From a bacterium (GTDB taxonomy: Bacteria > Bacteroidota > Ignavibacteria > UBA10030), in assembly GCA_043803945.1 (NCBI GenBank), contig JAZDJN010000114.1, positions 1 through 44,844 on the forward strand: a stretch of 44,844 bases of DNA, read 5' to 3'. Positions within the stretch are counted from its first letter, which is position 1. Each line of letters opens with the position of its first letter. Position numbers and translations under genes: made by a program. Below the pieces are notes generated by a model. It saw only the letters and a list, made by a program, of their open reading frames with translations, searched no databases and had not been told where the DNA came from. Positions 1 through 44,844 of the stretch are shown piece after piece.

Positions 1-105
1 ATCCGAAGATATTTGCCTGAATGTGTTTTTGGTTCTTCTTGAACATTGCGTCACTGATAATTGTTGGTGTCTGGTTGTTCGTCTAGCAATATTTCCGCAA
101 TTATC

Positions 106-595
106 ATGCCAACGTATGTTGACCTTTTTAGAGTGAACTCAGTAGTTATTAAAAGAGAACTCATTACCTGGGCGCGAGAACGTTCCGGTGTTGAGATTGA
201 AGATTTGGTAAGAAGGTTTCCAAAATTCCTTCAATGGGAAAGCGGCGAGCTCCATCCTACTCTTCGTCAACTAGAAGGCTTAGCCAAGGCGACATTGACC
301 CCTCTGGGATTTTTCTTCTTGCCGGAACCGCCGGATGACCGCTTACCTATACCAGATTTTCGAACAATCAGAGACCAATCAGTCCGTCGCCCGAGCCCGA
401 ACCTTCTCGATGCCGTCCAGATGATGCAGCGACGCCAGAATTGAGGGTGGAGATTTCTATAATGTTCAAATTGCAAGAGTCGGTAAACGATTTGCTCATG
501 CAGTAATCCGTGCAACCAGGGAAGGCAAGCTTCTGTACCGAGACGCATATCAGTTAACCGGACTCTATGGAAACACATTTGATCGTTACCTCTGA
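106..595 (+). pseudogene. XRE-HTH / ImmA-IrrE family protein with the central metallopeptidase domain deleted
   Basis: 106-444 encodes the HTH-type N-terminus (ELITWARERSG...WESGELHPTLRQLEGLAKAT...PIPDFRT). A shifted frame at 443-595 encodes the typical C-terminus EGGDFYNVQIARVGKRFAHAVIRATREGKLLYRDAYQLTG. No HExxH segment lies between them. Confidence 0.75.
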
Positions 596-641
596 GTTGC
601 TTGGATTGAGATAAATTTACTTATCTTACAATATAAAATTC

Positions 642-1523
642 ATGTTCACTCGACGAAAAATATTGCTATCGCTACTTGAAGTATGCGGCGGCGAATTAAA
701 GAGCACCGATATGGAGAAACTTTTATTCGCTTACTGTGTTGAAAGCAGGAATAATTATTACGACTTCTTCCCATATAAATTCGGTTGTTTCAGTTTCCTT
801 TCATATCAAGATAAGCGAGTGCTGACAAAACAGGGATTCCTTGATGAAGGGGAGCATTTTAAGCTCAGGAAGTCCATTAGAAATCTCAGTCTTATAGATT
901 CCAATGAACAGAAACGGATTGAATTGTTCTCAAGGCAAATGAAGAACCTGCGGGGAAAGAATCTCGTTCATTATATCTATGTACACCATCCCTATTATGC
1001 TACCCGCAGCGAAATAAAAGAAAAAGTGCTTAACGTAAAAGAACTCCAGGTGGTTGAGTCCTCTGCCAATACCGACTGTAGTATCTGCTTGATGACTGTC
1101 GGTTATGAAGGAAAAACCATAGATGCCTACATCAACATGTTGATCCGGAATAACATTGCGCTTGTCGTCGATGTTCGCAGGAATCCCATTTCGATGAAGC
1201 ATGGATTCAGCAAAACGCGGTTCCGGAATTATCTTGATCGCGCTGGAATAAAGTATGAACACATTCCTGCACTCGGGATTGAGTCGGCCCAACGGAAAAA
1301 CCTGGAAACAGATACTGATTACCAGATGCTTTTTCAGAAATATGCCTCCGAATCATTGCCGCATCGTCAAGATGAATTAAGGCGGATCGGAGAACTTATC
1401 GATGAACATAGGAGAATCGCCTTAACCTGTTTTGAAGCCAATCCAGTATCATGTCACCGCCACAAGATTACCGAACATCTTCAGTCTGTGAAGAAATGGA
1501 GCATTCCAATTAAGCATTTGTAA
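642..1523 (+). CDS. DUF488-domain protein with N-terminal winged-helix/SocA-like region
   Basis: DUF488 motifs TVGYEG, VDVRRNPIS-K-GFSK, YEHIPALG and TCFEANPVSCHR. N-terminal motif YDFFPYKFGCFS. Confidence 0.85.
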   Translation: MFTRRKILLSLLEVCGGELKSTDMEKLLFAYCVESRNNYYDFFPYKFGCFSFLSYQDKRVLTKQGFLDEGEHFKLRKSIRNLSLIDSNEQKRIELFSRQMKNLRGKNLVHYIYVHHPYYATRSEIKEKVLNVKELQVVESSANTDCSICLMTVGYEGKTIDAYINMLIRNNIALVVDVRRNPISMKHGFSKTRFRNYLDRAGIKYEHIPALGIESAQRKNLETDTDYQMLFQKYASESLPHRQDELRRIGELIDEHRRIALTCFEANPVSCHRHKITEHLQSVKKWSIPIKHL

Positions 1524-1541
1524 TCCCTTCAGGGAGGGAAT

Positions 1542-2405
1542 ATGAGTTATCTACCGGATGTTCTCAACAATGTAAAAGTCCTTATCACAGTAAAAACGTA
1601 TCCCCTTCCTTCCAATAAATATGGAGAGCTTGTTTGTACCGCCGGAGTTTTAGAAGACGGCAGATGGATTCGCGTTTACCCTATCCCGTTCCGATCACTT
1701 CCTCAAGAAAAGAAATTCGGAAAATATGAATGGATACAAATGGATCTGGTTCGCAACGCGAGTGATTTCCGACCGGAGAGTTACAGGCCAAAGTCCGATG
1801 CATCAAGTATCCATATCCTTAAGAAAGTCGGGACTGAACACGAATGGGCTGAGAGGAAAAAATATATCCTAAAGGATGTGTTCACCTCTTTTAAAGCACT
1901 TATCGATTTAGCAAAAAGTGATACAAAGAAGTCTTTGGCAACGTTTCGACCACGTGAGATCATCGAATTCGTTATAGAAAAGGATACACGCACATGGAAA
2001 GAACAATGGATTGCAAATTATGAACAATATGATTTGTTCGAAATCGATGAGAAGGGTGAAGGTATTCTTCGCAAGATTGTGGATAAGGTACCGTATAAAT
2101 ATTCCTATCGATTCTTGTGCGACGGAGAAGCAAAGCCCCGCACTCTGATGATCGAAGATTGGGAAATCGGTGCGCTCTATTGGCATTGTCTGGAACAAGC
2201 AGGTAGGGATGAAGTCGAAGCCAATAAACTTGTTCGGAAGAAGTATTTTGAAGAGTTTTTGAGTAAAAAAGATCTCCATCTCTTTGTAGGGACAACAAAG
2301 CAATATCACAATGTTGCACCGAATCCTTTTATTATCGTTGGTGTATTTTATCCGCCGACGAAGAAAGATTTCGGACAGGAGACTTTGTTTTCCGAATATA
2401 ACTAA
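1542..2405 (+). CDS. Conserved hypothetical protein, DUF488 partner (possible OB-fold nucleic-acid binder)
   Basis: 287 aa, GGAGGG RBS, 18 bp after the DUF488 gene. Motifs TVKTYP-PS-KY-ELVCTAG, WIRVYPIPFR and IEDWEIGALYW. Confidence 0.75.
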   Translation: MSYLPDVLNNVKVLITVKTYPLPSNKYGELVCTAGVLEDGRWIRVYPIPFRSLPQEKKFGKYEWIQMDLVRNASDFRPESYRPKSDASSIHILKKVGTEHEWAERKKYILKDVFTSFKALIDLAKSDTKKSLATFRPREIIEFVIEKDTRTWKEQWIANYEQYDLFEIDEKGEGILRKIVDKVPYKYSYRFLCDGEAKPRTLMIEDWEIGALYWHCLEQAGRDEVEANKLVRKKYFEEFLSKKDLHLFVGTTKQYHNVAPNPFIIVGVFYPPTKKDFGQETLFSEYN

Positions 2406-2499
2406 AACATTTGTTCTATCTTGGTATAAAGATTTATCCATGTAAATATCCACTCCGAATCTATACAATAGAAATACTCACACATAGTAGGAGTATGAG

Positions 2500-3891
2500 A
2501 TGAAAAACAACAATGTTTCTCGTCGCGACCTGCTGAGGCTTGGCGGACTCTTTGCCGCTGGCATTCCACTATCACAGCTCTTTGCGAACGAAATTGACAA
2601 CGCACAGCCAATTGTCTTTCCCCAGGATCCTCATGATAAAAAATCATCCCGGCCCATTACGGCCATTGTGCTTGGCGCGGGTAACCGGGGCAATGTCTAT
2701 TCTGCGTATAGTGAGCGATTTCCGGATGAGTTGAAAATCGTCGGTGTTGCCGAGCCGATCGAGTTTCGCCGCAAGCGATTTGCTGCACGGTATAAAATTC
2801 CCGAGAAGCACCAATGGACCACCTGGGAGCATGCATTGCAGGTGCCTAAATTCGCCGATGCAGTGATTATCACTACCCCCGATAATCTTCATTACGGTCC
2901 GGCTATGGGAGCGCTGGCTCTCGGCTATGATATGATACTTGAGAAAGCAATCGCACAAACCTGGCAGCAATGCAACGACATTCTGAAGATGGCACAGAAC
3001 GGAAAACGCATTGTCGCGATCTGCCATGTTCTGCGCTACTCACCCTACTATCGCAAGATGAAAGAAGTGATCGATTCAGGCGTTTTGGGAGATCTCGTCA
3101 GCATCCAGCATTTTGAGCCTGTCGAACACATCCACATGTCGCACTCATTTGTGCGCGGCAACTGGCGGAACTCGAAGGAATCGAATTTCATGCTGCTCTC
3201 CAAATCGTGTCACGACCTGGACATCCTGCGCTGGTGGATTGGCAAGTCATGCAAACGAGTTTCTTCGTTTGGTTCACTCAAGCACTTTACATCGAAGAAT
3301 GCCCCTGCCGGCAGCACAAAACGCTGCACCGACGGTTGTGCAGTCGAATCAACCTGTCCCTATTCCGCTTTGAAAATCTACTATCGAAACCGTTCGTATC
3401 TGGGGCATATGGATTTACCCGCTCAGGGCGATCAGGGGCCGGCGATTCTCCAGAATCTCAAAGATGGTTGGTATGGACGCTGCGTCTATCATTGTGATAA
3501 CGATGTGGTCGACCACCAGATTGTCAATATGGAGTTTGAAGATCAAATTACCGTTGCCTTCTCGATGGAAGCTTTCACGTCGTATGCCGGCCGGCGAACA
3601 CGAGTGATGGGAACAATGGGCGATGCTGTCGGCGATGAGCAAACGTTGGCGGTCGTCGATTTTCATACCGATAAGCTAACGCTCTGGGATGCACGTAAGG
3701 ATGCAGATATCGCTTCAGGTCACGGCGGCGGAGACTTTGGGCTGGTCCACGATTGGGTGCGGGCGGTTAGCTTTAAAAATCCCCAGCTCCTTACATCGAC
3801 AATCGAAGCATCGATGGAAAGCCATCTGATCGGTTTCCGTGCAGAGGAGAGCAGATTGAATGGGAACACAGTGGAAGTGAGAATGGAGTAG
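2500..3891 (+). CDS. Tat-exported Gfo/Idh/MocA family oxidoreductase
   Basis: SRRDLL twin-arginine leader, GAGNRG Rossmann motif, EKAIA, KSCHDLD and GHGGGD. Confidence 0.9.
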   Translation: MKNNNVSRRDLLRLGGLFAAGIPLSQLFANEIDNAQPIVFPQDPHDKKSSRPITAIVLGAGNRGNVYSAYSERFPDELKIVGVAEPIEFRRKRFAARYKIPEKHQWTTWEHALQVPKFADAVIITTPDNLHYGPAMGALALGYDMILEKAIAQTWQQCNDILKMAQNGKRIVAICHVLRYSPYYRKMKEVIDSGVLGDLVSIQHFEPVEHIHMSHSFVRGNWRNSKESNFMLLSKSCHDLDILRWWIGKSCKRVSSFGSLKHFTSKNAPAGSTKRCTDGCAVESTCPYSALKIYYRNRSYLGHMDLPAQGDQGPAILQNLKDGWYGRCVYHCDNDVVDHQIVNMEFEDQITVAFSMEAFTSYAGRRTRVMGTMGDAVGDEQTLAVVDFHTDKLTLWDARKDADIASGHGGGDFGLVHDWVRAVSFKNPQLLTSTIEASMESHLIGFRAEESRLNGNTVEVRME

Positions 3892-4019
3892 GCGAGATTG
3901 TTGCCGATACTTGGTGAACATAGTACGTCGTAAATCAGATTGTGTTTGGTTATTGCTATATGTACTTGGTAGTATTGGATTTCGTGAACTCGTTGAGCAC
4001 TTAGATAGCCCAAAATTTC

Positions 4020-4729
4020 GGGGGTGACTAAAAAGAAAATAGCATACTAACCCGAAGGCGTCCCCGCCTGCTCATTAAGAATCATTCAGGGTGGGCAGGT
4101 CGCCGAGGGAAATAGCGAAATTATTATGCTCGGCGAGGACGCCTTCGCACTAGAAAATACTTTTTGGTTAGCCTCAGTAATAGCGGTGGTGAAAAAAATA
4201 CTGATAGAAATTGCGGACTCGGCATTGTCAGAGAAAACATTGAAGGGGTCAGGAGCAAACTCCAGACGCCACTTCCGCATCCGTGCAAAGAATATCGGCG
4301 TTTGTCCTGAAGGCCACCCCGGTGCCGGCGGAAAAGCATGGCTCTTTCTCGATGAGATAATGGTGAGGTAGGTGCTGGGGCTGACTAAAAAGAAAATATT
4401 ATACTAACCCGAAGGCGTCCCCGCCTGCTCATTAAGAATCATTCAGGGTGGGCAGGTCGCCGAGGGAAATAGCGAAATTATTATGCTCGGCGAGGACGCC
4501 TTCGCACTGGAAAATACTTTTTGGTCAGCCTCAGTAATAGCGGTGGTGAAAAAAATACTGATAGAAATTGCGGACTCGGCATTGTCAGAGGAAACATTGA
4601 AGGGGTCAGGAGCAAACTCCAGACGCCACTTCCGCATCCGGGCAAAGAATATCGGCGTTTGTCCTGAAGGCCACCCCGGTGCCGGCGGAAAAGCATGGCT
4701 GTTTCTCGATGAGATTGTAGTGAGGTAGT
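4020..4729. repeat. Two tandem copies of a ~353-bp unit (period 357 bp): palindromic MITE-like element plus a gene 3' fragment
   Basis: Copies at 4020-4372 and 4377-4729 are near-identical. Each begins with a ~156-bp element with terminal IRs (GGGGCTGACTAAAAAG / CTTTTTGGTCAGCCTC) and ends in ...RAKNIGVCPEGHPGAGGKAWLFLDEIxVR-stop. Confidence 0.95.
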
Positions 4730-4800
4730 GGCAAGTTAAGAACTTGCTACTACTTTTTGGGGAATGCTGAAAAACCATTTTCTATCGTTCAGTACACTGA

Positions 4801-4940
4801 TAGAGAGCCGGTTAAAAAATCTGCCACAGAGACACTGAGTTCACTGAGATTGGTGAATATCTTTTAGATCCTCAATTTTTTTACATCATCTCTGTGTTCT
4901 CTGAGACTCTGTGGCAAAGTCATTTTTCGAACAGATATAT
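4801..4940. repeat. Palindromic intergenic element with 9-mer periodic arms
   Basis: TGCCACAGAGACACTGAGTTCACTGAGAT ... ATCTCTGTGTTCTCTGAGACTCTGTGGCA form inverted arms. Confidence 0.8.
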
Positions 4941-5102
4941 AGAAACTTGGACGAAAAGTCCAACCACAAAGGACACTAAGGATGCGAAGAATAAAAAGGA
5001 AAAGGAGTAATTGAAATTTAAATTAATTCAACAGTTTTTCCTTTGTGTCCTTGGTGAACTTTGTGGTTTGATTATGTTCTTAACTTTTCGGCCAGATCTC
5101 TA
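4940..5102. repeat. Second palindromic element with outer IRs and inner 9-mer arms; its right end overlaps the uup stop codon
   Basis: Outer TAGAAACTTGGACGAAAAGT / ACTTTTCGGCCAGATCTCTA. Inner AACCACAAAGGACACTAAGGA / TCCTTGGTGAACTTTGTGGTT. Confidence 0.8.
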
Positions 5103-6995
5103 GGACTTCCCCGACTTTAACTCTTCGAGTTCATGCCATCGTGCATAGAGACGCTCAATAGCTGCTTTTGCAGCGGTAAGTTCAGCAGTCAATTGAACAG
5201 TTTGGCTGCCATACTTCTCGTAGAAATCGGGAGATGCGAAGATTGCTTCAATACGCGCTGCTTCGGCCTCGGCGTTCAGAATTTCCTGCTCAATCGCCTC
5301 GAGCTCTTTCGCTTCTTTCCATTTCAACTTCACCGCTGCGGGCTTCACACGTGCTTCCTTTTTGAGAGGCGGGGCGGCTGCATCGGAGTATGCCTTTCTT
5401 TCTTGTTCCCGTACGGTGCGCTTCTCCGTATAATAATCATAATCGCCCTCGCTGAAATGCACTGCGCCATCCCCCTCGAATGCAAGGATACCATTGCAGA
5501 CACGGTTGAGGAAATAGCGGTCGTGACTCACCGCGATAATGCATCCTTCGAATGCTGCTAACGCTTCTTCCAAAATGCGGAGCGTTGTCAGGTCCAGATC
5601 GTTTGTCGGTTCGTCCAGGATTAAAAAATTCCCTCCATTCTTCAGAACCTTTGCAAGCAAAAGCCGGCTGCGCTCCCCGCCGGAGAGTTTCCCTACTTTT
5701 GTATTCATGCGGTCATCGGCAAAGAGGAAACGGCGCAGGTAGGTCCACACTTTCATCTGTTCTTCACCGAACATGATCCAATCCCGCCCTTCGCCAAGCT
5801 CCTGAATGACGGTGTTCTCATCGTCCAGCGCCACGCGTGATTGATCGATATAATTGAATGCCGTTCTCTCGCCAACAACGACCTCGCCTCTGACAGCGTG
5901 AAGCTCACCTAATATTATTCTTAAGAGCGTGGTTTTGCCAAGGCCGTTACGGCCGATGATCCCTAATTTCCGTTTTTTGTCGAAACTGAAATTCACTTCT
6001 TCAAATAATTTCTTATCTCCGATTTCCATGTCAAGATTCTTCAAGTTCAGAATAGTAGACCCAAGGCCTGCCGCCGGGGGAATGATCAACTCCACCTCCG
6101 GTTGTACCTCAGGGCCTTTTTGGTCAGCAGCTTCAAAATAGGCATTGAGCCTTGCCTTGGCTTTCGTTCTCCGCGCACGGGCTCCCCGGCGTACCCATGC
6201 CAGTTCCCGGCGCAAAAATGCATTTCGTTTTCTCTCCTCGGTCTCCAGTTGTGCTTCACGTTCCGCTTGATCGAGAAGGAAGTCGTTGTAGTTTCCGTCG
6301 TGAGAGTAGCATTCGCCGTTCTCAAGTTCGACGATTCTGTTTGCTATGGAATCGAGAAAATATCTGTCGTGCGTGACAAACAGGCAGGCGCCGGAATAGT
6401 TTGCTAGAAATTCCTCTACCCACTCAATTGATTGGGTGTCGAGATGATTCGTCGGTTCGTCGAGAATGAGGAAATCGGGGCGCGAGATAATTGCCTTGCA
6501 CAGGGCAACGCGGCGCTTCTCGCCGCCGGAGAGCGAATCGATAGCGCGGTGCTTCCCGGGAACATTGAGCGAGTGCATCGCCGTCTCGATTCTGTTTTCG
6601 AGATTCCATCCATCAAGGTGATGAATCTGTTCTTCCAGACTGTGGCGCCGTTCCGAGGTGTGGGGCAGCGACTCGTACTCTCTGATGATATCAATGACGT
6701 CATGTGCACCGTCAACAATGTTTTCGTAAACCGATTTTGTCGCATCAAGCTGGAAATCCTGTGCGAGGTGTCCGGTGATAATGTCTTTCCGTCGCGAGAT
6801 CGTTCCCGTGTCCGGCTCCATAATGCCCGCAATGATCTTCAGGAGTGTCGTTTTCCCTGAGCCGTTGCTGCCGATAAGGCCAATCCGGTTGCTTTGATGG
6901 ATGTTCAGCGTTGCATCTCTGAGAACAACCTGCGGCCCGTAGCGAACGGCAAGATTCTGAGCGGCAAGGATTATGGGGCTGATCGTCTTTGACAT
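5100..6995 (-). CDS. uup: ABC-F family ATPase, Uup-like
   Basis: Two ABC cassettes (GSNGSGKTT/LSGGE/LDEPTNHLD and GRNGLGKTT/LSGGE/LDEPTNDLD), no TM segments, and a C-terminal coiled coil KLKWKEAKELEAIEQEI...LYARWHEL. Confidence 0.85.
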   Translation of the reverse strand: MSKTISPIILAAQNLAVRYGPQVVLRDATLNIHQSNRIGLIGSNGSGKTTLLKIIAGIMEPDTGTISRRKDIITGHLAQDFQLDATKSVYENIVDGAHDVIDIIREYESLPHTSERRHSLEEQIHHLDGWNLENRIETAMHSLNVPGKHRAIDSLSGGEKRRVALCKAIISRPDFLILDEPTNHLDTQSIEWVEEFLANYSGACLFVTHDRYFLDSIANRIVELENGECYSHDGNYNDFLLDQAEREAQLETEERKRNAFLRRELAWVRRGARARRTKAKARLNAYFEAADQKGPEVQPEVELIIPPAAGLGSTILNLKNLDMEIGDKKLFEEVNFSFDKKRKLGIIGRNGLGKTTLLRIILGELHAVRGEVVVGERTAFNYIDQSRVALDDENTVIQELGEGRDWIMFGEEQMKVWTYLRRFLFADDRMNTKVGKLSGGERSRLLLAKVLKNGGNFLILDEPTNDLDLTTLRILEEALAAFEGCIIAVSHDRYFLNRVCNGILAFEGDGAVHFSEGDYDYYTEKRTVREQERKAYSDAAAPPLKKEARVKPAAVKLKWKEAKELEAIEQEILNAEAEAARIEAIFASPDFYEKYGSQTVQLTAELTAAKAAIERLYARWHELEELKSGKS

Positions 6996-7080
6996 GCGGT
7001 GCGTCGATGGTAAGAATTAATGAATTATTGAGTTGGTGAATCCCTCAATGACAGTACTTGAAGAGATAAGAATTTATAGA

Positions 7081-7262
7081 ATGCCGCCCCTCTGGGGCTC
7101 GATTATTGACACTTGTGCGTGTCTACAAACATTTTGCTCCTATCGGAGCTTAGATAATTGTGATGCTTTCTGACGATTGCCCTTCGCTAAAAGTCCCGTA
7201 AGGACGAGATATCTTTAGAGAGTGAATGATTTTTATGTTATCAAGCTCCGTAGGAGCGACAT
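7081..7262. repeat. REP-like hairpin cluster (two copies in each orientation)
   Basis: GCCCCTCTGGGGC, GCTCCTATCGGAGC, GTCCCGTAAGGAC and AGCTCCGTAGGAGC short palindromes with related flanks. Confidence 0.7.
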
Positions 7263-7783
7263 CGAAATCATTGCACTGCTCGCTGTGGATCTTGAAATGC
7301 AGGCATGATGATTCTGAGTTTCTCCGTAACACGGAGGTAATCCCCTCCAACGGTGTATACACAGAATGCTTACCATATTCTTTCAGCTAACAGGATGTCA
7401 CACTATCTACTTTTTTCGGTGATTATTGGTGTGCCATCGGTGGTTAAAAAATCTTAGCTGAATAGTAACGAGTTGGTTTAATCTACAGATTTCATTCTGG
7501 GTTGGCAATGGAAATTTTTGATCTTCTCATCGGGCACATCATAGTTGTCGCTGAGATGACATCCATATCCATTCATGTCACAAATATTATCTTGATGGCC
7601 GCGTGGATCTTCCCGGCTTGGTTCTCTCTCGAACTTTTCGTATCTTAATTCATCATGATCATTCTACCTGTCCACATAAAGATTACTCCGCCTTAACACA
7701 TTCTCAGATCTTTGGGGCTTGCTGCATGCCTCGCTTTTCATTAATTCACCAAGAAGCCAGTTTCCTTTGCCAACTCAATAGTA

Positions 7784-9406
7784 ATGAACAATAACGAACT
7801 CACAAGACGCCGCACGTTCGGCATTATCAGTCACCCGGATGCGGGGAAAACCACGCTGACAGAAAAGCTGCTCTTATTTGGCGGTGCAATTCGCACGGCA
7901 GGAGCGGTCAAAAGCAACAAGATCAGGAAAAGCGCCACATCCGACTTCATGGAAATTGAGAAACAGCGCGGGATTTCGGTAGCAACCTCGGTAATGGGAT
8001 TTGAATACAATGGATACAAGGTCAACATTCTCGACACGCCGGGCCACAAGGATTTTGCAGAAGATACATACCGAACACTCACTGCCGTGGACAGCGTCAT
8101 CCTTGTTATCGATTGTGTAAAAGGAGTCGAAGAGCAGACGAAAAAACTGATGGAAATCTGCCGGATGCGGAGTACGCCGGTTATTGTGTTTATCAATAAG
8201 TTAGACCGGGAGGGACGCGACCCATTCGTGTTGCTGGAGGAGCTGGAGCATCAACTCGGCATTCATACGCGGCCTCTCACCTGGCCCATCGGTATCGGCT
8301 CACGCTTTCAGGGTGTGTACAATCTGTTCGAAAAACAATTGGAGCTCTTTTCTCCGAATAAAACTAAAATCTCCGATGACATCATCTCCATTGACGATCT
8401 GGCAAGTCCGCTCCTTGACGAACAAGTGGGTGCTGATTCTGCTGCCAAACTTCGTGAGGATGTGAGAATGATTGAGGGAGTGTACGAACCATTTGATGTA
8501 GAACATTATCGCGATGCGTATCTTGCACCGGTTTTTTTCGGCAGCGCCATCAATAATTTCGGTGTCAAAGAATTGCTGGAGACCTTCGTTGCGATTGCAC
8601 CTTCCCCGCAGCCGAGGGAAACCAGCATCAGGATCGTCGATCCGGCTGAGGATCGTTTCAGCGGTTTCATTTTTAAAATTCACGCCAACCTCGATCCTAA
8701 TCATCGCAATCGTATCGCCTTTTGCCGCGTCTGTTCCGGCAGGTTTGAACGAAACAAGTTCTACTTCCATACACGGTTGGAAAAAGAACTTCGCTTTGGA
8801 GCTCCAACAAGTTTTATGGCGAACGAAAAGAGTGTGATCGAAGAGGCTTGGCCCGGTGATGTGGTGGGATTGTACGACACCGGCAATTTCAAGATCGGCG
8901 ATACACTCACAGAGGGTGAACAGTATAGTTACAAAGGAATACCGAGATTTTCTCCGGAGATTTTCCGGCAGCTTGTCAATAGAAATCCTTTCAAATCCAA
9001 ACAATTGGAGAAAGGGATCCGCCAGCTCACCGATGAAGGCGTCGCACAGCTCTTCCTTCGCCAGCAGGGGAACGTCAAGATCGTCGGCGCCGTCGGCGAG
9101 ATGCAGTTTGAAGTCATCAAATTTCGTTTGTTGCATGAATATGGAGCGGAGTGCGATCTGGAGCCACTGGAGATCTATAAAGCGTTTTGGTTCACCTCTG
9201 CGAACAATGAACAACTTCAGCGCTTTCAGTCATTTAAAGCCCACCATATTGCATATGATAAGGATGAGCTTCCCGTCTTTCTGGCCGAGGGAACATGGTC
9301 GTTCAATTCTGCACGGGAGATGTTTCCGGACATTGACTTCCATCTTACCTCGGAGTTCAAAACGGACGCAGATGAAATTTCCAGTATCGCACAATGGAGA
9401 AAATAG
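7784..9406 (+). CDS. prfC: Peptide chain release factor 3
   Basis: [51 protein letters not shown] and NKLD. Confidence 0.97.
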
Positions 9407-9543
9407 TAAAAAGGGTTACCTGGATCTTCCGGAGTGCTGTGAGAGCTTTGGAAACTATTTTCACTGAGATAGGTGCAATTTTTTCACCCGATTTATTAGA
9501 GCGGAATCTCATCGGGAGCTATTAATAGATTCTCAATAGCGTT

Positions 9544-9639
9544 CTAATTTTTCTCGTACATCATTGGGTTGTTCAAAATGTATTCTCTGATGTGCCTCAA
9601 CTCCTTTTCATTCCTTATTATCCGCTCATAATAATTCTT
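9544..9639 (-). pseudogene. C-terminal remnant of a REP-associated tyrosine (Y1/HUH) transposase
   Basis: Own translation KNYYERIIRNEKELRHIREYILNNPMMYEKN* matches the RAYT C-terminal motif (NYYEHIIRNE...IREYI-NNP). Confidence 0.75.
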
Positions 9640-9876
9640 TTCAGGCGAATTGAACGTCGTCCTCTGCAGGGCTTCGATGCTCTGCTAAAATTGCGGTCTC
9701 TGCTTGTCATGCGGCAAGTAACCTCCCCAGGTTAAATTGTCTTATGTAAGGTGTCGATGTACTTCTATGGTACTTCTTCCGGCATCAACCTGCCTTCAAT
9801 GTCCGCAGCCTCTTCATCAACGATTCTAAGAAGATGTAACATCTCTTGTTGTTTAGAGTGAGAGGCCATCCTACTG

Positions 9877-10242
9877 CTATGTCGGGCCGGCGTCATACCG
9901 TATGATGATTTCGTATACCACCGGATTCAGCTTCTGCATCACCTTATTGCCGGATGAAAATTCCTTATCGCCGCTCACGCTTCGTAATTCTTATTCAAAA
10001 AGTGCAGCATTCGATGGTGCCGCAAGTCGTACTATAATACCGGCAAGTTTTACGGCAAATGTTCCTTCCTTCCAATCCAGAACCGTTCCCTGGTAATCCC
10101 AATCCATTCCGGCAAGCGTGAAAGCCTTGTCATTCATCGTCTCAAACTCTTTGAGCATTGTCCTGAGCGTGATACCATGTACCAGTTTCCACAATAACTG
10201 TTTTCCGCGGATATGAATTTCATGGAGTGAACGTTTTCTCAA
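9877..10242 (-). pseudogene. Hypothetical protein fragment with an in-frame TAA
   Basis: The ORF stops at 9991-9993, but the same frame continues ELRSVSGDKEFSSGNKVMQKLNPVVYEIIIRYDAGPT* as protein-like sequence. No clear 5' start. Confidence 0.55.
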
Positions 10243-10578
10243 TACGACATCGAAAAATAGGATGGGACAATCTCGAATGGTCGATACTAAAACTCAATTT
10301 TCTTGCTCTGGAAACGGATTCAAATACATAAATTGCTGTTTTGCAAATATTACAATATATCAGGAAGGAACTCAAAATTTGATGGTTAAGGAGCTTTCCA
10401 ATTTTAACAAACGATCATGACTAGGCATAGTATAGATTTGATGCTATGAGTGAAAAAGCCCTCTATCTTTTTGCAGAGAGAGGCAAAGCAAAAGTTGCTT
10501 ATTGTTTTTTTTGCACGTACCCTCCCTTAGCTTTAACCACCAATCGTCACCGATAACAGAAAAAAAGGAGCGACGAGT

Positions 10579-11907
10579 ATGAAAAAACTAGTTACGATCT
10601 GTCTCATATTTCTATTGTTGTTTCTTGGTTGGATCGGTGGATGCAAGAAAAACGTTACAGAACCGGAAGCAGAACCACAACCTGAGTCGGGGATCGTCAC
10701 CGTTGGTTCGACGGGAAGTGGTACTGTCACTACAAAGAGTGGGCATACAATTTCGGTAATCCCAGGATCTGTTCCTGCAACGCAGGCAGGCGGAATTGCC
10801 AATGTAACTTTTTCGATTGAGAGCCCGGTGATACCTCCGAAACCTCTCTCTGCTGGTGCAACAGGTGTTTCGGATGTGATCCGTGTTGGACCGGAGGGAT
10901 TTTCTTTCCGTTGGCCTATTAAAATAACAATTCCATTCAAGAATGCTGATGCATCGGAAGTACGTCTCCTCTATTTTGATGCCGGTCAGGATCGATGGCG
11001 TGTCACGCCGGCATCGGCAATTGATAATACAAGGAAGATCATCTCCGTCGATGTTATGACGTTGGGCTACTTTGCCGCGGCAAAACTCTCGCAATCCTTC
11101 TCCAAGGGGACCGATAGCGATGCCGACGGTGGATTTGAGTTTACAAGTGAGTCGGGGTGGTACTACACGCTAACTGTGAAATCGGTGACGAACTTTAAAT
11201 ATGCCTATCAAGCCAGTTGGTATGGTACCTCGTTGGTTGGTTCGTCAGGTGCTTCTGGATCGAGCCCGACAGGTACCCCTCTTCAACCCACCCATATCCA
11301 TCTTCCTCAAGCGACTTATGAGATCTGGGTTTCGAGAACAAAACCGGGAACGCTCTCCGAGTTGCCAAAACTGTATACCTACACACTTCCCGGGACCGGC
11401 ACAATTTCGCAATCTGTCACCTACTCCACATTATCGACCGGATCGGGTTGGTCATCGCTCTCGCTTCCAGGCGGTGGTTCTTGGAGAGAGGGGTCACCAA
11501 TAAATTGGCCGGCACCGACAAGTACATACGGAACCGGAGAATTTCAGGCAACACTCACCTGGATTAATAGCAACTCTAAACATACCGATCTCGATCTCCA
11601 TCTCTATGGACCAAATAATATTCATGTCTTTTTTGGAGCGGAACGGACAAGCGATGGGACCCTTGAGCTTGATAGAGATTGGATGGAAGAAATCGGGAAT
11701 GCGGTGGAAAACATCTACAGCTTGAAAAAGATGCCGAGTGGAACCTATACGGTACGTGTCAATCTCTATTCCGGAAATCCTAACGGCTACTCGGTTCGTA
11801 TCGTTCGTTTTGGCGGCGTGAAAACGTATACAGGTTCCTTGAGTACTGTGAATGATTCAAACTCACTTGATAAAATGGTGATCATCGAAACCTTCACAGT
11901 ACAATAA
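10579..11907 (+). CDS. Lipoprotein with a ZU5-like region and C-terminal YfaP/DUF2135-like domain
   Basis: Signal peptide ending IGGC. VIRVGPEGFSFRWPIKITIP is ZU5-like. TLTW...DLDLHLYGP...LDRD...VENIY is YfaP-like. Confidence 0.7.
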   Translation: MKKLVTICLIFLLLFLGWIGGCKKNVTEPEAEPQPESGIVTVGSTGSGTVTTKSGHTISVIPGSVPATQAGGIANVTFSIESPVIPPKPLSAGATGVSDVIRVGPEGFSFRWPIKITIPFKNADASEVRLLYFDAGQDRWRVTPASAIDNTRKIISVDVMTLGYFAAAKLSQSFSKGTDSDADGGFEFTSESGWYYTLTVKSVTNFKYAYQASWYGTSLVGSSGASGSSPTGTPLQPTHIHLPQATYEIWVSRTKPGTLSELPKLYTYTLPGTGTISQSVTYSTLSTGSGWSSLSLPGGGSWREGSPINWPAPTSTYGTGEFQATLTWINSNSKHTDLDLHLYGPNNIHVFFGAERTSDGTLELDRDWMEEIGNAVENIYSLKKMPSGTYTVRVNLYSGNPNGYSVRIVRFGGVKTYTGSLSTVNDSNSLDKMVIIETFTVQ

Positions 11908-11955
11908 TGCTCACTCAGTTATTGCACTTGTTGTGGTTTGACTGCTTCAACGCTG

Positions 11956-11986
11956 AGCCCCACGCGATTCATACCGGTGGGGCTTT
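11956..11986 (+). terminator. Probable intrinsic terminator
   Basis: AGCCCCAC...GTGGGGCT stem followed by a short T run, ~50 bp after the stop codon. Confidence 0.5.
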
Positions 11987-12042
11987 GCACTTCTGCTGAA
12001 GTGATTGGGAAGTGGTACCATCGAATATTCCGCAACTTTTCA

Positions 12043-12071
12043 TTGACGCTGGTATAATTCTTTTATACTAT
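12043..12071 (+). promoter_or_regulatory. Sigma70-like promoter
   Basis: TTGACG-N17-TACTAT about 100 bp upstream of the GH109 gene. Confidence 0.5.
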
Positions 12072-12169
12072 TGCTCAAATGGAGAATATACATCGTCCCT
12101 CTATACTTAAAGTGCTTCCCATAATAAGAATTAGTATGCATTATACTACATCATGGAACAAAGAAAGGA

Positions 12170-13531
12170 ATGCCCATGTCTGAAATTGATCGTCGAGAAT
12201 TTTTAAGAGTAGGGATTGCAGGATTAGGAAGTATCGCTGCCAGCCAGCTTCTTACCCATGAATTGGATGCTATGCCGCAGAAAGGCCCAAGCATGATCGG
12301 CTATGCTGCACCGCCGATGGAGAAGGTGCGCATTGGTTTCGTCGGTGTTGGCGGTATGGGATCAGCCCATTTGTCAAACCTTTTGAAGATTAAAGGAGTA
12401 GAGGTTCGTGCGGTGTGCGATATCGTCGAGAAGAGAGTTGAACGGGCACAAACCATGGTTGAGAAGGCAGGATTTCCGAAACCCGAGGGATATGCGCGCA
12501 GCGAAGAAGATTTCAAACGGCTCTGCCAGCGTGATGATCTCGATCTGGTGTATACAGCGACACCATGGGAATGGCATGTGCCCGTCTGCCTTGCGGCAAT
12601 GAAGAACAGAAAGCATGCCGCATCCGAAGTGCCGATAGCAATCACCATAGACCAATGCTGGCAGTTGGTACGAATGTCCGAGAAGACACGCAAGCACTGC
12701 ATCATGATGGAGAATTGCAACTACGATAAAGTCGAGATGATGATTCTCAATATGGTAAAGAAAGAATTGTTTGGTGAGTTGCTGTATGCAGAGTGCGGAT
12801 ACCTTCATGATCTTCGTGAAGTGAAACACGACTTGAATGGCGAAGGTGCATGGCGCCGCGCCCACGCAATGAAACGAAATGGCGATTTCTATCCAACACA
12901 CGGCCTTGGGCCCATTGCTCAATGCTTCGATATCAATCGTGGAAATTATTTCGACTATCTCGTTTCATTCGGTACAAAAATCCGAGGTCTGCATAAGTTC
13001 GCGATGGAAAAGTTCGGCCCCGACAGTCCGCAGGCAAAAGAAAAATTCAAACTGAGCGATATCGTGACAACACTGCTGAAGACGAAACGGGGCGAGACGA
13101 TTGTGATCAAACACGACACCAATAATCCGCGGCCGTACAGCCGTGATATTCTTGTGCAGGGAACCGGCGGCATCGCGCGGAAATACCCCGATCCGAAAGT
13201 GTACATTGAAGGCAAAAGCGCAAAACCGCATCAATGGGATCCGGTTGATGAGTGGATGAAACAATACAACCACCCGGTCTGGATTCAGATGCAGGAGCAG
13301 AGCAAGGGAGCGGGCCACGGCGGCATGGACTTCATCGAAGACTATCGCCTTATCAATGCTCTGATCAAAGGCGATGTGCCCGACATGGATGTCTACGATG
13401 GTGTGATGATGAGCGCAGTGACGGAATTAAGCGCACGCTCGATAGCTCTCGGAAGTCAGCCGATGAAATTCCCCGATTTCACCGGGGGAAAGTGGAAAGA
13501 GAAACGAGAATTGATGGTGATGAAAGTGTAG
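12170..13531 (+). CDS. GH109 NAD-dependent alpha-N-acetylgalactosaminidase-like protein, Tat-exported
   Basis: DRREFL leader, GVGGMG, TATPWEWH, EVP, MENCNY, YPTHG and GHGGMD motifs. Confidence 0.88.
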   Translation: MPMSEIDRREFLRVGIAGLGSIAASQLLTHELDAMPQKGPSMIGYAAPPMEKVRIGFVGVGGMGSAHLSNLLKIKGVEVRAVCDIVEKRVERAQTMVEKAGFPKPEGYARSEEDFKRLCQRDDLDLVYTATPWEWHVPVCLAAMKNRKHAASEVPIAITIDQCWQLVRMSEKTRKHCIMMENCNYDKVEMMILNMVKKELFGELLYAECGYLHDLREVKHDLNGEGAWRRAHAMKRNGDFYPTHGLGPIAQCFDINRGNYFDYLVSFGTKIRGLHKFAMEKFGPDSPQAKEKFKLSDIVTTLLKTKRGETIVIKHDTNNPRPYSRDILVQGTGGIARKYPDPKVYIEGKSAKPHQWDPVDEWMKQYNHPVWIQMQEQSKGAGHGGMDFIEDYRLINALIKGDVPDMDVYDGVMMSAVTELSARSIALGSQPMKFPDFTGGKWKEKRELMVMKV

Positions 13532-13611
13532 CAAAGGGTAGCAGTAACAATGGTAGAAAAGGAGATGACGAATATGGACGTGATCTCCTTTTTTTAAGAC
13601 CGAAAATTTTC

Positions 13612-13738
13612 TAACCGCCAAGATCGGCAAAAACATAAAAGGACTTTAGGAAGTGTTTCTTTTGTGAGTATTTATTGAATTTCAAATTATTTCCTGGCGT
13701 TTTGGTGTCTTGCTTGCCCCGATTCATCGGGGACGGTT
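13612..13738. repeat. 9-mer-arm palindromic element with a nested CCCCGAT...ATCGGGG hairpin
   Basis: Left arm TAACCGCCAAGA. Right arm TGGCGTTTTGGTGTCTTG[CTTGCCCCGATTCATCGGG]GACGGTT. Confidence 0.65.
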
Positions 13739-13784
13739 CAAATCTTTACGAACCTGAGTCACTGAAAATCATTCTGGAGCGATA

Positions 13785-14531
13785 ATGAAGTTCGAAAACA
13801 AAGTTATTCTCGTCACTGCCGGTAACAGAGGAATCGGATTATCGACAACGAAGCTCTTTCTTGCTGAGGGAGCGAAGCTTGTTATTGCAGCCCGCAATCG
13901 TGAGCTGGGTGAACGGGTTGCAGCGGAACTTGGTGTCCACTTCGTTCAAACGGACGTTCGCAGTGCACAGGATTGCGAGCGAGCTGTAGCAGAAACGGTG
14001 AGGATTCATGGTCGGTTCGATGTTCTTGTCAATTGCGCCGGTATCATTCTGCGCTTCAAGACGGTGGAGGAGACAACAGAGGCACAGTGGGATGACCTGC
14101 TCGACACGAATCTCAAAGGAGCATTCCTCATGTCGAAGTATGCCATGCCGCATTTACGGAAGACGACAGGGACAATCGTGAATGTCGCCTCGTATGTGGG
14201 GCTTGTCGGATTTCCCGGTTCGGCTCCGTATGCAGCGTCCAAAGCGGGACTCGTAAATCTTACCCGCTCGATGGCGCTCGATCACGCGAAAGAGAATATT
14301 CGCATCAACTGTGTCTGTCCGGGCAGCGTTGCCACGGATATGATTACGGAGGCCTGGAATATGTTTCCGGATGTTGCTGAAGCAGAGCGGCTTTGGAAAT
14401 CGAAACATCCCCTGGGGCGCATCGCTCAGCCCGAAGAGGTTGCACGCGCGATTCTCTTCCTGGCCAGCAGCGAGGCGAGCTTCATTACCGGTGCGGCGTT
14501 GCCGGTGGATGGAGGAATTACGGCGGAGTGA
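13785..14531 (+). CDS. Classical short-chain dehydrogenase/reductase
   Basis: TAGNRGIG, VNCAG, YAASK, NCVCPG and VDGG motifs. Confidence 0.93.
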   Translation: MKFENKVILVTAGNRGIGLSTTKLFLAEGAKLVIAARNRELGERVAAELGVHFVQTDVRSAQDCERAVAETVRIHGRFDVLVNCAGIILRFKTVEETTEAQWDDLLDTNLKGAFLMSKYAMPHLRKTTGTIVNVASYVGLVGFPGSAPYAASKAGLVNLTRSMALDHAKENIRINCVCPGSVATDMITEAWNMFPDVAEAERLWKSKHPLGRIAQPEEVARAILFLASSEASFITGAALPVDGGITAE

Positions 14532-14532
14532 A

Positions 14533-14656
14533 GGAATGTGGGAATGTGGGAATATGGGAATGAGGGAAATGTGGAATTAGGATTGTAAAATGCTAAATTG
14601 AGATTGAAAGAATGGGAGATTGATGATGAAGCAGAAGAAAATGGCGAATGACGAAT
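14533..14656 (+). repeat. Degenerate purine-rich 8-mer tract (GGAATGTG)n
   Basis: GGAATGTGGGAATGTGGGAATATGGGAATGAGGGAAATGTGGAA begins directly after the SDR stop codon. Confidence 0.8.
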
Positions 14657-14810
14657 CGTTATTCTGAATTTGATGCCGATACAAGACGTTCTCTCAATTT
14701 GCGAGAATATCCAGAATGCGGTTAGTCAAGTACCGCAAGAACTATGATCGATATCGAGGAATGATTGTTAGCAAAATGTGGTCTCTCTCTTTTTTTCAGA
14801 TTTCCTTTCA

Positions 14811-14862
14811 GCATAACCAAACGAGCGAGCGTCGCAAGCACGATTGATATACGCCGCGCAGC
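14811..14862 (-). mobile_element. Shortened, degenerate attC site closing the cassette array
   Basis: Minus strand reads GCTGCGCGGC-GTATATC (mutated R'') ... GTTATGC (R'), 14 bp after the 14877 stop codon. Confidence 0.6.
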
Positions 14863-14876
14863 GAAACAAAAAATCG

Positions 14877-15791
14877 TCAGTCTTGTCGTGGATTAAGGGT
14901 TTTTGAAAATAAGGTGTATAATGCCTCGGTCTCTTCTAACCACCACTCAGTGCCGCAAACAAGCCAGCCGTGTGGAAGAATGTTCAATTGAGAGTGATTA
15001 TGAAGTAACGAAAGACTGCCTAGCTCAACACTACTGGTGAATAATGGATGAGAATTAGAGAAGATCAAAGCGCTTATGAAACCATAGGTACAGTCAAGGA
15101 AAATGTTAGTGGGCACCAATGCACCGGACTTCTTTACTATCTGAGATCTGCCCTTGGGGCCCTCATAGATGACTTGTTTGGTATTTACGTCGAGAATTAT
15201 TGAATCTTGGCCAAGGGGCAAAACAGCCTGAATTACATATGGAAGACTGCCCAAGAGGTTTGTGCCCGAATACTGAATCGGCAGGCCTGCTCCATTTATA
15301 GCAATCAGGAATGGATCGTTAGGTGGCACAAGTCCCTTGCTCAAATGGCGCAAGTGGTTACAGTATTTGTCTCTGATTGCAGAACAGAAACGAAGTACGA
15401 TCTGATCATCGGGAATAACATTAAAAGAATGAGTCATGGGATTGTTTACGTCCTTAAGTGAATCAGGTCCTTTCCCAATTTCTGGTGTGACAGCTTCGAT
15501 CCAAACGTGGGATTTCTCTTGTGCGATGCAGAAGTCTGGTCCGGATGATGGACGAGCATTTTTTGGCACAAGAGTGAAACCAGAATTAAGTAAAGCGCAA
15601 CCGAGATACATCTCCCAGAAGTGAGATATACACTTTTGCGGAAAAGAACAGTCAAAATCTCTGTCAGCGTATGGTTGGAACTGATCATTATAGAGTCGGT
15701 TGATGAATGATCTTTGTTTAGCGAGATTTGAATTATCTCGTAGCTGAACATAGATTGAGTCGGATGAGTTTGTTGATTTGAACAGATCCAT
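14877..15791 (-). CDS. Hypothetical cassette protein, probable PD-(D/E)xK nuclease fold
   Basis: FWEMYLG...GPDFCI...VWIEAVTP pattern. Located between attC-like sites. Confidence 0.6.
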   Translation of the reverse strand: MDLFKSTNSSDSIYVQLRDNSNLAKQRSFINRLYNDQFQPYADRDFDCSFPQKCISHFWEMYLGCALLNSGFTLVPKNARPSSGPDFCIAQEKSHVWIEAVTPEIGKGPDSLKDVNNPMTHSFNVIPDDQIVLRFCSAIRDKYCNHLRHLSKGLVPPNDPFLIAINGAGLPIQYSGTNLLGSLPYVIQAVLPLGQDSIILDVNTKQVIYEGPKGRSQIVKKSGALVPTNIFLDCTYGFISALIFSNSHPLFTSSVELGSLSLLHNHSQLNILPHGWLVCGTEWWLEETEALYTLFSKTLNPRQD

Positions 15792-15804
15792 AATGATTCT
15801 TTCA

Positions 15805-15945
15805 TTGTTAACGGTCTGCTGTAACTATACTCCTTCGCAACAATCTTTTACCTTGGATTTTTTTAATCGCTGGTAACTGTTCGTATATTAAATTGTCATT
15901 TGATAACTCAATTCAAAATATTCGAAGCGAGAGGGGAGCGACTAC
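15805..15945 (-). other. Possible decayed internal attC half-site
   Basis: Minus strand TTACAGCAGACC-GTTAACA just upstream of the 15791 start, with weak arms CTCCTTCGC / GCGAGAGGGGAG. No R'' box found. Confidence 0.35.
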
Positions 15946-15966
15946 TATGTAAGATTGAGTAACTGA

Positions 15967-17367
15967 TTAGCCCGAGCAAATGTTAAGATATTTATGATAA
16001 AGGCGTGTAGTTTCTTGGTCTATATCTTGTTCAAATGTTATATATTCGATTACCACACCATTCTCTTTAGCAAGATTTCGTTTGAATTCATCACGTGCAA
16101 CAATTTCCGAATGACCTTCAATTCCGCCGAATATATCAATGGGGTGAAAATGTTGTTCTCCTTGATATTCAATTGCAAGATTGAAATCAGAAACAAATGC
16201 ATCGAAGCGCAGATGCTGTAACCACTTTGGCGAGTATTGAGTGAGTACTTCATGAGGATGAAACTTCAGGCGTAAAAGACGAACCATCTCTGCTTCTGAT
16301 AACCATCCTTCTCCCCTCAGAGGTAAATTATTTTCCAACCGAATCCATTTCTCAGCTTCAAGAAGAATCATTTTGATTGCTTGTGAAACCTCATTTTGCT
16401 CGTAGAAACCAAAGTTTCCAAGGATTGTTTTACCATAAAATGAAATGAAATCCGAATGATTCGTCAATTCGAACTCTAAAAGTTTTGAGTCAATTAGTCT
16501 ACAGAAATCTTTTTTATGAAAATCAATGATCAGTCGATTTATCAATCCCTTCGACAAATGCTCAACAACTATTTGTCCGTCAAGCTTTCGTTTTTCTTGG
16601 ACCAGAGACTTAAGAACAGATGTGGCAGTAGGAGCAGGATCAGCATATTTTGGACCTATCCCTAAATATGCTTTCTCTAAAATGTTATTAAACTCATTAT
16701 CGTTGTAGGTATCTGGTAGAGCTTTTGTGGTTTTTCCTAGTAGTCGAGTACGTATCTTTTCAAGGTTGGTACTTGAAATCCAGCGTTTTGCAGTCTGTTC
16801 TATAATTGATGCATTACCTAACCTTGCAGTTAGAATGGCCGCGGTTTTTGGGAATTCATTTTGAAAACTATTCCAGTTTCTTTGATCAATAATAGTAAAG
16901 TACTCTTGTACAGCTGCGATAGCAAGAGCATGTATTCTGTAGTCTGGAATTACAGCGACGGTTTCTTGTTCGAAGTATTTGAGAGAATCTCGATATTTAC
17001 CAAGTAAAAAACTACATTTCCAAAGTCTCCAGTAGTCTTTAAATCGGCCTGTATTATGAAAATCTTGATAAATTCTCAACGCCTCTTCGAATCGTCCCTC
17101 TTGTAAATATAGGTCTCCCACTTTAAAACCGTCGCCAACCACTACCAAATCGCTTATGGCAGTATCCTTTTTGCCATAAGTTAAATTGAGTTCTGCAATA
17201 TCTCGCTTGAGTTGGCGCTGTAGATCTAGATAATCCGTTAGATCATCCTGGGCTATTTCATATGCAATTCTGAGTAGACGTGTTGCCAAGATTGGTTTTT
17301 TATCTTGATCACGTGCTTGCCATGCATAATGCTTTATCAACATTACTAGAGAATATGGATCGATCAT
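15967..17367 (-). CDS. Helical/TPR-like N-terminus plus C-terminal Vsr/DUF559-like endonuclease domain
   Basis: VGDLYLQEGRFEEALRIY is TPR-like. C-terminal WLQHLRFDAFV...AIEYQGEQHF..IDIFGG...RDEFK. Visibly AT-rich compared with the backbone. Confidence 0.7.
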   Translation of the reverse strand: MIDPYSLVMLIKHYAWQARDQDKKPILATRLLRIAYEIAQDDLTDYLDLQRQLKRDIAELNLTYGKKDTAISDLVVVGDGFKVGDLYLQEGRFEEALRIYQDFHNTGRFKDYWRLWKCSFLLGKYRDSLKYFEQETVAVIPDYRIHALAIAAVQEYFTIIDQRNWNSFQNEFPKTAAILTARLGNASIIEQTAKRWISSTNLEKIRTRLLGKTTKALPDTYNDNEFNNILEKAYLGIGPKYADPAPTATSVLKSLVQEKRKLDGQIVVEHLSKGLINRLIIDFHKKDFCRLIDSKLLEFELTNHSDFISFYGKTILGNFGFYEQNEVSQAIKMILLEAEKWIRLENNLPLRGEGWLSEAEMVRLLRLKFHPHEVLTQYSPKWLQHLRFDAFVSDFNLAIEYQGEQHFHPIDIFGGIEGHSEIVARDEFKRNLAKENGVVIEYITFEQDIDQETTRLYHKYLNICSG

Positions 17368-17415
17368 GGTATTTTTATCTATTAAGCAAGCTAATCCGAT
17401 AAAATGCTGCGTGGC

Positions 17416-17570
17416 GTATAACGTTTGCGGTGGTAACGCAGCCCCGCCCGCCGCTATGAAAAAACATAATTGGGTGGCGAGGCGGGGTTGAGCGACCTCA
17501 ATAACATGATTTACATAGATTCATATTCGGTTTATCAGACAAGGGAGCGTCATTACCACCGCTGTTATGC
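17416..17570 (-). mobile_element. Integron attC recombination site (155 bp)
   Basis: Minus strand GCATAAC-AGCGGTGGTAA ... TTACCACCGC-AAAC-GTTATAC: R''/R'-like boxes, a perfect 10-bp stem and an inner GC hairpin. Lies between two co-oriented genes. Confidence 0.85.
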
Positions 17571-17645
17571 GCAGCGCAGCCGTTCCGTGCTCAATATTGA
17601 TCAAAAGGATTGAGCTGATTGAATAGACATATATTTGCAAATGAT

Positions 17646-18416
17646 TCAACTGTCCTCGATTCGACGTACCTTGAATTCCCCTGGGACTTTCTGCATCTGA
17701 TAAAGTTGAGTTGGAGACCCAGCTAGAATTGTGGAAATAATTTCCTTGCGAACATCTGAGATTTCACAACCGAAGTAGATAGCTGTCAACGATTGAGCTT
17801 GGATGCTATATTGTTGATCACCCACCATATGAAAAATACGCCACTCTTTCTCATATGACCAGTGTTTCGATTTTGTCCATACCAAAGCCATAAGAGGCTG
17901 GCTTGGCTCTTCTTTGAGAAATTCAACTGGATTCAATGTAGGGAGAACGTCTGAATAGTCTACAGGATTTGCTTTGTGGAACGGATCGTAGTGTGTGTCG
18001 AATTCTAGGCAAAATCCGCGATGGCCATCTGTGTAATGAGACCACATCAGAATGTCGTCGAAGGTCTCGGAGAAACAAGCAACTCCACGGTCATTCAATG
18101 TCGTGTTTAGGCGGCGATCGAAATAGTCCTTGATTAGAGAGCGAATATGATCTTTGAATACATCGTTACAGTTTCCGTCGCGAGAGTACACAATATCGAA
18201 CTCTTCCTTGTTCGAAATTGCCTCCCTAGCATCCTTGTAGATTCGCTGCCACTCGGTAGACGAAGGTTCTGAAAGAATAGGAGTGATAGCACAGTCAAAT
18301 GGGTCGTTGAATTGAGACGGCTTAGAAAACCGAAGCTGTCTGTTCTTCAGGTTGTCCAAAGATCGTACCGTATATGGTTGGTACTTGTAAAGTTTAGGTG
18401 GTAATTGAGCATCCAT
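17646..18416 (-). CDS. DUF2971-domain protein (gene cassette)
   Basis: LYKY, FNDPFDC, CFSE...LMWSHY...HRGFCLEF and KSKHWSYEKEWR motifs. Confidence 0.88.
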   Translation of the reverse strand: MDAQLPPKLYKYQPYTVRSLDNLKNRQLRFSKPSQFNDPFDCAITPILSEPSSTEWQRIYKDAREAISNKEEFDIVYSRDGNCNDVFKDHIRSLIKDYFDRRLNTTLNDRGVACFSETFDDILMWSHYTDGHRGFCLEFDTHYDPFHKANPVDYSDVLPTLNPVEFLKEEPSQPLMALVWTKSKHWSYEKEWRIFHMVGDQQYSIQAQSLTAIYFGCEISDVRKEIISTILAGSPTQLYQMQKVPGEFKVRRIEDS

Positions 18417-18451
18417 TGTATGATTGTCTAAAGAAGCCCAACTCCTGGTCA

Positions 18452-18480
18452 GGCTGTGTTGCGCATAACGTTTAGGTAAT
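18452..18480 (-). mobile_element. First crossover site of the array (attI-like or remnant attC R')
   Basis: Minus strand AAAC-GTTATGCGCAACACAGCC is complementary (16/18) to the cassette's own attC left end at 17564-17581. No partner arm is seen upstream. Confidence 0.65.
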
Positions 18481-18991
18481 CACATATTGCGTTTATTCCA
18501 TTTAAATCAGTATGAAGGCCGCAGTGCGACTATTTCTCCTATAGACACAAAAACCTCTTTCATCGATACACGAATCAGAAGGTCTATTGTTCAATAGCAT
18601 TATTTTCAGGAGTTGCACGGTTTACTCCTTCGGAAGTACTCTTAATCCTTCCCAATGGAATGCCCCAGCACGGTACTTAAGGTATGACTATTAGTGTCAA
18701 AGTAAAGATGTTTGCAGGTATAGTCAATAGCACAAATCGGTGATGGTTGGAATATCTATGTCGCAGGAATGAAGACGAAGTAAGTAAAGTGGATTTTCCT
18801 TGTTACTCATCCATACATCCACCTTGCCTCTGATTCTAAACATATTGACGGGTAATCCAACATTCTACACCCCGATCGAAATATAACAGTAAGAGTGATT
18901 TCAATTCTCTCTGCTGTTCGACTCCTTCCTTGTTAACCTCCGCGGTCAGCAGCGCTTCAAGAAATTAATGGGGTAAGTAATCAGAAACGCC

Positions 18992-19024
18992 TACGTCGCT
19001 GGAGAGTTGCCGCGGCTTAGGCAT
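18992..19024 (-). pseudogene. hicA: N-terminal remnant of a HicA toxin
   Basis: The ATG overlaps the hicB end. MPKPRQLSSDV resembles a HicA start (MPKLxxLSG) and similarity then stops. Confidence 0.5.
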
Positions 19025-19250
19025 TGGAAGGCTCTAATTCCATCGTCAGCAAGAGCGTGGGATTCGGGGCTAGACCAAATTCAGCAGGATTTTCATTCTC
19101 AAGATGGAGAGCGACAGCTTCGCGCAGATTCGCGATGGTTTCGTCCAGAGTGCGCCCTTGAGTAACAACGCTGATCTCTAGGCACTCAGCAACGTATTGG
19201 TTTTCGCCTTTTCTGATGAAGGCCTTGATGTTGTGTTGGAGTGCAGTCAT
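19017..19250 (-). CDS. hicB: HicB family antitoxin (short form)
   Basis: YVAECLEISVVTQGRTLDETIANLREAVALHLE. Confidence 0.88.
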   Translation of the reverse strand: MTALQHNIKAFIRKGENQYVAECLEISVVTQGRTLDETIANLREAVALHLENENPAEFGLAPNPTLLLTMELEPSNA

Positions 19251-19399
19251 ACGATTCTTTCTCCGATTGATCTCTATTTTAATAGTAGTTAATTGAATCA
19301 AGAGATTCAAGAGGCACAAACAAATTGGGAATAATTGGAAGATGAAGGTCGCAGGAATGAAGACGAAGTAATGTACCTAATGGTGTGTGTCTAATAAAT

Positions 19400-19605
19400 T
19401 GGATTCAGCATCAAATTCCGCAGTCAATATTTCGCATTCCGTATTTAAACCCCCTCATTTCGCATTCAAAATTCCGTATTCTTCATCTTCCTCCTATCTT
19501 TTGCATTTATCTGTTTTCTGCTGGCTGCTATCTGCCGTCTACTTTCATCTCACTTCTCTCGTCTTACTATTCTCGTCTCACTTCTCACGTCTTACATCTC
19601 ACCCC
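19400..19605. repeat. Mosaic of degenerate 7-mer tracts (ATTCCGC, TTCTGCT, TCTCACT types)
   Basis: Pyrimidine-rich on the plus strand with 7-bp periodicity, e.g. TCTCACTTCTCACGTCTTACATCTCAC. Confidence 0.7.
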
Positions 19606-19675
19606 TCATTCCAATAAACCGACCGTCTTCTCCACCTCCTCCAGTATTTCGCACGACTTCACAACACCCTTGCAT
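19606..19675 (-). repeat. Diverged duplicate of the last 22 codons of the ammonia-lyase gene
   Basis: Encodes KGVVKSCEILEEVEKTVGLLE* versus the gene end KGVVKSCEILEEVEKTVGSLE* (19764-19829). Confidence 0.92.
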
Positions 19676-19707
19676 ATAGACCTAACCGTTCGCATCGCGA
19701 ATTGGGT

Positions 19708-19757
19708 AGAAGTCCGTCTTTTACCTTTGATTGATCATTGTAAAAAGACGGACTTCT
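19708..19757. mobile_element. 50-bp empty element with a perfect 15-bp terminal IR (may also act as terminator)
   Basis: AGAAGTCCGTCTTTT ... AAAAGACGGACTTCT. The same ends recur at 42457, 44094 and 44368. Confidence 0.7.
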
Positions 19758-19763
19758 TCAAAG

Positions 19764-21287
19764 TTACTCCAGTGAACCTACCGTCTTCTCCACTTCCTCC
19801 AGAATTTCGCACGACTTCACAACACCTTTCATACGCGTATGATCGGGATAGAGCGGTCGGTCCTCATCAAGATGATCGACATGCTTGCGGATGATCTCTT
19901 TTGCTTTTCTCACACCGATACCGGGTGTGAACTCACGGAAATCGAGCGCCTGCGCCGCGGCAATCAATTCAATGCCAAGAATACCGTACGCATTGTCAAG
20001 AATCTGTCCATTTTTAATTGCCGTGTTCATTCCCATGGAAACAAAATCTTCCTGGTCTGCAGCAGCAGGGATGGAAGCGACGGATGCAGGGGCTGAAAGT
20101 ATACGCTGCTCAACAATCAACATGTCCGCTGTGTATTGGCTTAGCATCAAACCGGAAAACATACCAGCACCTTTTGTAAGAAACGCAGGGAGTCCTACAC
20201 TCAGTGCCGGATTCAACAGCCGGTTCAACCTTCGTTCTGAAAGGACACTCACCATTGTCACCGCTGCTCCCACCATATCCATTGGGAGTGAGATAGGCGA
20301 GCCCTGGAAATTTGCACCGGTGAGCGTAAGCCGATGTTCAGGCAGGAATATCGGATTATCGGCAACGGCGTTTAATTCTATCTCAACCTGACGTCTTGCA
20401 TGTGCAACTGCATCGTGTGCTGCACCGATCACCTGAGGTGAAGAACGCATCGAATAGGCATCCTGGACTTTTGTCTTGATCTTGCCTGAGAGCAGATCAC
20501 TTCCCTTGATACACGCCATAATTGCCTGCGCACTGCGAATGGCTCCTGGGAACCCGCGCAGCTCATGCAGCCGTACATCATAGGGTTTCATGTTTGCAAA
20601 TAATGCTTCAAGTGACATCGCGCATGCAATCTCAGCCTGCTTCAACCACCGATTGATATCGTAAAGGTGAATTGCACTCATCGCAGTTAATAGATTTGAA
20701 CCATTGATTGCCGCCAGTCCATCTCGTGCTTGCAATCCGGGAATTGGAATACCGGCTCGCTCCATTGCAGTGCGGCCCGGAAGTATCTCGTCGCGGTAAT
20801 ACGCTTCACCTTCACCCATTAACAGCAGGGCGATTTGAGACATGGGAGCAAGATCACCGCACGCACCAACCGATCCTTTTTGGCACACAACCGGTGTCAC
20901 ACCCTTATTCAGCATCTCGACAAGTGTGAGGGTAATTTCGGGACGGCACCCGGATTTGCCTCGTGCATGAACATTAATTCTGCCCGCCATTGCACCGCGC
21001 ACATACTCAATCGGAGCCGGATCGCCGATGCCAGCGGCGTGGTTGTAAATCAAGTATCTCTGGAATTGCTTTACTTGATCATCGTTCAAAACGATTTCGG
21101 AGAATTCTCCGATGCCGGTGTTAGTACCGTACATAATTTCGCGTGCCTGAAGTTTTTCTTCCAACATTGCACGGCATGCTTTAATACGTTCAAGAGCGTC
21201 GGCATGTAACTCAACGGGTTCATTGTATCTGGCAATTCGGACAAGCTGTTCAATGGTAAGTCCGCTTCCTTGGAGTACGATGGGCAT
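19764..21287 (-). CDS. hutH: Aromatic amino acid ammonia-lyase, histidine ammonia-lyase-like, with Ala-Cys-Gly at the MIO site
   Basis: YGTNTGIG, GSVGACGDLAP, INGS, QDAYSMR, DNP, GANFQG and QEDFVSMG motifs. Confidence 0.8.
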   Translation of the reverse strand: MPIVLQGSGLTIEQLVRIARYNEPVELHADALERIKACRAMLEEKLQAREIMYGTNTGIGEFSEIVLNDDQVKQFQRYLIYNHAAGIGDPAPIEYVRGAMAGRINVHARGKSGCRPEITLTLVEMLNKGVTPVVCQKGSVGACGDLAPMSQIALLLMGEGEAYYRDEILPGRTAMERAGIPIPGLQARDGLAAINGSNLLTAMSAIHLYDINRWLKQAEIACAMSLEALFANMKPYDVRLHELRGFPGAIRSAQAIMACIKGSDLLSGKIKTKVQDAYSMRSSPQVIGAAHDAVAHARRQVEIELNAVADNPIFLPEHRLTLTGANFQGSPISLPMDMVGAAVTMVSVLSERRLNRLLNPALSVGLPAFLTKGAGMFSGLMLSQYTADMLIVEQRILSAPASVASIPAAADQEDFVSMGMNTAIKNGQILDNAYGILGIELIAAAQALDFREFTPGIGVRKAKEIIRKHVDHLDEDRPLYPDHTRMKGVVKSCEILEEVEKTVGSLE

Positions 21288-21397
21288 AGAATTTCCTTTT
21301 AGCTGAGGGATAACGAAGATTTGACAAAATGTAGGTGTGCTTCAATTGAAAGGCAATGGTTAATTATTTGTTTTGATGAATTATCACATATAAGAAA

Positions 21398-21630
21398 TGG
21401 AATCAATGAATCAATTATCCATTGATCCAATGAACCCCTGACTCATTGAATCATTGAGCCATTTTCCAATCGTCATTCCCCAATCCTATTTTCGCTTCGT
21501 TCTCTCCTCTATTCTCATATTCCCATATTTCTTCATTCCCTATTTTTCTTCTCCCACTCTCATATTCTCACATTATCATATTCTCATATTTCCATATTCT
21601 CACACCCTCATACTTCTCCTCCTCTTACTT
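21398..21630. repeat. Degenerate 8-mer tracts in a divergent intergenic region
   Basis: GAATCAAT/ATTGAATC units, then ATTCTCATATTCCCATATTT...CATATTCTCACATTATCATATTCTCAT (the complement type of the 14533 and 26570 tracts). Confidence 0.75.
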
Positions 21631-21703
21631 TTTCCCGTTGCTTAAATCCTTTCGTTGATGTATACTCTGGCGTCTTTCAGATGGTTCTCTTTCAATATTC
21701 TTC

Positions 21704-21818
21704 TTTACCACAGAGGCACTGAGACACAGAGCAATAGATGAATAAATTATTGTTCTAAGCTTTTAGTGTCTTGGCGTTTTTGCCTGCCCCGAACGATTTT
21801 TGTTCGGGGGCGATTAAT
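21704..21818. repeat. 9-mer-arm element with a nested CCCCGAAC...GTTCGGGG hairpin
   Basis: TTACCACAGAGGCACTGAGACACAGAG ... TAGTGTCTTGGCGTTTTTG[CCTGCCCCGAACGATTTTTGTTCGGGG]GCGATTAA. Confidence 0.65.
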
Positions 21819-21847
21819 TTGTTTCCAGAAAAGGAAGGGATCACTTT

Positions 21848-23089
21848 ATGACTTCCCGCGAACGTGTTCTCACCGCTTTGAATCATCAGGAGCCTGATCG
21901 TGTACCGATCGACTGCTCGGGTCACCGCTCATCGGGCATTGCCGCATTGCTCTATCCAAAACTCCGTAAATACCTTGGTCTGCCGGAAAGGCCGGTCTAT
22001 GTCTACGATCCGGTCCAACAGCTTGCCATACTCGATGACGATATCCTCGAACGCTTTGGCATCGATACAATTGAACTGGGCAGGGCATTTGCTCTCGGTG
22101 ATGAACATTGGGCCGATTGGGTGCTGCCCGATGGTACACCGTGCAAAATGCTGGTCTGGGCTCTGCCTGAGCGTGAGGGAAAACGATGGGTTATCAAATC
22201 GAAATCTGGAAATGTCATCGCTCAAATGCCCGATGGGGCAATCTACTTCGAACAAACCAGCTATCCATTTTATGAGCAGGACGATCTCAACGCGATTCCT
22301 GAGGCAATGGAAGAATCGATGTGGACTGCTGTTGCCTCACCTCCCGGCCCGCTTGCTGCTGCAGGACCGCAAGGAGATACCGCGCTACGCGAAGGTGCCC
22401 GCCGATTGCGGTCTTCGACCGACAGAGCAATACTCGGTCTCTTCGGCGGTAACCTGTTGGAAATGGGACAATTTCTTTACCGCAACGATAATTTTCTCCT
22501 GCTGCTTGCTATGGATCCACCGAAAGTTCATGCTTTCCTCGATAAGATCGTCGAGATGCATCTGAAAAATCTGGAGCGGTTTCTCGGCCTTGTGGGCGAT
22601 TCCATCGACATTGTTGTCTTCGGTGACGACCTTGGCATGCAGAACGGCCCGCAAATGTCGCCGGCAATGTACCGTGAATATTTTAAACCGCGCCACAGGA
22701 TCATGTGGAAACGAGCAAAACAGTTGGCGAATGTGAAAGTGAAACTCCACTGCTGCGGCGGCGTGCGCGAGTTGCTTCCCGACCTGATCGAAGCGGGGCT
22801 CGATGCCATCAATCCTGTGCAGATCAGTTGCGATGGTATGGATGCCAGCGAGTTGAAGAAAGAATTCGGAAAAGATCTTGTGTTCTGGGGTGGAGGGTGC
22901 GATACACAGAAAATTCTTCCCCTAAGTACACCTGCTGAAGTGAGAGCACATGTCCGCAATCAGGTGAACACTATGAAACCGGGTGGAGGATTTGTGTTCC
23001 AGCAGGTACATAACATGTTGGCAAATGTCCCGCCGGAAAATGTGGAGGCAATGTTTGACGAGGTGAAACTTATTGGTAACTACAGATAA
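21848..23089 (+). CDS. Uroporphyrinogen decarboxylase / MtaA-CmuA methyltransferase superfamily protein
   Basis: MTSRERV...EPDRVPID, GDDLGMQ, HCCG, NPVQ, FWGGG-DTQ and VHN...VPPEN motifs. Confidence 0.85.
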   Translation: MTSRERVLTALNHQEPDRVPIDCSGHRSSGIAALLYPKLRKYLGLPERPVYVYDPVQQLAILDDDILERFGIDTIELGRAFALGDEHWADWVLPDGTPCKMLVWALPEREGKRWVIKSKSGNVIAQMPDGAIYFEQTSYPFYEQDDLNAIPEAMEESMWTAVASPPGPLAAAGPQGDTALREGARRLRSSTDRAILGLFGGNLLEMGQFLYRNDNFLLLLAMDPPKVHAFLDKIVEMHLKNLERFLGLVGDSIDIVVFGDDLGMQNGPQMSPAMYREYFKPRHRIMWKRAKQLANVKVKLHCCGGVRELLPDLIEAGLDAINPVQISCDGMDASELKKEFGKDLVFWGGGCDTQKILPLSTPAEVRAHVRNQVNTMKPGGGFVFQQVHNMLANVPPENVEAMFDEVKLIGNYR

Positions 23090-23223
23090 TGGAGTAAATA
23101 AAATCTCAAATAGCAAATATCGTAATGAATCAGCGTGTTATTTCCAGCTTCAAGGTAATTTCCATTTTTAGCAGAATGCCGTAGAACTTGATTAATGAAT
23201 TGTAGATCGTATACAGAATAAAT

Positions 23224-23346
23224 TCCCCCTTTCGTAAAGGGGGTATGGGGGATTTGGTTTTCGCTCTGCTACTATGATAGAGTTACGATCGAGAAATATT
23301 TGCAGCTTCCAGAGAAATCCCACCGACCCCCTTTGGCAAAGGGGGA
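23224..23346. repeat. Inverted pair of REP-like hairpins
   Basis: TCCCCCTTTCGTAAAGGGGGTATGGGGGATTT ... AAATCCCACCGACCCCCTTTGGCAAAGGGGGA. Confidence 0.8.
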
Positions 23347-23457
23347 GAAAGAAAAGAAAAGCACTCATTGGACTATTGAACATGCTGAGTAAATACGACA
23401 CTTGATTTTTGATACCACGTATTGATCTCCTAATCACCGCTCGAATGGCTGGATTAC

Positions 23458-24990
23458 ATGACACTTTCCTTTTTTGACCTCACTGTGTTTGTTCTCTTCT
23501 ATGGAATTATCATCTCCCTCAGTCTATATAAAAGCAGGCATGAGAAGAACAGCGAAGATTACTTTCTCGCCAGCCGAAGTCTCCCATGGTGGCTCATTGG
23601 AATCTCAATCGTTGCAGCCAACATCTCAACGGAACAATTCGTTGGCATGGCAGGGCAGGGGGCAGGCGGTGTAGGCCTCGCTGTCAGCAACTGGCAGCTT
23701 GCCGGTACGGTAGGCATTGTGATCATAGCGTTCACATTACTGCCGCGGTTTCTGAAGGCCGGCATTTATACCATCCCTGAATTTCTGGAATACCGCTACA
23801 ACGTAGCCGCGCGTGCGGTGATGGCGCTCTTTACTGTAATTATTTATACGGTAGTCCTTCTTCCGGCAGTGCTGTATTCGGGCGGATTAACACTTGAGAC
23901 GGTATTCGGTATCCCGATCCATCAGGGAGTCTGGATGATCGGTATCATTGCTGCCATCTATACAACCTGGGGAGGATTGAAAGCGGTGGCATGGGCAGAC
24001 CTTCTGCAGGGCATTGCGCTCCTGCTTGGAGGATTGTTAATGTTTGCCCTCGGCCTCGCTGCGTGCGGCGGCTGGTCGGCATTTACATCTCACAATGCCG
24101 AGAAGCTTCATATGATTCTTCCTGCCACGCACGAAGGATTACCCTGGACCGGTGTGGTTTCGGGTTTGTGGATTGTGATTCTGTATTATTGCGGGTTGAA
24201 TCAATTCATTGTGCAACGCAACCTTGCTGCCAAAACACTTCGTGACGGACAACTTGGAGTGATCTTTGCGGGAGCGTTATGGCTGCTGGTTCCATTCGCC
24301 ATCGTTATGCCGGGCATTATGGCATACCAGCTTTTCGGCGATCAGTTGACGCGGCCCGACCAGGCATTTCCAATGATGCTGCGCGAAGTCATTCCCTCCG
24401 GGCTGCGCGGATTTATGTTTGCGGCACTCGCCGGAGCAGTGATCAGTTCTCTTGCATCGATGCTTAATTCAGCGGCTACGATTTTTACGATGGATATCTA
24501 TAATAGACTATATGACAGATCGGCCTCGCAACGATCTCTCGTGTTCCTCGGCCGCTTTCTCACGCTTCTCTTTGTAATCCTGAGTTGTTGGCTCGCACCT
24601 TCGCTACAGGATCCGAAATTCGGCGGTGTGTTCCAGTTCATTCAACAATTTCAAGGGTACATCTGGCCAGGCGTGGTGGCTGTTTTTCTTTTCGGCATAC
24701 TCGTCCCCGAAACACCCGGCTCTGCCGGTGTCGTGGGCTTGATTGCCGGAACGGTGATCTATGGAGTGTTCCAGCTCTTTGCCGGTTCACTTCATTTCCT
24801 CATCCAGGTGGCGTTGACGTTCCAACTTGTTCTGTTCATTATGGCAGTACAGACATTTTTCTTTCCAAGAAAAGAACCAGCAAAGCTTCCGGTGAGGGAG
24901 GAGATGAATGTTGCTACAGAACCGATCGTGAAGTGGATCGGGGGCGGTGTGATTTGTTGCGTAGCACTCTTCTATATTTTTTTCTGGTAA
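23458..24990 (+). CDS. Sodium:solute symporter (SLC5), SglT-like sugar transporter
   Basis: EDYFLASRSLPWW, AANISTEQFVGMAG, GGLKAVAWAD, NQFIVQR and SSLASMLNS motifs. Confidence 0.93.
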   Translation: MTLSFFDLTVFVLFYGIIISLSLYKSRHEKNSEDYFLASRSLPWWLIGISIVAANISTEQFVGMAGQGAGGVGLAVSNWQLAGTVGIVIIAFTLLPRFLKAGIYTIPEFLEYRYNVAARAVMALFTVIIYTVVLLPAVLYSGGLTLETVFGIPIHQGVWMIGIIAAIYTTWGGLKAVAWADLLQGIALLLGGLLMFALGLAACGGWSAFTSHNAEKLHMILPATHEGLPWTGVVSGLWIVILYYCGLNQFIVQRNLAAKTLRDGQLGVIFAGALWLLVPFAIVMPGIMAYQLFGDQLTRPDQAFPMMLREVIPSGLRGFMFAALAGAVISSLASMLNSAATIFTMDIYNRLYDRSASQRSLVFLGRFLTLLFVILSCWLAPSLQDPKFGGVFQFIQQFQGYIWPGVVAVFLFGILVPETPGSAGVVGLIAGTVIYGVFQLFAGSLHFLIQVALTFQLVLFIMAVQTFFFPRKEPAKLPVREEMNVATEPIVKWIGGGVICCVALFYIFFW

Positions 24991-25053
24991 CCGTACTGAA
25001 AGAATACTGTCAGCAATTTGAGGAATAATTTCGAGATCTTCTTTAAAAAAATC

Positions 25054-25150
25054 TGTCTCACCCGCAAATGCGGGTGTCCAGTGTCTTTCCTTACGATTGT
25101 TATCTTTCTCAAAGGAGCTGGATTCCCGCTAGAAGCATGCGGGAATGACA
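25054..25150. repeat. Inverted pair of REP-like hairpins (GTCATTCCCGC type)
   Basis: TGTCTCACCCGCAAATGCGGGTGTCCAG ... CTGGATTCCCGCTAGAAGCATGCGGGAATGACA. A related half lies at 30178-30210. Confidence 0.75.
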
Positions 25151-25232
25151 GATCCTTTTTATACTTATAGAAAACCTTGACGGGGATGTGGTTATATGAT
25201 ATGAATGCAATATTATTGTGAAAGGTTAATGC

Positions 25233-26588
25233 ATGCAGCGTTTTAGATATATCCTGTTTGTTACGGTCGTCACTGCACTTGGTGGAATATTGTTTGGGTA
25301 CGATACGGCAGTCATCGCCGGTGCCATCGGTAACCTTGAAAAATATTTTAACCTGAATCCCTTTCAAACCGGGTGGGCTGGCGCCAGTGCCATAATTGGC
25401 TGCATTCCTGGAGCGATGGTCGCCGGCTTTCTCAGTGATCGTTACGGAAGGAAGAAGATTCTCCTGTTGAGCGCTGTGCTCTATACGATCTCGGCAATCT
25501 GGTCTGCAATACCTCAAACCCTTACTGAATTTATTATCGCCCGTTTCATCGGCGGTGTTGGTATCGGTGTGTCGTCGATGGTGTGTCCTACTTACATTGC
25601 CGAGATCGCTCCTGAGAAATATCGCGGACGGCTCGCGGCTCTCTTCCAGCTTGGGATAGTCATAGGAATCTTTGTCGTGTTCTTCATTAACATGCTCATT
25701 CAACAAATGGGAGATGAAGTCTGGAATCTCAATTCTGGCTGGCGCTGGATGCTGGGATCGGAAACATTGCCGGCAGCTCTCTTCTTCTTCCTCCTATTTC
25801 TAGTGCCGGAAAGTCCGCGGTGGCTTTTGCAAAATCGGCGAGAAAATCAAGCGCGTGGAATTTTAAATCGAATGGTCGGAGCAGAACAGGCCGAGCGGGA
25901 TATTGCGGCTGTGAAAGCAGTCTCCGGCGAAGAGGAGGGAAAATTTGTTGAGTTGTTCGAACCGACCTGGCGAAAACCGCTGATCATTGCTATCGGGCTG
26001 GCGCTCTTCGCCCAATTCAGCGGGATTAACTCCATTATGTACTACGCCCCGGAAGTCTTTAAATCCGCCGGTGCAACGACCGATGCAGCATTTACCTCAT
26101 CGGTGTGGGTTGGACTGATCAATCTCATCTTTACATTTGTCGCCATTGCCTATGTCGATCGAGCGGGAAGAAAAATATTATTGGTGATTGGAACATTCAT
26201 TCAAACGCTTTCGCTCGGGTATGTCGGATGGAAATTTTATGAGGGCGGAGGCGGAGTAAGCCTCCTGATCGGCGTACTCGCATTTGTCGGGGCGTTCTCC
26301 ATGGCAATGGGACCCGTTCCCTGGATCATGATTTCAGAAATTTTCCCGGGCCGCATCCGGGGGCGTGCTGCTTCCGTGGGAGTCCTTACCATCTGGGTCT
26401 GCTGCTATATCGTGGCTCAAACCTTTCCCATGCTTACCGATTCGATTGGCGCCGCGAAAACTTTCTGGATCTATGCTCTCTGCTCACTAGCCAGCCTCAT
26501 CTTTGTGATCTTCTATGTCCCGGAGACGAAAGGGAAGACATTGGAAGAGATTGAGATGGGGTGGAGGAGTAAGAGTGTAGGAGTGTGA
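25233..26588 (+). CDS. MFS sugar porter (XylE/AraE-like)
   Basis: GILFGYDTAVIAG, DRYGRK, PESPRWL, QFSGINSIMYY and PETKGKTLEEIE motifs. Confidence 0.95.
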   Translation: MQRFRYILFVTVVTALGGILFGYDTAVIAGAIGNLEKYFNLNPFQTGWAGASAIIGCIPGAMVAGFLSDRYGRKKILLLSAVLYTISAIWSAIPQTLTEFIIARFIGGVGIGVSSMVCPTYIAEIAPEKYRGRLAALFQLGIVIGIFVVFFINMLIQQMGDEVWNLNSGWRWMLGSETLPAALFFFLLFLVPESPRWLLQNRRENQARGILNRMVGAEQAERDIAAVKAVSGEEEGKFVELFEPTWRKPLIIAIGLALFAQFSGINSIMYYAPEVFKSAGATTDAAFTSSVWVGLINLIFTFVAIAYVDRAGRKILLVIGTFIQTLSLGYVGWKFYEGGGGVSLLIGVLAFVGAFSMAMGPVPWIMISEIFPGRIRGRAASVGVLTIWVCCYIVAQTFPMLTDSIGAAKTFWIYALCSLASLIFVIFYVPETKGKTLEEIEMGWRSKSVGV

Positions 26589-26680
26589 GAGTGTAGGAGT
26601 GGGAGAGTGGGAGAGTGGGAGACGGGGGGAATGGGAGAATGTTGGAATGAGAAAATGTGTGAATGTGAAAATATGGGCGT
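26566..26680 (+). repeat. Purine-rich 8-mer tract (GAGTGGGA)n starting inside the last codons of the MFS gene
   Basis: GAGTAAGAGTGTAGGAGTGTGAGAGTGTAGGAGTGGGAGAGTGGGAGAGTGGGAGA... Confidence 0.85.
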
Positions 26681-26761
26681 GAAGAAAAACGCAATATCGA
26701 TTGCCTTACACTAAAGGATAATCCGATATTGAAAGCTGGTTTGAGATCTCTTTTGAAAACC

Positions 26762-29700
26762 ATGAAACGAAATATATTTCCAATTCTTTTCCTGTGGATA
26801 ATCACTATTACTAGTGTAGTCGCACAACCACGAACTGCGATTGACCTTTCAGGGAAGTGGGGATTTGAGATTGATCGAAAGGATGTTGGAGTACAGGAAC
26901 GATGGTTTGCTCGTTCTCTGAAGGAATCGATCATGCTTCCGGGTTCAATGACAGAGAATGGCAAGGGTGACGAGGTCTCTGTGAACACTGAATGGACTGG
27001 AAGCATCATCGATAAATCCTGGTTCACGGAAAAGGAATATGAGAAATACCGTCAACCCGGTAATATCAAAATCCCGTTCTGGCTGCAACCGGTAAAATAC
27101 TATGTGGGTCCCGCTTGGTACCAAAAAGAAATCGTCATACCTGATAATTGGGTGAATAAACAGATACTCCTCTCTCTCGAGCGCTGCCATTGGGAAACAC
27201 AACTATGGGTGGATGAGCAACAGGTTGGTATGCGCAACAGTTTAAGCACACCAAATCGATTCGATCTCACAAAAATCTTGCAGCCTGGAAAACACACAAT
27301 GAGCCTCAGAATCGATAATCGTGTGAAAGATATTTATGTTGGACGCGATGCTCACAGTGTTACCGATCATACCCAATCGAACTGGAATGGAATCATCGGT
27401 AAAATTGAACTTCAATCGCTGCCGGAAATCACACTTGAGGATCTCCAGCTATTTCCGGATATCGCCTTGAAGCAAGTGAAAGTTCGATGCACGATGGTCA
27501 ATAGTGGTGAAAATCCAGTCCAGGGTGCAATAACAATGAGGGCAAAAAACCTCTCTCCATCCATCAAACAACGTGTTCAACCGTTGACTGAGAGTCTTAC
27601 CGTGCCACCGGGTCAGCATGCTGTCGAGTATTTTCTCTCAATGGGATCAGATGCAGCATTGTGGGATGAGTTTCATCCGAACATGTATAAACTTCAGATA
27701 GACCTTCTTGACAAAGATAAGAAGGTGCTCGATACCAGGATTACCACTTTTGGCATGAGAGAGTTCAAAACGCAGAGGACTCGTTTTACAATAAACGGCA
27801 ACGAGATATTTCTACGCGGCACATTGGAGTGCGCAATCTTTCCAAAGACCGGTTACCCCTCGATGGAGGAACAAGAATGGAAACGAATCTTTGCCGTCTG
27901 TAAAGCATACGGCTTGAACCACATGCGATTTCATTCATGGTGTCCTCCCGATGCAGCGTTCCGTGCGGCTGATAAGCTGGGAATATATCTGAGTGTCGAA
28001 ATATGCGGGTGGACGAATGTCGGTGACGGAAAGCCGTACGATAATTGGCTCTATGAAGAGAGTGAGCGCATCGTGAAGGAATATGGCAACCATCCGTCGT
28101 TCTGTATGATGGCCTACGGGAACGAACCGAACGGAAAAAACATGGAACGATTCCTCGGTGATTTTGTCTTGTATTGGAAGAAAAACGATACCCGCAGAGT
28201 ATATACCAGTGCTTCCGGATGGCCGCTGATTAATGAGAACGACTACCACAGTACGCCAACGCCGAGGATCCAGGGATGGGGTGAAGAGCTCAGGAGTGTA
28301 ATCAATGCGCAGCCGCCGCAGACAATGTTCGACTACCGGGAATTTATCTCCAAACAGGATAAACCGGTTGTGAGTCATGAGATCGGACAATGGTGCGTCT
28401 ATCCGAATTTCAACGAGACGAAAAAATACTCGGGTGTGCTGAAGCCGAAGAACTTTGAGATTTTTAAGGAAACACTTGAGAAGAATCATCTGGGGCATCT
28501 CGCAAACCGGTTTCTGCTCGCTTCAGGCAAACTGCAGGCACTCTGTTATAAGCACGATATTGAAGCCGCGTTGCGGACTCCGGGTATGGCCGGATTTCAA
28601 TTGCTCGATCTTCACGATTTTCCCGGCCAGGGCACTGCACTTGTCGGAGTGCTCGATCCGTTCTGGGAGGAAAAAGGATACGTCACGGCAGCCGAATACT
28701 CACGGTTCTGCAACTCAACCGTTCCGTTGACACGAATGAAAAAAACTTCTTGGACGAATGACGAGAAGTTCGTTGCCGATGTTGAAGCAGCACACTTTGG
28801 CGATGGACCGCTGCACGGAGTAAAGCCGCGGTGGGTGGTAAAGAATGCAGATGGACGAATAATCCGCTCTGGAGAGTTCAAGCAAACAACGATTTCGATC
28901 GGCAATGCTCAACCATTGGGCTCGGTTCGCTTACCATTAGAAGAGTTCAATTCGGCAACAAAGCTTATGCTCGCCGTATGCCTTGAACGGATGAACAAAA
29001 CGAAGGTACTTCAGCGATTTGATAATTCCTGGGACTTCTGGGTGTATCCGGCAACGTTACCAGAGGTGGATTCAGAAAATATTCTTGTCGCTCAAAAACT
29101 CGATCAGTCTGCCATTGAGCATCTGAATCGGGGCGGAAATCTTCTCCTCACACTCAAAAAGGGATCGCTCAAACCTGAAAAAGGTGGTGCAGTAAAAGTT
29201 GGGTTCTCCAGTATTTTCTGGAATACAGCCTGGACGAGCAAGCAGGCGCCGCACACACTCGGCATCCTCTGTGATCCGAAGCATGCAGCGCTCAAAGAAT
29301 TTCCAACGGAGCACTACAGCAACTGGCAATGGTGGGATGCGATGGCACATGCTCAGGCGATCGCGCTTAAGGATTTCTCTCCGGACTTTACGCCAATTGT
29401 CCGTGTGATTGATGACTGGTTTACTAATCGAAGTCTAGGGCTGATCGTTGAAATGAAGGTCGGCAAAGGGAAAGTGTTGATGACCGGAATCGATCTTCTC
29501 AGAGATCTGGACAATCGTGTGGAGGCACGACAACTGCTCTATAGTCTTAAGAAATACATGGCAAGCAGCCATTTTCAGCCGAAGGAACAGGTTCAGCTCT
29601 CTTTGCTTCAATCATTTTTCAGAGACCCCAATCCTCTGGAAGATGCAAGAATCATCGAATTTGATAGCGAGGTAAAGACACTTGAAGCAATCAATGTCAT

Positions 29701-30061
29701 CGATGATGATGTAAGAACGTTCTGGCATACACCCTGGGAGGGGAATGTGCCAGATTATCCTCACACGTTGGTAATTGATCTTGGGAGGGAGATGGTAATT
29801 CAAGGTTTTCTGTGTACACCACGGCAGGATGGGCACAATGGAGGCTGGATAGAAGAAGCAGTATTTTCTCTGAGCAACGATGGAAAGAACTGGGGAGGGT
29901 CTGTTGTGCGGGCATCTTTCGACAAGACAAGGGCGGTGAAGAAGGTGATTCTTGAGAAACCTCTTGCTGCACGCTTTATTCGATTTGTGGCCACGAGAGG
30001 AATCGACGGTCAGCGGTATGCTTCGCTGGCGGAACTGAAAGTCATTCCAGTAAATAAGTGA
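26762..30061 (+). CDS. Secreted GH2 glycoside hydrolase with C-terminal F5/8 type C (CBM32-like) domain
   Basis: Signal peptide, DLSGKW, YVGPAWYQ, GLNHMRFHSWCPP, GNHPS...GNE and SHEIGQW. C-terminal FWHT...PHTLVIDLG...PRQD...ASLAEL. The ATG at 26762 is preferred as start. Confidence 0.88.
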   Translation: MKRNIFPILFLWIITITSVVAQPRTAIDLSGKWGFEIDRKDVGVQERWFARSLKESIMLPGSMTENGKGDEVSVNTEWTGSIIDKSWFTEKEYEKYRQPGNIKIPFWLQPVKYYVGPAWYQKEIVIPDNWVNKQILLSLERCHWETQLWVDEQQVGMRNSLSTPNRFDLTKILQPGKHTMSLRIDNRVKDIYVGRDAHSVTDHTQSNWNGIIGKIELQSLPEITLEDLQLFPDIALKQVKVRCTMVNSGENPVQGAITMRAKNLSPSIKQRVQPLTESLTVPPGQHAVEYFLSMGSDAALWDEFHPNMYKLQIDLLDKDKKVLDTRITTFGMREFKTQRTRFTINGNEIFLRGTLECAIFPKTGYPSMEEQEWKRIFAVCKAYGLNHMRFHSWCPPDAAFRAADKLGIYLSVEICGWTNVGDGKPYDNWLYEESERIVKEYGNHPSFCMMAYGNEPNGKNMERFLGDFVLYWKKNDTRRVYTSASGWPLINENDYHSTPTPRIQGWGEELRSVINAQPPQTMFDYREFISKQDKPVVSHEIGQWCVYPNFNETKKYSGVLKPKNFEIFKETLEKNHLGHLANRFLLASGKLQALCYKHDIEAALRTPGMAGFQLLDLHDFPGQGTALVGVLDPFWEEKGYVTAAEYSRFCNSTVPLTRMKKTSWTNDEKFVADVEAAHFGDGPLHGVKPRWVVKNADGRIIRSGEFKQTTISIGNAQPLGSVRLPLEEFNSATKLMLAVCLERMNKTKVLQRFDNSWDFWVYPATLPEVDSENILVAQKLDQSAIEHLNRGGNLLLTLKKGSLKPEKGGAVKVGFSSIFWNTAWTSKQAPHTLGILCDPKHAALKEFPTEHYSNWQWWDAMAHAQAIALKDFSPDFTPIVRVIDDWFTNRSLGLIVEMKVGKGKVLMTGIDLLRDLDNRVEARQLLYSLKKYMASSHFQPKEQVQLSLLQSFFRDPNPLEDARIIEFDSEVKTLEAINVIDDDVRTFWHTPWEGNVPDYPHTLVIDLGREMVIQGFLCTPRQDGHNGGWIEEAVFSLSNDGKNWGGSVVRASFDKTRAVKKVILEKPLAARFIRFVATRGIDGQRYASLAELKVIPVNK

Positions 30062-30277
30062 TGCCATGCGATCTCTGCTTTTAGATCGGGAGAAGAGCTC
30101 CTCGCCAGAGGCGAGTCTATCGACCTCCCAGCGTTAGGGCGGGCTTCAACATGGAATCCAGATAAATGTCTTATGGACTGGATACCGGACTGAGGCATTC
30201 CGGTATGACAAGATATTGAGATCGGATAGTTGTATCTCTTCTCCCTTCTCCCTTCTCACCTCTAACGTCTTACGTAT

Positions 30278-30354
30278 AGGGTCGGGAGCTGGAGCTCCCT
30301 CCCAGAATTATTTAAAAAAGGAAAACATCTGGGAGGGAGTTGTACTCCCGACCT
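30278..30354. repeat. REPIN-like long hairpin
   Basis: GGTCGGGAG-CTGGAG-CTCCCTCCCAGA ... TCTGGGAGGGAG-TTGTA-CTCCCGACC. Confidence 0.8.
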
Positions 30355-30443
30355 TGCGAGCTGATGAGCTAAATTCTTGAATGGCGGCGAACAAATATTT
30401 AGATTCTTGCATTGTTGTCATCAAATGATCATTCAACTATTTC

Positions 30444-31607
30444 ATGGAATCAATGAATCAGAAGAAAAAAATTTTTGTGACCGGTTGTTTTGACATGCTC
30501 CACAGCGGCCATGTTGCATTTCTCACTGAAGCATCAACACACGGCGATGTCTACATCGGCATCGGCTCTGATGAAACTGTGAAGCAGCTCAAAGGCCGTT
30601 ATCCGATCAACAACCAGGATGAGCGTAAATATATGCTCGAATCGCTCCGATGCGTTACAAAATGCTCGGTGAACGGTGGCTGGGGGATAATGGATTTTTC
30701 TGAGAATGAAGATGCACTCAACGCCGATATCCTCTTTGTCAATGAAGATGGCAACAGCCCGGACAAGGAAACTTTCTGCAAAGAACATAACATCCAATAT
30801 GTCATCAGCAAGAGAATCCCTCACAGTGACCTGCCTGTACGATCCACAACGACATTACGGCGCGAGTGCAATATCCCCTTCCGCATTGACCTCGCTGGTG
30901 GATGGCTCGATCAACCTTTTGTGGCAAAACAGTATCCTGGTTCGGTGCTCACAATTTCCATTGAACCGACAATCGAGTTCAACGATCGCAGCGGTATGGC
31001 ATCGAGCACACGAAAAAAGGCACTTGAATTATGGCACACCGACATCCCTGCCGGTGATACGGAAAAACTTGCCAAAACATTGTTCAGCTATGATAATCCT
31101 CCCGGGACGATAGAAGTCTCCGGCTCGCAGGATGCGATTGGCATCGTATTCCCTGGCGTCAATAATCTGCATTACAATGGCGAGTACTGGCCCACGCATA
31201 TCGACTCTGTTCTCGATGAACCGGTGCTCCGGTTTATTGAGGATCATCTCTTCCTCATCACGCTCGAGCCTCGCGATAAATCGTTTTCAGTGCTCGAAGG
31301 TACGCAGGTGAATACAGAAAACACCAAACGTCTGGCCGATGCCGCTGATGCATGCTGGGAGGCAATCCTCCAGCGTGATATTCTCAACTTCGGTAAGTAC
31401 TTCACACAAGCTTTTGAAGGCCAAATTGCCATGTTTCCGAACATGGTCGACTCCCATATCCTTTCACTTATTGAACGGTACCGATCTCAAGCGCTTGGCT
31501 GGAAACTCTCCGGCGCAGGCGGCGGTGGTTACCTCATCCTCGTCTCCGACCGGCAGATCGAAAATGCAATCAAGGTCAAGATTCGCCGTCGAGATGGCGC
31601 TGTATAA
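30444..31607 (+). CDS. Fusion of an HxGH cytidylyltransferase-like domain and a GHMP sugar kinase
   Basis: N-terminal TGCFDMLHSGH...RSTT. C-terminal PFRIDLAGGWLD, SGMASS, GSQD and GWKLSGAGGGGY. Confidence 0.85.
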   Translation: MESMNQKKKIFVTGCFDMLHSGHVAFLTEASTHGDVYIGIGSDETVKQLKGRYPINNQDERKYMLESLRCVTKCSVNGGWGIMDFSENEDALNADILFVNEDGNSPDKETFCKEHNIQYVISKRIPHSDLPVRSTTTLRRECNIPFRIDLAGGWLDQPFVAKQYPGSVLTISIEPTIEFNDRSGMASSTRKKALELWHTDIPAGDTEKLAKTLFSYDNPPGTIEVSGSQDAIGIVFPGVNNLHYNGEYWPTHIDSVLDEPVLRFIEDHLFLITLEPRDKSFSVLEGTQVNTENTKRLADAADACWEAILQRDILNFGKYFTQAFEGQIAMFPNMVDSHILSLIERYRSQALGWKLSGAGGGGYLILVSDRQIENAIKVKIRRRDGAV

Positions 31608-31731
31608 ATCTTATTAATATTTTCGTGAGAATTTGTTGTAGAGGAGTAAAAACTTTCTTACCATTTCGTACGTTTTTTCGAGAGTGTCGTCGAACACGAT
31701 CGTTGATATCTTCACGTGAAAGGAATGGACC

Positions 31732-33564
31732 ATGCATCTCCAGGCCATCGATTGGATCATTGTTGCCGTATCGCTCATTGTCTGCTTCTTCCCAGCGTTA
31801 TTCTTCGGCAAACGCGCCGGTAAAAATACCTCGGAGTTTTTTGTCTCGGGGCGTTCCGTTCCTTGGTGGCTTGCCGGTCTTTCGATGGTGGCAACGACTT
31901 TCAGCAGCGACACACCAAATCTGGTAACGGATATCGTTCGGCGCAACGGTGTTGCAGGAAACTGGGTCTGGTGGGCATTTACCTTGACCGGTATTGCCAC
32001 GGTGTTCTTCTATGCACGGCTCTGGCGGCGCTCGGGTGTGATGACAGACCTGGAGTTCTATGAAGTTCGTTACTCGGGAAGGGCTGCCAGTTTTGTCCGT
32101 GGATTTCGTTCAGTCTATCTTGGATTTTTCTTTAACTGTATGATCATGGCAACCGTCAATCTTGCCGCATGCAAAATTGCCGGAGTGCTCTTTGGCCTCG
32201 AACGCTGGCAGACACTTCTGTTCGTGGGATTGCTTAACGTGATTTTTGCCACCCACTCCGGGCTCTGGGGAGTGCTGGTGATCGATATGGTACAGTTCTT
32301 TATTAAGATGACCGCTGTGATTGCTGCCGCATACTTTGCTGTGAACCTCCCGCAGGTCGGCGGCTTGAGCGGATTAGTTGAGAAACTATCCCAGCCTCAT
32401 CTGGCACCTGATGGCAAGACGATGATCCAGTATCTCAACATTTTACCCGACTTCACCAACAATTGGGATCTGGCACTTGCTATTTTTATCATGCCGATAG
32501 CCGTTCAATGGTGGGCAGTCTGGTATCCGGGAGCCGAGCCGGGCGGAGGAAGTTACATTGCACAGAGAATGCTCGCCTCGAAATCGGAAAAAGATTCGCT
32601 GGGAGCCGTTCTCTTTTTCAATATTGCCCACTACGTCCTGCGGCCATGGCCATGGATTCTCGTTGGATTAGCATCGCTGATTGTCTACCCTCAGCTCTCA
32701 GATATTCAGACCGCATTTCCCAACCTCGATCCAAGTTTGATCGGACATGACATAGCGTTTCCGGCAATGTTGAAATTCCTTCCTGTCGGATTTATTGGAT
32801 TAATGGTGGGCGGTTTAATAGCTGCAAACTCATCCACAATTCTCACGCACCTGAATTGGGGAGCATCTTACTTAGTTCATGATTTCTACCGGCGCTTCAT
32901 TCGCAAAGATGGTACCGAGAAACACTATGTAGCAGCCGGAAGAATCGCCACGATAGTGCTTTTCTTCTTTTCATCGGGGCTGGTGTTTTTCCTCGATTCA
33001 GCGAAGGATGCATTTGATATCATCCTTCAGGTTGGTGCTGGCACCGGATTGCTGTACCTCATCCGGTGGTTCTGGTGGCGTGTCAATGCCTGGAGCGAAG
33101 TGGTTGCAATGATCAGTTCGTTTGTCATTTCCATTTTGCTGCTGATCCTCGGTAAGAATGGCGTCGTGTTGAGTACGCATGTTGCCCTCCTCATTACTAT
33201 TGCCTTTACAACGATTTCCTGGATAGTCACTGCTTTTGTCGGACCGGAGACGGACCGCCAGACACTTATTGAATTCTATAAAAAAGTACGTCCCTTTGGG
33301 CCGGGATGGAAGCGGATTCGTGAAGAATCAGAAATCTCCGACGATGGATCCAGGACAGCGGGCGAAAATATCCCGCTCGGCCTTCTGGGGTGGTTTGCCG
33401 GATGCACCGCAATCTGGTCGGCGCTCTTTACGGTCGGTAATATTCTCTATGGGAGAACAGACTACGCCATCATGCTCGGGATTGTTTTTCTTATAAGCAG
33501 CATGGCGTTATACTTTGTCGTCAATAAACTCTGGACAGACAACAGTGCTCCATCCGGTACATAG
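31732..33564 (+). CDS. Sodium:solute symporter (SLC5)
   Basis: EFFVSGRSVPWWLAGLSMVATTFSSDTP, GAEPGGGSYIAQRM, many TM helices. Confidence 0.92.
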   Translation: MHLQAIDWIIVAVSLIVCFFPALFFGKRAGKNTSEFFVSGRSVPWWLAGLSMVATTFSSDTPNLVTDIVRRNGVAGNWVWWAFTLTGIATVFFYARLWRRSGVMTDLEFYEVRYSGRAASFVRGFRSVYLGFFFNCMIMATVNLAACKIAGVLFGLERWQTLLFVGLLNVIFATHSGLWGVLVIDMVQFFIKMTAVIAAAYFAVNLPQVGGLSGLVEKLSQPHLAPDGKTMIQYLNILPDFTNNWDLALAIFIMPIAVQWWAVWYPGAEPGGGSYIAQRMLASKSEKDSLGAVLFFNIAHYVLRPWPWILVGLASLIVYPQLSDIQTAFPNLDPSLIGHDIAFPAMLKFLPVGFIGLMVGGLIAANSSTILTHLNWGASYLVHDFYRRFIRKDGTEKHYVAAGRIATIVLFFFSSGLVFFLDSAKDAFDIILQVGAGTGLLYLIRWFWWRVNAWSEVVAMISSFVISILLLILGKNGVVLSTHVALLITIAFTTISWIVTAFVGPETDRQTLIEFYKKVRPFGPGWKRIREESEISDDGSRTAGENIPLGLLGWFAGCTAIWSALFTVGNILYGRTDYAIMLGIVFLISSMALYFVVNKLWTDNSAPSGT

Positions 33565-33628
33565 AGCGGACGGATTTTCTGGTGAAGCTGTTGCATTGAT
33601 TCATTGAGTAAAGATAAAATCAGGTGGA

Positions 33629-35104
33629 ATGAGCAACTTCACATTGCTCGATGCAGGAATTGTCGGTTCGTATCTTCTGATTACCATGATTGCCGGTGTC
33701 ATGGTGCGGAAGTATGTTGGAACTGTTGAAGATTATCTTGTTGCCGGCCGTGAGATGAATGTCTATCTTGGCATCGCATCGCTGGCAGCAACTGAGTTTG
33801 GTATCGTCACCTGCATGTATACTGCCCAGAATGGATTCGAAAAAGGATTTTCTGGAGCAGTTCCCGGCCTGCTTTCATTTGCCGGAATGTTCCTCATCGG
33901 TCTGACAGGATTCTGTGTGAAACCGCTGAGGGATTCGGGAGTCATGACCATTCCCGAATTGTTTGAACGATCATTCGGGCCGCGCATCCGTTGGGCATCG
34001 GGGGTCGTCATCGTTCTTGGCGGCTTGCTCAATATGGGGGTCTTCTTACGGACCGGAGGAGAATTTCTTATTGCTGTTTCCGGGCTCGATCCTCACTATC
34101 TTGAACTGATCATGACCACTCTGCTCGTTGGGGTGACGGTTTACACAGTGTTGGGAGGAATGTTATCAGTGCTCATCACAGATTTTCTTCAGTTCATCGT
34201 GATGAGTGTTGGGCTTATCCTGATTACACTTCTGATCCTTGACCGGATCGGATGGAATGCCCTCGTCGGTGCGGTGGAGGTTCATTATGGCGAAGGAGGA
34301 TTTAATCCCATAAAAAATCCGACAATGGGATGGTCTTATATTCTCTTCAATGCGCTCCTCAACACGGCTGCAGCATTGACGTGGCAGACACAGATTTCGC
34401 GCGTTCTTGCTGCAAAGGATTCAGCAACGGGACGGAAAGTCTACACCAGAACATCGTTCTTTTTTGTGGCACGATTTCTTATTCCGGGAATCTGGGGGAT
34501 TGCGGCTCTGGCGCTTTTAACTCCGGAGCAAGTCGGAGGCAATTCTCTGCTGGCAATGCCAAAAATGCTTGGTCTCATCGTGCCAGCCGGATTAATGGGT
34601 GTGCTCATTGCGGCAATGCTTGCCGCGGATATGAGCACCGACTCTTCCTACATGTTGACATGGGGAAGTGTGATATACAATGATATTATGGCGCCGTTTC
34701 GAAAGAGGCCCTGGTCCGACAAAAAAGGGCTCATGTGGAATCGTGCGATAGTTGCAGTGATCGGAATTTTTCTTTTATTCTATGGTCTTTGGTACAAGAT
34801 TGAGGGCGATCTCTGGACGTATCTTGGCATCACCGGCACAATCTACCTCTCCAGTATGTCGGTGCTGTTGATTGCAGCCTGTTACTGGCCGCGGGCAAAT
34901 AATTGGGGAGCAGCGGCTGCTATTCTGTGCGGCGCATCTATTCCAGCTCTGACGCTTGTGCTGCAAAAGGTGGGTCCTTACACCGACTGGTTTCAGGCAA
35001 ACAGCACGCTCCTTGGGATGGCTACGTATCTCGTGGTAGGGCTGGCGATGATCGTCGGTTCACTGGTAAAGCATCGCCTTACGATGGCAAAGGAGGGCAG
35101 GTAG
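33629..35104 (+). CDS. Sodium:solute symporter (SLC5)
   Basis: EDYLVAGR, TIPELFERSFG, GGMLSVLITD and AADMSTDSS motifs. Confidence 0.9.
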   Translation: MSNFTLLDAGIVGSYLLITMIAGVMVRKYVGTVEDYLVAGREMNVYLGIASLAATEFGIVTCMYTAQNGFEKGFSGAVPGLLSFAGMFLIGLTGFCVKPLRDSGVMTIPELFERSFGPRIRWASGVVIVLGGLLNMGVFLRTGGEFLIAVSGLDPHYLELIMTTLLVGVTVYTVLGGMLSVLITDFLQFIVMSVGLILITLLILDRIGWNALVGAVEVHYGEGGFNPIKNPTMGWSYILFNALLNTAAALTWQTQISRVLAAKDSATGRKVYTRTSFFFVARFLIPGIWGIAALALLTPEQVGGNSLLAMPKMLGLIVPAGLMGVLIAAMLAADMSTDSSYMLTWGSVIYNDIMAPFRKRPWSDKKGLMWNRAIVAVIGIFLLFYGLWYKIEGDLWTYLGITGTIYLSSMSVLLIAACYWPRANNWGAAAAILCGASIPALTLVLQKVGPYTDWFQANSTLLGMATYLVVGLAMIVGSLVKHRLTMAKEGR

Positions 35105-35329
35105 ATGAAGAACCTGATCGAGATATTATTCGGTGAGATGATTGGCGATCATTGGTTCTGGGCAACCTTAACTGTGATCTGCCTCATTTGGTACTCGACG
35201 ATCACGGTTTATGTTGCTTATAAAGGGATTGGTGACATCCGAGGAATGTTGGAGAGACTCTCCAACCCAAACAGGGGAAAGGATTCTTCCAGCAAGTCAG
35301 AGGTTTTCAACGATACTACTGCAGACTAA
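35105..35329 (+). CDS. Small single-TM membrane protein directly after an SSS gene
   Basis: ATG directly abuts the TAG. One hydrophobic helix. Confidence 0.7.
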   Translation: MKNLIEILFGEMIGDHWFWATLTVICLIWYSTITVYVAYKGIGDIRGMLERLSNPNRGKDSSSKSEVFNDTTAD

Positions 35330-35362
35330 CATTAACATGTTTGATAATCAGAAGGTGCTTCT

Positions 35363-35722
35363 ATGAATCCAGGCTCCAAAATTCTTCTTGTCGACGACTC
35401 CGATGAATTTCGGCACATGGTAAAACTCACTCTCGAATCGAAAGGCTATACTGTCGTAGAAGCATCAGACGGTGACCAGGGATTGGAACAGTTCCAGGCA
35501 TCGGAATTTGCTGCAGCAGTTGTTGATTACGATATGCCCGGTCTGAATGGTATCGACCTTTCAAAGGCGATTAAGAAGATTAATCCGAAGTTTCCCATCC
35601 TGATGATAACGGCATACAGCAACCGTTTATCGCTGGAAGAAATTTTTGCCATTGGCATTAATGCCTATCTCCCTAAGCCTCTGCAGATCGATAAATTCCT
35701 GAAAGTCGTTGAGCAACTCTAA
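35363..35722 (+). CDS. Single-domain response regulator (CheY-like)
   Basis: ILLVDD, VDYDMPGLNG, MITA and YLPKP motifs. Confidence 0.92.
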   Translation: MNPGSKILLVDDSDEFRHMVKLTLESKGYTVVEASDGDQGLEQFQASEFAAAVVDYDMPGLNGIDLSKAIKKINPKFPILMITAYSNRLSLEEIFAIGINAYLPKPLQIDKFLKVVEQL

Positions 35723-35880
35723 AAGAGGGAATAGGAACTCAGGTCTGGCTCGCGTTCACGAGTGTTGTGTGGCTGAGTTGAATGCTCATGTGATCTTCTG
35801 ATAATTGTTTACACATGTATCGACCCCATCTCGGCCTGATGGACATCGCTCTATTTCCTGACAAGTGGAAAGGTTTCGAA

Positions 35881-38283
35881 ATGTCTCTTCGTCGGTTCTC
35901 CACTCTGTTTGTTTTTATTCTTGTTATCGTCGTCGCTGTATTCGGACAGTCGCGATCCGGAGGACGATCACGCGGTTCATCTCAGGGTCGTACGGGAATA
36001 AGCGATGCGAGAAGGTATCCCATCTCGACACGGTATGCTTACTCACGACACGATTTCTACTTTTCCTCACTGGCAACAACATGGGATGAGGGACTTCCGT
36101 TCGGTAATGGAATGCTGGGTGCACTTCTCTGGAAGAAAGATTCTCTGCTGCGAATGGCGCTTGATCGCGCAGATTTATGGGACCTCCGCACTGTAAAGGA
36201 ATTTGAGCGTCCTGAATTTCGTTTTTCATGGGTTGTCGATCAGGCCCGGAAGAAAGACTACAAGCCCGTTCAGCAACTTTTCGATGTTCCTTATGATCGC
36301 GATGCTGCCCCCACAAAGCTTCCAGGTGCAGCCCTGGAGTTTCCCATTCCGGATGTCGAAAAGGTTGTGTCGGCAGAGCTGCTGCTGGAGCACGCTCTCG
36401 GTATTATCCGATGGAGAAATGGAATCAAATTGAATACATTCGTCCATGCAACCGAACCGCGGGGGTGGTTCCGGCTGGAAGGATTCAAGTCCGGTATTCG
36501 CCCGTGCATTACACCGCCGCCGTATGGTGCACCAGATACGCTCCAGAACAGCGGCAACAGCGGCCCTGGTGGAAATGACCTCCGCCGATTGGGCTATCCT
36601 GCGCCTGTGATCCGCCAAAAAGAGAATGAGATACTGTATCATCAGGAATGCAGCGGTGGATTCTCATACGATGTCTGGGTTGGCTGGCGATTGTTGGATA
36701 GCACGACGATGATCGGATGCTGGACGATTCGGCCAAGTAAGCAGTATCTCCCCGGAAAGCGTGAAGCACCGATAACGTTGAACGATATTACAGAGAAACG
36801 ATATCAGGATGAATTGAAATCCCATATCGCCTGGTGGAATAACTTCTGGAGCCAATCATCGGTTCGGCTTCCCGATCTGGTGCTGGAGAAGCAATGGTAC
36901 CGAGAGATGTATAAATTCGGCAGTGCCTCGCGACGAGGTGCCCCGCCGATTACACTGCAAGCTGTCTGGACTGCCGATAACATGCGCCTACCACCGTGGA
37001 AGGGAGACTTCCATAATGATCTCAACACTCAATTGAGTTACTGGCCGGCGTACAGCAGCAATCATCTGGAGGAGGAGAGTGCATTTCTCGACTGGCTCTG
37101 GTCGACCAGGGAGAACGCCCGTCGCTACACGAAAGCATATTTTCAAGTGGATGGATTAAATTATCCCGGTGTTAGCACATTGACCGGTGAACCGATGGGA
37201 GGATGGATTCAGTATTCCCTCGGGCCAACGGTTTCTGCTTGGCTCGCTCACCATTTCTATCTGCATTGGCGCTACAATATGGATCGGGAGTTCCTCAAAG
37301 CAAAAGCCTATCCCTGGATTCGAGACGTGGCAATTTTCCTTGATCAACTGTCGGTGCGGGAGAGCAATGGTAAGAGAAAGCTTCCGTTAAGCTCGTCACC
37401 GGAAATCAACGATAACGATGTTACTGCCTGGTTTGATCAGACGACAAATTTTGATCTAGCATTGATTCGCTGGCTCTACTCAACTGCTGCGGAACTCGCA
37501 CACGAATTGGGAAATGAGCAGGAGTCCCGCCGTTGGCGATCCATTCTCGATGAATGGCCGAACCTTGCTCTCTCCGCCACCGATAAAAAAATACTTGTGG
37601 CACCCGGCGAGGAGTTGAAAGCTTCCCATCGCCACTTCTCTCATCTCATGGCAATTCACCCGTTGGGCATCATCGATATCTCAAAGGGCGAAAACGATAG
37701 ACAAATCATCAATGCATCGCTTATGGATTTGGAGCGGCTCGGTACTGATTGGTGGTGTGGATATTCGTATGCCTGGTTGGGCAATTTGTGGGCACGGGCG
37801 CGTCAAGGCGATAAGGCGGCCGACGCACTGCGAATATTTTCCCAATGTTTCTGTCTGCCGAATAGTTTTCACGTCAATGGCGATCAATCGGGTACAAACA
37901 AATCGAAGTTTACCTATCGTCCATTTACCCTCGAGGGGAACTTTGCCTGTGCGGCGGGAATTCAAGAGATGCTCCTGCAGAGCCACGGCGGGGTCGTTCG
38001 TATTTATCCTTCCGCTCCGTCGTACTGGCGCGAGGCTGCCTTCAATAGCTTGAGAGCCGAAGGAGCCTTTTTGATTTCTGCCGAGATGAACAAAGGTATG
38101 ACGACGATGATAAAGATTGTGGCTGAGAAGGGGGGAGAGGTAATGCTGGAAAATCCATTTCGTGGGAGAAGAGTGACTGTCACTGGCATCAGCATAGAGG
38201 GGAAGAAATTCGACCAAGAATTTATCCGGCTGAAAACCACTCCCAAGGCAGTCATCACACTAAAGACGTCATCTACAAAATAG
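35881..38283 (+). CDS. Secreted GH95 alpha-L-fucosidase/alpha-L-galactosidase-like hydrolase
   Basis: WDEGLPFGNG, WKGDFHNDLNTQLSYWP, SSSPE, HRHFSHL and FTLEGNF...EMLLQSH. The ATG at 35881 precedes a signal peptide. Confidence 0.87.
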   Translation: MSLRRFSTLFVFILVIVVAVFGQSRSGGRSRGSSQGRTGISDARRYPISTRYAYSRHDFYFSSLATTWDEGLPFGNGMLGALLWKKDSLLRMALDRADLWDLRTVKEFERPEFRFSWVVDQARKKDYKPVQQLFDVPYDRDAAPTKLPGAALEFPIPDVEKVVSAELLLEHALGIIRWRNGIKLNTFVHATEPRGWFRLEGFKSGIRPCITPPPYGAPDTLQNSGNSGPGGNDLRRLGYPAPVIRQKENEILYHQECSGGFSYDVWVGWRLLDSTTMIGCWTIRPSKQYLPGKREAPITLNDITEKRYQDELKSHIAWWNNFWSQSSVRLPDLVLEKQWYREMYKFGSASRRGAPPITLQAVWTADNMRLPPWKGDFHNDLNTQLSYWPAYSSNHLEEESAFLDWLWSTRENARRYTKAYFQVDGLNYPGVSTLTGEPMGGWIQYSLGPTVSAWLAHHFYLHWRYNMDREFLKAKAYPWIRDVAIFLDQLSVRESNGKRKLPLSSSPEINDNDVTAWFDQTTNFDLALIRWLYSTAAELAHELGNEQESRRWRSILDEWPNLALSATDKKILVAPGEELKASHRHFSHLMAIHPLGIIDISKGENDRQIINASLMDLERLGTDWWCGYSYAWLGNLWARARQGDKAADALRIFSQCFCLPNSFHVNGDQSGTNKSKFTYRPFTLEGNFACAAGIQEMLLQSHGGVVRIYPSAPSYWREAAFNSLRAEGAFLISAEMNKGMTTMIKIVAEKGGEVMLENPFRGRRVTVTGISIEGKKFDQEFIRLKTTPKAVITLKTSSTK

Positions 38284-38487
38284 GAAGCTGTTCAATCTGT
38301 TATCAATTGTATTTTCACCACCCCTGCCTTTATAGATCCACAACGGGCGGGCAGGAGTGGAGAACTACCGATCAGTAATCGAAATATTTTTATTAGATTT
38401 TTTTCTTTCAATCAAATTAACTCCTCTCTATCTTTGCATCCGCAGAGAGGTTCTTTCTCTATCACTCATTGATTGCGAGTGTATCCT

Positions 38488-40149
38488 ATGTCCACTATTA
38501 CTCTCAGTCTTGTCGATTGGCTTATCATTGGAATTTATTTTGCTTTCATCCTCGGGCTTGGATATTACCTGAAACGGTTCACGAAGAATCAGGAAGATTT
38601 TTTCATGGCCGGACGCAGGAACAGCGCATGGGTTGCCGGACTGGCATTTCTTTCGGCGAACCTTGGTGCACTGGAACTCATGGGAATGGCAGGCAACACA
38701 TACAAGTATGGTATGTATGTTGCCCATTTCTATTGGGTTGGCGCCATTCCGGCAATGATCTTCCTCGGCATCTATATGATGCCCTTTTATTACAGCAGCC
38801 GTATTCATTCCGTTCCCGGTTACCTGAAGTATCGCTTTGATGAAAAGACTCGTGTTCTCAACGGCATCGCCTTCGCCATCATGACCTTGCTCGTCTCCGG
38901 GATCAACCTTTATGCGATGGCCCTGGTGCTGCATACATTTCTCGGTTGGAATTGGGACATCTGCATGTGGTCCTCGGCTTTAACTGTCGCACTCTATGTT
39001 ACGATGAGCGGACTCCTCTCAGCCATCTTCACGGAAATAATTCAATTCTTTCTCATTTGGTTTGGACTCTTTCTCGTCACCTTCCTTGGTATTCTTGAAA
39101 TCGGAAGCTTGAAAGAGATCTTCGCCCGTGTACCACAATCGTTCTCAACACTCTGGTCGACATCAATGGATGCTTCGCAGAACGGTATGCAAATTACTTG
39201 GGCGGGTGTTGTGCTCGGACTGGGCTTCGTGCTCTCGTTCGGATACTGGACCACCGACTTCCTCGTTGTGCAGCGGGCATTTTCCGCAAAGGACATGCGC
39301 TCTGCCCGGATGACTCCCATCATCGCCTCGTTTTTCAAGATGGCAGTTCCTTTTATCGTTATCATTCCGGGACTTGTGGCTCTCATCCTTGCCAGTGACC
39401 CGAAATATGGATTTGCCCTTCTTCAGGATGGGGGACAAATCAACTACGACTCGACATTGCCGATGCTGATTGCCCGATACTATCCGGCAGGCCTGGCGGG
39501 ACTTGGTATTACGGCACTCTTGGCCGGATTTATGGCCGGACAGGCAGGCAACGTGAGTGCATTTAACACAGTATGGACCTATGACATTTATAAATCCGTC
39601 CTTAATAAAAATGCTTCGGATGATCATTTGCTCTGGATGGGGCGAGCAACAACAATTGTTGGCATCGTTCTGAGTGTTGGAACGGCGTACTGGGCAAAAA
39701 GTTTTCCGAGCATTATGGATTATATGCAGGCGATCTTCTCATGGGTGAATGCTCCATTGTTTGCGACAATGCTGCTCGGAATGTTCGTCTGGTGGATTAC
39801 TCCGAGCGGCGCGTTCTGGGGACTTGTGTGCGGAATGGTTTCATCCTTTACCATGTTTCTTGCTGTAAAGTTTAATTGGATCAATCCACAAATCTTGACA
39901 CTCTCCTCGCCGGTGAGCGATATGGCAGCGAACTTCTGGCGTGCCTGGTGGGCGTGGCTGATCTGCTTTGCGGTGACCATCATGGTCAGTTTCCATACCA
40001 AACCAAAAACTAAAGAAGAGCTAGTAGGGCTCGTTTGGGGAATGACCGATGCACAGGCCCTGGAGAGAACTCACTGGACGAAGAGGCCTGAGTTCTATGC
40101 TGTAATTTCCGTCATAATCTTTGTTGCACTGAACATTTATTTCTGGTAG
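38488..40149 (+). CDS. Sodium:solute symporter (SLC5)
   Basis: EDFFMAGR, SANLGALELMG, GYWTTDFLVVQR and AFNTVWTYDIY motifs. Confidence 0.92.
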   Translation: MSTITLSLVDWLIIGIYFAFILGLGYYLKRFTKNQEDFFMAGRRNSAWVAGLAFLSANLGALELMGMAGNTYKYGMYVAHFYWVGAIPAMIFLGIYMMPFYYSSRIHSVPGYLKYRFDEKTRVLNGIAFAIMTLLVSGINLYAMALVLHTFLGWNWDICMWSSALTVALYVTMSGLLSAIFTEIIQFFLIWFGLFLVTFLGILEIGSLKEIFARVPQSFSTLWSTSMDASQNGMQITWAGVVLGLGFVLSFGYWTTDFLVVQRAFSAKDMRSARMTPIIASFFKMAVPFIVIIPGLVALILASDPKYGFALLQDGGQINYDSTLPMLIARYYPAGLAGLGITALLAGFMAGQAGNVSAFNTVWTYDIYKSVLNKNASDDHLLWMGRATTIVGIVLSVGTAYWAKSFPSIMDYMQAIFSWVNAPLFATMLLGMFVWWITPSGAFWGLVCGMVSSFTMFLAVKFNWINPQILTLSSPVSDMAANFWRAWWAWLICFAVTIMVSFHTKPKTKEELVGLVWGMTDAQALERTHWTKRPEFYAVISVIIFVALNIYFW

Positions 40150-40158
40150 GAGGAACTG

Positions 40159-40362
40159 ATGAAACCGATCTGGTTTTTTGTTGGCATTCTTTTAATGATC
40201 CTTGGCGTCTTGATTTTCGTGACCGGCATCATTCTCTATATCTCTCCTCCCGAACGGCAGCCGGTGTTAGGTGAGCTTCATCCGGATATTTGGTGGGGCG
40301 CATTGATGACCATTGCCGGTACGATATTTTTACTGGCGAATAGAAAAAAGACGGTAGCATGA
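40159..40362 (+). CDS. Small two-TM membrane protein after an SSS gene
   Basis: GGAGG RBS and two hydrophobic helices around LHPDIWWG. Confidence 0.75.
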   Translation: MKPIWFFVGILLMILGVLIFVTGIILYISPPERQPVLGELHPDIWWGALMTIAGTIFLLANRKKTVA

Positions 40363-40363
40363 G

Positions 40364-40561
40364 AATGCAAAATTCAAAATGAAAAATGCAAAGTGACAAT
40401 GCAAAATTCAAAAGTAAAAATGAAAAGTTGTGAGAGAGCATTTGAGGTAAATACAGGATAATGGGTGGCTGCTTTACCTCCCGGCATAGAATATTTTTAT
40501 AAATTTTAAAAAGTTTTTTCCATCTTCTCATTTTTTAATTTTTCATTTTCAATTTTTAATT
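40364..40561. repeat. Inverted 7-mer arms (AATGCAA/AATTCAA...TTTCATT/TTCAATT) around ~100 bp
   Basis: Left arm 40364-40426 and right arm 40526-40561. Confidence 0.8.
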
Positions 40562-40566
40562 GTCCC

Positions 40567-42045
40567 ATGGCTTCTCCCCGACATTATGTCGCATTTGATC
40601 TCGGTGCCGAAAGCGGACGCGTGCTGCTCGGCACCCTGGAAAATCAAACACTCTCCCTTGAAGAGATTCACCGTTTTCCCAATGGTCCCGTACTGGTCAA
40701 CAATTCAATGCGGTGGGATATTCTCCGTATCTATGATGAGCTAAAAGTTGGGCTCAAAAAGATTGTCGGACGCAAGATTAGCATTGAAAGCATCAGTTGT
40801 GATTCGTGGGGTGTCGATTATGTGTTGTTGAAAGGCACCGAGCCGATGTTGGGTGTGCCGTACCATTATCGGGATGCCCGCACCGATATGGGTTTCGAGC
40901 ATGCATTCAAGCTGATGCCAGCCGACCAGATATTCGGAGAGACCGGCATCCAGTTCATGACACTCAATACTCTCTATCAGCTTCACGCCGATCTCCGTGA
41001 GCAACCCGAGAAACTCCGCTCCGCAGATCTATTTCTGAACATAGGAGATTACATCAATTATCTTTTTTCGGGAGTGCGGAAGTGTGATGAATCTCTCGCA
41101 AGCACGACCCAGTGCTATGATCCGAGAACACGGTCGTGGTCGACAGTGATCATTGATCGGTTTGGTTTTCCGCAACATGTTTTTCCCGAAGTGGTTAAGT
41201 CGGGTACTCTATTGGGCCCGATTCTGCCTGCCGTGGGAAAAGAGTCGGGATTTCAAAATGTTCAGGTGATAACGGGTTGCTCGCACGATACGGGGGCTGC
41301 TGTAGCGGCTGTTCCTGCTGAAGGAACGGGTTGGGCATATCTGAGTTCTGGAACGTGGTCGTTGTTGGGAGTTGAGCGAAGTACACCGATAATCGATGAT
41401 AAGAGCCGATATTATAATTTCACAAACGAAATTGGGTACGGCGGCAGTATTCGTTTCCTGAAAAACCTTATTGGACTCTGGTTAGTGCAGGAATGCCGGC
41501 GTGAGTGGGCACGTGAAGGGAAGAACTACACCTATGAAGAATTGACTGCAATGGCAGAACAGGCAGAGCCGTTACATTCATTGATAGATCCTTCTGATGC
41601 ACGGTTCCTCAAGCCTGAGTGTATGACGAAAGCGATTGAAGAGTTTTGCCGGGAAAGCAGTCAACCTGTACCGTCGCAGCCCGGGGAATATATTCGATGT
41701 GCCCTTGAGAGTCTGGCATTATTGTACCGCACCACACTCGAACAGCTTGAAGATACCACAAAGGAAAAAATCTCAACCCTGCACATTGTCGGCGGGGGAA
41801 GTAAGAACACATTGCTCAATCAATTTGCCGCTAACGCTTCAGGGCGAACCGTCATCGCAGGTCCTGTAGAATGCACAGGAATCGGTAATGTTGTGGTGCA
41901 AGCAATGACGCTTGGACATATCGGGACGCACCGTGAAGCTCGGGAGATTGTAAAAAAATCATTTCCTCTTATTACCTATCACCCGGAGAATCCGGGAGTT
42001 TGGCACGAAGCCTACAAGCGATTTCAGGAAATGAGGAGGGCATAA
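40567..42045 (+). CDS. rhaB: Rhamnulokinase (FGGY family)
   Basis: AFDLGAESGR, EIHRFPN, DSWGVDY, YRDART, SHDTGAA, SSGTWSLLG and FLKNLIGLW motifs. Confidence 0.88.
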   Translation: MASPRHYVAFDLGAESGRVLLGTLENQTLSLEEIHRFPNGPVLVNNSMRWDILRIYDELKVGLKKIVGRKISIESISCDSWGVDYVLLKGTEPMLGVPYHYRDARTDMGFEHAFKLMPADQIFGETGIQFMTLNTLYQLHADLREQPEKLRSADLFLNIGDYINYLFSGVRKCDESLASTTQCYDPRTRSWSTVIIDRFGFPQHVFPEVVKSGTLLGPILPAVGKESGFQNVQVITGCSHDTGAAVAAVPAEGTGWAYLSSGTWSLLGVERSTPIIDDKSRYYNFTNEIGYGGSIRFLKNLIGLWLVQECRREWAREGKNYTYEELTAMAEQAEPLHSLIDPSDARFLKPECMTKAIEEFCRESSQPVPSQPGEYIRCALESLALLYRTTLEQLEDTTKEKISTLHIVGGGSKNTLLNQFAANASGRTVIAGPVECTGIGNVVVQAMTLGHIGTHREAREIVKKSFPLITYHPENPGVWHEAYKRFQEMRRA

Positions 42046-42135
42046 AAAGAAAGATTTTTATAAAATGGCCTCCGAGATTAATATCTCATGGAGACCTATA
42101 TACTCCTCTCACTTCTAACTTCTTTCATCTCACTT

Positions 42136-42384
42136 TCATATTAACGGAATCTGCAGGTCTCGGCAAATTTTCTTTGCGAGAAAGTCGTTGATTTCGCGAT
42201 GGCGGGGGAGAGTGGATACTTTCAGGATTCGATTCGCTTCAAGGACCATTGCAATTGCTTCTTTGAGATTTGACCGGACTTCTCTTAATGTAGCTCCTTG
42301 TGTATTTGCGCCCGGAAGCTCTTCAACAAATCCGATATATCCTTCAGGCACCTTCTGAAATACCATATTGAATTTAACTTTCAT
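42136..42384 (-). CDS. In-frame HicB(N)-HicA(C) deletion fusion
   Basis: GYIGFVEELPGANTQGATLREVRSNLKEAIAMVLEANR (HicB) is joined to VSTLPRHREINDFLAKKICRDLQIP (HicA C-half). Confidence 0.75.
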   Translation of the reverse strand: MKVKFNMVFQKVPEGYIGFVEELPGANTQGATLREVRSNLKEAIAMVLEANRILKVSTLPRHREINDFLAKKICRDLQIPLI

Positions 42385-42456
42385 CTGAGCTTTCCTTCAA
42401 AGGTTCTGTACCATGTTAGTAAGAAAGCGAGGGAAAGGCAAGGAACGCCGCAGACA

Positions 42457-44094
42457 AGAAGTCCGTCTTTTCTCATCGATCTGAAAGAGCTCTAAGAACA
42501 GTGAAAGATTGTACGAGAGTTATGCTGCAATAAAACAATGGGAGATTACCCACTATGGAGAAGAAAGAGTTTGTACGACTTGAACAAAGAGTACATAAGA
42601 AAGAACATGACGTAAGCCCCCAAATAAGCGATTCCTTCCGAAGAGAAACCCCTGGTGCCATCCAATTCCTCATGAATGAAATATTCAATTTATGGTGGTG
42701 TAAATTCCACCATCTAATGGTTGATTTTAACATGCCCAATTATTACCTTATACACAAATGATTACACGCCACATACAGAAAGCGCTGCAGGATGCATTAC
42801 GCGACACACCGGTGGTGTTCGTCAATGGCCCGCGACAGGCGGGAAAAAGCACTCTTGTCCATACTCTGATAGAAAAATCGTACTCCGCGACCTATGTCAC
42901 ATTCGACGATGCCACGATGCTTTCTGCTGCCCGTTCCGATCCGGCTGGATTTCTTCAGGGATTTTCTGGAAACCTTATTCTCGATGAGGTTCAGCGTGTT
43001 CCCGATTTGTTTCTTTCAATAAAAGCTGAAGTTGATCGCTCTCGGAAACCGGGTCGATTCATCCTTACCGGCTCTGCCAATGTCCTACTATTACCAAAGA
43101 TTGCCGAATCACTTGCCGGCAGAATGGAGATCCTTACACTTTGGCCCTTTTCACAGGGAGAAATCGAAAATAGGAGAGAGCGTTTCATCGATCGTATCTT
43201 TTCTGAAGCGCCAATCCATACTACTCTCGGAACAGTATCGAAGAACCAAATTATTGAAAGGGTTTCAATCGGAGGATTCCCGGAAGCTCTTTTGAGGGAT
43301 TCCGAGACAAGAAGGAATGCCTGGTATGGTTCATATATCACGACGATCCTTCAACGCGATGTGCGTGACATTTCCCGCTTAGAGGGGCTGACACAATTAC
43401 CCAAGTTATTATCGTTACTAGCAACGCGTGTTGCACAACTATTAAACATTGCCGCTCTCTCAAATGCCTGTGCAATTCCACAGACAACATTGAAACGCTA
43501 TCTCACTCTCCTGGAGACAACCTATCTTATCCATTTGCTGCCTGCATGGTCTGGTAATTTAGGTAAACGGTTGATCAAAACACCAAAGGCATTTTTGTGC
43601 GATACAGGTCTCTTGACATACTTACTGGGAAGCAATACGGCACAGTTACAAGCGCAAGCAACAATGTTTGGACCGGTGCTGGAGAATTTCATTATGATGG
43701 AATTATTGAAACAAATTTCGTGGAGCAAGACTGATCCTTCGCTATATCACTTTCGGACGTTGCGAGGTCAGGAGGTTGACCTTGTTCTAGAAGACCGTAA
43801 ACGGAACATCGTGGGGATCGAAGTTAAAGCCAGCAGCACGGTTACAAATGCAGACTTTAAGAACATCAAAGTGCTGCAAGAGATTAGCGGAAACAAATTC
43901 CACCGGGGAGTTGTTTTGTACACTGGATCGTCAATAATACCATTCGGCAAAAGCCTTTTTGCTTTCCCTGTTCACTCGCTTTGGATGCTGTAATCCTTCT
44001 TGCATGGAGATAAGCGATCATTTTTTTGCCACTCCAGAGGGGAAAGAAATTCGGCTTTTTCCTTTGATCTATCTGGGCAAAAAGATGGACTTCT
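42457..44094. mobile_element. 1.64-kb transposase-free element bounded by 15-bp IRs, carrying an AAA ATPase gene
   Basis: Left end AGAAGTCCGTCTTTT and right end AAAAGATGGACTTCT (14/15 match). Ends are shared with the 19708 and 44367 copies. Confidence 0.6.
42758..43993 (+). CDS. AAA_14 ATPase with DUF4143 and C-terminal PD-(D/E)xK-like tail
   Basis: GPRQAGKST, ILDEVQ, LTGSA, SLAGR, GGFPE, KTPK...DTGL and EVDLV...IEVK motifs. Confidence 0.92.
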   Translation: MITRHIQKALQDALRDTPVVFVNGPRQAGKSTLVHTLIEKSYSATYVTFDDATMLSAARSDPAGFLQGFSGNLILDEVQRVPDLFLSIKAEVDRSRKPGRFILTGSANVLLLPKIAESLAGRMEILTLWPFSQGEIENRRERFIDRIFSEAPIHTTLGTVSKNQIIERVSIGGFPEALLRDSETRRNAWYGSYITTILQRDVRDISRLEGLTQLPKLLSLLATRVAQLLNIAALSNACAIPQTTLKRYLTLLETTYLIHLLPAWSGNLGKRLIKTPKAFLCDTGLLTYLLGSNTAQLQAQATMFGPVLENFIMMELLKQISWSKTDPSLYHFRTLRGQEVDLVLEDRKRNIVGIEVKASSTVTNADFKNIKVLQEISGNKFHRGVVLYTGSSIIPFGKSLFAFPVHSLWML

Positions 44095-44366
44095 CAAAAT
44101 AATAGACCTTCGGAAGGTCTAAAGGAATAATGCAGCGATACCTTCGAAGGTTCTCTTTGCCCGAACCGTTCCCTCCCATCAGATGCAAACTGCGTAGGGA
44201 ACAGTTCGATGCTTTTCTCTGTGGAAGCTCCATAAAATATTTTCGCCTAAAAAAGGTTGTCAACCGGCGAATGAGTCAAACTTCCAACCTATGACATTGA
44301 GATATCTTCGCTGGCAAACGCATCTCGCTCAAGCCCTCGGCGGGGATGCCTTCGGGCTAGCGTAGA

Positions 44367-44450
44367 AAGAAGTCCGTCTTTTCTCTTCGATCTGAAAGAG
44401 ATCTATAAACAATGAAGGATTGAACGAGAGTTATGCTGTAATAAAACAAT
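44367..44450. repeat. Second copy of the 84-bp left end
   Basis: 76/84 identical to 42456-42539 by manual alignment. Confidence 0.92.
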
Positions 44451-44495
44451 CTACGGATTTCTGCCAAGTCAATAGTAAAATTGTACATTAACAAT

Positions 44496-44777
44496 GTGAA
44501 AAAACTAAGAATTTATCTTGATACATCAGTTATTGGTGGCTGTTTCGATCCGGAGTTCTCTCCATGGTCAAATGGATTATTACGGGATATTCAGGATGGA
44601 ATATTTATTGCCGTACTTTCTCCTCTCATTTCAGATGAAGTAGAGAACGCGCCTCAACAGGTCAGGGAGATATTTTCGAAATTGCTCAACGAGGGTCCTG
44701 AGTTAGCCCAAGTTCGACAGTTCAAAAATATTTTTGATCATTTTCTGATGAAAGTCCGCGAATGGAGCGAGCATTAG
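44496..44777 (+). pseudogene. PIN-domain (VapC-like) protein, C-terminally truncated
   Basis: RIYLDTSVIGGCFD-EF N-terminus and SDEVENAP are present. The downstream DAxH and SWN-type motifs are absent. Confidence 0.7.
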
Positions 44778-44844
44778 GCGATTCTCTATAAAAGTGCTAT
44801 GTAGTGCCGACCTACCCCCTTGCGGAGGGCATGGTCGCTGTAGT

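Follow-up and report, generated by a model that had tools for sequence, protein, structure and literature searches.

Integron-type gene cassettes with an atypical attC site and probable defence genes on an Ignavibacteria contig without an integrase

Which strand is recombined in integrons is held to be decided by the extrahelical base of the attC hairpin. Without extrahelical bases, recombination by IntI falls only about 6-fold (PMC2727003). Described units that have no integron integrase nearby include the SALIN, a lone attC that has no further att site close by, and the CALIN, for which the default of IntegronFinder requires at least 2 attC (10.1101/2022.02.28.482270). Many CALINs are small, and the loss of attC by slippage has been described (10.1101/2022.09.11.507474); the same source describes insertion at attG sites, which have a GWT core and, in hotspots, a CRGM motif at +6 to +9. 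As for cargo, Aristaios, a DUF2971-family protein tested as anti-phage, is proposed to act in abortive infection by ADP-ribosylation (PMC11381338). Here we analyse a cassette array located in the chromosome of a bacterium of the Ignavibacteria, between hutH and an SDR gene, on a contig of 44,844 nucleotides (the window, i.e. the whole stretch of DNA analysed).

The array consists of two cassettes. An earlier sequence-only reading had proposed three co-oriented minus-strand genes, a crossover site at 18463-18469 and complementary ends for the DUF2971 cassette, and all of these were recovered, the ORFs lying at 17646-18416, 15967-17367 and 14877-15791. Cassette 1 (906 bp) carries the DUF2971 gene alone. 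Its left junction and start (18452..18469, minus strand) comprise the core site GTTATGC (18469-18463), with the crossover G|TT at 18469/18468, and an extension complementary to the cassette end (17564..17581, minus strand), which includes the R″ box GCATAAC. The two ends pair at 16 of 18 positions, both mismatches being G.T wobbles on the bottom strand, and the junction scores 17/20, the next best among 116 GTT sites scoring 12.5. Cassette 2 (14846..17422, minus strand, 2,577 bp) is one unit with both nuclease-like genes, and its start at 17422 pairs with 14846-14862 at 15 of 17 positions. Both cassettes have complementary ends from which a circle re-forms an attC, and the pairing resembles that in the related arrays discussed below; such complementarity is a general property of cassettes and is not evidence of present mobility. 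The count of three cassettes was not borne out, since the two nuclease-like genes share one cassette with no attC between them. Between these genes no site reaches 13/17 as a pairing partner, and a hidden attC was rejected given its fold (z -1.26), the lack of a cassette-end partner and the lack of a covariance-model match. Upstream of 18469 no attC was found, the DNA showing neither a fold (z +0.76) nor a match to the attC covariance model; an attC or a structured RNA at 18463-18700 was likewise rejected. This DNA is an attG-type secondary site or an attI remnant, not an attC. With no attC upstream of 18469, neither cassette has a working attC on each side. The evidence supports genuine integron-type cassettes, with no integrase on the contig.

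The intact attC (17416..17570, minus strand, 155 bp), which had been called complete from sequence, was confirmed by folding of its bottom strand, which forms a stable hairpin of -30.8 kcal/mol (z -4.13; 0 of 200 shuffles equally stable). The top strand folds more weakly and leaves the R boxes unpaired. The AAC/GTT boxes are provided, 3′ of the gene, by R″ GCATAAC (17570-17564) and R′ GTTATAC (17422-17416). When the window was searched with a covariance model trained on 9 other sites, this site was the sole significant match (31.2 bits, E 5.8e-6; next best E 0.58), a test that is only partly independent because the pattern used to fetch the related loci came from this very site. Its geometry is atypical. 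The spacer is 1x4, with 1 unpaired base after AAC and 4 before GTT, and beyond it lies a 10-bp perfect stem. An extrahelical base at the canonical L″ position, after a near-symmetric unpaired spacer, is absent; the first bulges of the predicted fold lie 12 and 16 nt past AAC and are not conserved in relatives. No match for the site was found in Rfam, and blastn of this and three related attC against plasmids gave no real match. A script scan of the window for the canonical attC layout, with spacers of 4-6 nt on both arms, found none, which carries little weight because the scan was run without a positive control.

With a pattern derived from this site, related loci were fetched and 12 of them examined. 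Like sites separate genes singly in arrays of Ignavibacteria, Bacteroidales and Patescibacteria genomes, and the 1x4 spacer, the long perfect stem and the lack of a canonical extrahelical base are common to sites in Ignavibacteria, Bacteroidota and Patescibacteria. Of 9 sites that the search pattern had not picked out, 8 have the 1x4 register and the ninth is 1x5, whereas all 6 Vibrio sites compared are symmetric (2x2 or 3x3) plus a bulge. The inner stem shows compensatory changes in 5 of 5 pairs counted, with a covariation of 0.326 that is reached in 0 of 500 shuffles, slid controls giving at most 0.083. The family model has no significant match among 37 VCRs. The paired cassette ends have a conserved A:G (G.T on the bottom strand) at their position 11 in 14 of 15 well-paired cassettes, as against 0 of 30 VCR cassettes. 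Locus L016 has a similar non-attC left junction, and L014 and L020 also hold eroded sites. Beside sites of 1x4 geometry, a scan of 87 ORFs covering 11 of the 12 loci matched no integrase, and IntI1 tblastn likewise found none over the related loci, 10 of 12 of which end within 6 kb upstream. A literature search, most subscription journals and supplements lying outside its scope, returned no description of a 1x4 attC geometry or of such arrays in these phyla.

These observations allow a tentative proposal, namely that the intact site belongs to a hitherto undescribed class of attC structure present in Ignavibacteria, Bacteroidota and Patescibacteria. In such a class the 1x4 spacer loop, not an extrahelical base, would select the strand; the excised circle would need an outer stem of 17-19 bp in which a G.T wobble is fixed; the integrase would be divergent; standard models may largely miss the sites; and defence genes, including a putative TPR-Vsr nuclease, would be fed in. 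A rival explanation is a sister system, in which a divergent tyrosine recombinase reads the 1x4 spacer instead of the extrahelical base. It would be compatible with our favoured view of the cassette boundaries and cargo. The register counts, the failure of the family model on VCRs and the position-11 A:G all speak for it, as does one site in L004 that is inverted relative to its own cassette, as weak strand selection would allow. However, no recombinase gene was found at the loci examined, the AAC/GTT core, the bias towards the bottom strand and the order of gene and attC all resemble those of integrons, one L020 site has a 3x5 register, and deleting extrahelical bases costs IntI only about 6-fold in recombination; we regard this rival as doubtful. 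The attC geometry matters more here than the defence array. Natural sites without the extrahelical base offer a direct test of the strand-choice rule, because that base is held decisive, and if detection models miss 1x4 sites, the number of cassette arrays in FCB-group and Patescibacteria genomes is being underestimated.

The claim that all of the cargo is defence-related was upheld in part: the proposed PADLOC check gave defence-model matches for the DUF2971 and 304-aa proteins, and none for the 466-aa protein or its family. The DUF2971 protein (17646..18416, minus strand, 256 aa) matches PF11185 (E 4.4e-9) and, along the entire protein, PADLOC PDC-S31 (E 9.5e-63). The PDC models, PDC-S31 included, we take to be candidates and not tested systems. 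Six residues (Y12, C114, E189, E191, W192 and R193) are invariant in 33 sequences, from which we infer ADP-ribosyltransferase-like motifs; a sequence search found no solved relatives. In a Vibrio superintegron, too, DUF2971 forms a cassette, flanked there by two VCRs.

The 466-aa protein (15967..17367, minus strand) has N-terminal TPR-like helical repeats and a C-terminal Vsr-like endonuclease domain, the latter seen both in fold matches (3hrl, Z 10.7, rmsd 2.7, 90 aligned; Vsr 1cw0, Z 10.1, rmsd 3.0, 105 aligned) and in the D...ExQG..H motif, of which D389, E400, Q402 and H406 are invariant in 11 sequences. The full-length family is rare, with 10 relatives. The 304-aa PD-(D/E)xK-like protein (14877..15791, minus strand), in contrast, belongs to a large, unnamed family (921 clusters at E<=1e-30). 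It matches PADLOC PD-T7-5 (E 1e-12, model positions 1-234 of 346 only) and PD-T7-1 (E 2.9e-7), as do 12 of 12 tested relatives, and its conserved residues are E60, P85-D86, E99 and K142. The best fold match of its model is weak (Z 7.2), for neither nuclease model did Foldseek return a match at E<=0.001, and a sequence search found no solved relatives of the family. A fixed two- or three-gene system is unsupported given the family sizes of 10 relatives and 921 clusters; relatives of the two nucleases do not co-occur in any of 5 plasmid loci checked, and a 466-aa relative adjoins DUF2971 in 1 of 3 loci checked.

The cargo, as judged from sequence, is made up of probable defence genes, which is unsurprising because such cargo is published for cassettes and because defence or toxin-antitoxin genes are present in 6 of 14 cassettes of the related arrays; the enrichment is unremarkable, such cargo being common in arrays of this type. 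Could the cassettes be real and the nuclease genes nevertheless serve against plasmids or in cell competition, or be neutral passengers? The lack of any PADLOC match for the 466-aa family, the candidate status of PDC models and the 8 of 14 related cassettes with non-defence, unknown or no genes would agree with this. On the other hand, one tested anti-phage gene encodes a DUF2971 protein (PMC11381338), and plasmid relatives of both nucleases sit among defence-type genes. We consider a non-defensive role possible but improbable.

As to origin, we think it likely that the cassette pair was inserted between hutH and the SDR gene at an attG site by an integrase acting in trans, was stranded there through later attC erosion, and carries three putative single-gene anti-phage effectors. 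The left junction has the GTT, and the GC content of the cargo is 0.37-0.44, compared with 0.47-0.54 in 10 flanking housekeeping genes. Against this origin stand the right flank, which has only 3 of the 4 letters of the CRGM motif, the integrase-free related loci, and a geometry unlike that of tested attC sites. Plasmid HutH matches are only about 42% identical. A competing explanation is that the array remains from a complete chromosomal integron, 18469 being an attI R box and intI having been deleted with upstream DNA. The junction AAAC-GTT indeed resembles the R′ end of this attC family, the upstream DNA is visibly rearranged, with the hicBA pair broken, a 52-nt repeat and the end of hutH duplicated, and integrons have been reported in Ignavibacteriae and Chlorobi. 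But a six-frame search of the contig found no intI remnant, there are only two cassettes, and a nearby intI pseudogene is missing for 95% of CALINs (PMC4889954), so that we hold this explanation to be unlikely.

Under the preferred trans-insertion at a G|TT secondary site of attG type, the two-gene cassette would have entered first as a circle and the DUF2971 cassette would then have been placed in front of it, after which the distal attC would have lost its right arm and R″ triplet. The three genes would act as independent effectors: DUF2971 most likely in abortive infection via ADP-ribosylation, as proposed for Aristaios; the 304-aa protein probably as a PD-(D/E)xK nuclease of the PD-T7-5/PD-T7-1 kind; and the 466-aa protein probably as a TPR sensor coupled to a Vsr-like nuclease. 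Since no pair of working attC is left, the genes would now be largely fixed, and any expression would have to use a nearby chromosomal or a cassette-internal promoter; a promoter search found none that stands out (8 found versus 12.8 expected).

The degenerate attC proposed at 14811-14862 was confirmed as an eroded site, but only as a mutated R″ box and a left arm. It consists of the cassette-end extension (14853-14862), the R″ box GTATATC (14846-14852, AAC having become ATC) and a 28-nt left arm (14818-14845), all on the minus strand; the arm is identical to that of the intact site at 18 of 28 positions (binomial p about 1e-5). The adjoining GTTATGC (14811-14817, minus strand) is a left-over R′ box or a chromosomal target. 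No L′ arm is present, and the site neither folds (z -0.16) nor has a covariance-model match. A terminal site in this state, with R″ mutated, a left arm kept and no fold, makes the array an eroding, probably stranded CALIN or SALIN.

The absence of a tyrosine recombinase was borne out on the contig: no Pfam match to such an enzyme was found in the 27 ORFs scanned (110 listed), and the best hit of a six-frame IntI1 tblastn (E 0.018) falls inside an unrelated ORF, so that no integron integrase is nearby across the whole 44.8 kb. The CALIN label proposed earlier holds for integron-type cassettes on a contig without integrase, but not for the attC number, there being one folding site and one half site. 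Because this two-cassette unit has one working attC and the default needs at least 2, IntegronFinder would probably filter it out or count it as a SALIN. A second, eroded attC and a second cassette nevertheless accompany the lone intact attC. Excisability, also claimed, is doubtful, since excision by attC x attC recombination would lack a partner site. A live CALIN of three cassettes, each excisable, is very improbable: one attC is intact and the cassette ends are paired, yet that number is already contradicted by the missing attC between the 466-aa and 304-aa genes, the terminal site is broken, and cassette 1 has no attC upstream.

Like CALIN and SALIN units (PMC4889954, 10.1101/2022.02.28.482270, 10.1101/2022.09.11.507474), the array is small, has a GWT-type left junction but no intI nearby, and consists of chromosomal gene-plus-attC cassettes; it differs in its attC geometry, and falls between SALIN and CALIN because only one attC still folds. 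With canonical attC such as VCR and aadA (PMC2727003) the intact site shares the RYYYAAC...GTTRRRY core, the bottom-strand hairpin, a variable terminal structure and complementary cassette ends, whereas its spacer is 1x4 rather than symmetric, its 10-bp stem is perfect with no canonical extrahelical base, and the ends pair over 17-18 nt with wobbles compared with 9-11 nt in that source. The DUF2971 protein shares PF11185 with Aristaios (PMC11381338), a likeness by Pfam family and not by direct sequence comparison, and has 256 aa instead of 316. The 304-aa protein resembles PD-T7-5 and PD-T7-1 in profile matches over about 240 residues and in PD-(D/E)xK-like motifs, but remotely (46 and 28 bits), and sits in a separate large family. 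The main text on Vibrio sedentary integrons (10.1101/2024.07.02.601686) contains 0 occurrences of DUF2971. Unlike those integrons and the BRiCs (10.1101/2024.07.02.601719), the present array has no integrase and no Pc platform, its cargo is putative and its host appears to lie outside Gammaproteobacteria; the short, mostly single-gene cassette cargo of nuclease and abortive-infection type is alike. The array adds one case to this published theme of defence cassettes, and two candidate nuclease families for cloning.

The three cassette genes lie on the minus strand of a 44,844-base contig, the whole window, which encodes mostly sugar uptake and housekeeping functions. They are flanked by a convergent SDR gene (13785–14531, +) and by hutH (19764–21287, −). 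Their GC content (0.37–0.44) is below that of ten housekeeping genes of the window (0.47–0.54), and four further accessory-looking genes have values of 0.41–0.50. The 62 nt at the end of hutH recur 158 nt downstream (19610–19671 versus 19768–19829, 90% identical), with a strong hairpin (19708–19757, z −6.4) between the two copies; an element formerly integrated at the hutH 3′ end may have left this arrangement as its scar. Two direct copies of a 52-nt repeat (18732–18783 and 19320–19371), which share an identical 24-nt core and have no further counterpart in the window, enclose a 588-bp module. A 77-aa ORF in 18990–19250 (−) matches Pfam DUF7387 (E 4e-5) and is followed by the apparent opening codons of a truncated hicA; we take the two to be a HicB-like protein and its HicAB partner. 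Degenerate short tandem repeats occupy intergenic DNA at 14527–14571, 19400–19607 and 21394–21466. Near the contig ends are a lower-GC DUF488 gene with an unknown 287-aa ORF (642–2405) and an AAA_14/DUF4143 gene (42758–43993).

The complete attC at 17416–17570 (−), with R″ GCATAAC and R′ GTTATAC, is confirmed by its bottom-strand fold (z −4.13, R boxes paired; the top strand folds more weakly and leaves them unpaired) and by a covariance model. The latter was built from nine related sites, leaving out the Vibrio sites and a site at L020, a Bacteroidales locus, with three unpaired bases after AAC and five before GTT (3x5 register). The attC is its single significant match in the window (31.2 bits, E 5.8e-6). 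This test is independent in part only, since the loci came from a search with a two-arm pattern derived from this same site. Searching GTDB with that pattern gave 21 matches at 20 loci. Twelve of these, in 11 loci, behave as real sites by fold or score, L017 is a borderline case and the other eight resemble chance matches. The closest similar sites are in Ignavibacteria genomes, which suggests a host of the FCB group. Two of the loci, L011 and L018, have one attC in common. Additional attC sites, not selected by the pattern, are present in the related loci, and compensatory changes occur in all five inner stem pairs. In L011, single genes are separated by three sites of the family in the style of a classic array.

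The ends of the DUF2971 cassette are indeed complementary at 16 of 18 positions. By the same pairing rule, a second cassette runs from 17422 to 14846 (15/17), and no partner site was found between the 466-aa and 304-aa genes. Both nuclease-like genes therefore belong to one 2,577-bp cassette, and the unit holds two cassettes rather than the three of the sequence-only reading. Related arrays also contain multi-gene cassettes, such as one of 5.1 kb (L006:4877–10004) with a type ISP restriction-modification enzyme and a GmrSD protein. Complementary cassette ends are a known property, given as 9–11 nt in the available part of PMC2727003; the pairing here is longer. Of the 21 cassette ends analysed, 15 pair well with their start (score at least 16 of 20), and two of the six misses had misplaced coordinates. 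At position 11, A stands opposite G (a bottom-strand G·T wobble) in 14 of the 15 well-paired cassettes, versus 0/30 Vibrio VCR cassettes.

The degenerate attC at 14811–14862 (−) stands in part: its R″ triplet is ATC instead of AAC, and 28 nt are collinear with the left arm of the intact site (18/28 identical, a score equalled at just one other place in the window), but the right arm is gone and there is no fold. Upstream of 18469, neither the fold test nor the nine-site model found an attC. Excision by attC × attC recombination thus has no partner for either cassette; since integrases can excise from attG sites, according to the accessible text of 10.1101/2022.09.11.507474, mobility is reduced rather than abolished outright. 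No integron integrase was found on the contig by a Pfam scan of 27 of its 110 listed ORFs or by six-frame tblastn with IntI1, in agreement with the claimed lack of a tyrosine recombinase. These are integron cassettes without an integrase on the contig, but CALIN, as defined in the portions seen of 10.1101/2022.02.28.482270 and PMC4889954, needs two attC, and only one site here folds. The unit is an eroding two-cassette one, not a strict CALIN by that rule.

The DUF2971 protein matches PADLOC PDC-S31 along its length and shares its Pfam family with Aristaios; the invariant residues of the family include an ExE motif and are, we assume, compatible with an ADP-ribosyltransferase fold. A relative in a Vibrio superintegron is likewise a cassette, between two VCRs. 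In Arcobacter-group plasmids (L001:5419–7472), the gene directly before one for DUF2971 encodes a relative of the nuclease domain of the 466-aa protein; HNH and DUF262 genes are close by, and there is no attC match. Aristaios is a single gene with tested anti-phage activity, and its protein is predicted to adopt an ADP-ribosyltransferase fold, as described in the consulted part of PMC11381338.

The 304-aa protein has remote PADLOC matches to PD-T7-5 and PD-T7-1, as do 12/12 tested relatives, and its predicted structure (pLDDT 85.6) weakly resembles PD-(D/E)xK nucleases (best Z 7.2). The 466-aa model (pLDDT 84.4, pTM 0.49) combines TPR-like repeats with a Vsr-like C-terminal domain (Z 10.0–10.7), whose catalytic-type motif is invariant in relatives; this protein has no PADLOC match. 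The proposal that all cargo is defence-related has model support for the DUF2971 and 304-aa proteins but lacks a match for the 466-aa one, and defence cargo is probable. After one mis-fitted row was dropped, 14 bounded cassettes of related arrays comprised three defence-model matches, three toxin-antitoxin pairs, four other known domains, three unknown genes and one gene-less cassette, so two defence-like cassettes out of two are unremarkable. Cassettes with defence genes are already published, in the sections available of 10.1101/2024.07.02.601719 and 10.1101/2024.07.02.601686. An Ignavibacteriaceae array (L014) has an empty 137-bp cassette (884–1020) and two that encode type IX-secreted proteins (1648–4948), and in the Bacteroidales array a DRT9-like reverse transcriptase lies beyond the last attC (L020:4308–5183). 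The cassettes are real, and the element is of a known kind with corrected anatomy.

The geometry of the attC sites, more than the defence cargo, is the main point of interest and a testable lead. In 19 of 21 family sites, AAC is followed by one unpaired base and GTT is preceded by four (1x4); one further site is 1x5 and one is unclear. The search pattern forced 12 of the 21 into 1x4, and the register recurs in 8/9 sites outside it. A perfect stem of 10–15 bp is present in 13/21. No integrase was found beside the related arrays among 87 ORFs from 11 of the 12 loci or by IntI1 tblastn, which says little because 10/12 loci stop within 6 kb upstream. Since Ignavibacteriae and Chlorobi are known to carry integrons (10.1101/2022.02.28.482270, in the part available), these 1x4 sites may well be served by ordinary IntI enzymes. 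The portions seen of the literature on attC structure and on arrays of these phyla do not describe this geometry, a silence that hints weakly at novelty. An extrahelical G determines strand choice in attC, and deletion of all extrahelical bases causes a ~6-fold loss of IntI recombination and costs part of the selectivity, as far as the available text of PMC2727003 goes. One attC with perfectly complementary R boxes (L004:1856–2007) lies in the opposite orientation to its own cassette, at whose end it stands, a single case that fits weaker strand selectivity. Two R46 control sites show no clear register, and the nine-site model gave zero significant matches among 37 VCRs. In six control sites from Vibrio, unlike the 1x4 family, the spacer is symmetric and is followed by five pairs and then a bulge.
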